This document shows positions 1 to 61,822 of a stretch of DNA of 61,822 nucleotides, piece by piece (the first letter of the stretch is position 1; every line of letters starts with the position of its first letter). The notes beneath the pieces are model-generated. The model did not search any database and was not told the DNA's origin. It saw only the letters and a program-made list of their open reading frames with translations. The stretch lies in NCBI GenBank assembly GCA_050010755.1, contig JBEKKK010000006.1, positions 1-61,822 of the forward strand, in the 5' to 3' direction. The DNA comes from Candidatus Bathyarchaeia archaeon (GTDB taxonomy: Archaea > Thermoproteota > Bathyarchaeia > Bathyarchaeales > Bathycorpusculaceae). The translations under genes were made by a program, and so were the position numbers.

Positions 1-562
1 GACAAAGGAAGAACGCCAAAACTAAGGCTCAAGTCAAGTTGAAAGCTGAAAGTGACCGAGCGAATTAACAGCTTTTGTTAAGCCACTAGCCCAAGATTCC
101 CAAGATGGACCCAGACTATGAATGTACGGACCGTATTCGATTGGGTTTCGCCAAATCCCTAGACGGTAGGGGGGTTTGTGGCTCGGTTTAGAGTTGTTTT
201 CGCCAGAGAATCCCGAATCATATAGAAGGTTATGACCATTTAATCTGTAATTGTAATGCTTTTTCCATGCTTTTGACCAGAGCCACACGAACAACCCTCG
301 AACCACGCTTTTTGATAGGTGAGAAGAGGTACATACGGCACTTTTTTGCTTGAGTTATTTTTAACATCCACATAAGCAACGACTTAAAGAACACACATAG
401 GTGGGTTTCTACCCTACTTTCTATCAGTGCATGGTGGTTACGGTGTTTTGGTTCTGGCGCAAGCATATCAACCCCGGAACTGTGAAACAGGATGGGCTGG
501 AGACTTTTTCCCAGAGTGGTTTATTTGTGCGCTCTGCACTAGTTTGCTGTGGTTGCTTCAAC

Positions 563-2152
563 GTGAATCAAGACAAGCCCTTGCGAGAAATCATTGAAAC
601 TCTCATGGACAGCCCTTCTCCCACACATCATGATTTGGGCTATCTAAAAAAACGGGCTGCCTCCAAACATCATCTGCGTAAAGTGCCCTCAAACTCCGAG
701 ATAATACGATTGCTTAAGGCGGAAGAGAAACGCAGGCTATTGCCGCTCCTGAGAAGAAAGGCAACGCGCACAATCTCAGGCGTCACAGTGGTCGCCACGA
801 TGACGAAGCCCTATCCTTGTCCGCAGGCTGAACCTTGTGCGTACTGTCCGGGAGGACCCGCCATGGGCGTTCCTCAAAGCTACACCGGTTTCGAACCGGC
901 GGCCATGCGCGGACTCCAAAACGAATTCAACCCTTTCCTCCAAGTAAAAAGCCGAATCGAACAACTACAGGCCATAGGACATAACGTCGACAAGATAGAA
1001 CTCATCATAATGGGCGGAACCTTCCCAGCCACGCCACTAGACTATCAAACCTGGTTCATACAACGTTGCCTCGACGCCATCACAGACAAAGACTCCGGCA
1101 ACCTTGAAGAAGCTAAACGGAACGCTGAAACGAGCAGCGTCCGTAACGTCGGCATAACAGTCGAAACACGGCCAGACTGGGCCAAGAAAACCCACGTAGA
1201 CCACATGTTAAACATGGGCGTAACCCGCGTAGAAATGGGCGTCCAAAACCCGAACAACAACATCTACCGATTGGTCGGCAGAACACACACCGTCAGAGAC
1301 GTCGTCGAATCCACACGAATAATGAAGGATGCAGGACTCAAAATAGTCTATCACATGATGCCTGGACTTCCCGGCTCGAACAGAGAAAAGGACCTGCAAG
1401 CCTTCAAAAAGATATTCACAGACCCCCGCTACAGACCCGACATGCTGAAAATCTACCCATGCCTAGTCCTGAAGAACACAAGAGTCCACGAATGGTACAA
1501 GGCTGAGGAATTCAGACCGTACTCGAACGACGAAGCAGTTGATATCATCGCGGAAATCAAAACAATGGTCCCAAAATGGATGCGTATCATGCGCGTCCAA
1601 CGCGACATACCCGCACCATTAATCGTTGCAGGAGTCAACAAAAGTAATCTACGACAACTCGTACGAGACAAAATGGTTGAGAAAGGCACAAAGTGCAACT
1701 GCATACGCTGCAGAGAAGTCGGCCACAAAACAGACGCGGACATAATGCCCGCCCCAGAGGAAGTCGACATCCTGACCACAGAGTATCAAGCTTCTGATGG
1801 CAAAGAAATCTTCATCTCGGCAGAACACCCAAACGACACTTTGATAGGCTATCTCAGGCTGAGAATTCCTTCAGAAAAAGCCCATAGACAAGAAGTCAAA
1901 GCAAAGCCGTGTTCCATTGTACGAGAACTCCACGTGTACGGATCCCTCGTTCCCGTCGGCAAACACTTCGATCAAGCTTGGCAACACAAGGGCTTCGGCA
2001 ACATCCTCCTAGCCACAGCGGAAAAAACGACGAGAGAGCAGTATGATCTGAAAAAGATTCTAGTTATAAGCGCCCTCGGCACAAGACAGTACTATAAACG
2101 ACTCGGCTACAAACGCGATGGAGTTTACATGTCAAAGACGTTGGAAGGTTGA
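563..2152 (+). CDS. elp3: tRNA uridine(34) acetyltransferase Elp3 (radical SAM + GNAT)
   Basis: CPQAEPCAYCPGG cluster motif, GGTF, ETRPD, RVQRDIP, RELHVYG, WQHKGFG, YYKRLGY. GTG at 563 is a more plausible start than 401. Confidence 0.95.
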   Translation: MNQDKPLREIIETLMDSPSPTHHDLGYLKKRAASKHHLRKVPSNSEIIRLLKAEEKRRLLPLLRRKATRTISGVTVVATMTKPYPCPQAEPCAYCPGGPAMGVPQSYTGFEPAAMRGLQNEFNPFLQVKSRIEQLQAIGHNVDKIELIIMGGTFPATPLDYQTWFIQRCLDAITDKDSGNLEEAKRNAETSSVRNVGITVETRPDWAKKTHVDHMLNMGVTRVEMGVQNPNNNIYRLVGRTHTVRDVVESTRIMKDAGLKIVYHMMPGLPGSNREKDLQAFKKIFTDPRYRPDMLKIYPCLVLKNTRVHEWYKAEEFRPYSNDEAVDIIAEIKTMVPKWMRIMRVQRDIPAPLIVAGVNKSNLRQLVRDKMVEKGTKCNCIRCREVGHKTDADIMPAPEEVDILTTEYQASDGKEIFISAEHPNDTLIGYLRLRIPSEKAHRQEVKAKPCSIVRELHVYGSLVPVGKHFDQAWQHKGFGNILLATAEKTTREQYDLKKILVISALGTRQYYKRLGYKRDGVYMSKTLEG

Positions 2153-2154
2153 GA

Positions 2155-3477
2155 ATGAACGAAAAGGAGTTTTCAGGCTACAGAGGAGAAGCCCTAGCCA
2201 GAACACGAAAAGCCGAGGCAGACGTGGGCGACATGATACGAATCACCAAGGGAAAAGAAATCTACGAAGGAATACTCATCCCGCGGTCCGAGTACGGTGA
2301 CGAAACTCACATAGTGGTGAAGCTGAAGAACGGCTACAACATCGGCATAGGAATAACACCCGAGACCAAGATAGAGAGAATCGGTAAAGGAACAAAACCC
2401 ACGTTTGCAGCTCCCCCCCAGCCCGAACAGAACCCGCAACTGCCCAATGTCACGATACTGAGCACTGGAGGAACTATAGCCAGCCGAGTGGACTACAGAA
2501 CAGGCGGCGTACGGCCCGCGCTGACGGCCGGCGACCTCTACAGCGTCGTGCCCGAACTGGCAGACATAGCCCGAATAAACGCCCAAATCCTCTTTAGCCT
2601 TTTCAGCGAAAACATCACCCCCCAACAATGGGGAGAACTCGCCAAAGCCATAGGAGAACAAGCCGCTAAAGGCGCGGACGGAGTTGTCATAGCCCATGGA
2701 ACAGACACGATGGGCTACACAGCAGCGGCGCTCAGCTTTGCCCTGCAAAACCTTCCGTTTCCAGTAGTAATCGTGGGCTCACAGCGTTCAGCCGACAGAC
2801 CGAGCTCGGATGCGGCCACAAACCTCATAGGTGCAGTCACGGCAGCGGCAAGAGCACCCTTCGCAGAAGTGACAGTAGCAATGCACGAGACAACATCAGA
2901 CGACTCCATCGTCTTTCACAGAGGAACAAAAGTCCGCAAGTGCCACACGAGCAGCAGAGACGCCTTCAAATCCGTGAACGCAACTCCGATAGCAAGAATG
3001 AAGAACCGAGAACTCACCATGCTGACGCAGGAGTACAGGAAGCGCGGCGCCCCTGAGAGACTTGCGCTAAGGCCCGAATTCAACGACAAGGTTGCCCTCG
3101 TCAAATTCTATCCCGGCATGGACCCTGCTGTAATTGATTGGCTCGTAGACCAGCATTATGAGGGAATAATCCTCGAAGGAACGGGCCTAGGCCACATCAA
3201 CATGAGGAGTTTCGAAGCTGTGCGAAAAGCCATCATGAAAGATGTTATTGTCGGTATGACGTCTCAATGTGTCTGGGGAAGGGTGAACATGAACGTTTAC
3301 AACGCAGGCCGCGACCTGCAGGCTCAGGGTGTGATACCCTTAGAGGACATGCTTCCTGAGACAGCTCTTGTTAAGCTCATGTGGATCTTAGGTCAAACAA
3401 AAGACGTGGAAGAGGCAAAGAGACTTCTAACGACTAATATCGCAGGAGAAATCTCACCGCGGACCCTTCCAGAATGA
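2155..3477 (+). CDS. gatD: Glu-tRNA(Gln) amidotransferase subunit D
   Basis: KLKNGYNIG N-domain, STGGTIASRVDY, HGTDTM, GSQRSADRPSSD asparaginase-like motifs; adjacent to gatE. Confidence 0.97.
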   Translation: MNEKEFSGYRGEALARTRKAEADVGDMIRITKGKEIYEGILIPRSEYGDETHIVVKLKNGYNIGIGITPETKIERIGKGTKPTFAAPPQPEQNPQLPNVTILSTGGTIASRVDYRTGGVRPALTAGDLYSVVPELADIARINAQILFSLFSENITPQQWGELAKAIGEQAAKGADGVVIAHGTDTMGYTAAALSFALQNLPFPVVIVGSQRSADRPSSDAATNLIGAVTAAARAPFAEVTVAMHETTSDDSIVFHRGTKVRKCHTSSRDAFKSVNATPIARMKNRELTMLTQEYRKRGAPERLALRPEFNDKVALVKFYPGMDPAVIDWLVDQHYEGIILEGTGLGHINMRSFEAVRKAIMKDVIVGMTSQCVWGRVNMNVYNAGRDLQAQGVIPLEDMLPETALVKLMWILGQTKDVEEAKRLLTTNIAGEISPRTLPE

Positions 3478-3506
3478 CCTAGTCTGGAACGCAAAAAGGT
3501 GATTGG

Positions 3507-5414
3507 ATGGAAATGGATTATGAGAAAATCGGGTTGAAAGTGGGGCTGGAAATCCACCAGCAGCTAGACACTACTGCGAAGTTGTTCTGCAGTTGCAAAC
3601 CGCAACTGTTCAAGGAAGAGCCCGAGATAACTTTTCTCAGGCGACTCAGACCGACCCAAAGCGAACTCGGACAGGTTGATCCCGCGGCCTTTTTCGAGTT
3701 TCAGAAGGGCGTGAAAATACTGTACCAGGCTAACCGGGCCACTTCATGCCTTGTTGAGATGGATGAGGAGCCCCCCCATCCGCTGAATTCCGAAGCCGTT
3801 GAAACGGTCCTGAGCATAGCTCTGTTGATGAAGGCCAAACCTGTCGACGAGGTTCACGTTATGCGCAAGACGGTTATAGACGGTTCCAACACGACGGGCT
3901 TCCAAAGAACCTGCGTCATAGCCTTGGACGGGGAGATAAAAGTGGGAGAGAAAACCATTCCAATTCAGCATGCAGGCTTGGAAGAGGACGCAGCGAGAAA
4001 GACAGGCGAGGAGACCGGGAATGTGGCCATCTATCGCATCGACCGTTTGGGCATCCCACTCGTGGAGATTGCAACTGCGCCCGTCATAAAGTCGCCTAAA
4101 GAAGCCGAGGAAGTCGCACTCGCCATCGGAAGAATCTTGAGGGCTACTGGAAAAGTGATTCGTGGTTTGGGCACTATTCGCCAAGACGTAAACATATCTA
4201 TCCCCAAGGGCGCGCTCATGGAGATCAAAGGCCTCCAAGAGCTTGACCTAGTTCCTCTGGTCGTGAAATACGAAGTTCAACGACAATTAGGTCTCATAGG
4301 AATAGCCGAAGAGTTGAAACGTACCGGAATTAAAGAGGAGAATCTGGAAGAAAAATTCTTCGACGTCAGCACCGTGTTCAAGCAGACAAAGTGCAAAGTC
4401 GTTCAGAAGGCTCTGGATGCCAACCAAAAAGTCCTAGCGGTTAAACTAGCAAAATTCAAAGGATTCCTGAAGCGGGAACTGATGCCAGGGTTCCGCCTCG
4501 GAACAGAAATGGCCGACAGAGCCAGATTCTGGGGAAGAGTCGGAGGCATATTCCACACAGATGAAATGCCAGCATATGGAATAACCGCGGAAGAAGTTGT
4601 TGAACTGAGAAAGGTGGTTAGCGCAGAGGATGAGGATGCTGTGGTGTTCGTTGCGGACAAGGCTGAAAACGCCACAGACGCGTTGAAAGCCGTTTTCGAA
4701 AGAGCAAGAGAAGCCTTGAAAGGCGTGCCGGCTGAGACTCGTGCACCAAACGCTGACGGAACGACGAGGTACATGCGGCCACGTCCGGGAGCAGCGAGAA
4801 TGTATCCAGAAACAGACATCCCGCCCCTACAAATAACGCAAGACTACGTGAGGAGAGTTAGCCTCAAACTTCCAGAACTCCCAGAACAGAAGCTGGAACG
4901 GTTAACCAAAGCGTATAGGCTGAATCAGAAATTGGCCAAGCAAATTCTTGATTCTGAGTACGGTGAATTGTTCGAAACCATCGTTAATGAGAGCAAGGTT
5001 TCGCCCACGACCATAGCCGCTTTCATGACAGAAACGGCGAAAGCCCTGAAACGTGACGGTGTTCCCGTCGAAAAAGTCGCAGACAATCAAATAAGAGAAA
5101 TTTTCAAAGCTGTCGGTTCAGGAAGACTGACAAAAGAGGCTATCTCTGAAATCGTCAGCTGGCTTTCGCAACATGAAGACAACAGTGTGGACGACGCAAT
5201 CAACAAGATTGGCCTGAAAATGCTCTCCAGCGAGGAGCTTGAAAAGATCGTCGACTCCATAATGGAACGAAACAGAACGCTCATTCATGAACGGGGAGAA
5301 GACGCCTTCGGACCACTCCTAGGCATGGTGATGAAAGAGGTTCGAGGCAAAGCCATCGCGGCATTAGTGAGCGAACTTGTCAAGAAAAGACTGGAACGGG
5401 CCCGCAAAGATTGA
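3507..5414 (+). CDS. gatE: Glu-tRNA(Gln) amidotransferase subunit E
   Basis: GLKVGLEIHQQL, DGSNTTGFQRT, GLGTIRQDVNISI, RPRPGAARMYPETD. Confidence 0.97.
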   Translation: MEMDYEKIGLKVGLEIHQQLDTTAKLFCSCKPQLFKEEPEITFLRRLRPTQSELGQVDPAAFFEFQKGVKILYQANRATSCLVEMDEEPPHPLNSEAVETVLSIALLMKAKPVDEVHVMRKTVIDGSNTTGFQRTCVIALDGEIKVGEKTIPIQHAGLEEDAARKTGEETGNVAIYRIDRLGIPLVEIATAPVIKSPKEAEEVALAIGRILRATGKVIRGLGTIRQDVNISIPKGALMEIKGLQELDLVPLVVKYEVQRQLGLIGIAEELKRTGIKEENLEEKFFDVSTVFKQTKCKVVQKALDANQKVLAVKLAKFKGFLKRELMPGFRLGTEMADRARFWGRVGGIFHTDEMPAYGITAEEVVELRKVVSAEDEDAVVFVADKAENATDALKAVFERAREALKGVPAETRAPNADGTTRYMRPRPGAARMYPETDIPPLQITQDYVRRVSLKLPELPEQKLERLTKAYRLNQKLAKQILDSEYGELFETIVNESKVSPTTIAAFMTETAKALKRDGVPVEKVADNQIREIFKAVGSGRLTKEAISEIVSWLSQHEDNSVDDAINKIGLKMLSSEELEKIVDSIMERNRTLIHERGEDAFGPLLGMVMKEVRGKAIAALVSELVKKRLERARKD

Positions 5415-5860
5415 AAAAAGTGTACGCATGAAAACGGTAACTCGGTCCTCGTTCCTGCCAAGAGGCTCTTGCTGCGGTTGACCAAAGTTGAGCGTTGATT
5501 GGGATTAATTTTTCACTTCAAACAGGCTTAACATAGATCCAAACGGCCAGAAAGAAGAATAGAAGTATTCCTTCAGGACAGCAATTTTACTGTTCTTGCG
5601 TAACATGCCATACTAAAACCTCGCTAGAACTGTTTGAGCTACATAGGGCGACACAGAGCTGAACAACAAGCATCTCGTGCCATATTCGTCAAGTTCGAGT
5701 TTTCGTTCGAAAGTCTTAAGCTTACGGCGAACGTCAAGAATTGAAGCCGTTTCCTTGAATGGCGTTTGTTTTATCATATCTATTTTTCATCAATAATGTA
5801 TATTTGCACGTGCTTCTCTGGCACAATTCGATTGGCGATTTCGATGTTATTGTGAGAAGT

Positions 5861-5922
5861 GCTTAAATAACAAACTCTATCCTTAGTGTTCAATTCAATT
5901 ATAAAAACACTAAGAGCCTGAA
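5861..5922 (+). promoter_or_regulatory. TATA box plus two putative NrdR boxes upstream of nrdR-nrdD-nrdG
   Basis: GCTTAAATAA at 5861; ACTCTATCCTTAGTGT (5874-5889) resembles the NrdR-box consensus ACACWATATATWGTGT; ACACTAAG starts 33 bp later (5907); CTTAGTGTT...AACACTAAG is an inverted repeat. Confidence 0.5.
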
Positions 5923-5941
5923 ACGTACGATTGTGATTATG

Positions 5942-6388
5942 ATGAAATGTCCATACTGCGGATCTGAGAATCTCAAGACGCTTGAAACAAGGGATTCGCT
6001 AGACAATACTGTTAGAAGACGCAGAGAATGTGAAGACTGTGGAAAACGTTTCACCTCGTACGAATACGTGGAAACGGTCGAATTGATGGTGAAGAAGAAA
6101 GACGGCAGGCTTGAACGCTTTGATTTCAATAAAATCGTTAGAGGTCTGCAGAAAGCCTGCGAGAAGAGACCTGTGACTATGGAACAAATCCATGAATTAG
6201 CAGAACATGTTAGACAAGACTTGATGGCTCTAGGAAAAGAGGAAGTCAGTTCTAGGGAAATCGGAGATATAGTTACGAAGTATCTGAAGAAACTTGACCG
6301 GGTGTCTTACATCAGGTTCGCCTCGGTCTACAGAGAATTTGAGGAACCTGAAGATTTTCAGAGGTTGCTCAAAGAGGTAAAAACATGA
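5942..6388 (+). CDS. nrdR: Transcriptional repressor NrdR (Zn ribbon + ATP cone)
   Basis: MKCPYC...VRRRRECEDCGKRFTSYE, VKKKDGRLERFD, YIRFASVYREF. Confidence 0.95.
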   Translation: MKCPYCGSENLKTLETRDSLDNTVRRRRECEDCGKRFTSYEYVETVELMVKKKDGRLERFDFNKIVRGLQKACEKRPVTMEQIHELAEHVRQDLMALGKEEVSSREIGDIVTKYLKKLDRVSYIRFASVYREFEEPEDFQRLLKEVKT

Positions 6389-8502
6389 AATACGTTAGAA
6401 AGCGTGATGGAAGATTAGAATCCTTTGACCAGGAACGAATAACAAACGCCATTTGGAAAGCAGCTAAAGCTGTGGGCGGGAAAGACCGAGAACAAGCCGG
6501 AAGAATAAGCGATCAGGTTCTAACCGAGCTCAAGAACCGTTTTGGAGAAGATGGTGTACCAACCGTCGAGGAGATTCAGGATCTTGTCGAAAAGATGATA
6601 ATAGAGAATGGCCATGCGAGAACCGCAAAAGCTTACATTCTTTACAGAAAGCAGCATCAGGATCAAAGAGAGCTGGCAGCGCTCCTCAGCGATGCAGATC
6701 TTGTGGATCAGTATTTGGAGATTGAAGATTGGCGTGTACGGGAAAACTCTAACATGAGTTACTCTCTGCAAGGCTTGAACAATTATCTCTCATCAACGGT
6801 CATAGCCAAGTACTGGATTAGCAGGATTTACCCCCCAGACATAGCTGAGGCCCATTTTTCCGGGGACATGCATATCCACGACCTAGGCGTCTTGGGAGCC
6901 TACTGTGTTGGCTGGGACCTAGGCGAACTGCTAACATGGGGGTTCGGAGGCGTTTCTGGAAAAATCGAAAGCAAACCCGCAAAGCACTTCAGAACCGCTT
7001 TGGGACAAATTGTGAACTTTTTCTATACGCTTCAGGGCGAGGCCGCCGGAGCCCAAGCGTTCAGCACCTTCGACACCTATCTTGCACCGTTCATACACTA
7101 TGACGGATTGAACCAGAAAGAGGTTGAGCAGGGACTGCAGGAATTCTTCTTCAACATGAACGTTCCCACTCGCGTCGGCTTCCAAACACCGTTCACCAAT
7201 GTTACACTGGACCTAACAATTCCAGACTTTATGAAAGATGAAGCAGTAATCGTGGGCGGGAAGACGATGGACGCTTCGTATGGTGATATGCAGGAGGAGA
7301 TGGACATATTCAACTCTGCTTATGCTGAGGTGATGAGCCAAGGAGACTCGAAAGGGAGAGTTTTCACTTTTCCAATTCCTACGTATTGTCTCACTAAGAA
7401 TTTCGATTGGGACACGCCTTCGTGCCAAAAAATATTTGAGGTCACTGCCAAGTACGGTGTGCCTTACTTTTCAAATTTCATCAACAGCGACATGAACCCC
7501 GAGGACGTTCGGAGCATGTGCTGTCGTTTGAGGATAGATAATAGAGAACTTCGTAAGCGGGGAGGGGGGTTCTTCGGGGCTAACCCGCTCACTGGGTCTA
7601 TAGGGGTCGTTACTCTGAACCTGCCCAGGATTGGATATTTGGCAAAGGACGAGGACGAATTCTTTGAGCGGTTAGAGACCCTCATGGAAACGGCGCGCGA
7701 CAGCTTAGAAACAAAACGGAAAGTGTTGGAATCCTTTACGGAGAGCGGTTTGTATCCGTACTCTAAACATTATCTTCAAGAGGTGAAGAAAGGGTTTGAC
7801 CGCTACTGGAAGAACCACTTTTCGACGATAGGTATTGTGGGCATGAATGAAGCCATCCTGAACCTTTTCGGCGTTAACATAGCTTCAACGGACGGAATGG
7901 AATTTGCTATGAGAGTACTGACGTTCATGCGCGAGAAACTGTCGGACTACCAGCAACAAACAGGCAGCATCTATAACCTTGAGGCCACTCCGGCGGAGGG
8001 AACAAGCTACAGGCTTGCACGCATCGACAGGAGAAAATATCCGGAAATCGCAGCTGCCAATCAGAAAAACGTTGCAAACGGAGCTGAACCCTTCTACACC
8101 AACTCTTCGCAATTGCCCGTGGACTACGAAGGCGACCTGTTTGAGGCCTTGCAGCATCAGGACAGGCTTCAGACGCTTTACACAGGCGGGACTGTTTTCC
8201 ATATATTTCTTGGAGAAAGACTCTACTCATGGAAGGCCACTGCCGAACTCGTAAAGAAGGTTGCGGGGAGTTCACACCTGCCCTACTTCACTCTGACCCC
8301 CACCTTCAGCATATGTCCAACTCACGGCTACGTGAGCGGCGAGCAGAGACAGTGCCCCACGTGTGGATCAAAGTGCGAAGTCTACTCAAGAGTCGTCGGA
8401 TACCTGAGACCGGTTGATCAGTGGAACGACGGCAAACAGGCAGAATTTGCAATTCGTCGAACCTTCGATAAGTCGGCAGTCATGCAAACAGTAGCTGCCT
8501 GA
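6385..8502 (+). CDS. nrdD: Anaerobic (class III) ribonucleoside-triphosphate reductase with N-terminal ATP cone
   Basis: VRKRDGR ATP cone, HIHDL, SMCCRL, EATPAEG, CPTH...CPTC Zn site, YSRVVGYLRP glycyl loop. Confidence 0.95.
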   Translation: MKYVRKRDGRLESFDQERITNAIWKAAKAVGGKDREQAGRISDQVLTELKNRFGEDGVPTVEEIQDLVEKMIIENGHARTAKAYILYRKQHQDQRELAALLSDADLVDQYLEIEDWRVRENSNMSYSLQGLNNYLSSTVIAKYWISRIYPPDIAEAHFSGDMHIHDLGVLGAYCVGWDLGELLTWGFGGVSGKIESKPAKHFRTALGQIVNFFYTLQGEAAGAQAFSTFDTYLAPFIHYDGLNQKEVEQGLQEFFFNMNVPTRVGFQTPFTNVTLDLTIPDFMKDEAVIVGGKTMDASYGDMQEEMDIFNSAYAEVMSQGDSKGRVFTFPIPTYCLTKNFDWDTPSCQKIFEVTAKYGVPYFSNFINSDMNPEDVRSMCCRLRIDNRELRKRGGGFFGANPLTGSIGVVTLNLPRIGYLAKDEDEFFERLETLMETARDSLETKRKVLESFTESGLYPYSKHYLQEVKKGFDRYWKNHFSTIGIVGMNEAILNLFGVNIASTDGMEFAMRVLTFMREKLSDYQQQTGSIYNLEATPAEGTSYRLARIDRRKYPEIAAANQKNVANGAEPFYTNSSQLPVDYEGDLFEALQHQDRLQTLYTGGTVFHIFLGERLYSWKATAELVKKVAGSSHLPYFTLTPTFSICPTHGYVSGEQRQCPTCGSKCEVYSRVVGYLRPVDQWNDGKQAEFAIRRTFDKSAVMQTVAA

Positions 8503-8514
8503 GTGAGAATATCC

Positions 8515-9195
8515 ATGAAATTCAGCGGCATCCAAAAGACGAGCTTAGTTGACTTTCCGAATCGCGTGGCTTCAGTTCTGTTCACTCCAGGCTGTAACCT
8601 CCGCTGCCCATACTGCCACAACTGGAGAATAGTCGTAGACCCCAAGCCACCCTTTCTGAACGACGAAACAACCCTCAAAATTCTTGAGGAACGCAAAAAG
8701 TTTGTAGACGCTGTCGTCGTCACAGGCGGAGAGCCCACTATTCACAAAGAACTCCCTAAGTTTTTGAAGAGGCTGAAAGAAGGAGGTTTCGGAGTAAAAC
8801 TCGACACAAACGGCCTCAATCCGTGCGCGCTGGAAGAGTGCCTGCCCTACGTGGATTACGTGGCATTGGACGTGAAGACCAGCCTCAGAAAATACAAACG
8901 CCTGGGAACGCAAGGCACGCCTGCAGAGCTTGTGCACACTGTTGACATTCTAAAAACAGGAAAGGTCGAGTGCGAATTCAGAACCACAGTCGTACCAGGA
9001 CTTGTCGACGAAGAAGACTTGATTGAGATAGGCGAACTCGTCAAGGGCGCCAAAAACTTTGTCCTACAGCAGTTCGTTCCCAACGACACTCTCGACAAGA
9101 ACCTAACCTCTCTAAAACCCCTTTCGAGAGAGAATCTGGCAAACTTCGCCGAAAGCATGAAGAAGTACGCCGACAACGTCACACTTCGAGCTTGA
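8515..9195 (+). CDS. nrdG: Anaerobic RNR activating enzyme (radical SAM)
   Basis: GCNLRCPYCHN, TGGEPT, KLDTNG; directly follows nrdD. Confidence 0.93.
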   Translation: MKFSGIQKTSLVDFPNRVASVLFTPGCNLRCPYCHNWRIVVDPKPPFLNDETTLKILEERKKFVDAVVVTGGEPTIHKELPKFLKRLKEGGFGVKLDTNGLNPCALEECLPYVDYVALDVKTSLRKYKRLGTQGTPAELVHTVDILKTGKVECEFRTTVVPGLVDEEDLIEIGELVKGAKNFVLQQFVPNDTLDKNLTSLKPLSRENLANFAESMKKYADNVTLRA

Positions 9196-9409
9196 CCAAA
9201 CTTTGCCACGACTTGGACCCTTACTCTGAAACGCGTCCGGTCCATTCCCAATTGAGTTCAAGTCCTTAGAAACCTGAACCGATAACAGGGCAAATCCCCC
9301 GACTATTCCTTTCTTTCTGTTGAGCTTCAGCTAAAATCTCATAAAAATAGCGCGCGCTTGAGACTTGAACCTCTTTGGGGTGTAATCCTCACCGCTCCAA
9401 ATCCAAGGT

Positions 9410-9709
9410 TTAAGTCTTCTCATCCTGCTCCTCAGCGGGTTCCAACGTGAGTTCGAGGACGTAGCCCTCCAACTTCCCCTCCTCATCCCCCCGCAGAAGC
9501 TTCAACGTCAACCTGGGAATCGTCAAACGCCCGTCCCTTCTCATCCGCCCAACAAACCGTTCACTGCCAAAAAACTCTGCACAGCTCACGTGCACTATCA
9601 AAACCTGATCAGGCTCCATCTTGTACCGCCAGCGCAACAGCCTAGGAACCTGAACCCTGCCTCCCCCCTGCAAAACAGCCTTAAACGTCACAGACTCCGA
9701 CAAAGGCAA
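9410..9709 (-). CDS. Small protein with two tandem AbrB/SpoVT-like DNA-binding domains
   Basis: FKAVLQGGGRVQVPRLLR and FVGRMRRDGRLTIPRLTL repeats; TTG start at 9709 preceded by GGGGTGG RBS-like sequence. Confidence 0.7.
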   Translation of the reverse strand: MPLSESVTFKAVLQGGGRVQVPRLLRWRYKMEPDQVLIVHVSCAEFFGSERFVGRMRRDGRLTIPRLTLKLLRGDEEGKLEGYVLELTLEPAEEQDEKT

Positions 9710-9750
9710 ACAAACCACCCCACCCAACATACGCCAACGGCTTTCCAAGA

Positions 9751-9850
9751 CGAAACCGGACGAAACAAGACGACCCCAGACAAACCGGGACGAAACAAGA
9801 CGACCCCAGACAAACCGAGACGAAACAAGACGAATCCAGACGAAACAAGA
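9751..9850. repeat. Array of ten 10-bp direct repeats (consensus CGAAACMAGA) with 30-bp higher-order unit
   Basis: cgaaaccgga cgaaacaaga cgaccccaga caaaccggga cgaaacaaga cgaccccaga caaaccgaga cgaaacaaga cgaatccaga cgaaacaaga; GAC recurs every 10 bp. Confidence 0.95.
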
Positions 9851-10033
9851 CGTGGACAACGCCTCATATAAGCCTTGCCACAAAAAACCAGCCCAAAACA
9901 AGCTCCACAAAAAACAAGAGCCGACCCCCCCAAAACCCGACAACAACCACGACAACAAACACCCTGAAGGCGCAAGGTTTAAGGGTCAAAGCACCGCTTA
10001 ATCATCGAACATTCTTCGGGACGGGTTTGAAGT

Positions 10034-10585
10034 TTGAGCAAACAGCAAATCACATTAGAGGAACGAAAAGCTGAAACCCTCATCAAACTGAGGGGCTACA
10101 AGCTTATCAAGAAGCAAAAACATGAAGATGCGATAGGATACATAGTTAACATGCCAAAGGAGAAGGAAAAAGCGTTAATATGGTGCGTTCCAGGCGAAAC
10201 AACAGTGGGCATAAACAGCGTAAACCGCGTGACAAAGGCAATGAAAGACGCCGAAGTGGAAAGGGGAATAATAGTCACGGACGGAAGATACACGCACGCT
10301 GTCAAACTGGGCGCAAAAAAGAAAAAGATAGAACTTCTGCCAAAGACGTTCCCAGCCTTCGACCTGTTCGAACACAAACTGGTCCCAAAGCATGAAATGC
10401 TAACAGAAGAAGAGAAGGAACAGGTGCTCTTGCACTACAAAGTTCACGCTTATCAACTGCCACAAATAAGCTCTCTAGACCCCTGTGTCAAAGCAATAGG
10501 CGCCAAGCCGGGCGACGTACTGCGTGTGACCAGGAAAAGCCCGACGGCAGGCGAACACACATCCTTCAGGTACGTAGTCGAATAA
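10034..10585 (+). CDS. rpo5: DNA-directed RNA polymerase subunit Rpo5/RpoH, long form with extra N-terminal domain
   Basis: C-terminal HKLVPKHEML...QLPQI...DP...GAKPGDVLRVTRKSPTAG...RYVV; about 105 additional N-terminal residues. Confidence 0.92.
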   Translation: MSKQQITLEERKAETLIKLRGYKLIKKQKHEDAIGYIVNMPKEKEKALIWCVPGETTVGINSVNRVTKAMKDAEVERGIIVTDGRYTHAVKLGAKKKKIELLPKTFPAFDLFEHKLVPKHEMLTEEEKEQVLLHYKVHAYQLPQISSLDPCVKAIGAKPGDVLRVTRKSPTAGEHTSFRYVVE

Positions 10586-10672
10586 CTCATCGCGCGCTGC
10601 TTTCACATCCACTAAAAAACGTGCTAGCTAATTATCTTAATTAGTTGGATCTTCATTATACGTTTCCTTCAT

Positions 10673-11680
10673 TTGGTGCATGAAGTGCCACCCATAATCA
10701 GGATTCAAAATCTCACAAAAAAATTTGGAGATTTCACAGCGGTTGATCACCTGAACTTGGACATTGAACAAGGCGAGATCCTTGGAATTTTAGGACCGAA
10801 TGGCTCTGGCAAAAGCACCACCATTCTCATGCTCGCCACTGTCATCAAACCAACAGAGGGGACAGCTTGCATAGGCGACTATGACATCCGGAAACAACCA
10901 GAAAAAGTTCGTGGAATGCTGGGCATAGCTTTCCAAGACCCGAAATTGCTGTTTGTGAGCACGCCTTGGGACGTTGTCAACTTTCACGCTAAAATCTGTG
11001 GATTGCCCGCTGCAGAGCGAAAACGGAGAGTGAAGGAAGTCCTGGAGGCAATGAACATGTGGGACGCGCGCAAAAAAAAGGTTCACGCTCTTTCAGGGGG
11101 CATGCGCAAGAGGGTAGAGATGGCCAAGGTTCTCATTCAGAGACCTAAGGTAGCCATCGTAGATGAGCCGACGGCCCAGATCGACATTGTTGGTAAACAC
11201 AGAATTTGGAACATGCTGTTTGAGCTGCGAGATGAGGGAAGCACCATTATCGTGGCGACTAACGAATTGTACGAGGCCGACAAGCTTTCAGACCGCGTTG
11301 GAATAATTCACAGAGGCAAAATGCTCGTGTGCGACACGCCACAAAAGCTCAAGGACAGCATCGTTGGCGGGGATATAGTTGACCTTCAGCTCGAGAAGGC
11401 ACCTCCAACAAGAGTTGTTGAAGAACTTAAGGGCTTCAAAGAAATTGTGGATGTCCTGCAGCTCAAACCTTTGAGCCTGCGCCTTTACCTGAACCAAGTT
11501 GAAGAAGTTGTCCCGAGAATAATGAACCTCTTGATGAAACAAGGTATTCCGATTACCTCCATGCGTATGAGCGAGCCAAGCCTTGATGACGTTTTCGCTC
11601 ACTACACTGGTTTGAGCATTGAAGAAGCACAGAAAGACGAGGGAGGAATCGTCGGCGAACAAGGTCTTCCTAGTAATTGA
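10673..11680 (+). CDS. ABC-2 exporter ATP-binding protein (DrrA-like)
   Basis: GPNGSGKST, LSGGM, VDEPT, C-terminal EPSLDDVF. Confidence 0.92.
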   Translation: MVHEVPPIIRIQNLTKKFGDFTAVDHLNLDIEQGEILGILGPNGSGKSTTILMLATVIKPTEGTACIGDYDIRKQPEKVRGMLGIAFQDPKLLFVSTPWDVVNFHAKICGLPAAERKRRVKEVLEAMNMWDARKKKVHALSGGMRKRVEMAKVLIQRPKVAIVDEPTAQIDIVGKHRIWNMLFELRDEGSTIIVATNELYEADKLSDRVGIIHRGKMLVCDTPQKLKDSIVGGDIVDLQLEKAPPTRVVEELKGFKEIVDVLQLKPLSLRLYLNQVEEVVPRIMNLLMKQGIPITSMRMSEPSLDDVFAHYTGLSIEEAQKDEGGIVGEQGLPSN

Positions 11681-12419
11681 AAGGGACATACGCCTCTTCT
11701 TTCAGTCCAAGGTTATGATAATCATGCGAGCCATCTGGTTCACTTCTCAGATTGCTCTTTTCGGACTCATTGCCTCGCAGATGGTGACCATACCAAACTA
11801 CTTCCGATACTATGTGGCGGGCTTGTCGGTCATGACGCTTTATTCAGCTGCTATATATATCGGATTTGATATTTACGAAGAAGCAGAGCATGGAGTTTTT
11901 GAGTATCTGCTGAGTCTTCCCGTCTCAAGAAGGCAACTCGTTTTAGGCAGATCCATAGGAGGCGGTGTGAGGGCTTTTATCTACGTCGGACCCTTAGTGG
12001 CAATTTCAATATACGTTCTCGGGTCATTGAACCCTGTTGCGTTCTTGATATCCATGTTTGCTCTCTTCCTGTTTGCCTTTGGCATGTCGGGAATGAGCAT
12101 CGCGTTGGCAGTGACCATAAAGTCCAGTGACCGCTTCGACATATTGATGGGCGTTTTGGACGCTTTGATCGTAAGACTGAGTACCGCTATGTACCCCTTA
12201 GCAGTGCTGCAAGCTTCAAACCCGGCATACGCCTGGCTGGCCACATTTAACCCCCTCACTTACGTCACGAACCTGTTCCGTTGGGGAACAGCTGTCACGG
12301 GTTTAGACGAGAACGCCGCACTCGTAGCAGTGTTTGTCGTAATCGCGTTCTTCGGGTTTTTCACTTTGTTGGGTATAACGCTGTATGACCGGCATATTGA
12401 AGGTGGAGGTTGGCAGTGA
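11619..12419 (+). CDS. ABC-2 type permease
   Basis: About 6 TM segments, EYLLSLPVSR, FNPLTY; start uncertain. Confidence 0.88.
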   Translation: MKKHRKTREESSANKVFLVIERDIRLFFQSKVMIIMRAIWFTSQIALFGLIASQMVTIPNYFRYYVAGLSVMTLYSAAIYIGFDIYEEAEHGVFEYLLSLPVSRRQLVLGRSIGGGVRAFIYVGPLVAISIYVLGSLNPVAFLISMFALFLFAFGMSGMSIALAVTIKSSDRFDILMGVLDALIVRLSTAMYPLAVLQASNPAYAWLATFNPLTYVTNLFRWGTAVTGLDENAALVAVFVVIAFFGFFTLLGITLYDRHIEGGGWQ

Positions 12420-13200
12420 TTTGAGCCAAATCATCCATATTGTGGAGCATGACTTTAGGAATTTCCTACGCTACAAGATGTGGCTCGTGGGCTTAATTAT
12501 GATGAACTTGGCAGACTTGTTTATCACGGCCGTGGTCTACAACAAGGTACTGAACCCAAACCTTACCATCAAAAACTACTTTACCTTTTTCGCTCCAGGC
12601 CTCGTTGTCACCGGCTTGTTTGCCTCGGCCTTTATGATTGGCCGAGAGGTTAACATGGAACGACGAAGAGAGGTTCACCACTACATGCTGTCCCTACCCA
12701 TGGCGCGGATGGAATTGGCTGTCGGGCGGGTGCTTTCAGGAGGATTGCGGGGCATGGTTTACATGTCCCCTCTACTGTTGACCTGTTTCGTCTTTCTAGG
12801 CCTTCCAACACTGCCGCAGTTCTTTGTCATTCTCGGGATCCTGTTTCTCACAGCTATTGGCATTGCGGGTCTGAGCATCGCCATCGCAGTTTCAACCTCC
12901 AACTTGGAAAAGTTTGTGACAGCGCGAGGGTTAGTCTACTACGCACTGTTCTTCTGCAGCAGCGTGTTCTATCCGCTCTCGCTAATTCAGCAATTAGGCA
13001 ACGAAGGCAAGTTCCCAGCTGTGTTGGTAACGTTCGCCGAAATCAACCCTTTGAGCAGCACTTCAGACACCATCCGTTCCTTCCTGCTAGGTTCCCCCCA
13101 ATTTTCATACTACTCCATTCTGGATATCGTCGTATTTTCTATAGTTTTCACTTTCACCGCAGCATTCGCTTACATCAAAATAATTCAACGCAGCGCTTGA
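12385..13200 (+). CDS. ABC-2 type permease
   Basis: FFAPGL, LSLPMAR, SSVFYP, INPLS; start uncertain. Confidence 0.88.
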   Translation: MTGILKVEVGSDLSQIIHIVEHDFRNFLRYKMWLVGLIMMNLADLFITAVVYNKVLNPNLTIKNYFTFFAPGLVVTGLFASAFMIGREVNMERRREVHHYMLSLPMARMELAVGRVLSGGLRGMVYMSPLLLTCFVFLGLPTLPQFFVILGILFLTAIGIAGLSIAIAVSTSNLEKFVTARGLVYYALFFCSSVFYPLSLIQQLGNEGKFPAVLVTFAEINPLSSTSDTIRSFLLGSPQFSYYSILDIVVFSIVFTFTAAFAYIKIIQRSA

Positions 13201-13334
13201 TTATCCACAAATCATAGCTCGCGACAATTAGACTACGTTTCTAGTCGTTTGCAGCGCGCTCTCCAGATGATTCTGAGAGCAAAGGCTCTTGCTTTTTAAC
13301 TTGAATGCTGCTTATTGTCAAGGCGGCGTTTGAA

Positions 13335-13541
13335 TTGGTTAAGTGGGAGTATAAGGTAATTCCGATAAAGACGCAGATTCATTCGGATCATTTCGACGCT
13401 GACAAAAAGCCAGTGATAGACGATGTTCAAAATGACCTGAACGCACTAGGCAAGGAAGGATGGGAACTGGTTGGCATCCAGAACATCAGCCTACAAGACG
13501 GCAGAATGTTCACTGTCGCTTACCTAAAGAAACAAACATAA
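13335..13541 (+). CDS. DUF4177-like small protein
   Basis: KWEYKVI...LNALGKEGWELVG...YLKK pattern. Confidence 0.75.
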   Translation: MVKWEYKVIPIKTQIHSDHFDADKKPVIDDVQNDLNALGKEGWELVGIQNISLQDGRMFTVAYLKKQT

Positions 13542-13913
13542 CGTGTAATAGGCGCGTGCTACAGACTGATTTCTTCCTGAGATGAGCTGGGCTTGCACAT
13601 GTTTGACGCCGCTTCAATACGATCAGTAGTTTTTCTTGTCACAGCTTGTCGTGCGAGCTATGTCGGTCAGCGTGATTAGACCCACCCGTTGATTATCCTT
13701 GAGTATTGGTTCCGCGCGCTGCATATCCGCTGCCACTGTGGGAGCAAAGAAAAGAACGAATAAGCAAATTCAGTATTCAATAACATCAAGATGATCGAGC
13801 AGAAAGAACATTTTTGAAACGTCAAGACATAGACCATAGGGCAGGAAGCAGTAACTATATCTCACAGACGCATACATCCTAATCACGGCCGCGTTTTCCT
13901 TCCGGGTGAAACT

Positions 13914-15608
13914 TTGGTTCAAAGATCAAAACGTCAAGACGAAAAGAGGATTGAAGACGTCATGAACTTTAGCAGGCACATTGCTGGGTCCTCCGAAATC
14001 GCTGCGGCATGCTTGTACAGTGACTATTCAAGTTTGTCGACATCAAGGACAGCTACTCAGGTGTTGCTAGTCATAGAAGATTTTCAGCCTAGAATGATGA
14101 ATTATTTTAAGGCTCTCGGGGTGAATACTCTCGTAGTTATGGCCGTTGACAAATGGGTTTTTGAAAGAGATGTGGACAAAGGTCTTCTCGGAGAAGCCCT
14201 TGCTGGCGGACTGGTTTTTCCATATAAGCCAATATTCAATGGAGATTATTTACACCTTCAAGAAGTTATGCTTAAGAGACGCCTGATTTTGGAACTTCTG
14301 CGGAGCCTCGTTATGGACTTTCCAGAACTTTCATACGAGTTCTACATAGAGCCACAATATTTCATGTATGAAACTTGGCTTACGAGGGCCCGCCTTTTCC
14401 CGCCCATGTTCGATTCTCTGTCAAGCCTTGTCAAAGAAAGCGGAAACATCCAACAAACTCTGGACGGTTTCTTAATCGCCTTGAAAAAGCTGGAGGAGAA
14501 CGGAACCATCCGCTTTTCAGGAAACTATGTGAAGATTTCAAAGGAATTCATTGACAAAGCCAGAATCCGCGGTGCACGATTCACGAGTCTCTTGAAGACT
14601 GGGCACAGGGCTCTCTTTGCGTCTTTGCTGGGCACGCTTCCCCAGATGATGAACATTCTTTCACAGAATAGACCTTCATTCATCAACTTCTCCAAAATGC
14701 TCAGCGAAGGCACTAAGGCTGGGAAGCCGTTCGATGATCCGGAGAACTTGGTGTATGTAAAAACTGCCACTGGGCTCGTTCCACTCTCGAACAGAATAGA
14801 TATCGGAGCTTTTGCCAGAAAAGTGCTCGGCGCAAGTGCAGACGCTCGAATTAAAGTCAAAAGGTTAGGCGGTATTTTGAACGACGTCTACCTAGTGAGT
14901 ATTGGTGCCGATGGAAACGAGAAAAAAGTGGTTGTAAAAAGGTTTCGAGACTGGTCAAACTTCAAGTGGTTTCCTCTCACGTTGTGGTCTATCGGAACCA
15001 AAACCTTCGCTGTTCTTGGAAGCTCAAGACTTGAGAGAGAATGTGCAATAAACCGATTGCTTCATTCACAGGGTGTAGCTGTGCCTGATGTCTTATATGT
15101 CAGTCCAAACGAGCGCTTGATTTTCATGGAGTACGTCTTGGGAGAAGACCTGAGCAACGCAGTGAAAAGAATCGTAGGCTCAAAAAAGGATGGTGAGCCG
15201 AAGAGAGACATCGCCCTGATACCAAAGGTCGGCGTCTTGTTCGCGAAAGTTCACGCCCTCGATGTTTCTCTTGGCGATACGAAGCCCGAAAACATTCTAG
15301 TCGACAAGAAAGATGAGCTTTATCTCACCGACTTGGAGCAGGCGGGTCGAAACGGAGATAAAACGTGGGACATTGCTGAATTTCTGTACTATTCTGGCCA
15401 CTATGTCTCCGCATTCGCCGACCCGCACGAAGCTGAATTGATAGCGAAGACTTTTATCAGAGGCTATTTAAGCGCTAGAGGAAATGTGAAGACTGTCAAG
15501 AATGCTGCTAGCACGAAGTATACTAAAGTATTCAGTTTGTTCGCCTTTCCACGCGTGATGGTAGCTCTCTCGAACGCCTGTAGAAGAGCAGAGCAATGGA
15601 ATGAATGA
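13914..15608 (+). CDS. Degenerate nucleotidyltransferase-like N-terminus fused to Kdo/Bud32-like kinase
   Basis: GGILNDVY, VVVKRF, RLERE, FMEYV, LGDTKPENI, TDLEQ, WDIAEFLYY. Confidence 0.7.
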   Translation: MVQRSKRQDEKRIEDVMNFSRHIAGSSEIAAACLYSDYSSLSTSRTATQVLLVIEDFQPRMMNYFKALGVNTLVVMAVDKWVFERDVDKGLLGEALAGGLVFPYKPIFNGDYLHLQEVMLKRRLILELLRSLVMDFPELSYEFYIEPQYFMYETWLTRARLFPPMFDSLSSLVKESGNIQQTLDGFLIALKKLEENGTIRFSGNYVKISKEFIDKARIRGARFTSLLKTGHRALFASLLGTLPQMMNILSQNRPSFINFSKMLSEGTKAGKPFDDPENLVYVKTATGLVPLSNRIDIGAFARKVLGASADARIKVKRLGGILNDVYLVSIGADGNEKKVVVKRFRDWSNFKWFPLTLWSIGTKTFAVLGSSRLERECAINRLLHSQGVAVPDVLYVSPNERLIFMEYVLGEDLSNAVKRIVGSKKDGEPKRDIALIPKVGVLFAKVHALDVSLGDTKPENILVDKKDELYLTDLEQAGRNGDKTWDIAEFLYYSGHYVSAFADPHEAELIAKTFIRGYLSARGNVKTVKNAASTKYTKVFSLFAFPRVMVALSNACRRAEQWNE

Positions 15609-15676
15609 AAAGTGGTCAAACAAGAAAGCATTGACAATGCTTGGCTTGGACAAAGTTGCTTGTTCGAAGCGTTGCG

Positions 15677-15862
15677 ATGATGGTGAAAGAGCAGGATCTT
15701 GAGGAAATCCGCGACAAGGTCATGAAAGTGTTCGAAGCCTCGAAGCAAAGGTTCGAAGTCTTGGCCCCATCTCACTTTAATTTTGATAGTTCGGAAATAG
15801 ACGGAGATTTTTTTGAAACCTATCAGGACATCGTCCCCGATAACAAGACGGCATGGGACTAA
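15677..15862 (+). CDS. Small acidic hypothetical protein
   Basis: ATGATG start, protein-like composition; no recognisable family. Confidence 0.5.
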   Translation: MMVKEQDLEEIRDKVMKVFEASKQRFEVLAPSHFNFDSSEIDGDFFETYQDIVPDNKTAWD

Positions 15863-15961
15863 TTTGGATTACTGATATTGAATTCCAATTAGAATCTCTA
15901 GTAGTGTGCCGTAATTCACAATGCATAAGTCAACTAGCAATCCTTGGTATCCATGATTTGA

Positions 15962-16201
15962 ATGAACTTTCCGGTACGGTCCAACCACAGAGCCCAGGTG
16001 CTCTTTCATACTTTAGGCCTAAGCTGCCTGGGGGGAGCTATATTTCTGCAGCTCTTGGTGTTCACGGATATAGTTGAACGCGGTTACTTCACGGCCGTGG
16101 AGAATAATCCGGCAATCCTGTGTTTTGAAGTACTCTTGACCATGTTCGCTGCGATATACTTCGCATTCTTGTACCAACGCTTTATTCGTTCGGCCAAGTA
16201 A
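15962..16201 (+). CDS. Small two-TM membrane protein
   Basis: Two hydrophobic helices flanking GYFTAVENNP. Confidence 0.6.
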   Translation: MNFPVRSNHRAQVLFHTLGLSCLGGAIFLQLLVFTDIVERGYFTAVENNPAILCFEVLLTMFAAIYFAFLYQRFIRSAK

Positions 16202-16252
16202 ACACAAAATCAATGAGCGGTTTTCTGCTCCTCTCTCTGGAGCACACCTTAG

Positions 16253-17545
16253 CTATTTTTTGTGCAATTCTTGAGCTGCTATGAAAGTCAACCCTTGCCG
16301 CGTTAGAGCTTCCGCTGTTACATTTAGTGCATCGTGTTTATCTAGGTAGTTGATTAGAAGTTCGTGCATCAATCCCTTGTCGGTGATGTCCTTTTTGGGC
16401 ATGAAGTAGTCCAAGATGTCTGATGGGTGTTCTCTTTTTTCTTCAGTTTCGGGTTTTCCGCCTTCATGTTTTGCACTAATGTTTCTTACGTGATTAGCGA
16501 GTTGCATCAGCTCATTTGTGCGGTCGTAGGGCTGTCTAACGATGCTCTTGTACGCTTCCGTGATGTGGTGTTCAATGCGGACAATGTCCTCAAAGCCAAA
16601 GGCCTTTCTGATATGGGCAGAGAGTTCAATCGTCTCGTTATTGACTGAGTTTGAGAGGTTGAAGCCTATGAGGGGAGTGGAACCGTCATCTCTACTGAAG
16701 AGTTTCGCAGTCATCAACGTCCACAGGATTGAGTAGGGGTTGTCGATTCCCAGAAATACCGAAATCTTGAATTCAATGTCAATTCCCAGTTTTCGAAGCC
16801 AGTATCCCAGCAAAACGGTGCCCGGGTTCGTGTTCAGGACCTGCGGAAGGCCGTATTCCGTGTAATAGTGGAGAAACTCGTCTACCCACTTCAACGTGTA
16901 ATCATTTGGAATTCCAATTCCTCCAAAATAACCCGTCATAGTATCCCCGCCGCCCAGATGAATGTTGATGGGTTTGCCGTCAGGTCCCTGCATTGTGCCC
17001 TTCGTGTCTAACGTTTGAACGTAGGAGGCTCCTACAACCTGCATTGACGCTGCGAAGGCCAGGATATCATCGTCTTCAACTTGTTCTTTCATCGAACGCA
17101 CCCGTATGTAACGGGCAGGCATCAAGTTTTTCTGCGCAATCGCTCTCTTTGCCTCTTCGACAATCCAAGGGAAAAAGTTGAACGCACTGATTTCTAGTGT
17201 GATAGCGAAACACTGATCGAACTCTGTCGACTCCGCCTTCTTTCCAAGAATCTTCTTACGATATTCAGGGATGCTGATAAAGGCCTCTTCATCCCGCATT
17301 TTCATGAGCCATCGGAGATCTTTCACGAAGGATGAATTCTTCTTCTCAAGCCTATCCATAAGGTTTTCAATCTTTTGAGCTTCCTTGGCTCTGCGATTAA
17401 TCTCATCCACGCTACCGTACTTATCGACAATTTGGAGAACACTGTCAACCAGAGGGTTATCTTTCCGTAACAGGAAACTGTTTATCTCCTTCAGGTTCTC
17501 TTCGTCAATTTTCAGCCTATCTTTGAGATTAGCCAAGACGGTCAC
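16253..17545 (-). CDS. Conserved hypothetical protein, probable enzyme
   Basis: 430-aa ORF with enzyme-like motifs (TLEISA, HLGGGDTMTGYFGG, RIEHHITE, SAKHEGG, REHPSDILDYF); function not recognised. Confidence 0.8.
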   Translation of the reverse strand: MTVLANLKDRLKIDEENLKEINSFLLRKDNPLVDSVLQIVDKYGSVDEINRRAKEAQKIENLMDRLEKKNSSFVKDLRWLMKMRDEEAFISIPEYRKKILGKKAESTEFDQCFAITLEISAFNFFPWIVEEAKRAIAQKNLMPARYIRVRSMKEQVEDDDILAFAASMQVVGASYVQTLDTKGTMQGPDGKPINIHLGGGDTMTGYFGGIGIPNDYTLKWVDEFLHYYTEYGLPQVLNTNPGTVLLGYWLRKLGIDIEFKISVFLGIDNPYSILWTLMTAKLFSRDDGSTPLIGFNLSNSVNNETIELSAHIRKAFGFEDIVRIEHHITEAYKSIVRQPYDRTNELMQLANHVRNISAKHEGGKPETEEKREHPSDILDYFMPKKDITDKGLMHELLINYLDKHDALNVTAEALTRQGLTFIAAQELHKK

Positions 17546-17757
17546 TTCTCTCTAACTTTTGGATTGCAAACGATTTAAACATTTCAGGCCCTCTAGCGTC
17601 AGACTGAAGTTTCGCTTTGTTCAGACAGGAAGAAGAATCGTCTTGCCGGCTGAAAGCTGAGGTCGCTCATTGTAAATAGTCACGAACGATGTGGTTTGGT
17701 CATCGCAAGACTGAAATGATATAAGAAGCTTGTCGGAATAGGGCATGAGGACCAGCC

Positions 17758-19236
17758 ATGTACAAGCCAGAGGGTATTCTTCCGGCGTTGGTGACGCCGT
17801 TCACTGATGATGGGAAAGCTGTCGATGAGCAGCGGCTCCGCACTTTGGTGAACCACTGCATCGATTTAGGGGTCCATGGGGTTGTCCCCTGTGGGACCAC
17901 CGGCGAGTTTGTGAATCTCACTGACGAAGAGAAGAAGCGGGTAATCAAAATCGTGGTCGACGAAGTCAATGGTCGAGTTCCAGTGATTGCCGGAACAGGA
18001 GCGAGCGGTACGGATGAAGCCGTGGAAATAACTAGATACGCAAAGGACGTGGGTGCTACTGCCGCTCTTATAGTAACACCGTTCTATCTGAAACCCGCAG
18101 ACCGCGGAATATACGAACACTACTTTACGATTGCAAACAAGGTGGACCTGCCGATAATTCTGTACAATATTCCGCAGTGCACTGGCTTACCGCTTCCCTG
18201 GCAGATGGTTGAGGACTTGGCCCAAATACCAAACATCGTAGGCGTGAAAGATAGCAGCGGACAGTTGACCTTCATCCTAGCTGTCCTTGAAAAAGTTAGA
18301 GACAAAATAAACGTGCTTTGCGGACACGACGAAGTCGTCGTGGCTGCACTCGCGGCTGGATGCTCGGGAGCAATCCTCGCAAGCGCCAACGTCATCCCCG
18401 ATGTCTGGATTCAAATTTATGATCACGTGAAAAAGGGCGAGTTGAAACAGGCTCGTGAGCTTCAATACAAAGTGCAGAAAATAGCTAGGATAATAGCGGG
18501 GAGCGGAGCGGTTGGGACAAAAGAAGCACTGAAGATGATGAAAATTAAGGTTGGTCCGGTGAGAATGCCGTTGAGCGTCGGAGGAGAATTGACGTATGAA
18601 TCAAAAGAGGAGTTACGACTCGACCTGGAAAAAATGGGGAAGGTGCAGCCGAAACAGATAGCTTTTGAGGTGGCTGAAAAGCCGTTGGAGGAGCGTTTTG
18701 CGACCGTGGGCATCAGCGCTGAAGCGATTAACAGCTCGAAGATGATTGTCGGCGAAGCTCTAGCCGGGCAAGGGGCAGAAGTTGCCCACATCGACCTCCT
18801 TATTGGAACAAAGGATGGTGCAGTGGCAGAAGCTTTCGCGAGAGCTAAGGCAACGCCAACGTCGGGTCATGAACCACTTTTGGCTATCTTGGAGCCGAAC
18901 CTGTCTGTCAAACCGATTACGCTTATCGTTCCAACAGTTACGATCAGGGGCATGCGGCAAGCAAGCATGGTCTACGGTCCAGCCCAAACAGCTGTGGCCA
19001 AAGCAGTCATCGACAGCGTTGCAGATGGCACGATTCCGAGAGAAGCGGTTGAAGAATTCATTATCATCGCAAACGTTTTCGTTCATCCCTCGGCAGTTGA
19101 CCGGCAACGTGTTTACATAAACAACTACAAGGCGATGCGCCATGCGGTACGGAAGGCCCTGGAGAACCGGCCTAGCATTGACGAACTCATTGAGAACAAG
19201 GACAGGTCAAAACATCCCTTCAAGTATTCACCGTAG
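17758..19236 (+). CDS. DapA-family class I aldolase fused to formaldehyde-activating enzyme (Fae)
   Basis: N-terminal GTTGE, PFY, LYNIP, GVKDSSG; from about 18742 GEAL...EVAHIDLLIG...PNLSVKP...GPAQTAVAKAV...VFVHP...NY...KHPF, typical of Fae. Confidence 0.9.
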   Translation: MYKPEGILPALVTPFTDDGKAVDEQRLRTLVNHCIDLGVHGVVPCGTTGEFVNLTDEEKKRVIKIVVDEVNGRVPVIAGTGASGTDEAVEITRYAKDVGATAALIVTPFYLKPADRGIYEHYFTIANKVDLPIILYNIPQCTGLPLPWQMVEDLAQIPNIVGVKDSSGQLTFILAVLEKVRDKINVLCGHDEVVVAALAAGCSGAILASANVIPDVWIQIYDHVKKGELKQARELQYKVQKIARIIAGSGAVGTKEALKMMKIKVGPVRMPLSVGGELTYESKEELRLDLEKMGKVQPKQIAFEVAEKPLEERFATVGISAEAINSSKMIVGEALAGQGAEVAHIDLLIGTKDGAVAEAFARAKATPTSGHEPLLAILEPNLSVKPITLIVPTVTIRGMRQASMVYGPAQTAVAKAVIDSVADGTIPREAVEEFIIIANVFVHPSAVDRQRVYINNYKAMRHAVRKALENRPSIDELIENKDRSKHPFKYSP

Positions 19237-19245
19237 TGAACTCGG

Positions 19246-20046
19246 TTGACTGAACGGATAGTAACAGATGGGGACTACACGCTTCTCAGCTTGGGCCCGC
19301 GAAAGACCTACATGGTTAGAGTCGAAAAGGGAAAGAGCTTCCACACGCACAAGGGCTTCGTAAAGTTTGATGATCTGATAGGAAGAGAATATGGCTCCAC
19401 GATTCAGAGTAGCCTGGGTTTTGAATTTACGGCTCTGAAACCGCTGCTGCACGACTACATTATGAAGTCCGCGAGACAGACTCAGATAAGTTACCCGAAG
19501 GATATTGCCCTCATCGTAATGTTTAGCGGGATAGGTCCCGGAAGCCGAGTTGTTGAGTCTGGGACAGGAACAGCCGCCCTGACCACCGCGTTGGCGCACT
19601 ACGTCCAGCCAAGCGGCAGGGTATACAGTTACGAAATCAGAGGGGAATTTCAAAAAACTGCTGAGAAAAACTTGACCAGGGCTGAGCTCATCGACTACGT
19701 CGAACTTAAGATCAAGGATGTCACGACAGGAATAGACGAGAGAGACGTTGACTCGGTGATACTCGATTTGGCAGTCCCATGGATGGTCGTTCCGCATGCC
19801 CAAACCGCCTTGAAGCCATGCGGAACCATAGTTTCCTTCAGTCCGACAATAGAGCAAGTCGTCAAGACAGCTGAAGCCTTGAAAGAAAACGGTTTCGTCA
19901 GCATGGAGACAATCGAATGCCTAATGCGCGGAATGCAAGTCGAAAGGGGAAAGACGCGACCCCACACATTAATGACTGGACACACTGGCTATATCACCTT
20001 CGCCCGCAAAGCGATAAAGATTCAGCCTGCCAATTCCGAAACGTAA
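19246..20046 (+). CDS. trmI: tRNA (adenine57/58-N1)-methyltransferase
   Basis: TQISYPKD, ESGTGTAALT, LDLAVPW, FSPTIEQV, GHTGY. Confidence 0.93.
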   Translation: MTERIVTDGDYTLLSLGPRKTYMVRVEKGKSFHTHKGFVKFDDLIGREYGSTIQSSLGFEFTALKPLLHDYIMKSARQTQISYPKDIALIVMFSGIGPGSRVVESGTGTAALTTALAHYVQPSGRVYSYEIRGEFQKTAEKNLTRAELIDYVELKIKDVTTGIDERDVDSVILDLAVPWMVVPHAQTALKPCGTIVSFSPTIEQVVKTAEALKENGFVSMETIECLMRGMQVERGKTRPHTLMTGHTGYITFARKAIKIQPANSET

Positions 20047-20760
20047 TTGGAGAGAAATGCGGGTTTTCTAAGCTTTGGAGCTGGGATAACGGGCTCAAAT
20101 TGCGTTTGAGCCAAAATTCATCTTCACAATATTGAGTTCGGCTTCTTAAACTAGATATTGGCAGTTAATGCAAATTCAGTATGGCTTCAAATGCAACATG
20201 GGAATCGGTGTAAGAGTTGAAGACTCAAAAGAAAAACTTAACAAAAGATGAGAAAACCAGCGCCATTTTGAGGGACAAAAGCACCAATTCACTCAGTGCT
20301 TCCAAAGAGCAAGGGAAAATAGGGGCAAAAGAACCTTTGTACCTGCTTCGCTACGAATAGAATGAACCCTGCCTAGTCTTCTCGCACAATGTGTGCGCGG
20401 TGATTTCAAACGCGCGACTATCTACCTCTGAGAACAGACGCCATAATGAAACAATATTCAAGTTTCATCGTATTCTGAAGAGACTTCCAGAAAACAGCCT
20501 GACGCTGGGTTGCTCATCCAGTGCCGTCCGTGTAACTCTGATATCTCATCCAAATGTCAAACTAATGCCTTCTCATCATCCGGCAAAGCTCAAGTACCAA
20601 AGGGGAAAATAAAAAGGTTCTCAATTGTCAGTTGCCATAAAATCGTCTTTCGAGGCAGTCGCATAGCTACTTGCAGGTGGATCCAGAATTCTTATTTCGG
20701 GTTCATAAGAGAGTTAAGTAGGAAGACTCCACTATCGGGGTAATCTTTGGAGGATAGTCC

Positions 20761-20943
20761 TTGAAGCAGTCATTGACACTTAAGCAACGAAGCGACTTGA
20801 GTAACAGGATGTTCAAGGTTTTCAAAGAAGATATTAAAGGGCTTTCTGCGGAATTGCAAGGGATATTGTTAGACGACTTGGTCACGGCTTTTCAAAGTAG
20901 AATAAACGTGTTAATTCGAGCACAGGAAAAAAGGAGCTACTAA
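20761..20943 (+). CDS. Small helical hypothetical protein
   Basis: GGAGG RBS upstream of TTG; LSAELQGILLDDLVTAFQSR amphipathic helix. Confidence 0.65.
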   Translation: MKQSLTLKQRSDLSNRMFKVFKEDIKGLSAELQGILLDDLVTAFQSRINVLIRAQEKRSY

Positions 20944-20980
20944 TGTAGAGTAATTAGGAAAAAGACGTAGTTTAAATCCA

Positions 20981-20997
20981 TAAAAGCTTTATATAAA
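20981..20997 (+). promoter_or_regulatory. BRE/TATA promoter
   Basis: AAAAGC-TTTATATA about 35 bp upstream of the ATG at 21029. Confidence 0.55.
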
Positions 20998-21028
20998 AAA
21001 GGCGGTAATATGGCGAAAAGAGGTTTGG

Positions 21029-21325
21029 ATGATGAGACGTTCGAAACTTGAGATGTACATAGACATTCTCAAGGTGTTAGCCCATCGTGGGCCGCTAAAG
21101 CTTACTCACATTATGTATAAGGCTAACGTTAATTGCAGCGTCCTTAAAGAATACTTGGACTTTCTCATAAAGCAGAACCTCGTCGAAGAAAGAATGGTAG
21201 GCAAGAGGCGCGTAGTCTACGCTGTGACCCAAAGAGGCATAACCGTGCTTAAGTACTTCCGAGAGCTCAAACAAGTTCTGCCGATAGTGGAAGAACTCAG
21301 AAACAGGGTTCCAGTACCGTACTAA
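21029..21325 (+). CDS. Winged helix-turn-helix regulator (archaeal HTH_45-like)
   Basis: RRSKLEMYIDIL...THIMYKANVN...YAVTQRG. Confidence 0.85.
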   Translation: MMRRSKLEMYIDILKVLAHRGPLKLTHIMYKANVNCSVLKEYLDFLIKQNLVEERMVGKRRVVYAVTQRGITVLKYFRELKQVLPIVEELRNRVPVPY

Positions 21326-21671
21326 TAGACCCCACCATTTTTCTATTAAATCCACTAAACCAGAGGTTTTCTTGGAAAAGGAACTTAACATACAATAGAA
21401 ACTGGGGGGCTCTTAGGTTGTCCTCAAACGGCGGCGTGAGCCTTTATTTTAAAATCATTCTCGAATTGTCTTCAGTTTTTGCTCCTATACAAGATGCAAT
21501 CTGTATGTTTTCGAATTAAGGGGAACCAGTGGTCGCTTTTGGCATGTTTCCATGAGCATGTATTTATCTTGACCATTTGTTTTGTGAATAATTATGTTTG
21601 TGTCGTAAGACTTAATACAGCGCTTATTATCTACCATACTGTAGACGCACAAGACGAACGAGGAAGAAGCA

Positions 21672-22049
21672 TTGTCCAACCCGGAAATTGTGGGCAAGAG
21701 GCCTTTGCAGGTTCTGGAGAAGATTCGCGATCATCTAGAGAGCCTCAATGAGAAGATAGAAGTAATGATTGAATTGCAGAAGCATGGGAGGAAGGATTAC
21801 CAGCCGACTCTCACTGACGCCCCTTTAGACGTGATGACGCTTCTCTCGATGCCGGATCATTTGCGAAAGACTGCCATGACGCTTTGCAGAATGGGCCGTG
21901 CGACAGCTGACGAGATTTCTGAACAGACGAAGAGAGCAAGAGCTGTAGAAAGCGCTTATTTGAATCAGCTAGTGATAATGGGGCACCTGAAGAAAGAGAG
22001 GAACGGCAGGAAAGCCTACTTTTTCATAGACAAGGAGACTAAAGGGTGA
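21672..22049 (+). CDS. Coiled-coil + winged HTH protein
   Basis: ATADEISEQTKRARAVESAYLNQLVIMGHLKKERNGRKAYF; overlaps the MinD/ParA start (GTGA). Confidence 0.8.
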   Translation: MSNPEIVGKRPLQVLEKIRDHLESLNEKIEVMIELQKHGRKDYQPTLTDAPLDVMTLLSMPDHLRKTAMTLCRMGRATADEISEQTKRARAVESAYLNQLVIMGHLKKERNGRKAYFFIDKETKG

Positions 22050-22828
22050 CGGCCATGGGCAGAATAGTTGCTGTGCACTCATACAAAGGCGGGACGGGAA
22101 AAACTCTCCTCTCGATCAATCTGGCCGCGGCTTTGGCAGAACACGGCAAAAAAGTTTGCCTATTCGACCTTGATTTTCGAGCCCCAAGTCTTGCAACGTT
22201 GCTTAATGTTGACCATTCGGAGTGCTGGCTCAATGATTACTTAAACGGTACATGCGAAATTGACAAAGCACTGTTGGACCTAAGCGAAAGAGTTCACAAC
22301 GGTGGTAAGCTCTTCGTTGGGCTTGCCAACCCTGCGACTGAAGCAATAAGGGATATGTCTTCTAAAGACAGAAAATGGGAAATGCGGGCTCTTGGAAGAC
22401 TCCTAGCACTCAGAACTTCTTTACTTAACGATAAGGGTTTTGACTATATACTCATGGATACGAGCCCAGGGCTTCAATACTCTTCTATAAACGCCATTGT
22501 GAGTGCAGATCTTGTGCTTGTGGCGACCACCTTCGACCGATCGGACGTCGACGGAACAAGACGAATGCTTCGCGAACTGTACGATCTGTTTGAGAAGAAG
22601 ACCGAAGTAGTCTTGAACAAAGTCCTTGATGCTTCTTCAAAAGCTGGAAAAGAAGAGATAACATCAAAAGTGAATGAGGTGTACCAAGTTCCATTGCTGG
22701 GCATAGTGCCTTGCTTCTGCGACATTCTGAAGGCGAGAGGCGGAACCATATTTGCAAATGAAAAGCCTGACCATCCTTTCACAAGAATCTTGGAAGAGAT
22801 GGCCACAAAGATAGACAAAATGGCCTAG
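22046..22828 (+). CDS. MinD/ParA family ATPase
   Basis: Deviant Walker A KGGTGKT, DLDFRAPSL, DYILMDTSPG, VVLNKV. Confidence 0.9.
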   Translation: MTAMGRIVAVHSYKGGTGKTLLSINLAAALAEHGKKVCLFDLDFRAPSLATLLNVDHSECWLNDYLNGTCEIDKALLDLSERVHNGGKLFVGLANPATEAIRDMSSKDRKWEMRALGRLLALRTSLLNDKGFDYILMDTSPGLQYSSINAIVSADLVLVATTFDRSDVDGTRRMLRELYDLFEKKTEVVLNKVLDASSKAGKEEITSKVNEVYQVPLLGIVPCFCDILKARGGTIFANEKPDHPFTRILEEMATKIDKMA

Positions 22829-22846
22829 TGCGACTCGTGCGTGCTC

Positions 22847-22966
22847 TTACTTCGCGGCTATCTTGTTCATGAGCAAGTAGATCCTGCAAGCCCTGCACTT
22901 GTCATATTCCTTCTGCTCACAACGGTTGCAGATTATCCTGTTTAGTTCAACGACTTCTGAACTCAT
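22847..22966 (-). CDS. 39-aa putative zinc-finger microprotein (not in ORF track)
   Basis: Hand translation MSSEVVELNRIICNRCEQKEYDKCRACRIYLLMNKIAAK; two CxxC; AAGGAG RBS and a TATA-like element upstream. Confidence 0.7.
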   Translation of the reverse strand: MSSEVVELNRIICNRCEQKEYDKCRACRIYLLMNKIAAK

Positions 22967-23113
22967 CAGTTTCGTCTCTCCTTATAGCATAACAGAAGCC
23001 GGGTTTCGGTTATATAGCGTATTCCAACTCAAGTAATATTTCGTGCAAAAAACTTATTACACGACCAAAGAAACATTCCTGAGAGTTTATTCATTGATGG
23101 AGACAGCGCATTA

Positions 23114-23758
23114 TTGACCAGCTCGGCAATCATCCTTGCAGGCGGCCTTTCTAGCAGGTTCGGTCAGGACAAAGGGCTACTCCAGCTGGCCAAAAGACCA
23201 TTGGTAAGACACGTGCTGAATGCGGTCACTGGTGTTGTCGACGAGAAAATAGTTGTGGTCAGCCATAGAGAACACGTTGATAAATACAGGAAGGCAATTG
23301 ATGGATCCGCAAGCATACTAGTCGACAAGGGCAACATTCACGGCCCGCTCGCTGGAGTATTCACTGGTTTCGAAAAAGCACAGGGAGAATACTCGCTTCT
23401 TCTTCCCTGTGACACCCCTTTCGTCTCAAGAGATATTCTGTCGTTGCTACTTGAACTGGGCCCAGGAAGAAATGCGTGCGTCCCGCGATGGCCCAGCGGC
23501 TACGTAGAACCACTACAAGCGGTCTACTGCACAAAATCGGCATTAGAAGCCTCCAGTGTGGCATTGGGCGCTGGAAAGCTCAACGTGCAAGCAATGCTGG
23601 ACAGGTTGCAATGTGTGCGCTACGTTTCCACGCTGGTCTTGCAGCAGCTTGACCCTGAACTCAGAACGTTCTTCAACGTTAACACACCTCTAGATCTTAA
23701 GAAGGCTGAGCAGATGTTTGACTGTACTCGCTCACGCACTTATGGGCCTTCCAAGTGA
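23114..23758 (+). CDS. mobA: Molybdenum cofactor guanylyltransferase
   Basis: ILAGGLSSRFGQDK, GPLAG, PCDTPF, EPLQAVY, FNVNTPLDL. Confidence 0.92.
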   Translation: MTSSAIILAGGLSSRFGQDKGLLQLAKRPLVRHVLNAVTGVVDEKIVVVSHREHVDKYRKAIDGSASILVDKGNIHGPLAGVFTGFEKAQGEYSLLLPCDTPFVSRDILSLLLELGPGRNACVPRWPSGYVEPLQAVYCTKSALEASSVALGAGKLNVQAMLDRLQCVRYVSTLVLQQLDPELRTFFNVNTPLDLKKAEQMFDCTRSRTYGPSK

Positions 23759-25057
23759 TTAAAGTCGACTAGCGTGGGCCCGTTTAGCGTATTTTTCGGT
23801 TTCTTCGAAGAGTTTTCCAATGTCATCTTTGGAATGCTCAGTGCTCAGGACACCGTTGTGTGTCGGTAACAAGAAGAGCCCGTTCGCTATCAAGGCTAAA
23901 GAATAGTCGATGAGCTTCTTTCTATCCGCAGTGAAGGCAGAAGTTGCGTCATTGACCTTTTCTTTCGTAAAATGTGTGTTGAAAATGGAGCCTGCTCCCG
24001 TAAGCTGCACATCTTGTCCGCAGGTTTCGAAAATGTCCAGCAGCTCCTTTCTAATTCGGGCTCCAGACGCGTTCAAACTCTCTATTAATTTGCCATCTTC
24101 CAACAGTTTCAAAGTCGCCAAGCCAGCGGTCATCGTTACAGGGTTTGCGGCAAAAGTTCCACCGTGGAAGGAGTAATACGGACGTTGATGCGCGACGTTG
24201 TCCAAGCGTTCCATGATTTCGATGGGTCCGCAAAACGCGCCTATCGGAAAGCCTCCGCCCAGGATCTTTCCCAGGACAACTATGTCAGCGTTCACGCCAT
24301 AGTACTGTTGAGCACCTCCCGGCGCAAGTCTAAAACCTGTTATGACCTCATCAAAAATCAACAGTGTTTTTCTCTCGTTACAGTACTCGCGAAGTCCCCG
24401 CAAGAAATCTCTTTCAGCGGGCACGCCTCCGCCTGCTCCTAGAACCGGTTCGATTATAATGGCCGCGACATCTTCGCTTTTCAGCCTCTTCTTTACTCCT
24501 TCTAAATCGTTGTAAGGCAAAGTAATCGTGTCTCGAGTCGCCCCGACCGTTAGGCCGGCCGATTCTGGAAGGTCAAAGGGGTACTTCACGCTCACTTGGA
24601 GTGCATCGTACCCGCCATGCCAACCGCCTTCGAACTTTGCAATCTTGGGCTTCCCAGCATATGCCCTTGCCAAACGTATGGCGTACATGTTCGCCTCAGT
24701 TCCGGAGTTCGTGAACCGAACCATTCTCGCGTTCGGAATCATCTTCACAACCTGCTCGGCAAGTTTGATCTCCAACTCATGGCAAGTTCCATAGTGCGTA
24801 CCTTTTTGAAGCTGGTCGCTTACCGCATTCGTCACGGCCGGGTTTGCATGGCCCAAGATGAGAGCTGTGTGTCCCAGCCAGAAATCCACGTACTCGTTGT
24901 CGTCAACATCGTACAGTTTACTTCCCTTTGCTTTAGCAGTGTAGAAGGGGTAAGGCTCGAAGTACCGTACGCCATAGGAGACCCCTGCCGGAAGAACATT
25001 CTTAGCTCTCTCGTACAAAATTCTGGAGTTGGGTGTTTTCGAAACATAGCTTGGCAT
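23759..25057 (-). CDS. Class III PLP aminotransferase, glutamate-1-semialdehyde aminomutase-like
   Basis: NSGTEA, KFEGGWHG, IIEPV, FDEVITGFR, GKILGGGFPIG, GGTFAANP. Confidence 0.88.
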   Translation of the reverse strand: MPSYVSKTPNSRILYERAKNVLPAGVSYGVRYFEPYPFYTAKAKGSKLYDVDDNEYVDFWLGHTALILGHANPAVTNAVSDQLQKGTHYGTCHELEIKLAEQVVKMIPNARMVRFTNSGTEANMYAIRLARAYAGKPKIAKFEGGWHGGYDALQVSVKYPFDLPESAGLTVGATRDTITLPYNDLEGVKKRLKSEDVAAIIIEPVLGAGGGVPAERDFLRGLREYCNERKTLLIFDEVITGFRLAPGGAQQYYGVNADIVVLGKILGGGFPIGAFCGPIEIMERLDNVAHQRPYYSFHGGTFAANPVTMTAGLATLKLLEDGKLIESLNASGARIRKELLDIFETCGQDVQLTGAGSIFNTHFTKEKVNDATSAFTADRKKLIDYSLALIANGLFLLPTHNGVLSTEHSKDDIGKLFEETEKYAKRAHASRL

Positions 25058-25355
25058 TTCAACCGCTGAGGTCTCATTTTTGGTGCTGTCTTATTATGGT
25101 TTCCATGGGTGAGTCAATTATTAGACAACGCGGAGAACTGCCTCACGATGAAAAACGACTCACCAAACTGGGTGATTCTATTCACAATCTCTAACGTCTT
25201 CGAAAGACTTAAGCCACGTGTATTACTGTTGGCTTCATTGAACAGGAGAAAACTGACTTGCATGGGTCCGCACGAACCGTGGTTCCGGCGAGTAGAGACG
25301 GAAACGACTTACATGACAGTTTGAAGTGGCTCTATTTTATGTTTTTATGTGAACT

Positions 25356-26075
25356 ATGGGGTTCAGAACCATGGAACTTTTAAGAGAAGTGATAATTTCG
25401 GTCCTTGAAGTCTCTAAAGGCGAACAAGTTTTATATGAACTTGTCAAAAAAGAGTCAAGGCTTCCATCAAAAACATGGGAGAGATTGCTCCGAACTCTGC
25501 AGAAAGATGGTTTGGTTTATCTGCACGATGGATTTTTGCAAACCAGCGCTTTACAACGCGTAGGCCTAGCCGTGCGTGCGTTACAACTGGGTGCCGATAA
25601 TGAGCGAGTTAGCGGTTTTTTGGAGTGGAAAGAATTCGAGCGTTTAACTGCGGCTGCGCTCGATATGCATGGTTACGCAGTGAAGCTTAACTTGCGGTTC
25701 AGGCAGGGCGGACGCAGCTGGGAGATGGACATCATTAGTTGTCGCAGACCGCTTGTTGTCTGTGTGGACTGTAAGCACTGGCGCCGAGGCCTGTATCCAT
25801 CAAAGCTGAGGAAAGTTGTTGATGAACAGGTGAAGCGGACGGTGGCTTTTTCTGAGTTTGTGCCGAATCAAAAGGTTAGAGTTGAGTGTGCTTCGTGGGA
25901 AGAGACGACATTTATTCCTGTCGTTGTGTCCTTAGTGCCCACGAGTTTCAGATTTTATAATGGGACACCGATCGTCCCTATTCTGCAACTGCAGGACTTT
26001 CTCGTTCAACTTCCCATGTGCTCGGACTCGTTGAGGAGGATCGAGAGAGTGCAGCCACATCTCAAGATTGTGTAA
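25356..26075 (+). CDS. PD-(D/E)XK restriction-endonuclease-like protein with N-terminal helical/HTH region
   Basis: WKEFERL...WEMDII...VCVDCKHW. Confidence 0.7.
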   Translation: MGFRTMELLREVIISVLEVSKGEQVLYELVKKESRLPSKTWERLLRTLQKDGLVYLHDGFLQTSALQRVGLAVRALQLGADNERVSGFLEWKEFERLTAAALDMHGYAVKLNLRFRQGGRSWEMDIISCRRPLVVCVDCKHWRRGLYPSKLRKVVDEQVKRTVAFSEFVPNQKVRVECASWEETTFIPVVVSLVPTSFRFYNGTPIVPILQLQDFLVQLPMCSDSLRRIERVQPHLKIV

Positions 26076-27930
26076 TGGTCTCCAACAGGGGTTTCTTTGC
26101 GAACCTTATTGCTGGGTAAACGCTTGAAGCAAATGTTGCGCCAAAGGCCAGAAGGAGCCAACCGGCTATTTCAATGACTGTATAAGTCGTCACGATTGGT
26201 TGCTGCACCAGAATTAGTAGAGTGGTAATTACTCCGAAGGCGATTCCGACTGCGTAACTGCCCAGTAGCACTATTAGGCTTTGCGCGGAAACAATCCCGA
26301 GGACGGTTATGGGCCTCGCGCCCAGCGCTCTGAGAATGCCGAATTCCTGCCGCTGTTCATTTATAGTTAGCATAACATAACCTAGCAGGCTCAAGGATGC
26401 AGCAATCAAAGTGAACAGAGGTAGAAACATGATCGTCGACCAGAGGAAATTAAGGAACCCAACACTTTTGTCTGCAGATTCGTTGAGTTCATAAATTTCT
26501 AAACCTGCTTTTGTAACAGTCGCGTTTACTTCATTCAAGACCTCTGTTTCATTCATTGAAGAGTCAATCTTGACCATGAGCACGTTGGTTCCTGACATGC
26601 CTGAAATAGCCTGCAGCGTCGCAAGAGGGACATACGTGACGTTTCCATTGTTAATAGGATCAAAGCAGACGCCAACTACATTGAGACTCTCGTTAAAGAT
26701 TTTGATTTTCTCTATTAGAGGCTCGGAAAACAGCTTTTGGCCGATACTGTCCCCGACTACGGCTTCTGCTGCTTGATTAGTGGATAGAAACCTGCCGTCC
26801 GTCGACCAACTATTCAGCACGTTCCTCGGGTCGACGCCCACGACGAGGGACTCTCCCTGGCGACTATCCCCGACAAACGTTGTTTCGCCTGTGCTGTTTC
26901 CAAGGATCATTCCTTGGACTTCTTGAACTGGCTCCCCCAAGACCAAACGGGCGTCGATACCTGTGATTCCGTCTGTGGAAAGCAATTGGCTGGAAATATT
27001 CGAGGGGATTAAATATTTTTCGTTTGTGTAGTTGAATGGGAGGGACTTTTGTCCTTCGTAGAATTCTGAGAGCAAAAGCTTGTACTGGTTGATCATATCC
27101 GGATAGGCTACTAACAACACGTTTCTTCCAACAGCATTCTCAACCCAGCCTCGGCTGGTGTCCTCAGCGATTAGCCCTCCCGCGACGCCCACCGTGACCA
27201 AAAGGAAAACGATGCTCAGGCACAGGACAATCCTTATAGTGGCCGATTTGCGTCGGACGAGGCTTCTCACCGCGATTTTCAGAGAAACGCCGGATTTTGA
27301 CATGATTTTGAAGCCCGACTCCTTTGAAAGTCCAAGGTAATTGGCGGGAGAAAGGGCTCGTGCAGGCTCGACCCTAATCGCTGAAAGAACCGGTGCACCA
27401 CCTAGAACGAGCGAAAGCGCAAAGAACGCGATGAACACGGCAAATGGTGTCCAGAAGCTAGTCGTTTGTTGCGGAAATTGCAAACCAAGACTGTTCAAGA
27501 GGCTCGTCGAAGCCATATTCATCAGAACGCCTAGTATCGTGCCCGCCAAACAGCCGACAAAGCCGACTACCAAGAGTTCGGTGAAGAAATAGCCAAAAAG
27601 CAAGTCGTTTGGGCATCCTGCCGCTTTCATCAATCCAATGTCTCTTATCCGTTGTGACATCATGATAAAAGCAGTGAAAGAAATCATCACAATTCCAGCT
27701 GCAATAATTAGAATCACGAGAAACGTTAGAAATGGAGAAAACATCTGCGAAAAACCAGCGGTGAGTTTGCCCTCGACTGCTGATGAAATACCAAAGCCCA
27801 TCTTTTGAGCGAAGAGAAGCAGAAAAAGCGTCGAAGCGACACACAGAGTCAGGCTGAAGATTACCAAGCTCGTCTGCATCTTTCTCCGAAGCAGATCGTT
27901 GATTGAAAAAGAAGTTTCACTCATTTTCAC
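26062..27930 (-). CDS. FtsX/MacB-type ABC permease with two permease domains
   Basis: QRIRDIGLMKAAG and EQRQEFGILRALGA repeats, extracytoplasmic domain. Confidence 0.88.
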   Translation of the reverse strand: MKMSETSFSINDLLRRKMQTSLVIFSLTLCVASTLFLLLFAQKMGFGISSAVEGKLTAGFSQMFSPFLTFLVILIIAAGIVMISFTAFIMMSQRIRDIGLMKAAGCPNDLLFGYFFTELLVVGFVGCLAGTILGVLMNMASTSLLNSLGLQFPQQTTSFWTPFAVFIAFFALSLVLGGAPVLSAIRVEPARALSPANYLGLSKESGFKIMSKSGVSLKIAVRSLVRRKSATIRIVLCLSIVFLLVTVGVAGGLIAEDTSRGWVENAVGRNVLLVAYPDMINQYKLLLSEFYEGQKSLPFNYTNEKYLIPSNISSQLLSTDGITGIDARLVLGEPVQEVQGMILGNSTGETTFVGDSRQGESLVVGVDPRNVLNSWSTDGRFLSTNQAAEAVVGDSIGQKLFSEPLIEKIKIFNESLNVVGVCFDPINNGNVTYVPLATLQAISGMSGTNVLMVKIDSSMNETEVLNEVNATVTKAGLEIYELNESADKSVGFLNFLWSTIMFLPLFTLIAASLSLLGYVMLTINEQRQEFGILRALGARPITVLGIVSAQSLIVLLGSYAVGIAFGVITTLLILVQQPIVTTYTVIEIAGWLLLAFGATFASSVYPAIRFAKKPLLETITQS

Positions 27931-28606
27931 TAATCAACCTGCCATCTTCCAAACATAGCTTTTGATGAGCTAGCTCGAATATACGTTCGTCATGGGTTGC
28001 GACGATCATGGTTTTTCCGCCATCCTTCAGCGTTGAGAGTATCTGAATGATTTTTGCGCTCGTTTTCACATCCAAGTTTCCAGTGGGTTCGTCTACAAGA
28101 AGCAAAGGCGGATCATTTGCCAACGCACGGGCAAAGGCGACGCGTTGTTGTTCACCACCGCTCAGTTGGAACGGGAAGTGTTCTGTTCTGTGCTGCAGAC
28201 CCACGAGGCCCATTAGCTCACTTACGCGTTCTTTGATGTATTCTTCCTTCTTCCCAGACCACTCCATCGGAAATGCAACGTTTTCGGCAACGGTTAGCGT
28301 TGAAACGAGATTGTAGGATTGAAAAACAAACCCGACATTACTGCATCGGAAACCCGCCAGGAAGTCCTCGTTCTGGGTCGCCAAGTCTTCTCCGTAGACA
28401 ATGATCTTTCCACTTGTTGGCTTGTCGATGCCGCCGACAATGTTCAGAAGCGTCGTCTTTCCTGAGCCCGAAGCCCCGCCGAGAACAGTGAATTCTCCTT
28501 TTCTGACCTCAAAATCTATGTCTTTTAGAACCTCAACCTTGAGGCTGTTTACTTCGTAAACTTTGCCCAAGGAAGATGCTGAAATTACAGTTATGGTATC
28601 CTCCAT
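27917..28606 (-). CDS. LolD/MacB-type ABC ATP-binding protein
   Basis: [40 protein letters not shown]. Confidence 0.93.
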
Positions 28607-28720
28607 TTACGGCAACTCTTCTTCTTTCGTGACTGAACAAAGCAAGAGCACCAAAATGAAGGTTGCGATAGACACCATTCTATTCAGGCTGGGCTGCACA
28701 CTAGCAAAAATCATTTTATT

Positions 28721-29260
28721 CTAGCACGTGCTTTTCGAAACCTCTGCGTTATGGGATGCGGAGATTTCCGGACGGTCGTGTCCCTTTTCCGCGCTTGGGC
28801 CGATGTTTACGGTGATCTTTGGTCCAACCGTTTCCTTTTTTTCTGTTATCTCAAAGTTTCCCCTGTCTCGCTTAAGAATTCTTGCTTTTTCCGGGACCCT
28901 ATGTTTTGTGTAATCTCGCCAAGCGATTTCCTTGAATATCCACCTTTTGCCCAAATGCGCAGCTATCACGGCATGCTTGTGTCCCTCGTCGGTCGGAACG
29001 AGCTCATTCAGAAATCTGAAGAGTTTTTCGATCTGTTGCTTAGGAAAGTACGCGTAGTACTTTGCGTTTTTAACTTCAAAAGCGTACATGTCCGAGTTCT
29101 TTCTGGCCATTACGTCGGGCAGAGGATTGAGGCTTGGATTGCTGACCGGAACACGTACAGCGCTGTATCCGTTTTTCTGCAAAAGTTTTACGAGGGCATT
29201 TTCAGCGTAAAAGCCTCTCTTTCGCCATCTGCGAATAGCATCCTTGTCAACCTGCTTCAC
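28721..29260 (-). CDS. Hjc-like Holliday junction resolvase / PD-(D/E)XK nuclease
   Basis: RGFYAENALV...GYSAVRVPVS...PDVMA...AFEVK...QIEKL. Confidence 0.8.
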   Translation of the reverse strand: MKQVDKDAIRRWRKRGFYAENALVKLLQKNGYSAVRVPVSNPSLNPLPDVMARKNSDMYAFEVKNAKYYAYFPKQQIEKLFRFLNELVPTDEGHKHAVIAAHLGKRWIFKEIAWRDYTKHRVPEKARILKRDRGNFEITEKKETVGPKITVNIGPSAEKGHDRPEISASHNAEVSKSTC

Positions 29261-29316
29261 TGATAGCTTTTCTCCCAGTCCAAAGGATTTGCAGCCTGGA
29301 TGTGTTTGCTGCTTCT

Positions 29317-31557
29317 TCAGTTCTGAGTGCTTCTATGATTCCTGTGCTTATAAGTCTGAACAGGAACTCTGAGCATTGCTTTGTCGACCAGGCATTCTCT
29401 CAGGTAGTCGTCGAGAGTTGCGGCTGGCACAACTTCTATCGTGTAGTCGTTGACATCGATGGAATTCTCAAAGTTCTTCTGTGGAATAACCACCTTCTTG
29501 AAGCCCCAAGCTTCTGCAGCCTTTATTTTCTCGTTCACACCCCCCACAGCCGTCACATTGATAGAGTTTCCGACCCCTAGGTTGATTTCCCCCGTTACCG
29601 CTACGTCTTGTCTGACAGGTCTTCCTTCCACAAGCGAACACAGAAGTATGGTCATTGAGACTCCTGCCGATGGTCCGTCCACACCGTACGATTGGGCGAA
29701 GTCAATGTGGGTGAGGTAGTCCTGGGCTATGTCGGCTCCGTACTTTTGCAATATTACGCTTCTAACCTTGGCGATACTGTCTGAAATGAAACTTTGGCCC
29801 TTAGCCACTCCTGTGACCTTATAGTAACCCTTGAAAGAGTAAGTTCTTGGAAGTTCACTTCTCTTGACCATCTGAGCCTTCACGCTTAGTACACTGCCTG
29901 TCATTTCGCCACTGTAAGGATCTTTGACTACTGCCAAACCGTGGATTTGGCCCAGTTTGATTCCTTCCGGCTTGATTTCCAAAAGCTTGCCTCTTTCGTT
30001 CATGTCGTGCTCTAGCATTTGCCTCTGAATTGTCTTGCAATGTTGCCCCACGGCTTCCACTACGTGCCTTTTTTCAACACTTTTGCTGCCTTCATTGCTT
30101 GCAAGCGTTGAAGCGGTCTTTATTATTGAGATTAGGGTTCTGAAACGGGTTGTCAACGCGTCTTTCTTGTCGCTTTTACGTCTGCCTTCTTCAACTATTT
30201 CGAGGCATGCTTCTCGACTAAAGGGAGGCAGGTTGAATCGTTTTGCCTCTTGGGCAATGAACTGCACGTATCTGCGTCGGTTTTCTACCGTGTTGGGCAT
30301 GTCATTGTTCATTCTGACGACTTTGCCGTACCCATAGATCCTGTCCATCAATGCTGGGTGAAGCTGACCTATGCTGTCGAAGTTACCCGCGCCGACGAGG
30401 AATGTTATTGCAGGAACCGGTTGTGTTGAGACCGCCATGGCTGCTGTGTCGCTGCCGCCGAATCTGCTACGCAGAGTTATTGGCAGTTTTCCGTCCTCAA
30501 GCACGGTCAAGAGTGTCACAGCTTCTTCAGGGTCGAGGTTCTTTATCTCGTCGATATACAAAATGCCTAGAGAGGCGACGTGCACGTCTCCAGCGCTGAC
30601 TCTTTGGTGTTCGGGTGTTCCCAAGCCCCCTGTTTGGTATGGATCCCATGCGATTGACCCGAAGAGCTGGGCGCTCTTATGACCCGTGGCGTCTATGAAC
30701 GGCGCGTGGCCGGAGCTGTTATCAACGATGAGTTTCGGAACGTCTGTCTGTTGAGCCCCGCCGATGCCTTTCATGTTTCCCATACCTCCTATCTTCGAGA
30801 ACCACCAGAGGAAGACTCCGAAGAAGATTAGACTTCCACCAGGTATGAATGTTAAGGGTACGAGGCCTACGAACCTTTGTACGAGGAAATCTGAGAAACC
30901 ACTGTAGTTGCTACGAAGAGCGTCGCTCAGTCCTCCCCATATTTGCCAAGCTTGAAGCATAAAGTAGAATCCTAACCCTATTAGAAACACTCCAATCACT
31001 ATCAGGAACATTTGCAGAACCTTGAAACCCACTTTTGTGAGGAATTTTTTCTTGAGATCCCTAAGCTGTTCTTTCTGGATGACCTTCTTTCCTTCTCCTG
31101 CTTTGTGGATGGATATCTTGGGTTGGCTGGGTAGTACTGGGTTTTTCCAGCACACTGCATCGAATAGCTTTGTTCCGTTTTCTTTGTAGACTTGGGTGAG
31201 TTTTTCAGCCAGCGCTTTGCCTATGAGTGATTTACCGGTTCCAGGATCGCCTAGCAGGAGGAGGTAGGGCCCTGGACTGATTTTGACAGTCGGATCCGAT
31301 TCCGTCGAATTGCTCCAGTTTTCGTACCATTTGTTTTCTTCCAGCCATTTGAGTTTGCGCACCCATTCGTCCAAGCATAGAAAGCATTCTTTGAGAGCTT
31401 GGTCCTGTCCTATTGCCCAATTTATTAGATTGTCGTCAATTGGAAAGTCTTCGGTGCTCTTGAAGTCGCCCCAGTCCCATTGGACGCTCACTTTTCTTCC
31501 GTTAACGTTCCTTTCGAGCATTTCAACGTCGTTCCCGAAACCGTCAATAGCCAACAT
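29317..31557 (-). CDS. lonB: Archaeal membrane-anchored Lon protease (LonB type)
   Basis: GDPGTGKS, two TM helices inside the AAA domain, GGLGTPEHQRV, YIDEI, DGPSAG Ser and VGGVNEKI Lys dyad. Confidence 0.92.
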   Translation of the reverse strand: MLAIDGFGNDVEMLERNVNGRKVSVQWDWGDFKSTEDFPIDDNLINWAIGQDQALKECFLCLDEWVRKLKWLEENKWYENWSNSTESDPTVKISPGPYLLLLGDPGTGKSLIGKALAEKLTQVYKENGTKLFDAVCWKNPVLPSQPKISIHKAGEGKKVIQKEQLRDLKKKFLTKVGFKVLQMFLIVIGVFLIGLGFYFMLQAWQIWGGLSDALRSNYSGFSDFLVQRFVGLVPLTFIPGGSLIFFGVFLWWFSKIGGMGNMKGIGGAQQTDVPKLIVDNSSGHAPFIDATGHKSAQLFGSIAWDPYQTGGLGTPEHQRVSAGDVHVASLGILYIDEIKNLDPEEAVTLLTVLEDGKLPITLRSRFGGSDTAAMAVSTQPVPAITFLVGAGNFDSIGQLHPALMDRIYGYGKVVRMNNDMPNTVENRRRYVQFIAQEAKRFNLPPFSREACLEIVEEGRRKSDKKDALTTRFRTLISIIKTASTLASNEGSKSVEKRHVVEAVGQHCKTIQRQMLEHDMNERGKLLEIKPEGIKLGQIHGLAVVKDPYSGEMTGSVLSVKAQMVKRSELPRTYSFKGYYKVTGVAKGQSFISDSIAKVRSVILQKYGADIAQDYLTHIDFAQSYGVDGPSAGVSMTILLCSLVEGRPVRQDVAVTGEINLGVGNSINVTAVGGVNEKIKAAEAWGFKKVVIPQKNFENSIDVNDYTIEVVPAATLDDYLRECLVDKAMLRVPVQTYKHRNHRSTQN

Positions 31558-32207
31558 GCCACCTGCTGTGATCTTTCACTGTCAGATCACGTTCTGATTG
31601 AGAATTAAAGCGGTTATTTCAAAATCTGCAATATAGAGAAAACTGATAACAAACCCATTCGGAACACTGATGCGCAATTCTTGGCAGGTGTTTTGAACGA
31701 GCCTTCGATTCAACGTTCTTTGCGTTTGGCCTGTTTTATCAGCCTCTTTCTCTAAGAGTGATGCGTTTCGAACCTGTTCTTGTTCGAAGAATGTTCATTA
31801 AGAAAACATTATGTTTCTGATGTTCTGAGACAAAATCACAAAGCTCTATTCAGGCCCGAATTTCCAAAAGAAACCGTTTTTGGCTAGTTCTGCCAGGCTT
31901 TCGGGTATTGGGCATGGAGTTGGCCGCGGCCTTATAGAAAAACCGGCGAGAATCTCCATGCGAAAGCTGAGACCAATACTTCGGGGTTACTTCGAGCTTC
32001 TCTGGTCTTTCGTCCGAGGGACTATGAGACGCGTGTCAGTGCCAAGACATTTCTGGTTGGTCGGAGTAGACAAATGAATGTTAAGGCATGATTTTGCGTT
32101 TCTATGGGTCACGAAAATGGAGACATACTAGTTTTTGTGTGTTCCATAGGTGTCAAGTTTCTCTTTGTCGGGAGTGTCTACGCACGATAGCAGGTGAAGG
32201 GATACTC

Positions 32208-32227
32208 GTTGATGCTTCTGTATACGG
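32208..32227 (+). repeat. Dispersed intergenic 20-bp motif, copy 1 (variant)
   Basis: GTTGATGCTTCTGTATACGG, 2 mismatches to consensus. Confidence 0.8.
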
Positions 32228-32460
32228 TTCGGAAAGCTGGTTTTGAGGTCTCACCGAGATTTTGCGTTTGGTACCACGGAGCTGAACATGCTTTTTTCTT
32301 GACGGTTTTCCATGAGTGCAGCAAGTTGCACTGTCTACTGTAGGCTATAAGGCCAATGTTTTCGCACTTCTCAGATGCAGATTTTACTGTTTGGTGACCA
32401 CAGTTGTATAGGTATTACTTGCATTTTCTACGTTTCACCAGCCTCTCCTGAGACGAAGGG

Positions 32461-32480
32461 CTGTATACAAGAGCATCAAC
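32461..32480 (-). repeat. Dispersed intergenic 20-bp motif, copy 2 (inverted)
   Basis: CTGTATACAAGAGCATCAAC is the reverse complement of the consensus with 1 mismatch. Confidence 0.85.
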
Positions 32481-32558
32481 GGAAGTTCCCAGTTCTGAGT
32501 TCTTCGACAGTCAGCGAGGCTGAAAAGTATTAAAGTGGTCTTGAACTAATTCTGGCTT

Positions 32559-33107
32559 ATGAAAACTGGACAAATTTTGAAAGAGTTTTTTATCAAGGGC
32601 GGAGACAAAGTGGTTTTGAGAACCCCTAGGTGGGAGGACTTGGATGATCTGCTGGAGCTTATCAACTCGATCATCGACGAGGGGGCCGAGATAGGCAGGA
32701 ATGAGAAGGTTTCGAGGGAGGATGAAATAGATTGGCTCTCGGGGCTACTGGCTCGGTTGGAGAGACGTAAAACCTTTTTCATAATAGCCGAGGTCAAAGG
32801 CAGAATCATCGCGTCTTCAGATATCAACCGGCAGATTGGGTTTCAGAAGCATGTCGGGGTAGTTGGCATAGTCATTAAGAAGGATTTCAGAGAGCTAGGC
32901 ATCGGAACTGCGATCATGCGCGTCTTGATTGAGCAGGCCGAAAAGATGGGCTTAAAGATTTTGACTCTTACAGCCTTCGCAAGCAACAAGCGAGCGATAC
33001 ACGTCTATGAGAAGGTGGGATTCACGCAAACCGGCCTGATTCCGAAGAAGCATTTGAAGCAGGGCAAATACATTGATGAAGTGATAATGACAAAGCTGTT
33101 GGAGTGA
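32559..33107 (+). CDS. GNAT family N-acetyltransferase
   Basis: GIVIKKDFRELGIG, NKRAIHVYEKVGF. Confidence 0.9.
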   Translation: MKTGQILKEFFIKGGDKVVLRTPRWEDLDDLLELINSIIDEGAEIGRNEKVSREDEIDWLSGLLARLERRKTFFIIAEVKGRIIASSDINRQIGFQKHVGVVGIVIKKDFRELGIGTAIMRVLIEQAEKMGLKILTLTAFASNKRAIHVYEKVGFTQTGLIPKKHLKQGKYIDEVIMTKLLE

Positions 33108-33114
33108 AGCAGCC

Positions 33115-33531
33115 ATGGCAGACTTTAAGGTTTTCAACATGAACATCAGCTTTGCCACAAAGGGAGAGATAGAATTCATAGATTTGACTGACAAAATTCA
33201 AGCAGCGGTTGTAAAATCACGAATCCAGAACGGAATCGTCCACGTGTTTGCGCCACACGCCACTGGAGTTATTATATTGACAGAAAACGAACCAAGCTTG
33301 CTGGAAGACATCAGAAAATTCCTAGAGACAACAGTTCCAAAGAACGCGAACTATGCTCACCCATCCAACGCACATTCACACTTGAGATCGATTCTGCTAC
33401 CTCCAGATAAAACGCTCCCAATCGTTGATGGTCGCGTCGAGTTTGGAACCTGGCAATCGCTGATGTTCGTAGAAACCGATGTCTACCCAAGGAGACGGAC
33501 AGTGACCGTTCAAATCATGGGCGAACCTTAG
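33115..33531 (+). CDS. yjbQ: YjbQ family (UPF0047) protein
   Basis: PHATG, ENEP, NAHSHLRS, FGTWQS. Confidence 0.9.
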   Translation: MADFKVFNMNISFATKGEIEFIDLTDKIQAAVVKSRIQNGIVHVFAPHATGVIILTENEPSLLEDIRKFLETTVPKNANYAHPSNAHSHLRSILLPPDKTLPIVDGRVEFGTWQSLMFVETDVYPRRRTVTVQIMGEP

Positions 33532-34687
33532 ATGGGCTCGAGGAGCAAATACGAGAAGGATACCTTAAACTGAGTCGGAGCTTTCCGGACCATTGATATC
33601 TGGCTTTTGTTCTCCGAAGAATTGGCTTTCAGTCAAAGTTCCGCCAGGCAGTTTTCGATTTGAGGTATTCACAGCGTCTGGAAAGAATGAAACGGTTTGG
33701 TCAAAGTTTTTTGACAGTTATCAGTCAAACCTCAAAATCTTCCAACGTCCTTTTAAGCATCGCCCTTTCTGAGGAACTTTTCTTTCAGGCATCTCTTGCT
33801 TCGTTCAGATCTTGTTCCTGGAAGTTTTTCCTTCATGGTCGAGTTGACAATTTTGCTGCATTTCGCTACTTACATTTGACGGTTATTTGATTCTTTTTAG
33901 CAAGTTTTGTGTATTCGGTGACTTTCGAGCCTTTTGAATCCGCTATACCCACGTGGTACTTTCGTGCGAGATACGATCGTGACCTTCGAAAATCATTCTT
34001 TGGACCAGCTCGTAACAGAAAAGATGCCGTCAGTAGTGCTGAAATTAAGAAAAGATATGAATGCTAGTTGTAGGAGCCCACATGTTCATAAGCTTCGAGA
34101 ACTTTCGGTGCGATTTGAGCCTTAAGCGTAAGTCTGTCGTTTTCTTCTGACTCCCAATGCAGTTTGCCTTTTACATTACTAATCTCAAGCTTTGCCTCTA
34201 AGGAACCGTAGAGGCTGAATGACGGAATGGCCTCTAGAAAGTGTCGTTCAAATCGTGTTGAGTCTTGAACCCGCAGAAATGTTAAAGACAGATTCTCCCC
34301 GTGTCAAGAGCAATGATTTACATCAGAGCCCCTTTTTCAGCAACAGAAAATCCAGCAGTTTTCAGAAAAACCGCCATGATCCGCTATGTCTTGGCTGCTC
34401 TCAATCCATCATAGCTAATCTGAGGCGTGGCGTTCTTGTCTTGATTTTTTGGCTTTCCTTGGCTGGAACCCTTCCTTTTGCTTAAGGGACAAACGGCGAT
34501 ACTTCTTTGCCTTTCAAGCTCGAACTCAACATCCTCGATTTAACAATTGTGTTCAATTGCATTGTGCGGAATTTCAAATTTGAGTGCTTTCTATCAATTT
34601 TTCTCGAATCCACGTTTGTTCGAGCGATTAAGGTGGGAATGTTTTGGTTTTTAATGATGTTTTTAGAAAACAGCGTCGTTAAAAAGG

Positions 34688-35890
34688 TTAATCGCCCATG
34701 GAGTTCCTCATTGCCATGGTGAATTGAAGCTCTTGAATTGTCTTGTATGGGTCTGCGGGCTGTGATTGTCTTGGTCTTTTTATACTTCGCCAGTGCTTCG
34801 AAATCGCAGGTGCCGCGAAATCTGGTTGGTTTCTTTGCTGAGCTGCTTTCTTTTCCTTGTTGTTTCCCAATAGTAGTCCGATGCCTGCCCATTGAAAAAC
34901 AAAATAGGACACTATTAGTTTGAACCAGAGGGTTACTACTCTCGTTAGCAGGGTGGCCCAGATGCTAATGGCAGCGGGGATGCCAAGCACTGTGTAAGAG
35001 CCGCTCACTATCACTTCAGTGAAGCCCAGGAAGGACACTCCAAAGGCTTGCAGGCTTCCCGTAAGGGCATACACGATGAGGACTTTGTCAAGTGGCGCCG
35101 CATACCCCAGCGAAGCAAAGGTTAAGAAAGTTATTGAGATGTCAAAACCCCAGGCGAGAAGGGATAGTGAAATCGGCCGAATTAGGGCCTTGCGATTGGA
35201 GCCTAAGGTATGTATTCCTTCATGGAATCTTTTCAACAGTTGTTCCGCTTTGTTCCGGAAGTCTTGAGGGTCCCAGTGATCTCGCAGTATGAAACATCCG
35301 ATGCGAATTATCCAGCCAAGTATCCTTGCTGTTGCCTTCTCGTTAGCGCTCAGGTACAGGATCATGGAGAATGCAAAGATTGTTAGGAGCAATACGACGG
35401 TCACGAACAGGAGAACAATGCTTGAAGGATTGTAGTTGAACGTGAGGAGGGCTAAACCGAAAATCAGACTGCCCATCGTTACCGCGGTCACGATGACTTT
35501 CTGACTTACGACTGAGGCCATGATTCTTCCGGGTTCTTGGCCAGAAGACTTTGACAGCATATAGGCTTTTGTAATATCTCCGCTCCAGCCTGGATCTGGA
35601 ACGACGCTGTCGAAAAACATGCCCGCCCAAGAAAACAGCAGGGCTTCGCGAATCTTGGTCTTGATGTCGAGGTTGAATAGTAGACTTCGCCAGGCCATGG
35701 TGTAGAACAACGCGCTTGCTAAGAAGGCAAGGAAGGCCGAGGTGTACAAGAGATAGTTTGTGTGTTTGATTGCGTCGGAAACGTTTACGGTGCCTATGAA
35801 ATAGTATAGGTAGATAGCAAGCACTGCAAGTCCGACGACGACGAATACCAGAACTCTTTTCGTAAGCCGGGGCTTGGGAGTTTCAGGCAT
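34688..35890 (-). CDS. Flippase-like lysylphosphatidylglycerol synthase TM (UPF0104) membrane protein
   Basis: About 8 TM segments, W-SGDITKAY, GFTE, LLTRVVTLWF; ATG at 35890. Confidence 0.8.
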   Translation of the reverse strand: MPETPKPRLTKRVLVFVVVGLAVLAIYLYYFIGTVNVSDAIKHTNYLLYTSAFLAFLASALFYTMAWRSLLFNLDIKTKIREALLFSWAGMFFDSVVPDPGWSGDITKAYMLSKSSGQEPGRIMASVVSQKVIVTAVTMGSLIFGLALLTFNYNPSSIVLLFVTVVLLLTIFAFSMILYLSANEKATARILGWIIRIGCFILRDHWDPQDFRNKAEQLLKRFHEGIHTLGSNRKALIRPISLSLLAWGFDISITFLTFASLGYAAPLDKVLIVYALTGSLQAFGVSFLGFTEVIVSGSYTVLGIPAAISIWATLLTRVVTLWFKLIVSYFVFQWAGIGLLLGNNKEKKAAQQRNQPDFAAPAISKHWRSIKRPRQSQPADPYKTIQELQFTMAMRNSMGD

Positions 35891-36203
35891 TGAGCCGTTT
35901 CCTCTATGCTGGTGAAGGCTGAAAACAGTTAAATGCTTATTGCTGTTCGCCGCCAAATCTGCGAAGTTTGTAATCTGGTCGTGCACTTTACCGGGTGCGG
36001 ATGTCAGGTCGTTGCAGCGCGAGACGGATTCTCAGGATGTTGATTTTCTTGGTTTCGGACTCGACTTGCCTGAAAAGCCTACTTTGAAAAGTGTCATGAT
36101 GTTTCTTCGAGTTAAAATCTTGCCTAGTTTCTTTTCTTTTGAACCGTTGTGGGGCGTGTGTTTTTTATATACTGAAATACAATGTTGGTGTGTTCGTGTC
36201 CGT

Positions 36204-36659
36204 ATGAGCGAGGATGTGTTTGAGAAGCCATTGGTGATGAAGGATTTCTTGAAAGGGAAGAGAAAAGAGAGAACCAAGAAACCTGAGAAACCTAAGCTTT
36301 ACACGAAGGTCAAGAGAGTGCCCGAATCCAGGAGTCAGAAGCGAGGCAGTAAGTATATGGAACTGGTTAGTGCGATAGCGAGGGAGAAAGAAGGAACTTA
36401 CAAGGTGTTGCTGAGCTCCATTAAGGCGGACTTGACATCCAAGAGTGCACGGCCTTCAATCGAAAAAGTGCTGGTTCAAATTGCCAAGCGTGATGGGGTC
36501 GATTTTGGCATTGCGATTAGAAGGATGGTTCAGACGAAGCATGGACCGAGGACCATTGTTTCATATCCCGAGTACCTTAAGTGGAAAGAGAACAATCTGA
36601 AGCTGAGAGCAGTGAACGGAGAACTTTTCATAGAGAAGAAGACGGACAGACCTCTCTGA
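36204..36659 (+). CDS. Basic hypothetical protein
   Basis: Lys/Arg-rich ORF from ATG 36204 (RGSKYMELV); TTTATATA upstream. Confidence 0.65.
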   Translation: MSEDVFEKPLVMKDFLKGKRKERTKKPEKPKLYTKVKRVPESRSQKRGSKYMELVSAIAREKEGTYKVLLSSIKADLTSKSARPSIEKVLVQIAKRDGVDFGIAIRRMVQTKHGPRTIVSYPEYLKWKENNLKLRAVNGELFIEKKTDRPL

Positions 36660-36835
36660 GCTACTGCGGCTCTGCCAGTTAGAACTACGAGTGCGCGGCC
36701 GAGTTTTACAAACACTTTCAATTCCCATTGTTTGAGATTTCTCAGTGGATATTGTCGAAACCTCGGTGGCCATCTGGAATTATTTTGGCTTGTCCCCTTC
36801 AGAGGTCTGACGGCATAAGGCTTTGGCGCGTGAAA

Positions 36836-38239
36836 TCAGTGTGGAAGCAGAACTACGCCCGTTCCTGGCAATGGAGATTGGGCAGAGGCGTAGATTGCTA
36901 GGGCTGTGCTCCAGAAAACGTCGTCGTGGCCGCCTTCGGGGTGGCTGAACCTGAGGTGTCCTGTTTTCATGAGTTCGCATTTTTCGATGTTTAACTCTGC
37001 TGTTAGGTTGATGTCTTCGAGCTTGCGGGTGGGAATGTAGGGAATCTTTACTTCGCCCTGGCGCATCTTTTCGCGGAGTATTGTTGCCATTTCTTCTTTG
37101 GACTGGATGGTGAAGGTTATGCCGGTTACGTTGTGGATTCCGCTGCGAGTCATGTCTTCGACTATGTAGTTTCCGACGCCTGTGACATCGGCGTAGATGG
37201 CTCGGATTTCTTGCCAGCGGTCCGTGAGACTTTTCATGTAGCCTATGACGCTTGCGTACTCGGTCTTTAGGGGGAAGCGGTGGGCGTGCACTATTTTTAG
37301 GGTTGATGCAGACTTTTCAGCAAGTAGGACGACGCTGTAGTCCATTTCTTTTCCGAAGTCGACGCCTGCGTAGAACTCTCCTTTAGGCTGGTCCTGAAAG
37401 TCGTAGAGCTGCAAGTTGCTGTCGATGCTTTGCACGATGAGGCTCTGGGAGAGCCAGGCGTCGATGTCTTCGACGAATTCGGCCATGAATTCTCGTTGGA
37501 AATATTCTGTGGGGAGCTGAGAGCGCATGTTGTCGATGAAGCTTTGCTTGATGAGGCCGGCTTGTTTTACTTGTTCGCATGTGACGACGTGTGAGCTGAA
37601 ATCCGGGTTCTGGCACATGTGGTAGAAGACGCTGTCCTTGTTCCATGGTGTGCTGATGGCGATTAGTGTGCCGTCCGTGGTGCTTAGCATGGGATAGAGC
37701 ACGTTGTAGAATACGAGTTCGTCGTCTTTGAAGAAGTTGGCTTCGTCTGCAATCGCCTGGTTTGCCGTGTATCCTCTCAGTAGCTGAGGGTTGTTGGGTA
37801 GGGCTACGATGCGGCTGCCGTTTCTGAAGCGGATAACGGTTCTCTGCATCTTTTCAATCAGTCCCAGTCGACAGTGCTCGTCCATGTTCAGTAGAAAATC
37901 TTGAATGCGATCGCGCATTATCATGCTCTGCCTGAGCGATGGTGCTACGATGAGCGTTAACGTTCCTGGATATGTGACGGCGTACCAGATTGCTCGGGAG
38001 GCTATGCAGGTTGTTTTTCCGGCTTGTCTGCTCCATCGGACGGCGATGCGTTTGCTGTTGTCCCTTAGGAGTTTCGCCTGGTATTCGTAGGGTTTGAAGT
38101 TGAAGAGTTGCTGAGCGAATTCCACGGGGTCTTTAGGCAGGCTGGGTGGGTTCTTTGCTTGCAGTGTTCTCTGTCTTAGCATGTTCCTTTTCTTTCTCAA
38201 GCGTTTCAGTTTCTCGCTCAAGTTCCTCCACTTCCGCAT
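36836..38239 (-). CDS. Terminase large subunit (Caudoviricetes-type)
   Basis: YQ Q-motif, SRQAGKTT Walker A, IADEANF Walker B, ISTP, QREFMAEF, GVDFG, DVTGVG, GHDD nuclease residues. Confidence 0.9.
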   Translation of the reverse strand: MRKWRNLSEKLKRLRKKRNMLRQRTLQAKNPPSLPKDPVEFAQQLFNFKPYEYQAKLLRDNSKRIAVRWSRQAGKTTCIASRAIWYAVTYPGTLTLIVAPSLRQSMIMRDRIQDFLLNMDEHCRLGLIEKMQRTVIRFRNGSRIVALPNNPQLLRGYTANQAIADEANFFKDDELVFYNVLYPMLSTTDGTLIAISTPWNKDSVFYHMCQNPDFSSHVVTCEQVKQAGLIKQSFIDNMRSQLPTEYFQREFMAEFVEDIDAWLSQSLIVQSIDSNLQLYDFQDQPKGEFYAGVDFGKEMDYSVVLLAEKSASTLKIVHAHRFPLKTEYASVIGYMKSLTDRWQEIRAIYADVTGVGNYIVEDMTRSGIHNVTGITFTIQSKEEMATILREKMRQGEVKIPYIPTRKLEDINLTAELNIEKCELMKTGHLRFSHPEGGHDDVFWSTALAIYASAQSPLPGTGVVLLPH

Positions 38240-38453
38240 CTCTGACCATGGTGTAGCTTGTTCTGATTAACTCGGTGAATACTTGCATTGCTCTGAGGCG
38301 AACGCTCGTCTTTGTTCTGTTGCTGTTGATCATTTTCATCAGCCGCTTGGCCAAATCGTCAAGCGTTGCGACTAGTTCTTCTCTCTTCTCTTTTGGGGCG
38401 ATGACGAACCTACGGTGATTTAGGCAGACGTGTAGAGTGAGTTTGGATGGCAT
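38133..38453 (-). CDS. Putative terminase small subunit
   Basis: 106-aa helical/coiled-coil ORF immediately upstream of and overlapping TerL; call is positional. Confidence 0.55.
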   Translation of the reverse strand: MPSKLTLHVCLNHRRFVIAPKEKREELVATLDDLAKRLMKMINSNRTKTSVRLRAMQVFTELIRTSYTMVRDAEVEELERETETLEKEKEHAKTENTASKEPTQPA

Positions 38454-38734
38454 TATGAGTGACTTTCGAGTGTGACCACAGCCTGCGCCGCGGTTTGTTC
38501 GCAAAATACGACCTGCTTCAAGCTGGGTTCTGGAAAAAAAATTTTCGCCATCGAAAACTTCATGGGCTGGAGAGTCTCTGTGCTCGGTCAAACTCGGTGC
38601 TCTCATTGGAGCTTTCCCGGATTCTCTTCTATTGACCATTTTGTTACCACTTCAACCGTTTATTGGTCGTGGAACGCTGACCACAGCCATGTTTATATGC
38701 CTTATTTGACAGAAATATACGGCTAGAGAGAAAT

Positions 38735-39487
38735 ATGTTGCCCTTGAACAGGAAAGAAGAGACTAGCAACGGGAAGATAATGAGAGCACTCGGAGAAGAA
38801 GCGCCTCTAACCGTTTACGCAATTGCGAGAAAAAGCGGCGTCGCAGTGTCATTCGTGCATAAGGTTGTGAAGCAGCCCAAGGTGGGCATGGAGGCTCAGA
38901 ACATCATGAAGGCTCTTTCGGCAAGCACCTGGCGGACGGGGCTAGAACGTGTTGAATATGTCTTGACGTTTCGCGGGCTGATGGAATACTTCAATCTAAC
39001 GTTTGCAGAGGGAAAAACAAAAGCAACACAAGGGATAAAAAAGACTATCAAGAAATACAGACAATTCTACGACTATCCTATTTTCACAGAAATAGACTAT
39101 CTCGAAGCTTGGCTAGGTTTGAAAGTGTACGATTTCATTTGCTCAACTGCCTGGATGGTAAAAAATCACCCTCCGTCCATCCCTATACTCACCCCAACCG
39201 CCTCAGGACCGCTCCCCACTATTATTCAAAGTGTTATGGAAAGGAGGCCAGGCCTTTCACTTCAAACGGAAGAAAGAATACTGATGCACGCCTTCACTCT
39301 AGTATTCTTTGACCTAGCAACTCTGGCGTCTCAAGAAGAGAAAACGGGCATCACGCCAAACAAGGCCTTGTACAAGCTGGTTGATGAAACATACACAGAG
39401 TTAAGGAAAGCCTTGGAGCAACGCCTAAGGGACGTTGCAGAAATCGAGGATGAACTGAAAAAAAGGTTTGACACCCAACTTTGCTAA
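38735..39487 (+). CDS. Winged-HTH domain hypothetical protein
   Basis: LTVYAIARKSGVAVSFVHKVVK helix-turn-helix, YVLTFRG wing. Confidence 0.7.
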   Translation: MLPLNRKEETSNGKIMRALGEEAPLTVYAIARKSGVAVSFVHKVVKQPKVGMEAQNIMKALSASTWRTGLERVEYVLTFRGLMEYFNLTFAEGKTKATQGIKKTIKKYRQFYDYPIFTEIDYLEAWLGLKVYDFICSTAWMVKNHPPSIPILTPTASGPLPTIIQSVMERRPGLSLQTEERILMHAFTLVFFDLATLASQEEKTGITPNKALYKLVDETYTELRKALEQRLRDVAEIEDELKKRFDTQLC

Positions 39488-39489
39488 CA

Positions 39490-39686
39490 TACCTTGGGGA
39501 CAAGAAAAGCGAGAATACACTGCTAAAGTTCAGCTATACCCAAAGCTTTTCAAAGACATTTGCAACAGCTTTATCACTCCAACAGCCCACAACGCTCAAG
39601 AAGCACATGGACTTATGGAGGCAGGCTTCGACTACTTCACTGGCTAATACTGTGGCGGCGAGAAAATGTTCCGCAAACAAGAATAG
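39490..39686 (+). pseudogene. Degenerate C-terminal fragment of a tyrosine integrase
   Basis: YLGDKKSENTLL, then frameshift near 39526, then VQLYPKLFKD...AHNAQEAHGLMEAGFDYFTG*YCGGEKMFRKQE; resembles LGH..I.NT..Y plus EAGFEY...KIFRK tails I recall from Bathyarchaeia integrases. Confidence 0.6.
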
Positions 39687-39789
39687 GCAGGTGTGAGACA
39701 ATCGTTCAGACAATAAATGCCCTGAGAGTGCAGACGATCGCGCCAATTGCTTAAAGAACTTATGCAATCATCTAAAAGAACGTGAAGGT

Positions 39790-39863
39790 GGCCGGGGTGA
39801 GGTAGCTTGGTAGCCCATAGGCCTGTGGAGCCTAGCGCCTGGGTTCAAATCCCAGCCCCGGCC
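39790..39863 (+). tRNA. tRNA-His(GUG), intronless, encoded G-1
   Basis: Acceptor GCCGGGG/CCCCGGC, anticodon arm TAGGC-CTGTGGA-GCCTA, T arm CTGGG-TTCAAAT-CCCAG, C73 discriminator; full CCA not encoded. Confidence 0.95.
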
Positions 39864-39940
39864 CTCACCATTTTCTTGAGTGACCTTTGATCCTAAATGG
39901 TGTGCAATGTTAATCCGATTTGAGAATGGGTGAGAATCCA

Positions 39941-40924
39941 TCAAAGGGGTGGTTTGGTATGCTTCTTTGTTTCTTCGTTCAAGTGCATCCATGATTCGAA
40001 TTCTTTTTGCGGGGGGTTTTCTTTGAACAGTTTCTTCCTTGCGGCTTCTAAGAAGGTGTTCTGTGCGCCCGTGAATTCTGCGGCTGTTTGAAGCGTGTGT
40101 TCGGATTTGTGGGCGCTGTAGAAGACGTCGGTTGCTTTTTCGCGCCAGTTCTCGTCTCTTAGGAGGTGGTGCTCGAGGATCACGTGTGGAACTGTTTCTG
40201 CGATTCTTTTCAGACTGTTTAATCCTTTTTGTGCTTGTTCTTCGCTGATTTTGAAGCTTGTGAGGTAGAGAGGTGGGCCGCCTATCATGAGGAGCTGCGG
40301 CTTTTTGTGCAGGACTATTTCAAGAGTGTGCGTTGACATGGGTCCCTGTATGTCGGGCGCGAAGAGGAACCTTTCACCCTGAGATTCTATGGTTGTCATG
40401 AGAACCCACCCAAGTTCCGAGTTTTCAGGTCCATGAGGTACGGGCTCCGAAAACTTGAGGTTCGTGCCTCCGATTGTGATGCTTTTCCCGTCAGCGACTT
40501 CAAAGGAGGAGACGTATCTTCCGCTTGTTTTCTGGAAAAGCCAGCCTCTTTCCCGTTGACTGTAGTTAATGTGCTCCTTGGGATTTTTCGCCAGAACCTT
40601 CTTGCCTTCGTATATCTGCCTTGCAGTGTTATTAGCCTGCGTCCAGTTGCAAAGCCAGTCCTCAAACGAGGGCGTAACATGATCATGATGATAATGACTT
40701 ATAGTGACGTACTCAGCTTTTGCCGCAGCTTCAGCTATCTTCCTGCGGGCTTCGATAATGGCCCTGAACTCCTCGGGATGCGGTGGCAACCCACTGCGGA
40801 TCGGGCACAGGGACACGCCTGCGTCCAGCAGAATCTTTACGTCTTCGGTTTCAACGTATGTACACATGGATCTGACGCCGAAACTCTCCGCAGCCAGGGG
40901 AACGACTTGAATGTGTCTTAGCAT
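39941..40924 (-). CDS. Metallo-beta-lactamase fold protein (UPF0282-like)
   Basis: AAESFGVRSM, SHYHHDH, PVPHG, DIQGP, GGPP, EHHLLRD. Confidence 0.88.
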   Translation of the reverse strand: MLRHIQVVPLAAESFGVRSMCTYVETEDVKILLDAGVSLCPIRSGLPPHPEEFRAIIEARRKIAEAAAKAEYVTISHYHHDHVTPSFEDWLCNWTQANNTARQIYEGKKVLAKNPKEHINYSQRERGWLFQKTSGRYVSSFEVADGKSITIGGTNLKFSEPVPHGPENSELGWVLMTTIESQGERFLFAPDIQGPMSTHTLEIVLHKKPQLLMIGGPPLYLTSFKISEEQAQKGLNSLKRIAETVPHVILEHHLLRDENWREKATDVFYSAHKSEHTLQTAAEFTGAQNTFLEAARKKLFKENPPQKEFESWMHLNEETKKHTKPPL

Positions 40925-41173
40925 GACGGACTCAATCCTCGGACCGAGGTCTATAAACCTTTTATGCAAGCCAAAAGTAAGGTTTCATTGGCTGGCGATG
41001 AAGACTCTGGCCCCCATGAATCCAAGATGATTGTGATCTTGAGTGCGGAGCCCGCTACTGATATTTGTCGTTAACCAATCTGAAATGCCAAGAGCATGCG
41101 AAAACGAAAGAATCTGCTCCAGACTCAACTTTGATACCGAATTCCTCCAGAACGGCCGAAAAGAGGGTTTTCT

Positions 41174-41193
41174 GTTGATGCTTTTGTATACAG
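41174..41193 (+). repeat. Dispersed intergenic 20-bp motif, copy 3
   Basis: GTTGATGCTTTTGTATACAG exact; here part of a near-palindrome TGCTTTTGTATACAGAAGCA. Confidence 0.92.
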
Positions 41194-41272
41194 AAGCAGG
41201 TAGCGTACGTGAATCGTTGCCTGTAGCTTGGTGAATCTTCTCTTTGGTGGAGTGAATTGGTTTGCAGAGTGG

Positions 41273-41854
41273 CTACTTTTCTTTTGGCGGTTTTTCCCAG
41301 AGTTCGAGTTTTCTCTTTTTGATGTCTCTCCGTTTTCTGTGTAGGAATCTGTATACTGTGCCGTGCATGCTGCCTTTGATAAGCATCTCTATTGCTTCTC
41401 TGGCAATCTGGATTTGCTCCATGGTTCCGATTATGCCCACTGTGTGGCCGAAGACGGACACGTTCGTGTCCGTGAGTTCTTCGATTATTCGTCGGGTTTT
41501 GCCGTTCGTTCCGATTATTCTTCCCTGGATTCTCTTGATGTCTGCGTCAGACTTGCCGAAGACGCTTCTTAGGTCTATAAGGTCTAGCATGGCTTCTTCG
41601 TCGCGCACCAGCCGGAAAGCATGCTCGGGCGAGAATCCTCTTCCTATCGCGGTCACAAGGTCTTTTGCCTTGAAGAGCATTGATGGATCTTCGGCCTTCT
41701 CTGCCATGGTGATTGATACGTCGCCGGCTTCGCTGTCAATTTGAAGCTCTACACCAAGTTTGTCCTCGATGTGTTTCTTCGTTTTTCCATCGGGCCCTAT
41801 TAGGACGCCCACACGTTCTCTTGGAATCTTCAGAAGCGTATTAGCTCTCGCCAC
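41273..41854 (-). CDS. KH-domain pre-rRNA processing protein (Dim2/Pno1-like)
   Basis: LIGPDGKTK, AIGRGFSPE, GRIIGTNGKTR, GSMHGTVY. Confidence 0.92.
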   Translation of the reverse strand: MARANTLLKIPRERVGVLIGPDGKTKKHIEDKLGVELQIDSEAGDVSITMAEKAEDPSMLFKAKDLVTAIGRGFSPEHAFRLVRDEEAMLDLIDLRSVFGKSDADIKRIQGRIIGTNGKTRRIIEELTDTNVSVFGHTVGIIGTMEQIQIAREAIEMLIKGSMHGTVYRFLHRKRRDIKKRKLELWEKPPKEK

Positions 41855-42650
41855 GACTGGTGACCCTCCGGTAGCTCTCCTCAATCGATAGGACCTTGAT
41901 TGCGAGTCGAGCGAAATATCGGTTCAGGTTGGCCAAGTCTCTCCGCAAAAGAAGATCCGCCATAGGGTGAACAAGCGGAACCGCTTGTGACACGTCAAAT
42001 ATGACAGGTCTTCCTCTCAACACCATGATGTTGTACTCGCTCAAGTCCCCGTGGACTAGCTCGGCCTTCTTGTAAAGTCTCTCCAGATATATCAGAAGAG
42101 TTTCGTAGAGTTTCTCAGGGTTTTTCGGAGTTTTTTCCTTCAGCGACGGTGCGCTCTTTCCATTCAGGCCGATGAACTCCATGACAAGTACGTTATTTTT
42201 CACTGCAATAGGCTTTGGCACCTTCACTCCAGCACGCGATGCGAGCTCCAGGTTTTTGAACTCTTTTTGGGCCCACGCGAAAATGAGCGAACGTGTGTCA
42301 TGCTTAACACCTTTGAATCGAGGGTCTCCCTCAATGTATTTCGTGAGGCCCTTGCGAAATTCCGCCGAAACAACAAGGTAGATCTTAATGGCTAACTCTT
42401 TTCCTTCCTTGGTTTTTCCCCAGTAGACTCGGCTCTCCTTCCCAGCCCTCACGACACCGTGAATCTCGTTGATGATGCCCTTGTTCATGAACTCGTATAC
42501 TACCATCAGCGTTGAGCGATCAAAAACTTCTTCAAGAACCGCTCGATCATTTGAAAAGTCTTTGGTCAGCATCTTTTGATTACGCTCGTAACTCTGCTCT
42601 TGCCTTGTTAGCTTGTCTTCAGCTTTCTGCGCTCGCTGCCTGCTCATCAA
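41841..42650 (-). CDS. rio1: RIO1 family Ser/Thr kinase
   Basis: GKESRVY, AIKIY, WAQKEFKNL, LVHGDLSEYNI, FDVSQAV. Confidence 0.93.
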   Translation of the reverse strand: MMSRQRAQKAEDKLTRQEQSYERNQKMLTKDFSNDRAVLEEVFDRSTLMVVYEFMNKGIINEIHGVVRAGKESRVYWGKTKEGKELAIKIYLVVSAEFRKGLTKYIEGDPRFKGVKHDTRSLIFAWAQKEFKNLELASRAGVKVPKPIAVKNNVLVMEFIGLNGKSAPSLKEKTPKNPEKLYETLLIYLERLYKKAELVHGDLSEYNIMVLRGRPVIFDVSQAVPLVHPMADLLLRRDLANLNRYFARLAIKVLSIEESYRRVTSRGES

Positions 42651-42790
42651 GTTCCCCTTTTTTCTCTCTTTGTTATTACCGCTCTTGGTTTATATCAATA
42701 TTGATGGGAAAACCCTTTGAGATCACTAAACAGGGGCCGGCGTGAGGCACTTGCGTTCGGAAGTGGGATGTCTCCCGCGCGATCCCCTAC

Positions 42791-42836
42791 TTTTAGTGTG
42801 TTCGGTTGATGCTTTTGTATACAGACTTTACGTTTG
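42791..42836 (+). repeat. Dispersed motif copy 4 (core 42805-42824) with extended homology to copy 5
   Basis: TTTTAGTGTGTTCG-GTTGATGCTTTTGTATACAG-ACTTTACGTTTG. Confidence 0.92.
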
Positions 42837-42911
42837 TCAGCGTTTCACGTGCTTGTGAGCTTCTCAGAAAAAGACCTTGATAAGGCAACGGAAGAGGTGA
42901 ATACTTCATAA

Positions 42912-43217
42912 CTATATGGTAATGTAACCCTTCCTGCGAAGCGTTTCTGCCTGTGCCTTTGTGTAACGCCAAAACACATCCCCACGCTTGTCAGACTGAA
43001 AATCCCAAGGCGACACCAACACCACGTCTCCTTCGCGTATCCAAACCCGCCTCTTCATCTTTCCACGAATGCGACACAAACGTTCGTTACCATCCTGACA
43101 CTTGACCAGAATACGGTCATAACCAAGCAGCTTTATAGCAACTCCCAAAATATCGTTTGCCGAGGGAACAACCAGTTGGTTCAGTTCTCCTTCACTCAGC
43201 ACCTTCTTCTTACCCAA
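42912..43217 (-). CDS. eif1a: Translation initiation factor aIF-1A
   Basis: RLCRIRGKMKRRVWIREGDVVLVSPWDFQ; TTG start at 43217. Confidence 0.95.
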   Translation of the reverse strand: MGKKKVLSEGELNQLVVPSANDILGVAIKLLGYDRILVKCQDGNERLCRIRGKMKRRVWIREGDVVLVSPWDFQSDKRGDVFWRYTKAQAETLRRKGYITI

Positions 43218-43381
43218 CCAAGCACCTTCGAAACATTTGCTAAAAGAAGTATGATTCTTCCTTTTAAAACTATGTTCGTCAGAACAAGGCATAATTGCGA
43301 AGACTCTAATCGCTTTGAGACGTTTCTTCGTAGTCAGACGCGGATCGAGTTGAACCCGCAAAAGTTATGTTAAACAGGAGT

Positions 43382-46300
43382 CTAGGGGTAGTGCTGCCCG
43401 AAGTGTCTAGCGACAAGGGCTATGTCTTTCATGTTGACGACGCCGTCCCCGTTGATGTCGGCGTTCGGGTTCCAGTTGCTGCTGCATGGACCGGAGCCGA
43501 AGCCTCTTGCCACAATTGCTATGTCGGACATCGTGACCTTTCCGTCGGGCCAGCCTTGTGGGCCCGTTATGTCGCCCACGAGAGAAACGGCTACCAAGCC
43601 ACCTGTAGAATTGTTATCAGCCGTGCTAGTTTCGTTTGGAACAGGCCAAGCGTAGGCGCTTATGGTGTAGTTGCCATATGCGAAGCCTGTCGTGTTCCAA
43701 GTGAAGGTGAAGTTCGTGGAGGTTCCGCTTGAAAGAGTGACATTTTGGGAAGTGATGGAATTTGTGCCAGCGTAGGAAGTGACCGTGAAGGTTTCAGCGT
43801 ACGTGCCCAGATCTGCCACTGTGAAGGTAATGTTTACACCGTAGCCCTGCCCGACAACAGTCTTGTAGACTGTGACGTCGGTGATGGCTATAAAGTGAAT
43901 GGGCAAAATTGGGTTGAATAATGGGTAATGGTCCATGTTGTTCAGGTCAATAACGTAGGGCGTGTCGCCTATCCCGTCGCTTCCCGTCACGTTCTGGTAT
44001 GGCCCCCTGTAGAGGTCTGTGCCATTGTAGTCGCTCCAATAGTTTCCGCCCGATGGGTAGCCCGCATCCCAAACATTTATCGATGGAGAAATGAGTCCAG
44101 GGTCTGCACAGTCCCAGGCGGCGTCGTACACGTTTAATGTGTTTCCGGCCAATAGGTTGTGATAGATCAGGTTGTTTGAAGACATGTAAAAGTATATGCC
44201 CTCTCCAATGTCACCGTCGTTTCCAGTTATTCTGCATCCCATTATAATGTTGCTGTCGGAGGATGAGAGCAGGCTTATGCCGTCGTAATTGTCTGTGATA
44301 TTGGAAACTATGATGCTGTTGTTTGAAGAATCTAGGAGGAATATGCCATGAGTGTTGTTTTCCATGCTGTCTCCGATGATCGTGTTGCCCGAGCACTGTT
44401 GCAGAAAGATGCCATAGAGATGTGCTTCGACCGATACGTTCTTGATCGTTACGTTATCTATTCCATCCAGGTATATTCCTGCAGCGCCTCCTCCGCTGCC
44501 TTGAATGGCGTGGCCTACTCCGTCTAAGGTAATGCCGTCTCTTTCGATCACGAGTCCTTGGCTGTCGCTGTAGATGCTGGCCATTAACTCGTAGTAATTT
44601 CCTACATGTTGGATTGGAGCGGTGGACGGGTTAATGCTTCCGTCCGGCATTATGTAAACAGGGACTGCGTTGGCGCTGACGACGACAACTTGAGTGTCTT
44701 GGCCTGCGAAGCCCCCTGAATTGAACGCGGTGACTCTGAGTGTGTAAGTGCCAACCGCAACTTTGCTCGTGTTCCAAGTTGCTAGGGTTCCGTTGATCAC
44801 CTGGCTAGCTCCGTTATTTGGAAGAGTGATCCCAGCAGTTGACCAAGAGGTTGGAGCGGTTCCAGCACCGAAGTCTACAGTATAATTTGTGAAATTTGCG
44901 CCAGACGCTGTGCCTTGAATGTTGACCAGTCCTCCAATGCGTGAGGGGGTTAACAAGTCTGTGTTTGTCTTGAAATGGGCCGTCGGTGTTCCCGGAGCAG
45001 TGACCAATTCTGTTTCTGGGTCTCCGAGAAGGTTGAGGTCGAAGCATGTCCACCTGTCAAGTATAGGTCCCTCCTCTTTTGAAAGTTGTAACGCGGCTCC
45101 TAGGTTCCTCGTGCCGCTGTTCACCACAGAGAAGAAATCTCTCATGTATCGGTCTCCTGGCCCGTTTATGGAGCCGGAGATGTACCAGCCATATCTTGAG
45201 TTGCCTACGTAGGCAAACGCACCGTGCGGATCAAACACGAAGTGTTCTGCTATAGAATGTTGAGGCCCGCTTGTGGCTTCGTCGAACGCGGCTGAATAGC
45301 ATCCCAAGCTGTAGACGAAGAGATACTGCGTGTTGGTAAGGCTGTCAACATCCGAAATTGACAGTCCCATGACGTTGTTGTAGTATGCGTGTCCATCATC
45401 CGTTACTATATCCACACCGCTGTCCATTTCGTTAATTAGGGCTGTTGGGCTGTACGTTCCATCTCTTGTGTACAGCCTCGTCGTCGTGTACTGAGGTATT
45501 ATGTTCGTGACAGCGTCTTCTCCGTTTCCGCCCTCGGTGATGTTGTCAAGTTTTGTTCCGACGGCCAGGGCTTTCTTTAGATAATCTGTTTGAGTTGACT
45601 GTTCGTAAGCTATTGTCTTGCTCACGAAATTGGCGGCTTCTTGTGTAGTGTCAACGGGCGCTCTGCCAACGTACACGTCTGCGTAGAAGTCGGCTTCTTC
45701 CCCTGCCGTCGCGTTCATAGGCCCTGCGAAGTGGTAGACGGCCTCGCCGAATACGCTGTCGTTGTTTTCGTCCCAGCTTCCGCTTAAACCTCCGTAGTAC
45801 ATGTCACAGGGGATGTTGGAATCCGTGTAATTGCCCGCATGGTCCGCAGCATAATCGTAAACGCCTCTTGCAGGGATTATGTCGTCGCCGCCGCCTAGTA
45901 AGACATATTCTGTTCCCCAGTTCGTGTAGGCGTATTTTATGAAGTTCCTAACGTGAGCTTGGGTGTCGTTGAATTTCGGGGTGCCATTTCCATCGCCAAA
46001 CTGGCCGTCAGAGTTGTAAGCCGGGTTGCTCATGATGTTTTCGAGCGAAACGATTGTTGCGCTTACTCCCTCCTGGTTTTTCCAGTTTACTAAGGGTTGA
46101 AATGCAGCTGCTAAGGCGTTGTCTGTTATTAGCACGTATTCGTACTGGTTCGATGAGGCAGCGTTGCTTTGAAACTGCTTTGAAGTCGTGGTGTAAGTGT
46201 CAGCTGCTTCAGGGTTATCCACCAAACTCACGACGAGTGCTTTGTCTTGGGGAAGATTCCTGAACAATGGGGATATTTCGCCTGTTACCTTCAGAGCCAC

Positions 46301-46864
46301 ATTCACCGTCAGAGATTCGAAATAGTATATTTCCCCTTCCATCGGAATGTAATGAACTGGGTAGATGTCAAAAATGAGCATCTTGTATCCTCGCACATAC
46401 TGTTCCGTCAAATCCGAAAACAACGAGCTTGGATAAGGTTCTGCAGAACCATATACGGCTTCGTCAGGCTTATCAATCACGGTTACATTCGAAGAAATAG
46501 GCATCGCCGTTTCCCCATACATCACGTTGTAGCTACCCTGGAGCACTTGTCTGAGACCCGGCACCACGTTAACATTTTCATAATCTTTTCCTTGCGGCAG
46601 CAAAACCCTAACCAACCTGAGCGGCAGAACAGGCTCTCCGGCAGCACCGTACTGAGGCAGCGATGACAGCGTGACAGAAGCGCCTGAAACGTTTTCAGTG
46701 ATCTCGGGTGCACAGAAGTTAAAGCTCAGAACGATGGAATTGGACGACCCAATTTGCGATCCAGCATCTGAAACTGTGAAAAAATGGATGCCAGATGTGC
46801 AAGCGAGCATGCTAATCAAGAGAATTATCAGTGCCATGCTCAGGAATGTTTTGCCTGACACCAA
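43382..46864 (-). CDS. Secreted C25 (gingipain-family) cysteine peptidase with beta-helix (NosD-like), Ig/CARDB and dockerin domains
   Basis: Signal peptide, propeptide GEPVLP, YVLLGG, CDMYY, VGRAP, catalytic DGH and LGCYS, LLGDP; C-terminal duplicated DINGDG dockerin. Confidence 0.88.
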   Translation of the reverse strand: MVSGKTFLSMALIILLISMLACTSGIHFFTVSDAGSQIGSSNSIVLSFNFCAPEITENVSGASVTLSSLPQYGAAGEPVLPLRLVRVLLPQGKDYENVNVVPGLRQVLQGSYNVMYGETAMPISSNVTVIDKPDEAVYGSAEPYPSSLFSDLTEQYVRGYKMLIFDIYPVHYIPMEGEIYYFESLTVNVALKVTGEISPLFRNLPQDKALVVSLVDNPEAADTYTTTSKQFQSNAASSNQYEYVLITDNALAAAFQPLVNWKNQEGVSATIVSLENIMSNPAYNSDGQFGDGNGTPKFNDTQAHVRNFIKYAYTNWGTEYVLLGGGDDIIPARGVYDYAADHAGNYTDSNIPCDMYYGGLSGSWDENNDSVFGEAVYHFAGPMNATAGEEADFYADVYVGRAPVDTTQEAANFVSKTIAYEQSTQTDYLKKALAVGTKLDNITEGGNGEDAVTNIIPQYTTTRLYTRDGTYSPTALINEMDSGVDIVTDDGHAYYNNVMGLSISDVDSLTNTQYLFVYSLGCYSAAFDEATSGPQHSIAEHFVFDPHGAFAYVGNSRYGWYISGSINGPGDRYMRDFFSVVNSGTRNLGAALQLSKEEGPILDRWTCFDLNLLGDPETELVTAPGTPTAHFKTNTDLLTPSRIGGLVNIQGTASGANFTNYTVDFGAGTAPTSWSTAGITLPNNGASQVINGTLATWNTSKVAVGTYTLRVTAFNSGGFAGQDTQVVVVSANAVPVYIMPDGSINPSTAPIQHVGNYYELMASIYSDSQGLVIERDGITLDGVGHAIQGSGGGAAGIYLDGIDNVTIKNVSVEAHLYGIFLQQCSGNTIIGDSMENNTHGIFLLDSSNNSIIVSNITDNYDGISLLSSSDSNIIMGCRITGNDGDIGEGIYFYMSSNNLIYHNLLAGNTLNVYDAAWDCADPGLISPSINVWDAGYPSGGNYWSDYNGTDLYRGPYQNVTGSDGIGDTPYVIDLNNMDHYPLFNPILPIHFIAITDVTVYKTVVGQGYGVNITFTVADLGTYAETFTVTSYAGTNSITSQNVTLSSGTSTNFTFTWNTTGFAYGNYTISAYAWPVPNETSTADNNSTGGLVAVSLVGDITGPQGWPDGKVTMSDIAIVARGFGSGPCSSNWNPNADINGDGVVNMKDIALVARHFGQHYP

Positions 46865-47109
46865 CGCTCCTCCATCTGAATCATAATGTTTTTACGCTTA
46901 AAAACAATTTGTGGACAGGTTACTTTGTATTGAATGAACTTGTCGAAGCAGATTTGCCCGTAAACGATTAAGGTTTCTTAATTTCTCAAGGGACAGATTG
47001 GAACTTCCTTCTGTTGTTTTCTGGGCAAACATCTTTGAAATGGGTCACGGTTTGGCTAGATATGGGAAAGTAGAATGAGGAAATTGTTCAGTACAGATTA
47101 GCTCGCGAG

Positions 47110-47155
47110 TTTTAGTGTACTTCGTTGATGCTTTTGTATACAGACTTTGCATTTG
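47110..47155 (+). repeat. Dispersed motif copy 5 (core 47124-47143)
   Basis: TTTTAGTGTACTTC-GTTGATGCTTTTGTATACAG-ACTTTGCATTTG. Confidence 0.92.
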
Positions 47156-47241
47156 CAAACGCTTTGGATGTTAGCACACGCGGTGAGACTTTAACATATG
47201 TCGTCCCTCAATGACTGTTCACCACAAGGAAAAAAGCACGG

Positions 47242-47556
47242 TTAGAGTTTCACGATTTGAGCGTGGGGTATGCCTTCGATGTCAAGCACTGCTTCTGGAT
47301 GAACGTAGCCTTTTTGTATCGCCTTCTTGACGACGTTTCTGCCTATCAGGTTTACGATGTTGGAGTTTTCTATCATCGACATCGCTTCTTCGATGTTTAC
47401 TCTTGCTCCCTTGTAGAACTCTTCTTTAACGCAGAAAACTATCTTTCCTTCTCGGAGAGTTCTGCCCAGAATTTCAGCATCGCATATGGCCAACAGCACG
47501 TTTTGGCCCATTTTCTTGATGTTCATGTACACTTCCAAAATTGAAACCGCGGTCAA
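47242..47556 (-). CDS. DUF424 family protein
   Basis: LLAICDAEILG, EEFYKG, NLIG, GIPHAQI. Confidence 0.9.
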   Translation of the reverse strand: MTAVSILEVYMNIKKMGQNVLLAICDAEILGRTLREGKIVFCVKEEFYKGARVNIEEAMSMIENSNIVNLIGRNVVKKAIQKGYVHPEAVLDIEGIPHAQIVKL

Positions 47557-47963
47557 AGTTGCTTAATCGACGATTTTGCGCCGCATGCTTGGCAGACCAA
47601 GAACGAGAGACGTTTCTCCTTTACTATCTTTGTGTCAGGACGTTTGCAAACGGGGCAGACTACATAGCTCTCCAAGTATCTTTGTATTAGTCTTTGAAAG
47701 GTGTCTTCTGAAAACTTTCCCTGAAAAATGACCCTCGACTCCTGTACGGTTGCGGCCGTAGCCATCTCGCCTGTTAGGAATTTCAGCAGGTGCTGTGGGT
47801 CACGATCTAAAGCGTCAGCAACTTCCTTGAAATTGTAAATCACTGAGCGCATTCCAATTCTTGCATAATGCAGCCGGGGAATCTCTAAACGCTCACTCTT
47901 TACACCTATTTCTGGAAGCTGTGACCGGGCTCTTTTCAGTAGCTCTTCATAGTCGTATCCCAA
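47553..47963 (-). CDS. eif2b: Translation initiation factor aIF-2 beta
   Basis: YEELLKRA, RDPQHLLKF, YVVCPVCKRPDT...CQACGA. Confidence 0.95.
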   Translation of the reverse strand: MGYDYEELLKRARSQLPEIGVKSERLEIPRLHYARIGMRSVIYNFKEVADALDRDPQHLLKFLTGEMATAATVQESRVIFQGKFSEDTFQRLIQRYLESYVVCPVCKRPDTKIVKEKRLSFLVCQACGAKSSIKQL

Positions 47964-48179
47964 GACGTATTCCTCAAAAGAATCATGATGCGGCATCCTA
48001 TTTAAGACTTATAAATTGACATTCTCAACCGCAATATCAACTGCTGTATTCTAGGATCCATTTCCTTCAGGAAAGAAACAGCAGACTACCTGAAGATTCG
48101 TAACATTACGCTTTTCGACTTGTTCTGCCACAGAAACGTGGTTTATATCAAATTTCGTGATATACACGATATTGTTCAG

Positions 48180-48908
48180 ATGCAAGAAAGGGATGCGAAA
48201 GTATTGATGCAGTTGGAACAACCAGCCGAGCATTCTCCGTCAACTCAGGTGATAATCGCAGCGTTAAATGAAGAACAAGGCATAGGCCCCACCATAAACG
48301 AACTTCTGGAGCACGTTCAGACTCAGCGCATTCTCGTGGTTGATGGCAACAGTTACGATAGAACCGTCGAAATTGCCAAAAACTGTGGGGCTGACATTAT
48401 TTTTCAGGAAGGCTTCGGCAAAGGCGATGCCATATCAAGAGCGATAGATTGGCTAGATTCGAGCGTGGATTATGTCGTGCTCATTGACGCAGATTACACG
48501 TACCCAGCCGAAAGTGTCCCTAGAATGATAGAGATATTAGAGCGGAACCCAGACGTCGGCATGGTCTGCGGCAACAGATTTAATAGACAAAAAGACGCAA
48601 AGGCCCAGCGCAGCTCGTTCTTTTTTGGCAACAAGTTTCTAGCATTCGCACACAACTTGCTTAATGGCATCGAGTTGAACGACCCATTGACCGGGCTGCG
48701 CGTTGTGCGCGCGGAAATACTCAAAAACTGGACTATCAAATCAGAGGGCTTTGACATCGAAGTTGAACTGAATCACCAAGTGGAAAGAAAGGGCTACAAA
48801 ACAATTGAAGTGCCGATCAAATATCGACAAAGACTGGGCGAGAAAAAACTAAAAATGAAACACGGTGTAACTATTCTAAAAAGAATACTGCTGGAAGCTA
48901 TTTACTAG
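48180..48908 (+). CDS. GT2 glycosyltransferase (DPM1-like)
   Basis: AALNEE, VVDGNSYDRT, GKG, IDADYTY, DPLTG, GFDIEVE; start uncertain. Confidence 0.9.
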   Translation: MQERDAKVLMQLEQPAEHSPSTQVIIAALNEEQGIGPTINELLEHVQTQRILVVDGNSYDRTVEIAKNCGADIIFQEGFGKGDAISRAIDWLDSSVDYVVLIDADYTYPAESVPRMIEILERNPDVGMVCGNRFNRQKDAKAQRSSFFFGNKFLAFAHNLLNGIELNDPLTGLRVVRAEILKNWTIKSEGFDIEVELNHQVERKGYKTIEVPIKYRQRLGEKKLKMKHGVTILKRILLEAIY

Positions 48909-49197
48909 ATCCAAAGACACGAGACTCTGGAGCATTAAACAATTTTCATGACACGACGTCGAGACTCTGCCCAGGGACAATTATAGCGATTTTTGAATTA
49001 TAGCACATATGGAGAAAGGAGAACCACGTGTTCCATTTATGCCCGCCGGGGCGTCAAACATCCAAATAAAAGATCGGTGTTGGAATTCGACGTTAACCCA
49101 CGATTAGGACTCATAGAACTTCTCTCTGTGGTGAGAATCTGGATTGTTCGAAAAAAAGCTTAAAGAAGCTACTGTGATTTAGTGTACATTCTCAACG

Positions 49198-50607
49198 GTG
49201 AAAACATTGGACAAGCAAGGCCATCCTTACATTCCTAATTCAGTGGCTGACACTAAGCGAGAGATGATGCGCGAACTGGCAATAAAAAGCATAGATGAGC
49301 TCTACGCTGACGTCCCAGAAAAATACCGTTTGAAAAAGGAGCTGAACCTGCCAAAAAAACCGCTATCAGAGTTTGAAGTTAGAAGACACGTCGAAGCATT
49401 GCTCGCGAAAAACAGACCGTGCAACGACATGCCTGTATTCCTCGGGGCGGGATGCTGGCCCCACTACGTGCCGGCGACCGTTCAGGAAATCGTGAGCCGC
49501 AGCGAATTCCTCACCTCCTACACGCCCTACCAACCTGAAGTTTCTCAGGGTATGCTTCAAGCCCTTTTTGAATATCAGAGCATGATGTGTGAATTGACGG
49601 GCATGGAAGTGTCCAACTGTTCAATGTACGATTGGGCCTCGGCACTTGGCGAAGCCGCTCGCATGTCAGCCCGGTTTAACGGTCGAAATGAGATACTGAT
49701 CCCGAGAATTATTCATCCGGACAGGGCGGCTACACTTCAAGTTTACTCAGAGCCCGCGGGAATCACGGTGAAGCAGGTCGAATATGACAATGAGAGCGGA
49801 CAACTGGACCTTGACGATTTGAAGAGCAAGATAACGGACAAAACGGCAGCAGTTTACGTTGAAAACCCGACCTACTTGGGCTACGTGGAATCGCAAGTGG
49901 AAGAAATAAGCGAGGAAGCTCATTCCCACAAATCACTCCTCATAGTCGGAGTCGACCCGACCTCACTAGGGATAGTTAGGCCGCCGGGAGAATACGGTGC
50001 AGACATTGTCGTAGGAGAGGCACAACCTCTTGGCAACGGAATGAACTTCGGCGGCCCACTGCTCGGAATCATGGCCTGCCGTGACGACATGAGCTTGATT
50101 CGTCAAATGGCCGGCAGAATAATCGGTTTAACCACAACGCAAGACAACAGCAAGCAGGGATTCTGCATGACGCTGCAGACGCGGGAACAACACATCAGAC
50201 GCGAAAAGGCGACATCGAACATTTGCACCAACGAGGCGTTGTGCGCCGTAGCCTCAGCAATCTACATGGCTCTGCTGGGGCCTGAAGGCCTTCGTCAACT
50301 TGCAGAAACAATCGCGTACAGAGCCAATTATGCAATCCAGCTGCTCTCAAAGATCAGAGGCGTCAGAACCCCCATTTTCAAGTCATCCCACTTTAAGGAA
50401 TTCACAGTTAACTTCGACGAAGCCGGGTTAAAGGCAGAAGATATCAACAAGAAGCTGCTCCGCGCTGGAGTTCACGGAGGCAAGGATATTTCAAAAGAGT
50501 TTCCCGAACTGGGTCAAACCTGCCTTTACTGCGTGACAGAAACCCATTCGAGAGAAGAAATCGAGCGGCTCAGGAACGTCCTCGAAGAGGCCTTGGGTGA
50601 AGCGTGA
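49198..50607 (+). CDS. gcvPA: Glycine dehydrogenase (decarboxylating) subunit 1
   Basis: FLGAG, YTPYQPEVSQG, SMYD, LQTREQHIRREKATSNICTN. Confidence 0.95.
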   Translation: MKTLDKQGHPYIPNSVADTKREMMRELAIKSIDELYADVPEKYRLKKELNLPKKPLSEFEVRRHVEALLAKNRPCNDMPVFLGAGCWPHYVPATVQEIVSRSEFLTSYTPYQPEVSQGMLQALFEYQSMMCELTGMEVSNCSMYDWASALGEAARMSARFNGRNEILIPRIIHPDRAATLQVYSEPAGITVKQVEYDNESGQLDLDDLKSKITDKTAAVYVENPTYLGYVESQVEEISEEAHSHKSLLIVGVDPTSLGIVRPPGEYGADIVVGEAQPLGNGMNFGGPLLGIMACRDDMSLIRQMAGRIIGLTTTQDNSKQGFCMTLQTREQHIRREKATSNICTNEALCAVASAIYMALLGPEGLRQLAETIAYRANYAIQLLSKIRGVRTPIFKSSHFKEFTVNFDEAGLKAEDINKKLLRAGVHGGKDISKEFPELGQTCLYCVTETHSREEIERLRNVLEEALGEA

Positions 50608-50611
50608 GAAC

Positions 50612-52159
50612 ATGGTATACAGACAGGCAACATGGGACGAGCCGGTAATCTTCAATCTCGGAAAAAAAGGCCGAAGCGGACACCTCGTGCCGGAGGTTGA
50701 AGAGGAAATCCGAAGGACTGTTGGTGCCGTAAATTACTTGTTCCCGGAAAACATGCGGCGCACTCAGAAACCTAGCATGCCTGAACTCTCTGAAGTCGAG
50801 GTCACGCGACATTTCACACGATTATCTGAGATGAACTACGGAATTGATTCTGGATTGTATCCTCTTGGAAGCTGCACCATGAAGTACAACCCCAAGATAA
50901 ACGAGCTTCTCGCAAGTTTGCCGACGCTCAGCACGCTCCACCCAAACCAGGATGAGAACACGGCGCAGGGGATGCTTGAAATCCTCTACAAACTGGAACG
51001 GTGGCTCAGCGAGATAACAGGCACCTACGAGGTTTGTTTACACCCAGCAGCCGGTGCCCACGGAGAGTTTCTAGGCACGATGCTGATGCACGCCTGCCTA
51101 AAACAGAACGGACAGTGTGACAGAAGGACTGAAGTTATAGTCCCTGACTCAGCCCATGGGACCAATCCCGCAAGCGCGGCGATGGCCGGCTTCAACGTTG
51201 TCGTCATCCCAAGCGGAACAGACGGATGCATAGACTTGGAAGCATTAAAGACTGTGGCATCTGAGAAAACCGCAGGCCTTATGCTCACAAACCCCAACAC
51301 TCTCGGAATCTTTGAAAGGAATATTGAAGAAATAGCCAAAATAATCCATGAAGTCGGCGGCCTCCTCTACTATGACGGAGCGAACTTGAACCCCCTCCTG
51401 GGCAAGGTTAGACCCGGCGACATGGGTTTCGACATCGTTCATATTAACATCCACAAGACGTTCGGCACTCCTCATGGCGGAGGCGGACCTGGCGCAGGGC
51501 CAGTCGGAGTTTCGAAAAACTTGGCCCAATTTCTGCCCGTGCCGAGCATTGCCTTCGATGGAAAACGCTACAGCCTAGCCTACGACAAGTCGCACACCAT
51601 CGGGAAAATACGAGGCTTTCAAGGAAACGTTGCGGTTCTATTACGAGCCTACGCCTACATTTTAAGCATGGGTCTCGAAGGACTGAGGGAAGCAGCAGAA
51701 ATCGCGGTTCTGAACGCGAATTACATGATGAAGAAACTCAGAAAGATTAGGGGCTTGACGGTTCCATATGACGACAAGAAACCACGGAAACACGAGTGCG
51801 TCATTAGCGCAAAACAGCTCAAGAACGAGACTGGCGTCTCCGCTTTGAATCTTGCGAAACGTCTGCTGGACTACGGTTTGCACCCGCCCACTACCTATTT
51901 TCCACTCATCGTCGACGAAGCATTGATGATCGAACCCACGGAGTCTTTCGAGAAAGAAGAACTTGACCGGTTCATTGATGCCGTGAGAAAAATCTGTGAA
52001 GAAGCTTATGAAAACCCGCAGATGGTCTTGACGGCGCCTCACAACACTGCAGTTCCACGACTGGACGAGGTTAAGGCCTCGCATCCCAGAACCATGGCTC
52101 TGAGCTGGCGGATGCATGTCAAGAAGGAGGAAACTGCGAAGAACCCGCGCAACAATTAA
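50612..52159 (+). CDS. gcvPB: Glycine dehydrogenase (decarboxylating) subunit 2
   Basis: YPLGSCTMKYNP, SAHGTNPASA, YYDGAN, HKTFGTPHGGGGPG. Confidence 0.95.
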   Translation: MVYRQATWDEPVIFNLGKKGRSGHLVPEVEEEIRRTVGAVNYLFPENMRRTQKPSMPELSEVEVTRHFTRLSEMNYGIDSGLYPLGSCTMKYNPKINELLASLPTLSTLHPNQDENTAQGMLEILYKLERWLSEITGTYEVCLHPAAGAHGEFLGTMLMHACLKQNGQCDRRTEVIVPDSAHGTNPASAAMAGFNVVVIPSGTDGCIDLEALKTVASEKTAGLMLTNPNTLGIFERNIEEIAKIIHEVGGLLYYDGANLNPLLGKVRPGDMGFDIVHINIHKTFGTPHGGGGPGAGPVGVSKNLAQFLPVPSIAFDGKRYSLAYDKSHTIGKIRGFQGNVAVLLRAYAYILSMGLEGLREAAEIAVLNANYMMKKLRKIRGLTVPYDDKKPRKHECVISAKQLKNETGVSALNLAKRLLDYGLHPPTTYFPLIVDEALMIEPTESFEKEELDRFIDAVRKICEEAYENPQMVLTAPHNTAVPRLDEVKASHPRTMALSWRMHVKKEETAKNPRNN

Positions 52160-52208
52160 ATATAGTGAACATTCTTTGGTACTTGAAGTTCTAGCGAGGT
52201 GTTTGAAG

Positions 52209-52496
52209 TTGACTGAATTGGAAGATAAGGTCCGAGAAGCCGTGGGCCAAGTGGTAGATCCTGAAACGGGTATGACCTTCGGTGAGATGCAGATGATAAC
52301 GAACGTCAAAGAAGAAGAACCTGGCGTTTTCAAGGTGGAATTCGTTCCCTCCAGTCCCTTCTGCCCAATAGCCTTCAAACTAGCGTCCGACATAAAAAGC
52401 GCTGCGTTGAAGGTCGCCGGAGTGAAAAAGGCTCAAATCTACTGCCGCGGGCACGCGATGGAGCAGCAGATAAACGAGCAGACGAACAAGGAATAG
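52209..52496 (+). CDS. DUF59/SufT-like Fe-S cluster assembly protein
   Basis: VVDPE...PSSPFCP motif; TTG at 52209 after GAGGTG. Confidence 0.85.
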   Translation: MTELEDKVREAVGQVVDPETGMTFGEMQMITNVKEEEPGVFKVEFVPSSPFCPIAFKLASDIKSAALKVAGVKKAQIYCRGHAMEQQINEQTNKE

Positions 52497-52655
52497 TAAA
52501 ACGCGGGTAAACATTCGTTCAAATGCAGTTGCGACTTGGACTTCTTGGTGAGAAGCAAAACAGTCGAACGTACACGGACGTAATAGAGCGCTCGCTGAGT
52601 CTTCTATCAAAAACTGGGATTGGTTTGATGCTGGAGACGCCGGCTGCGCGATGTG

Positions 52656-53285
52656 CTATATTCGTTTTAATAATCGTGCACGTATGATATATCCCATAGG
52701 AAATAGATGGAAAAGGCCAATTTTGCCCAGAAAGTTTCCAAACGGTAAAAATGGGGCCTCATATTTTTTGACATTAAGTACCTCGAAACCAGATCCTTTC
52801 AAAGTGTTGATGACATTTTTTAAGGAAGGTACTGCAGTATATCCTTCCCTGTATGCAAATGAATGTACGCGAGAGGGAAGGAAACCGAAAAAGGGCAAGT
52901 ACGTGTGGCTTTCAATTATAGAGTATCTGTTTGGTAATTGAATTGCGAATATTCCTTTGTCTCTTAGCACTCTCTTTGCTTCTTTATAGAACATCTCCCT
53001 TTCGGCGTTGTGAATATGCTCTAAGAGGCTGAAAGCTGTCACCAAAGAAAAAGTATTATTCTTGAAGGGTAGCCTTATTGCCGATGCAACAACATGATGA
53101 TAAGTCTCTTTGCGATTCTTTATTAGGTCAACACCGACTAGCTCAGAATCGTCAGAACCGACGATATTATCGAAAAGCAATCCTTTTCCGCAGCCTAAAT
53201 CGAGAAGAAAACTAGTGTCATAATTGGAGATGAAGGAGGAGAAGTATTTCATCCTTTCAGTTTCAGTCCCGACTTTTGAGTTCAT
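52656..53285 (-). CDS. Class I SAM-dependent methyltransferase
   Basis: LDLGCGKG, LPF, LLEHI, RVLRDKG. Confidence 0.88.
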   Translation of the reverse strand: MNSKVGTETERMKYFSSFISNYDTSFLLDLGCGKGLLFDNIVGSDDSELVGVDLIKNRKETYHHVVASAIRLPFKNNTFSLVTAFSLLEHIHNAEREMFYKEAKRVLRDKGIFAIQLPNRYSIIESHTYLPFFGFLPSRVHSFAYREGYTAVPSLKNVINTLKGSGFEVLNVKKYEAPFLPFGNFLGKIGLFHLFPMGYIIRARLLKRI

Positions 53286-53509
53286 AAGCCTGAACAGGTA
53301 TGCTCGGATATTGTTATACGTGCTATACGTTTATTACGCGCCCCTCTGTTGCTTAGGAAAAAGGTTATAGATAAGTCATTTTTGTAACCGTGTTCTGGAG
53401 AATTAAAGATTCATTGCCGTTGAAGTGTTTTTCACCTTTGTCTTTAATGCTGTAGCGCGCAAAGAGCCATAAGGAATCAGCCGTAAAGCGATTGTGTTTT
53501 TCCACCTTC

Positions 53510-56020
53510 TTAGGAAGGGGGCAAGGGAATCGAAGTTACCGACATGTTGTAGATATAAGCGTTGTTTCGGATACCGTCGAGGTTGAAGTTTGCAATCTGC
53601 AGCATAAAGTCGCTTGGCAACGGCGAGTCGTAGCTGGTCTGCCACAGTTTTGTGATGTCAACGTTAAAGGAGCCTGACGAGTCCACCTGTTGGGAGTTCT
53701 TGTAGTTCTGCAGGATTCCGTTCGGCGTTTCAATCACAACCGTCTGGTTCTGGTAGATGTTTGAGACGATGAAGGCAAGAGTGTCGTTTCCGTTGACCCC
53801 GTCGACAGTGCTGAAGGTTGTGGAAAGAGTCACGTCTGAGTCGTTTTGTACGAAGAATTCTCTTGAAACGCCGCTGATGCACTCTTGATTGTATGGCGTC
53901 ATCGCAGCCTGAGCTGATATTTGAAGAGCTGGCGTCCCCGTGTCCGTTACTGTTTCTGTCACGTTTTGGAAGCCGTTTCCGCTTGAGTACGCGTTCCAGC
54001 CGTCCCAATCCCATTCGCTTTTTGAGAAGTTGTCGTAGAAGCTGACGTTAGGATTTGATAGGTTGAATTGGAACAGGTAGGCGTTACCGAAGTTTTTCGC
54101 GAGCTTGAAGTTCGGGTTTCCCAAGAATAGGAGCGGATTCCATTTCAGTTTTTGGAACCACCAGTAAGCCGCATTAGATCCGACGTAGACGTGAGTTATC
54201 GACAAATTGCTCATTAAGCCGTATGTGGTTTCGTTCATAACATCATTGTTTATCAAATCGACGAGGGTCTGATAAGAAGCTGAGAACTGGCTTGCAGTGT
54301 ATGGATAGACGATTTTCTGCGTTGATATTGCTGGGATGAACAGACCCGGTTCATACGGGCTGACTAGCACGACGGCGGTCGACGTCAGATTCTGTTTCAT
54401 CCAATTCATCAATTCATAATCGTCGAAGCCAGTAACAGCATACATGTTATAACTTCCTCTCAGACCCTGCGAATCTGAAAACAGCCTGTAATAGATGAAA
54501 GGAGCATTCAAAGAGGCCAGGAGTATAATTGCGAGAAGCACGTTTGCATAAATCTTCTTCGTGAAAGCTCTTGACAGTCGCTTCAGGTCAACTCTTCTGG
54601 AGAGTCTGACGACGCACACGTAGAAAGATATCAGCATAATGTTCATTGAAACGATGATGATGATGGCTTGGTGACCCCAGGATATGAATCCCAAACTGCT
54701 CGGGAGGAAGTATGCTAAGAACGACAATAAAACGGCGGCTAAGAGCACCGTTGCCGCAAAAGAGGCGATAGACCTCAGGTCATCTTCCGCCTTCATCTTC
54801 CAAAGCAACACTGCCAGCGCAGCGATAAAGGCCATAACCGCAACGTTGGTGACCGAGTAGGGCGAGATGTACTGAAAGGCCCATTGTAACGCCTGAAACA
54901 TCGTGTAAGACATTACAGTGTTTTGATAACCCGTGAAGTCGCTTGGAACACCGATGTTGTGACCGGGGTAGTTGTAGAAAATTGCAAGCCTGTAAAACAA
55001 TGGCGCAAGCGGCAGCAGACAAAACAGGAAGATTATCAGGAACGCAAAGGCTTGGCGGCGGAAAACGATGCGATCCCGAACGAATCGATAGAGAAGAAAG
55101 ATCAGACCCACCACCACCAGCACTTGGATAAACGAAACCATAATCGCACCGTCAAACCCGAACAGGAGGCCGATCACGGCAAGTTCTACAATGCTTGTCC
55201 TCTGCTTGTTACGTACGACTGAAAGCAGCAGGCCGAGGCAAACGAGAAATAATGGAAAACCAACCAAGAAAGCATTACTTCCCCAAGTGACATATAGTGG
55301 CCAGCTTGAGACAAAAGCAAATATGAAGCTTAGCCCCACCGCGTAAAGCTTGTTGGAACTCAGTTTACAGCCGAGGAAGTAGGCACCAAAGACCGACATC
55401 GATTTAAACAGAACCGTGATGTAAAAAACCGATGTCGGAGCGTCGAAGCCCAGAATTTGGCTGGCATAGGCAAAAAGGACGTGTGCCCCAAAGGGATAGA
55501 TTATGCCTTCTGGCAGGTATGGCTGCATCGTCAAGGGCACACCATGGTTCTGCAGAATAAGCTGGACCTTTAAAGCGTGTATCGACTCGTCAAAGATACC
55601 ACCGAACACGAAACCGGACAGAGCGGAAAGCTGCAAAGAGAGCAGGAAGAAGAAGAAACCCAGAATAAGGATATAAGTGAAGAACATTGCTTGGTTGTTC
55701 CTGATTCTATCTCTGAGATTTTTGAATTCTGAAAAATTTTTTAGGGTGTTAAAATGGAGATAAATCGATAAGACAAGACAAGCGGCACTGAAAAGCAGAA
55801 TTATTGGCGGACTGAACAGTCCAAAGGGAAGAACTGCAAGCGTGTACAAGACGAGCCCACCGATGCTGAGGTCGACAATGCAAATCTGCACCAAGTCCAA
55901 ATTTGAAAATGCCGCGAAATGTTTAAGCGCAACCCTGAAAGGCTCACCATCCACGACTAGCAGAAACAGGTAAAAAAGCAACTCAGGAATCAGCAGTTGA
56001 TATTGCACTCGATACACCAA
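53510..56020 (-). CDS. Multi-pass membrane protein, possible GT-C glycosyltransferase
   Basis: More than 10 TM segments, DESIH, YPFGAH, NWMKQN, extracellular C-terminus; lies among GT2 and methyltransferase genes. Confidence 0.65.
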   Translation of the reverse strand: MVYRVQYQLLIPELLFYLFLLVVDGEPFRVALKHFAAFSNLDLVQICIVDLSIGGLVLYTLAVLPFGLFSPPIILLFSAACLVLSIYLHFNTLKNFSEFKNLRDRIRNNQAMFFTYILILGFFFFLLSLQLSALSGFVFGGIFDESIHALKVQLILQNHGVPLTMQPYLPEGIIYPFGAHVLFAYASQILGFDAPTSVFYITVLFKSMSVFGAYFLGCKLSSNKLYAVGLSFIFAFVSSWPLYVTWGSNAFLVGFPLFLVCLGLLLSVVRNKQRTSIVELAVIGLLFGFDGAIMVSFIQVLVVVGLIFLLYRFVRDRIVFRRQAFAFLIIFLFCLLPLAPLFYRLAIFYNYPGHNIGVPSDFTGYQNTVMSYTMFQALQWAFQYISPYSVTNVAVMAFIAALAVLLWKMKAEDDLRSIASFAATVLLAAVLLSFLAYFLPSSLGFISWGHQAIIIIVSMNIMLISFYVCVVRLSRRVDLKRLSRAFTKKIYANVLLAIILLASLNAPFIYYRLFSDSQGLRGSYNMYAVTGFDDYELMNWMKQNLTSTAVVLVSPYEPGLFIPAISTQKIVYPYTASQFSASYQTLVDLINNDVMNETTYGLMSNLSITHVYVGSNAAYWWFQKLKWNPLLFLGNPNFKLAKNFGNAYLFQFNLSNPNVSFYDNFSKSEWDWDGWNAYSSGNGFQNVTETVTDTGTPALQISAQAAMTPYNQECISGVSREFFVQNDSDVTLSTTFSTVDGVNGNDTLAFIVSNIYQNQTVVIETPNGILQNYKNSQQVDSSGSFNVDITKLWQTSYDSPLPSDFMLQIANFNLDGIRNNAYIYNMSVTSIPLPPS

Positions 56021-56308
56021 TCACGGCTTTACATGATGAACGGTTTCACGTATTAATATTTTTGTCCTTAGTGTCTCATTCCCGAAATCATCGTTCCCTT
56101 TTCTTCCTCACCAGTTACCTCCCATACCAAGTGTTGGAAATCGCAAAGTTATTTATCCAGATTTTGTTACTTGTTCCGACTCTCTCAACAGCTTCAACAA
56201 CTACTGGACCAAAACGCTATAAATGTGACAGCCGCAGATTTGACAAAACAATTCACCGTACAGACATCTGCGCCGAATGCCGCTTCACCAGCCTTTGGAG
56301 TAAACGTG

Positions 56309-57160
56309 ATGAGCAAGAGTTTGAAGGACCCCTCTGTTTCAATAATAATACCCACTAGCAACTCTGGAGAAACCATTGAAGAGTGCTTGAGGAGCATTAG
56401 AGGCCAAAGCTATCAGTCGTACGAGGTCATAATTGTTGACAATTTCAGCAACGATAACACTTTGAAAATCGCTACAGAGTTTGGTGCCAAAATAACACAA
56501 GAGAAATGCAATCCGGCCCAAGCCAGAAATATAGGGACTGCTAACTCAACGGGCAAATACGCGTTTTTTCTAGATTCAGACCAGGTTTTGTCTCCCCCAG
56601 TTATCCAAAACTGCGTAAGAAAATGTGAGAATGGAAAAGTCGGGATGGTGAGAATTCCGGAAATCTTTGTTGGGAAAAGCTTCTGGAGTTCTTGTTTGGC
56701 TCTTTGGAAAAACTACTATGAGAGGGTCGAACAATCATACGAGGCGAGCGAAAAAGTAATCCGTGGAGAACCGCGTTTCTTCCTCAGAGAACACATAAGT
56801 CGTGCTGGTCTGATGGACGGAACCCTTCTCTGGGGGGAAAACTATGACCTGTACCAAAGGCTTAGGAAAATGGGGGTTGAAGAAGCTCTTTGCGAATCCA
56901 GTCTTTACCATTATGAACTTGGTTCCCTCAGAAAAATAGTCAGCAAAAATCTTCAATACGGAAGATCTATGCCGATTTTTATGAAACAAACCAAAAAACA
57001 GATTATTCCAATCTTAGTTAAACAGGCCTTGTTAACTTTTAGAGAAGTTCTAAGAAGCCTCAAGCCGCCAAAGATGATTTTGGGATGTACAATTCTCCTG
57101 CTGTTCAGAACGTACTCTGCAGTTATTGGCTTATCTATGGGTTGGGCGTTCCGCGACTGA
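56309..57160 (+). CDS. GT2 glycosyltransferase
   Basis: VSIIIP, IIVDNFSND, ARNIG, FLDSD, GENYDL. Confidence 0.88.
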   Translation: MSKSLKDPSVSIIIPTSNSGETIEECLRSIRGQSYQSYEVIIVDNFSNDNTLKIATEFGAKITQEKCNPAQARNIGTANSTGKYAFFLDSDQVLSPPVIQNCVRKCENGKVGMVRIPEIFVGKSFWSSCLALWKNYYERVEQSYEASEKVIRGEPRFFLREHISRAGLMDGTLLWGENYDLYQRLRKMGVEEALCESSLYHYELGSLRKIVSKNLQYGRSMPIFMKQTKKQIIPILVKQALLTFREVLRSLKPPKMILGCTILLLFRTYSAVIGLSMGWAFRD

Positions 57161-57319
57161 GAAATTGATGAACAATAGACTCATGAGAAGAAATTACATT
57201 GATGACATAACTAACGACTTAAGCCGATCTAACTTGAAACAGGTCTCCTTTTAGATAATATTATTGTTTTTGCTCCCAGCTTTTTGACGAGGAAATCGTG
57301 CTAAAGCGCACGCGCTATC

Positions 57320-57475
57320 CTAGCGAGAGAACCATTTTGCCAACTTCAATTTCTTGAGCAAACTGAGACGCAATAATAAACCTGTTTCGTTATCAATATG
57401 CGCGACTGGAGCTCCTCCAAAAACCCGATTTCCATCGTCTCTTTTCCAGCGAAGCTCTTTCTCAATTTCCATCAT
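57320..57475 (-). CDS. Possible 51-aa small protein (not in ORF track)
   Basis: Hand translation MMEIEKELRWKRDDGNRVFGGAPVAHIDNETGLLLRLSLLKKLKLAKWFSR. Confidence 0.4.
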   Translation of the reverse strand: MMEIEKELRWKRDDGNRVFGGAPVAHIDNETGLLLRLSLLKKLKLAKWFSR

Positions 57476-57586
57476 TTACCCAGCGAATAAACATTGTGAA
57501 CTTTCAAATTAGCCTTTAATATTAAACTTGTTTAGGCTTAAGAGATGAACGTTTGAATAAATGTAAGGTCAACCGATTGTCTGGCC

Positions 57587-57877
57587 TCAAGCCTTGCTCG
57601 TTTTCTTCAGAACGTAATCAAAGTATCGTTCCGTTGCTGTGTCTGTCTTCCACTCTGCTCGCAATCTGGTCTTCCGCTCCGCCCTGCGTAGGTCGGACAG
57701 CAACGAACGATTAAGCGCCTTCGCATTCTCACCTTCTAGCTCAGCCTCTATCTGAAACTTATTGTCTCCCACACGCGTAAGGCAACCCTTCTTGAAGAGC
57801 CTCTCAAGAACTGGCTGAACGGCCTCAGGACTCTCGGTGTCCACGCTCGCAACAAGCACGAAACGCTTTTTTATCAT
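57587..57877 (-). CDS. Small hypothetical protein
   Basis: 96-aa alpha/beta ORF, LNRSLLSDLRRAERKTRLRAEW...ERYFDY. Confidence 0.7.
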   Translation of the reverse strand: MIKKRFVLVASVDTESPEAVQPVLERLFKKGCLTRVGDNKFQIEAELEGENAKALNRSLLSDLRRAERKTRLRAEWKTDTATERYFDYVLKKTSKA

Positions 57878-58232
57878 AGTTGATGATACAGGTTGCAGCT
57901 ATGAAAAGATTCTGTTCGATGAATTTGTTCGATGAACCACGCAAAGTGTCGAACTGATGAAAAAACAATCCTAACAAATCTGAGCATGCAGGCGTGACCG
58001 CTGTCTTGTCCGTCTTCTCCTACTAAAAGTTGTGTGCGAGAATGCGACAATCGCAATCAGGACAAGCGCACGTTTTTTATGATGCTCTATTAATTAGAGT
58101 TACACTAAGAGAATTGTTAATGTTAAAGTAAAGTGCGCGCGATAGGCGGTAATATGTAATAGAAGAGCGTTCCACAAGTGTTAATTATCTGAGTTGCTTA
58201 TATATGGTTGCTGAACGGGGAGAGGAGTCAGT

Positions 58233-59168
58233 TTGTTTGGAAAGAGTGTTTCAAGCCTGATGCTGTTCTTGATTTTGGCATGCATGTTAGCCTCCGCATT
58301 CGCGGCGCGCGCGGGCGCTAACTTTACATTATCTTCAACTGTTCCTCCAACAGTCAGCAATGTTTCCCAGGTTCCTGATAAAAACAGCGTTAATGATAGC
58401 GAGGCTGTGGTAGTGTCGGCTAACGTGACGGACAACAGCGGCACAGGAATTGCGAACGTCACGATCGTCTATTCGCCCGATGGCTGGACTATAAACTCGA
58501 CTGCTGCGATGGCGCTAAACAGTTCAACTGGATTGTTCGATGGCACCATTCCAGGATTCTTGAGCGGAACGATCGTCTACTATGTCATCCAGGCCTACGA
58601 CAACAACGGAGGCTTTACAGAAAGTACGCGCACAACCTATACAGTTGTCTCAAAAGCGGGCGCGCAGGCGCTAGTCCGAGTTACAGAGATAACACCCAGC
58701 AGTACATGGGTTTACCAGGGGCAAGTTGTGAGCGTCAACGTAACGGTCAGCAACAATGGAGACTCTGCCGAAAAGGTTTGGGCCACCCTGTTCTACAACT
58801 TAACATCAGAGAGAATCATAGGCGCATATACCTCTGCCGTCATCCTGGATATGGGGCAAAGCTACACATTTCCGTTCACATGGGACACCACGGGCATACC
58901 GTACCACACTTACACGCTGACAGCAGTGGCATGGATATCCGGGGGCTCGAACACACTCTCCGGGAACATAACGGTCAGACTCATTGGCGACGTAAACGGG
59001 GACGGAAAGGTTGACCTGAGAGACCTTGCGTTGGTTGCCAGAGCATTCGGCTCTACTCCAGCAAGTCCAAACTGGAACTCAGCAGCAGACATAAACGGCG
59101 ACGGCGTAGTTAACATGAAAGACTTAGCCCTAATAGGCAGATACTTCGGTCGGCGAACCGCGTACTAG
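58233..59168 (+). CDS. Secreted Ig-like/CARDB protein with C-terminal dockerin
   Basis: Signal peptide, N-glycosylation sequons, GDVNGDGKVDLRD and ADINGDGVVNMKD. Confidence 0.85.
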   Translation: MFGKSVSSLMLFLILACMLASAFAARAGANFTLSSTVPPTVSNVSQVPDKNSVNDSEAVVVSANVTDNSGTGIANVTIVYSPDGWTINSTAAMALNSSTGLFDGTIPGFLSGTIVYYVIQAYDNNGGFTESTRTTYTVVSKAGAQALVRVTEITPSSTWVYQGQVVSVNVTVSNNGDSAEKVWATLFYNLTSERIIGAYTSAVILDMGQSYTFPFTWDTTGIPYHTYTLTAVAWISGGSNTLSGNITVRLIGDVNGDGKVDLRDLALVARAFGSTPASPNWNSAADINGDGVVNMKDLALIGRYFGRRTAY

Positions 59169-59373
59169 GGCGCGCGTCATAACTGAAAAAAACGGTATAA
59201 CGGCATTCAGAAAACCTAAGAGGTTTATGACTTCTGGGACGTGAGCAGTTAGCACTTAAAGATAAAACAACCCAACCAAAAGCCTTAGGCTCAACCAATG
59301 GTGAAATCTCCCGCGCATCCCTTCTTTTTTCCTTTCTACTCGCGCCCAATCGGGATTATTCGAATAACAGGGT

Positions 59374-61822
59374 TTATGGGTAGTGTTGTCCGAAGTTTCT
59401 GCCTACGAGGGCGATGTCTTTCATGTCTATTTTTCCGTCGCTGTTGACGTCGGCGTTGGGGTTCCAGTTGCTGCTGCCCGGCTTGGACCCGAAGGCCCTG
59501 GCTACGAGCGCGATGTCTTTCATGTCGACTTTAAAGTCGCCGTTGACGTCGCCCATTATTGTTACTGCGACGCTGCCTCCTGTGAAGCTGCTTGTAGCTG
59601 GATTTGTTTCGTTCGTGAGAGGGACCGCACAGGCGCTCACGGTGTAGTTGCCGTACGCGAACGCTGTGGTGTTCCAAGCGAAGGTGAAGTCTGTGGAGTT
59701 TCCGCTTGGCAGGGTGACGTTTTGGGAACCAATAATGGTCGTGTTGGCGTAGACTGTGATGTTAACCATTTCTGAATACGTAGCGAGGTCCACTGCTGTA
59801 ACGGTCACGTTAGCTCCGTAGCCTCGGCCGATGACAGTCTTGGAACACTCGACATTAGTCATAGTCACTTCAGGAGTTCTTGGACCGACTGTAATAGTTG
59901 CATTGTTAGACGTTGCCTGCACTCCATTGCTGTCGGTGATATTTGCGTAGATTGTGTATGAGCCTTCCGATGCAGGTGTGAAGACCCAGCCACTGAAATT
60001 GGCGCCTGATACTGCTGTGCCATTCAAAAACCATTGATAAGCGTAAGGGAACGTGCCGCCGGTAACGGTTGAATTGAACGTTTGAGACTGACCAAGAGCA
60101 ATAACGATGGAACTGGGCAAAATAGACACAGAAGGCGATGCATTCACGTTCACATTCGCGATGTTAGATGTTGCCTCAGTTCCGTTGCTGTCGGTGACTT
60201 CTGCGTAGATTTCTATGTATGAACTTGGCAACGACGACGTCAATGCCCAACTGCTGGAATTGGCACCAGCAATCATGCCACCATTCATAAACCATTGATA
60301 AGAGTAAGGAGACGTGCCGCCTGTAACGTTCGAAGCAAAAGTTTGTGATTGACCGACATCCAACGTGACAGATACAGGCATGATACTGACAGAAGGCTGC
60401 CCATTCACTGTCACAGGAACGGTGGCAGAGGTCGCAACAATGCTCACCATATCAGTGACGTTTACATATGCAGCGTAAATGCCTTGAGATGCTGCCGTGA
60501 ACGTCCAAGTTGCGTTCGTAGCGCCTGAAACGGGAGCAGCGTTGAGATACCACTGATAAGAGTACGGAGAAGTACCTCCTGTCACTGTAGAAGTGAATAG
60601 TTGAGACTGACCAACATCCATAACCACCGAACTAGGCGAAACACTCACTGTGAGTGGTGGGTTGGCGGTGACTTGTGCGGTGTTGGACTCTGCAACAAAG
60701 TTAGCTGCGTCTGTTACATTGACGCAGACAGTGTAGGGACCGGAAGAATTTGGCGTGAACGTCCATGTAGCATTAGCAGCGCCCGAGACGGGAGCAGCGT
60801 TGAGATACCACTGATACGAGTAAGGAGAAGTACCTCCTGTCACTGTAGAAGTGAATAGTTGAGACTGACCAACATCCATAACCACCGAACTAGGCGAAAC
60901 ACTGGCTGTGAGCGGCGGATTAACCGTTACCTGTGCCGTTTTAGACTCTGCAACGAAGTTAACACCGTCTGTCACGTTCACGTACACACTGTAGGAACCT
61001 GAGGAAGCTGGCGTAAACGTCCACGTAGCATTGTTAGCGCCGGAAACAGGAGCGCTGTCAAGATACCACTGATAAGAGTACGGCAAAGTGCCACCAGAAA
61101 CGGTGGAAGTGAATAGTTGAGACTGACCAACATCAATAACCACCGCACTCGGCGAAACACTGACTGAGGGCGGAGGGTTAACGATGACGGGAGCCACATT
61201 AGACTCTGCGACGAAACCGATATTATCCGTCAAGTTGGCGTAGACGTTGTAGAAGCCAGAATAGCTGGGCGCAAATGTCCAGCTACTTAAATTGGCACCG
61301 GTAACCGCTGTGCCATTAACGTACCACTGATACGTGTAGGGCAATGTGCCGCCAGAAATTGTTGAATTGAACAATGCGGATTGGCCAATATCCAAGGTTG
61401 CCGAGTTAGGCGAGATTGGAATAGAAAGCGGGCCTGTGCTGAAAAGATTCACTAGAGGATAGTGGTCTGTGTTGTTCGAGTCTATAGGGTACGGCGTGTC
61501 GCCTATTCCATCGCTTCCAGTTAGATTCTGGTAAGGACCGCTGTACAGGTCCGTGCCGTTGTAGTCGCTCCAAAAGTTACCGCCAGACGGATAGCCATTG
61601 TCCCAAGCGTTTCCAAGGGATGCTGAGTCAACTGATGCTTGGGCAACGTTTCCGATAAAGTTGTTATGGTACACGGTGTTGTTTGTGGAGGAACTGAGAT
61701 AGATTCCTCCATTGGTGTTTCTCGTAACGTTGTTACCGCTAACAGTGTTGTCTGAAGAACTGTAGAGATCGATGCCAGCAAAGCCGTTTGCCGCAACATA
61801 GTTCCCGCTAACAGTGTCGTTC
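59374..61822 (-). CDS. Large surface protein (5'-truncated by window): beta-helix/NosD, six Ig/PKD-like repeats, CARDB, dockerin
   Basis: Frame stays open to the window edge (NDTVSGNYVAANG...); GGNFWSDY, GGTxPYxYQW repeated six times, DVNGD/DVNSD dockerin. Confidence 0.88.
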   Translation of the reverse strand, partial: NDTVSGNYVAANGFAGIDLYSSSDNTVSGNNVTRNTNGGIYLSSSTNNTVYHNNFIGNVAQASVDSASLGNAWDNGYPSGGNFWSDYNGTDLYSGPYQNLTGSDGIGDTPYPIDSNNTDHYPLVNLFSTGPLSIPISPNSATLDIGQSALFNSTISGGTLPYTYQWYVNGTAVTGANLSSWTFAPSYSGFYNVYANLTDNIGFVAESNVAPVIVNPPPSVSVSPSAVVIDVGQSQLFTSTVSGGTLPYSYQWYLDSAPVSGANNATWTFTPASSGSYSVYVNVTDGVNFVAESKTAQVTVNPPLTASVSPSSVVMDVGQSQLFTSTVTGGTSPYSYQWYLNAAPVSGAANATWTFTPNSSGPYTVCVNVTDAANFVAESNTAQVTANPPLTVSVSPSSVVMDVGQSQLFTSTVTGGTSPYSYQWYLNAAPVSGATNATWTFTAASQGIYAAYVNVTDMVSIVATSATVPVTVNGQPSVSIMPVSVTLDVGQSQTFASNVTGGTSPYSYQWFMNGGMIAGANSSSWALTSSLPSSYIEIYAEVTDSNGTEATSNIANVNVNASPSVSILPSSIVIALGQSQTFNSTVTGGTFPYAYQWFLNGTAVSGANFSGWVFTPASEGSYTIYANITDSNGVQATSNNATITVGPRTPEVTMTNVECSKTVIGRGYGANVTVTAVDLATYSEMVNITVYANTTIIGSQNVTLPSGNSTDFTFAWNTTAFAYGNYTVSACAVPLTNETNPATSSFTGGSVAVTIMGDVNGDFKVDMKDIALVARAFGSKPGSSNWNPNADVNSDGKIDMKDIALVGRNFGQHYP
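59890..61434 (-). repeat. Six intragenic repeats of about 258 bp (86 aa)
   Basis: GAAGTGAATAGTTGAGACTGACCAACATC recurs at about 60590, 60848 and 61106. Confidence 0.9.

What the first reader, a model, noticed from the sequence alone, without database searches (positions are those of the whole stretch)
17758..19236. DapA-like pyruvate aldolase fused to formaldehyde-activating enzyme: candidate formaldehyde-channelling enzyme
Seen: one uninterrupted ORF with a full class I aldolase barrel followed by a full Fae domain that keeps the HIDL histidine. The aldolase retains the pyruvate/Schiff-base machinery (GTTGE, Tyr, Lys in KDSSG), but the DapA arginine that binds aspartate semialdehyde (YNVPSR) is Cys (YNIPQC) and GDD is GHD. 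Established: Fae condenses formaldehyde with H4MPT, and the Fae fusion I know is Fae-Hps, whose partner makes or uses formaldehyde. Inference: this may not be lysine-pathway DapA but an aldolase interconverting pyruvate + formaldehyde and 4-hydroxy-2-oxobutanoate (or a similar substrate), passing C1 directly to H4MPT.
Basis: partly seen in the sequence, partly recalled or inferred. Interest (0 to 1): 0.78.

Follow-up and report, generated by a model that had tools for sequence, protein, structure and literature searches.

The report
Aldolase–Fae fusion enzyme of Bathyarchaeia
An unstudied archaeal enzyme joins a pyruvate aldolase, labelled in databases as a lysine-pathway enzyme, to a formaldehyde-handling domain, and probably links a small keto acid to one-carbon metabolism.

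Summary
ORF 17758..19236 (+, 492 aa) is a full DHDPS-family class I aldolase barrel fused to a full Fae domain. It is no assembly artefact: 51 of 201 genomes of the same class carry it full length, down to 47% identity, and 80 of 80 close relatives lie in records titled Bathyarchaeia/-ota/-ales. It is not lysine-pathway DapA. None of 256 distinct fused sequences has Arg138 or Asp187, while the Schiff-base Lys is kept in 254. It forms a clade apart from E. coli DapA and from the class's own dapB-linked DapA. No dapB, lysA, asd or hom was found in the genome. New here: an uncharacterised partner gene (16253..17545, −) co-occurs with the fusion, 12 of 12 against 0 of 39 in the window's order. The fusion anticorrelates with asd/hom and in a few genomes sits beside thrB-thrC or hom. 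Best reading (about 0.45): pyruvate + formaldehyde/methylene-H4MPT ⇌ 4-hydroxy-2-oxobutanoate. Substrate and direction are untested.

The parts
17758..19236 (+). Whole fusion ORF, 492 aa (stop included)
   Evidence: the ORF listing and translate; both Pfam domains in one frame; same architecture in 51 of 201 class genomes
17767..18627 (+). DHDPS-family class I (Schiff-base) aldolase domain, residues 4-290
   Evidence: PF00701 268.7 bits; genome search gives the same coordinates; separate clade from true DapA
18247..18249 (+). Lys164, equivalent of E. coli DapA Lys161 (Schiff-base lysine)
   Evidence: Alignment to E. coli DapA; Lys in 254 of 256 distinct fused sequences
18178..18180 (+). Cys141 at the position of DapA Arg138 (recalled to bind the aspartate-semialdehyde carboxylate)
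   Evidence: 0 of 256 fused sequences have Arg here (C 220, A 13, V 10, T 6, L 5, S 1, Y 1)
18325..18327 (+). His190 at the position of DapA Asp187 (GDD becomes GHD)
   Evidence: 0 of 256 have Asp (H 233, W 14, Y 5, four others once each)
18628..18747 (+). Inter-domain linker, residues 291-330
   Evidence: Lies between the two Pfam envelopes; open frame, no stop
18748..19221 (+). Fae-type domain, residues 331-488, a distinct subfamily
   Evidence: PF08714 207.5 bits and TIGR03126 217.7 bits against cut-off 118.05; 120.4 bits to Fae structure 1Y5Y; subfamily-specific substitutions
18787..18789 (+). His344 of the AHIDL motif (I recall it as the catalytic His of Fae; the role comes from no call)
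   Evidence: Aligned with the His of 'evahidl' in 1Y5Y; His in 47 of 56 fused Fae domains
16253..17545 (-). Partner gene 'f2': 430-aa conserved protein with no Pfam or NCBIfam match, divergently transcribed
   Evidence: No family match; 8000 homologues; found in 23 of 201 class genomes, 19 of them fusion-positive, and 12 of 12 against 0 of 39 in the window's order; neighbour of the fusion in 9 of 41 loci
17546..17757 (.). 212-bp spacer between the divergent partner gene and the fusion gene; a shared promoter region is inferred only
   Evidence: ORF coordinates; no promoter test was run (the scan tool does not cover archaeal promoters)

Best explanation
The gene encodes a bifunctional enzyme. 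Its N-terminal domain is a class I (Lys164 Schiff-base) pyruvate aldolase. It descends from the DHDPS family but has lost the residues that hold aspartate semialdehyde. Its C-terminal domain is a Fae-type domain that interconverts free formaldehyde and methylene-H4MPT. Together they would interconvert a 4-hydroxy-2-oxo acid, most simply 4-hydroxy-2-oxobutanoate (HOB), with pyruvate plus a C1 unit carried on H4MPT. The toxic formaldehyde would pass between the two domains. In the window's own lineage the likelier direction is cleavage, HOB -> pyruvate + methylene-H4MPT, by analogy with Fae-Hps. These genomes also lack the enzymes that would use homoserine-level products. The enzyme works as a module with a co-inherited uncharacterised protein (f2 here, possibly related to the TIM-barrel family f3 elsewhere), which may make or consume the keto acid. 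Shown: the architecture, its conservation, the catalytic residues kept, the DapA-specific residues lost, the separate clade, the missing DAP and aspartate-family genes, and the co-occurrence with f2. Inferred: formaldehyde as the aldehyde, HOB as the substrate, the direction, transfer between domains, and the partner's role.
For: (1) Two full-length domains lie in one frame. (2) Aldolase machinery is kept in 256 distinct fused sequences: Lys161 254, Tyr133 255, Thr44 252, Thr45 254, Tyr107 250 plus 6 Phe. Arg138 is 0 of 256 and Asp187 is 0 of 256, replaced by small or neutral residues (Cys 220; His 233). That fits a small aldehyde with no carboxylate. (3) The clade is separate from true DapA. 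In G163 the dapB-adjacent DapA keeps R138 and GDD while the same genome also has the fusion. (4) G000 shows no dapB, lysA, asd, hom or HcyBio but has Mch x3, GlyA x2, PanB and a separate Fae-Hps. So H4MPT C1 chemistry is present and the fusion replaces neither PanB nor GlyA. (5) The Fae domain passes TIGR03126 (217.7 against 118.05) and keeps the His/Asp motif. (6) Precedent: the known Fae fusion, Fae-HPS, pairs Fae with an aldolase placed in a route that runs in the formaldehyde-releasing direction (PMC5241800, passages). (7) A class I pyruvate aldolase, 4-hydroxy-2-oxoglutarate aldolase, adds pyruvate to formaldehyde, and HOB is made from pyruvate + formaldehyde by YfaU/RhmA (PMC7918591 and PMC8879981, passages). 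(8) Module: f2 occurs in 19 of 51 fusion-positive against 4 of 150 fusion-negative genomes; f2 or f3 in 40 of 51 against 23 of 150. (9) For the cleavage direction in this lineage: fusion-positive genomes of the window's order show Asd 2 of 12, Hom 1 of 12, HcyBio 0 of 12, ThrB 1 of 12. Recurring neighbours elsewhere include 2-oxoacid:ferredoxin oxidoreductase subunits (5 loci) and an S9 peptidase (4 loci).
Against: No substrate, product or binding was tested, so formaldehyde is inferred from the Fae domain alone. The fused Fae domain is diverged. Of 88 columns nearly invariant in 21 Fae(-Hps) domains of the class, only 9 keep that residue in at least 90% of 56 fused domains. Several positions that match between archaeal and M. 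extorquens Fae are switched (T372E 51/56, K393T 48/56, F406Y 52/56, Y455N 53/56). It may therefore do something other than canonical Fae chemistry. Some clade members have a weak Fae domain (P0130, 36.5 bits), no Fae (P0135 carries a transglutaminase-like domain), or no Schiff-base Lys (P0137). No source of HOB is known in these organisms. No neighbour is conserved in more than 10 of 41 loci. The gene order fusion-thrB-thrC in G031 and the adjacency to hom in G163 and G135 point towards synthesis, not cleavage. The f2-f3 homology is weak (hhalign E 6e-4, probability 29%). The f3 fold match is only at fold-class level (TM 0.43-0.50). Genomes in the co-occurrence counts are related, so the Fisher values overstate the case.
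Confidence: 0.45

Rival explanations
1. Anabolic version: the fusion makes HOB from pyruvate and methylene-H4MPT. An aminotransferase converts HOB to homoserine, which feeds ThrB/ThrC (threonine) and perhaps methionine. This would be a natural counterpart of the aldolase half of the synthetic 'homoserine cycle', replacing the aspartate kinase-Asd-Hom route.
For: G031 has the same-strand order ACT/AbrB regulator > fusion > homoserine kinase (NF002288 298.2 against 194) > threonine synthase (TIGR00260 376.3), and neither Asd nor Hom was found there. The fusion is adjacent to hom in G163 (NF004912 430.2 against 373) and, as a broken copy, in G135. HcyBio lies two genes away in 7 loci of one lineage. 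Anticorrelation: fusion-positive genomes have Asd in 16 of 51 and Hom in 15 of 51, against 109 and 110 of 150. 8 of 29 fusion-positive genomes lacking Asd and Hom keep ThrB, next to thrC in 7 of them. G000 has two proteins over threonine-synthase cut-offs. The chemistry works in engineered E. coli (PMC8879981 passages).
Against: In the window's order the fusion-positive genomes also lack the consumers: ThrB 1 of 12 and HcyBio 0 of 12. In family f4 only weak ThrC-like hits appear (1e-19 to 2e-24). tblastn finds no ThrB, Hom or HcyBio in G000. At least 7 fusion-negative genomes also have ThrB without Asd or Hom (G024, G075, G088, G111, G156, G159, G198), so such gaps occur without the fusion. 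The lineage with HcyBio nearby keeps Asd in 8 of 9. Releasing formaldehyde from methylene-H4MPT runs against the usual Fae direction (recalled).
Confidence: 0.2
2. The aldolase works on another small aldehyde (glyoxylate, glycolaldehyde, acetaldehyde, or hydroxypyruvate as donor). The Fae-like domain has been repurposed: a different aldehyde-pterin adduct, a regulatory ligand site, or only an oligomerisation scaffold.
For: The Fae domain carries many subfamily-specific switches at positions invariant in canonical Fae. Some members have a degenerate Fae or a dead aldolase. The genome already has a canonical Fae-Hps. DHDPS-family enzymes use many aldehydes; E. coli YagE, YjhH and NanA have Leu at position 138 and Tyr at 187.
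Against: The His/Asp motif and a TIGR03126 score well over its cut-off are kept. Both domains stay intact in 51 genomes at 47-100% identity. NCBIfam scores for NanA, KDG aldolase, KdgD and HpaI are all below cut-off. The fusion clade is separate from the E. coli NanA, YagE and YjhH rows.
Confidence: 0.2
3. Two independent activities (an aldolase and a normal formaldehyde-detoxifying Fae) are fused only for co-expression, with no shared intermediate.
For: Fae is reported as widespread in Bathyarchaeia and read as formaldehyde detoxification (PMC10321748 passages). No channel or interface was examined here.
Against: The architecture is kept down to 47% identity. The Fae domain has its own conserved substitutions relative to the stand-alone type. 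It co-inherits tightly with f2. The genome has a second Fae in Fae-Hps.
Confidence: 0.1
4. It is a genuine lysine-pathway DapA that happens to carry a Fae domain, as public annotation says.
For: TIGR00674 dapA equivalog scores 250.1 against cut-off 206.15. The best solved-structure matches are all DapAs. Sources name it 4-hydroxy-tetrahydrodipicolinate synthase.
Against: Arg138 and Asp187 are absent in 256 of 256. No dapB, lysA or asd was found in G000. DapB scores over cut-off in only 1 of the 11 sampled fusion-positive genomes of the order (G163), which has its own canonical dapA next to dapB. The clade is separate. TIGR00674 is also passed by G000's Arg-less paralogue (223.4) and by a different subfamily in G026 (280.1), so it does not discriminate here.
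Confidence: 0.02

Closest known systems
DapA, 4-hydroxy-tetrahydrodipicolinate synthase (DHDPS family, PF00701)
   Same: Same fold and family (268.7 bits). Schiff-base Lys, Tyr133, Thr44/45 and Tyr107 are kept. The best sequence matches among solved structures are DapAs.
   Different: Arg138 becomes Cys and Asp187 becomes His, across all 256 fused sequences. The clade is separate. No dapB, lysA or asd was found in the genome. A C-terminal Fae domain is added.
Fae-Hps (bifunctional formaldehyde-activating enzyme / 3-hexulose-6-phosphate synthase)
   Same: A Fae domain is fused to an aldolase whose co-substrate or product is formaldehyde. It occurs in H4MPT-containing archaea. G000 has one too (PMC5241800 passages).
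   Different: The domain order is reversed (Fae is C-terminal here). The partner is a class I pyruvate aldolase rather than Hps. NF009833 scores 180.7, below its 274 cut-off, and matches only the Fae part. The Fae domain is a diverged subfamily.
HOB aldolase step of the synthetic homoserine cycle (E. coli RhmA/YfaU)
   Same: The same proposed reaction, pyruvate + formaldehyde <-> 4-hydroxy-2-oxobutanoate. The downstream steps homoserine kinase and threonine synthase mirror the G031 gene order (PMC8879981 and PMC7918591 passages).
   Different: According to those reviews RhmA/YfaU is a metal-dependent class II aldolase acting promiscuously, with free formaldehyde and no pterin. This protein is class I, apparently dedicated, and joined to an H4MPT-linked domain. 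It is not a member of that family.
Other DHDPS-family pyruvate aldolases (E. coli YagE/YjhH, NanA; archaeal KDG aldolase; 4-hydroxy-2-oxoglutarate aldolase)
   Same: Class I pyruvate aldolases that lack Arg138 and use aldehydes other than aspartate semialdehyde. 4-hydroxy-2-oxoglutarate aldolase is reported to accept formaldehyde (PMC7918591 passage).
   Different: NCBIfam scores are below each family's cut-off (NanA 184.7 against 281, KDG aldolase 128.2 against 390, KdgD 126.8 against 373.95). The tree position is separate. The signature is Q137-C138 and H187 rather than L138 and Y187.
PanB, ketopantoate hydroxymethyltransferase (comparison from recall)
   Same: Overall chemistry: a C1 unit at the formaldehyde level is moved from a methylene-pterin onto C3 of a 2-oxo acid.
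   Different: A different fold and a metal-dependent mechanism (recalled). PanB is present in G000 (317.1 bits), so the fusion does not replace it.

Membership tests
DapA (4-hydroxy-tetrahydrodipicolinate synthase) | DHDPS fold with the Schiff-base Lys161 and the Tyr133/Thr44/Tyr107 catalytic residues | tested here: met
   PF00701 268.7 bits; residues aligned to E. coli DapA; kept in 250-255 of 256 fused sequences
DapA (4-hydroxy-tetrahydrodipicolinate synthase) | Arg138 (binds the aspartate-semialdehyde carboxylate; role recalled) and the GDD motif (Asp187) | tested here: not met
   Cys141 and His190 in the window protein; 0 of 256 have Arg and 0 of 256 have Asp; the class's dapB-adjacent DapA keeps both
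DapA (4-hydroxy-tetrahydrodipicolinate synthase) | Groups with characterised or dapB-linked DapA in a family tree | tested here: not met
   Fusion set of 20 rows (SH-aLRT 96) against a DapA clade of 12 rows (96) holding E. coli DapA and the G163 DapA; same result with 88 rows. These are quick trees, and relations among subfamilies are unresolved.
DapA (4-hydroxy-tetrahydrodipicolinate synthase) | Pathway context: asd, dapB and lysA in the genome | tested here: not met
   None found in G000, which is 93.5% complete. dapB scores over cut-off in 48 of 181 class genomes, and among the 11 sampled fusion-positive genomes of the order only in G163.
DapA (4-hydroxy-tetrahydrodipicolinate synthase) | Score over the TIGR00674 equivalog cut-off | tested here: met
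   250.1 against 206.15. The cut-off is also passed by Arg-less and other subfamilies (223.4, 280.1), so it does not discriminate.
DapA (4-hydroxy-tetrahydrodipicolinate synthase) | HTPA synthase activity or complementation of a dapA mutant | not testable with these tools
   Needs a bench assay
Fae (formaldehyde-activating enzyme, PF08714 / TIGR03126) | Full-length match over the curated cut-offs | tested here: met
   PF08714 207.5 against 27; TIGR03126 217.7 against 118.05; 120.4 bits to 1Y5Y over residues 4-166 of 169
Fae (formaldehyde-activating enzyme, PF08714 / TIGR03126) | His and Asp of the (A)HIDL motif (catalytic role recalled) | tested here: met
   His344 and Asp346 in the window; His in 47 of 56 and Asp in 40 of 56 (plus 9 Glu) fused domains
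Fae (formaldehyde-activating enzyme, PF08714 / TIGR03126) | Other positions invariant in canonical Fae are kept | tested here: inconclusive
   Only 9 of 88 near-invariant canonical columns are kept in at least 90% of fused domains; there are conserved switches such as T372E, K393T, F406Y and Y455N. What these positions do comes from no call.
Fae (formaldehyde-activating enzyme, PF08714 / TIGR03126) | H4MPT-dependent C1 pathway in the genome | tested here: met
   Mch PF02289: three matches, the best 415.6 bits. Other pathway genes were not searched.
Fae-Hps bifunctional enzyme | Fae fused to 3-hexulose-6-phosphate synthase | tested here: not met
   The partner domain is DHDPS, not Hps; NF009833 scores 180.7, below 274, on the Fae part only. 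The genome's real Fae-Hps lies elsewhere.
NanA / KDG aldolase / KdgD / HpaI-type DHDPS-family enzymes | Score over the family's curated cut-off | tested here: not met
   All below cut-off: 184.7 against 281, 169.5 against 382, 128.2 against 390, 126.8 against 373.95, 212.4 against 396.7
HOB aldolase as used in the synthetic homoserine cycle (RhmA/YfaU, class II) | Metal-dependent class II pyruvate aldolase | tested here: not met
   This is a class I DHDPS-family barrel. The resemblance lies in the proposed reaction only.
HOB aldolase as used in the synthetic homoserine cycle (RhmA/YfaU, class II) | Catalyses pyruvate + formaldehyde <-> 4-hydroxy-2-oxobutanoate | not testable with these tools
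   Needs an enzyme assay

The most novel reading that the evidence does not exclude
Bathyarchaeia have a natural, dedicated route that builds or breaks a C4 keto acid from pyruvate and an H4MPT-bound C1 unit: a class I HOB aldolase welded to a specialised Fae, working with a new TIM-barrel enzyme family (f2/f3). In some lineages (G031-like) it feeds homoserine kinase and threonine synthase. That would be a natural counterpart of the engineered 'homoserine cycle' and a previously unknown C1-assimilation or aspartate-pathway bypass in a very abundant archaeal group.
Probability: 0.18. Interest if true: 0.88.

Novelty: new variant of a known kind. Interest (0 to 1): 0.66.

Why it matters
[quoted passage not shown] About a quarter of the sampled genomes of this class carry the enzyme (51 of 201), and every source name I saw calls it a lysine-biosynthesis enzyme. 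Metabolic reconstructions will therefore wrongly credit these organisms with a DAP-pathway step, and may count the gene simply as 'fae'. If the proposed reaction holds, it is the first natural enzyme dedicated to pyruvate-formaldehyde aldol chemistry and the first tied to H4MPT. That chemistry is so far known only from promiscuous enzymes in engineered methanol-assimilation pathways. It would also give a function to a large conserved protein family that has no annotation (f2/f3). A thermodynamically tuned, formaldehyde-shielding aldolase would interest synthetic methylotrophy as well.

Tried and rejected
PanB replacement: rejected, because PanB is present in G000 (317.1 bits). GlyA replacement: rejected, because two SHMT genes are present.

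A conserved operon as a guide to function: no neighbour family occurs in more than 10 of 41 loci. Most recurring neighbours are lineage-specific synteny: Alba, a ribophorin-like protein, a tRNA m1A methyltransferase and a kinase-like protein.

Fold of f2: the AlphaFold model was poor (mean pLDDT 54.6), so I did not search with it. Fold of f3: a good model (pLDDT 82.4), but Foldseek gave only fold-class similarity to class II aldolases and ketose 3-epimerases (TM 0.43-0.50).

f2-f3 homology: hhalign E 3.7e-4 (shallow alignments) and 6e-4 (deeper). It is suggestive but not established.

The protein atlas gave no usable hit for f2.

Expression: no RNA holder was listed for window:16200-19300.

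'Fusion supplies homoserine' as the explanation for the window's own lineage was downgraded after ThrB and HcyBio were also not found there.

I did not run complex prediction, because I make no binding claim.

Literature: four searches found no description of a DHDPS-Fae fusion. They were 'formaldehyde-activating enzyme' + 'dihydrodipicolinate synthase' + 'fusion' (0 papers); 'Fae' + 'DapA' + 'tetrahydromethanopterin' (1 paper, unrelated tables); 'formaldehyde-activating' + '4-hydroxy-tetrahydrodipicolinate synthase' (1 paper on verrucomicrobial methanotrophs, listing only); and '4-hydroxy-2-oxobutanoate' + 'formaldehyde' + 'archaea' (1 review). Subscription journals are not covered.

The Fisher tests treat related genomes as independent, so they are descriptive only. 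The genome lists for those tests were transcribed by me. The count of 51 fusion-positive genomes counts rows whose match runs from query residue 4 or earlier to residue 469 or later. Six genomes with partial or broken copies (G164, G087, G104, G084, G092, G135) were counted as fusion-negative.

Rows dropped: representatives shorter than 250 aa and the fragment P0243 were left out. The tree used 88 of 150 available rows and the tree used 53. One search sampled 181 genomes, not 201, and G184 was not among them.


Full report
OBSERVATION. The window holds one uninterrupted ATG-started ORF at 17758..19236 on the + strand, 492 aa. Pfam finds a complete DHDPS-family barrel (PF00701, residues 4-290, 268.7 bits) and a complete Fae domain (PF08714, residues 331-488, 207.5 bits), joined by a 40-residue linker. 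NCBIfam scores the N-domain above the dapA equivalog cut-off (TIGR00674, 250.1 against 206.15). It scores the C-domain above the Fae equivalog-domain cut-off (TIGR03126, 217.7 against 118.05). NanA, KDG aldolase, KdgD, HpaI and Fae-Hps models all stay below their cut-offs.

IS IT REAL AND HOW WIDESPREAD? A search of 5.8 billion proteins returned 7785 hits among 8000 scored candidates. All 120 listed clusters carry both Pfam domains at 84-97% identity, most are exactly 492 aa, and where named they are called '4-hydroxy-tetrahydrodipicolinate synthase' of Bathyarchaeia. In 201 species-level genomes of the window's class, 51 have a single stop-free match covering both domains, with identity falling from 100% to 47%. 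Three genomes (G015, G057, G051) carry tandem duplicates, six have partial or broken copies, and one of those (G135) is interrupted by stops. Of 80 close relatives (75-92% identical) kept from 185,579 species genomes, 80 lie in records titled Bathyarchaeia, Bathyarchaeota or Bathyarchaeales. A search of 1.84 billion cluster representatives with the aldolase domain alone found 14 fused proteins among the top 150, in many separate 50%-identity clusters. So the fusion is old, maintained by selection and patchily distributed.

IT IS NOT LYSINE-PATHWAY DapA. (i) Residues. I aligned to E. coli DapA, NanA, YagE and YjhH taken from the annotated K-12 record. The window protein keeps T44, T45, Y107, Y133 and K161 but has Cys for R138, Gln for S137 and His for D187. 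Across 256 distinct fused sequences, Arg138 occurs 0 times (C 220, A 13, V 10, T 6, L 5, S 1, Y 1) and Asp187 0 times (H 233, W 14, Y 5, four others once). Lys161 is kept in 254 and Tyr133 in 255 (the set is weighted towards close relatives). Among 131 stand-alone representatives, 55 have Arg. (ii) Tree. In a quick IQ-TREE of 88 rows the fused domains fall in one group (18 rows, 14 of them fused, SH-aLRT 86; 96 once two more stand-alone rows are included), apart from the E. coli DapA clade (11 rows, 97). A 53-row tree that adds the class's own DapA gives the same picture: a fusion set of 20 rows (96) and a DapA clade of 12 rows (96) holding E. coli DapA and the G163 DapA. Relations among subfamilies are unresolved, and the G163 row is long. 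(iii) In-class control. G163 has the fusion and also a DHDPS gene directly upstream of dapB, with the full canonical signature (TT, Y, Y, R138, K, GDD). (iv) Context. G000 (2.19 Mb, 8 contigs, 93.5% complete) gave no match for dapB, lysA, the Asd/ArgC C-domain, Hom or HcyBio, although the control genomes ring for each. (v) The dapA equivalog model does not discriminate here. It is also passed by G000's second, Arg-less DHDPS paralogue (223.4) and by a different subfamily in G026 (280.1).

THE Fae DOMAIN. It aligns over nearly its whole length with the solved M. extorquens Fae (1Y5Y, 120.4 bits) and keeps the AHIDL His and Asp. G000 also has a canonical Fae-Hps (488 aa, with an N-terminal extension) and three Mch matches, so H4MPT-linked C1 metabolism is present. 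Still, the fused Fae is a subfamily of its own. I compared 56 fused domains with 21 Fae(-Hps) domains of the same class. Of 88 columns nearly invariant in the canonical set, only 9 are kept in at least 90% of the fused set. Several positions that also match M. extorquens Fae are switched in a conserved way: T372E 51/56, K393T 48/56, F406Y 52/56, Y455N 53/56, L462H 41/56. I cannot say what these positions do. They could adapt the domain to its aldolase partner or change its chemistry.

GENOMIC ASSOCIATIONS. I fetched 40 further fusion loci and clustered their ORFs. No neighbour family is present in more than 10 of 41 loci. Two unannotated families stand out. f2 is the 430-aa gene at 16253..17545 (−) in this window, divergent from the fusion. 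It has no Pfam or NCBIfam match, has 8000 database homologues and neighbours the fusion in 9 loci. f3 (about 313 aa, no Pfam) is directly adjacent in 7 loci in varying orientation and two genes away in an eighth. Across the class, f2 occurs in 23 of 201 genomes. Of these, 19 are fusion-positive, two carry partial or broken fusions, and two are 76-80% complete. In the window's order f2 is found in 12 of 12 fusion-positive and 0 of 39 fusion-negative genomes. f3 occurs in 41 of 201, which is 22 of 51 against 19 of 150. One or the other is present in 40 of 51 against 23 of 150. f3 folds confidently (pLDDT 82.4) as an eight-stranded β/α barrel. Its nearest solved structures are metal-dependent class II aldolases (tagatose-1,6-bisphosphate aldolase 1GVF, E 3e-8) and ketose 3-epimerases, with TM-scores of only 0.43-0.50. 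f2 did not fold confidently. f2 and f3 may be remote homologues (hhalign E 6e-4, shared EIS and FK-S-F-G--NP motifs), but this is not established.

THE ASPARTATE-FAMILY CONNECTION. Fusion-positive genomes have Hom in 15 of 51 and Asd in 16 of 51. Fusion-negative genomes have them in 110 and 109 of 150. In the window's order the contrast is almost complete: Asd 2 of 12 against 39 of 39, Hom 1 of 12 against 36 of 39, HcyBio 0 of 12 against 38 of 39, ThrB 1 of 12 against 24 of 39. DapB scores over cut-off in only 1 of the 11 sampled fusion-positive genomes there. Three separate genomes place the fusion next to homoserine genes. G031 has regulator > fusion > homoserine kinase > threonine synthase on one strand, with no Asd or Hom found. 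G163 has hom adjacent, and G135 has hom just upstream of a broken copy. In one lineage (7 loci) HcyBio, with its ferredoxin partner gene beside it, lies two genes away.

These data can be read two ways. Read anabolically, pyruvate + C1 gives HOB, then homoserine, which is exactly the aldolase half of the engineered homoserine cycle (PMC8879981 passages). 8 of 29 fusion-positive genomes without Asd and Hom do keep thrB, next to thrC in 7. In the window's own order, though, the consumers are missing too. tblastn finds no ThrB, Hom or HcyBio in G000, although two proteins pass threonine-synthase cut-offs. At least 7 fusion-negative genomes show the same thrB-without-asd/hom gap. Many Asd-positive genomes also lack this ThrB type (family f11: 0 of 14), so ThrB absence is weak evidence. 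For this lineage the simpler reading is loss of aspartate-family biosynthesis, with the module serving another, probably catabolic, purpose.

MECHANISM PROPOSED. Shown: a Schiff-base pyruvate aldolase whose aldehyde pocket has lost the aspartate-semialdehyde contacts, covalently joined to a Fae-type domain, in an organism with H4MPT enzymes. From established knowledge: Fae condenses formaldehyde with H4MPT. In the known fusion, Fae-HPS, the aldolase partner is placed in a route running in the formaldehyde-releasing direction (PMC5241800 passages). Class I pyruvate aldolases can take formaldehyde as acceptor, and HOB is the product with pyruvate (PMC7918591 passages). Inference: the enzyme interconverts HOB (or a close 4-hydroxy-2-oxo acid) with pyruvate + formaldehyde, and the Fae domain ties the formaldehyde to methylene-H4MPT. 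In G000 it probably runs towards cleavage, yielding pyruvate for fermentation and a C1 unit for the H4MPT branch. f2 may make or use the keto acid. I put this at about 0.45. The anabolic variant gets 0.2, a different aldehyde or a repurposed Fae domain 0.2, mere co-expression 0.1 and true DapA 0.02.

NOVELTY. Both domains belong to known families. The architecture, the Arg-less aldolase subfamily, the diverged Fae subfamily and the f2/f3 partnership were not found in four full-text searches. One class-wide genomic study mentions fae only as a widespread detoxification gene (PMC10321748 passages). I rate it a new variant of a known kind. It is misannotated in every named database record I saw.

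LIMITS. Everything functional is inference from sequence, phylogeny and gene distribution. The trees are quick searches. The genomes are MAG-quality and related to one another. Absences are 'not found' in genomes of stated completeness. No expression data could be obtained.

Noticed in passing
G000:C1, locus L003 1216..2682 (+): The genome's canonical Fae-Hps is 488 aa and has an N-terminal extension of about 95 residues ahead of the Fae domain. Other class genomes show Fae in open frames of about 400-560 aa. The extension was not analysed.
   Followed up: no
G000:C1:711092-711988, locus L002 1483..2379 (+): A second, stand-alone DHDPS-family paralogue (298 aa) has Phe at the Arg138 position (YNVPKFSG) and S/N at 44/45. 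It still passes the dapA equivalog cut-off (223.4 against 206.15) in a genome without dapB. It sits between an amidohydrolase-like gene and an apparently membrane-protein gene (read from the translations; no family scan was run). In the 88-row tree its clade is the weakly supported sister of the fusion clade.
   Followed up: partly
loci L040, L056 and others (family f3); alignment A3: f3 is a highly conserved protein with no Pfam domain: 2701 hits, with the listed ones 72-99% identical. NCBI-named members come from Bathyarchaeia, Aigarchaeota, Nitrososphaeria and Asgard MAGs. It is predicted to be a TIM barrel nearest to class II aldolases and ketose epimerases.
   Followed up: partly
G015:C13:12717-15610, G057:C7:3198-6090, G051:C4:1206-4118: Tandem duplicates of the fusion. 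One copy is full length. The other matches only to query residue 469 and is about 50% identical to the window protein. In G015 and G057 the pair is preceded by f3 on the same strand and followed by small ORFs, an ABC-type ATPase-like gene and a terminase-like gene.
   Followed up: partly
proteins P0137, P0135, P0130 (50%-identity representatives): Variant members of the fusion clade. P0137 is fused but has Ala at the Schiff-base Lys position. P0135 (757 aa) carries a transglutaminase-like domain instead of Fae. P0130 has a barely detectable Fae domain (36.5 bits).
   Followed up: partly
G000:C1:377000-391000, locus L067: A cluster contains carbamate kinase, two carbamoyltransferase-like genes (one over the N-acetylornithine carbamoyltransferase cut-off), a ThrC-family gene (NF006050 358.8), a 488-aa cysteine-synthase-like PLP enzyme and a DgcN-like acetyltransferase. 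Its function is unclear.
   Followed up: no
G000:C1:702633-703571: One of the three Mch matches in the genome has an in-frame TAA. It may be a pseudogene or a sequencing error.
   Followed up: no
window 13914..15608 (+) and 19246..20046 (+): The flanking genes are a 564-aa protein with a weak kinase-like C-terminal region (Kdo/WaaP 27.8 bits) and a GCD14/TrmI-type tRNA methyltransferase that starts 10 bases after the fusion's stop codon. Both recur next to the fusion in the window's order only, which looks like lineage synteny.
   Followed up: partly
G032:C7, G020:C4, G026:C28 (loci L169, L171, L172): In fusion-negative relatives, asd, a 388-419-aa gene and dapB form a tight same-strand cluster. 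The G032 middle gene is aspartate kinase-like: NF005159 scores 367.7, below its 379 cut-off, but the asp_kinases subfamily model scores 261.3, over 208.7. No DHDPS gene lies in these clusters, so the class's dapA is elsewhere except in G163.
   Followed up: partly
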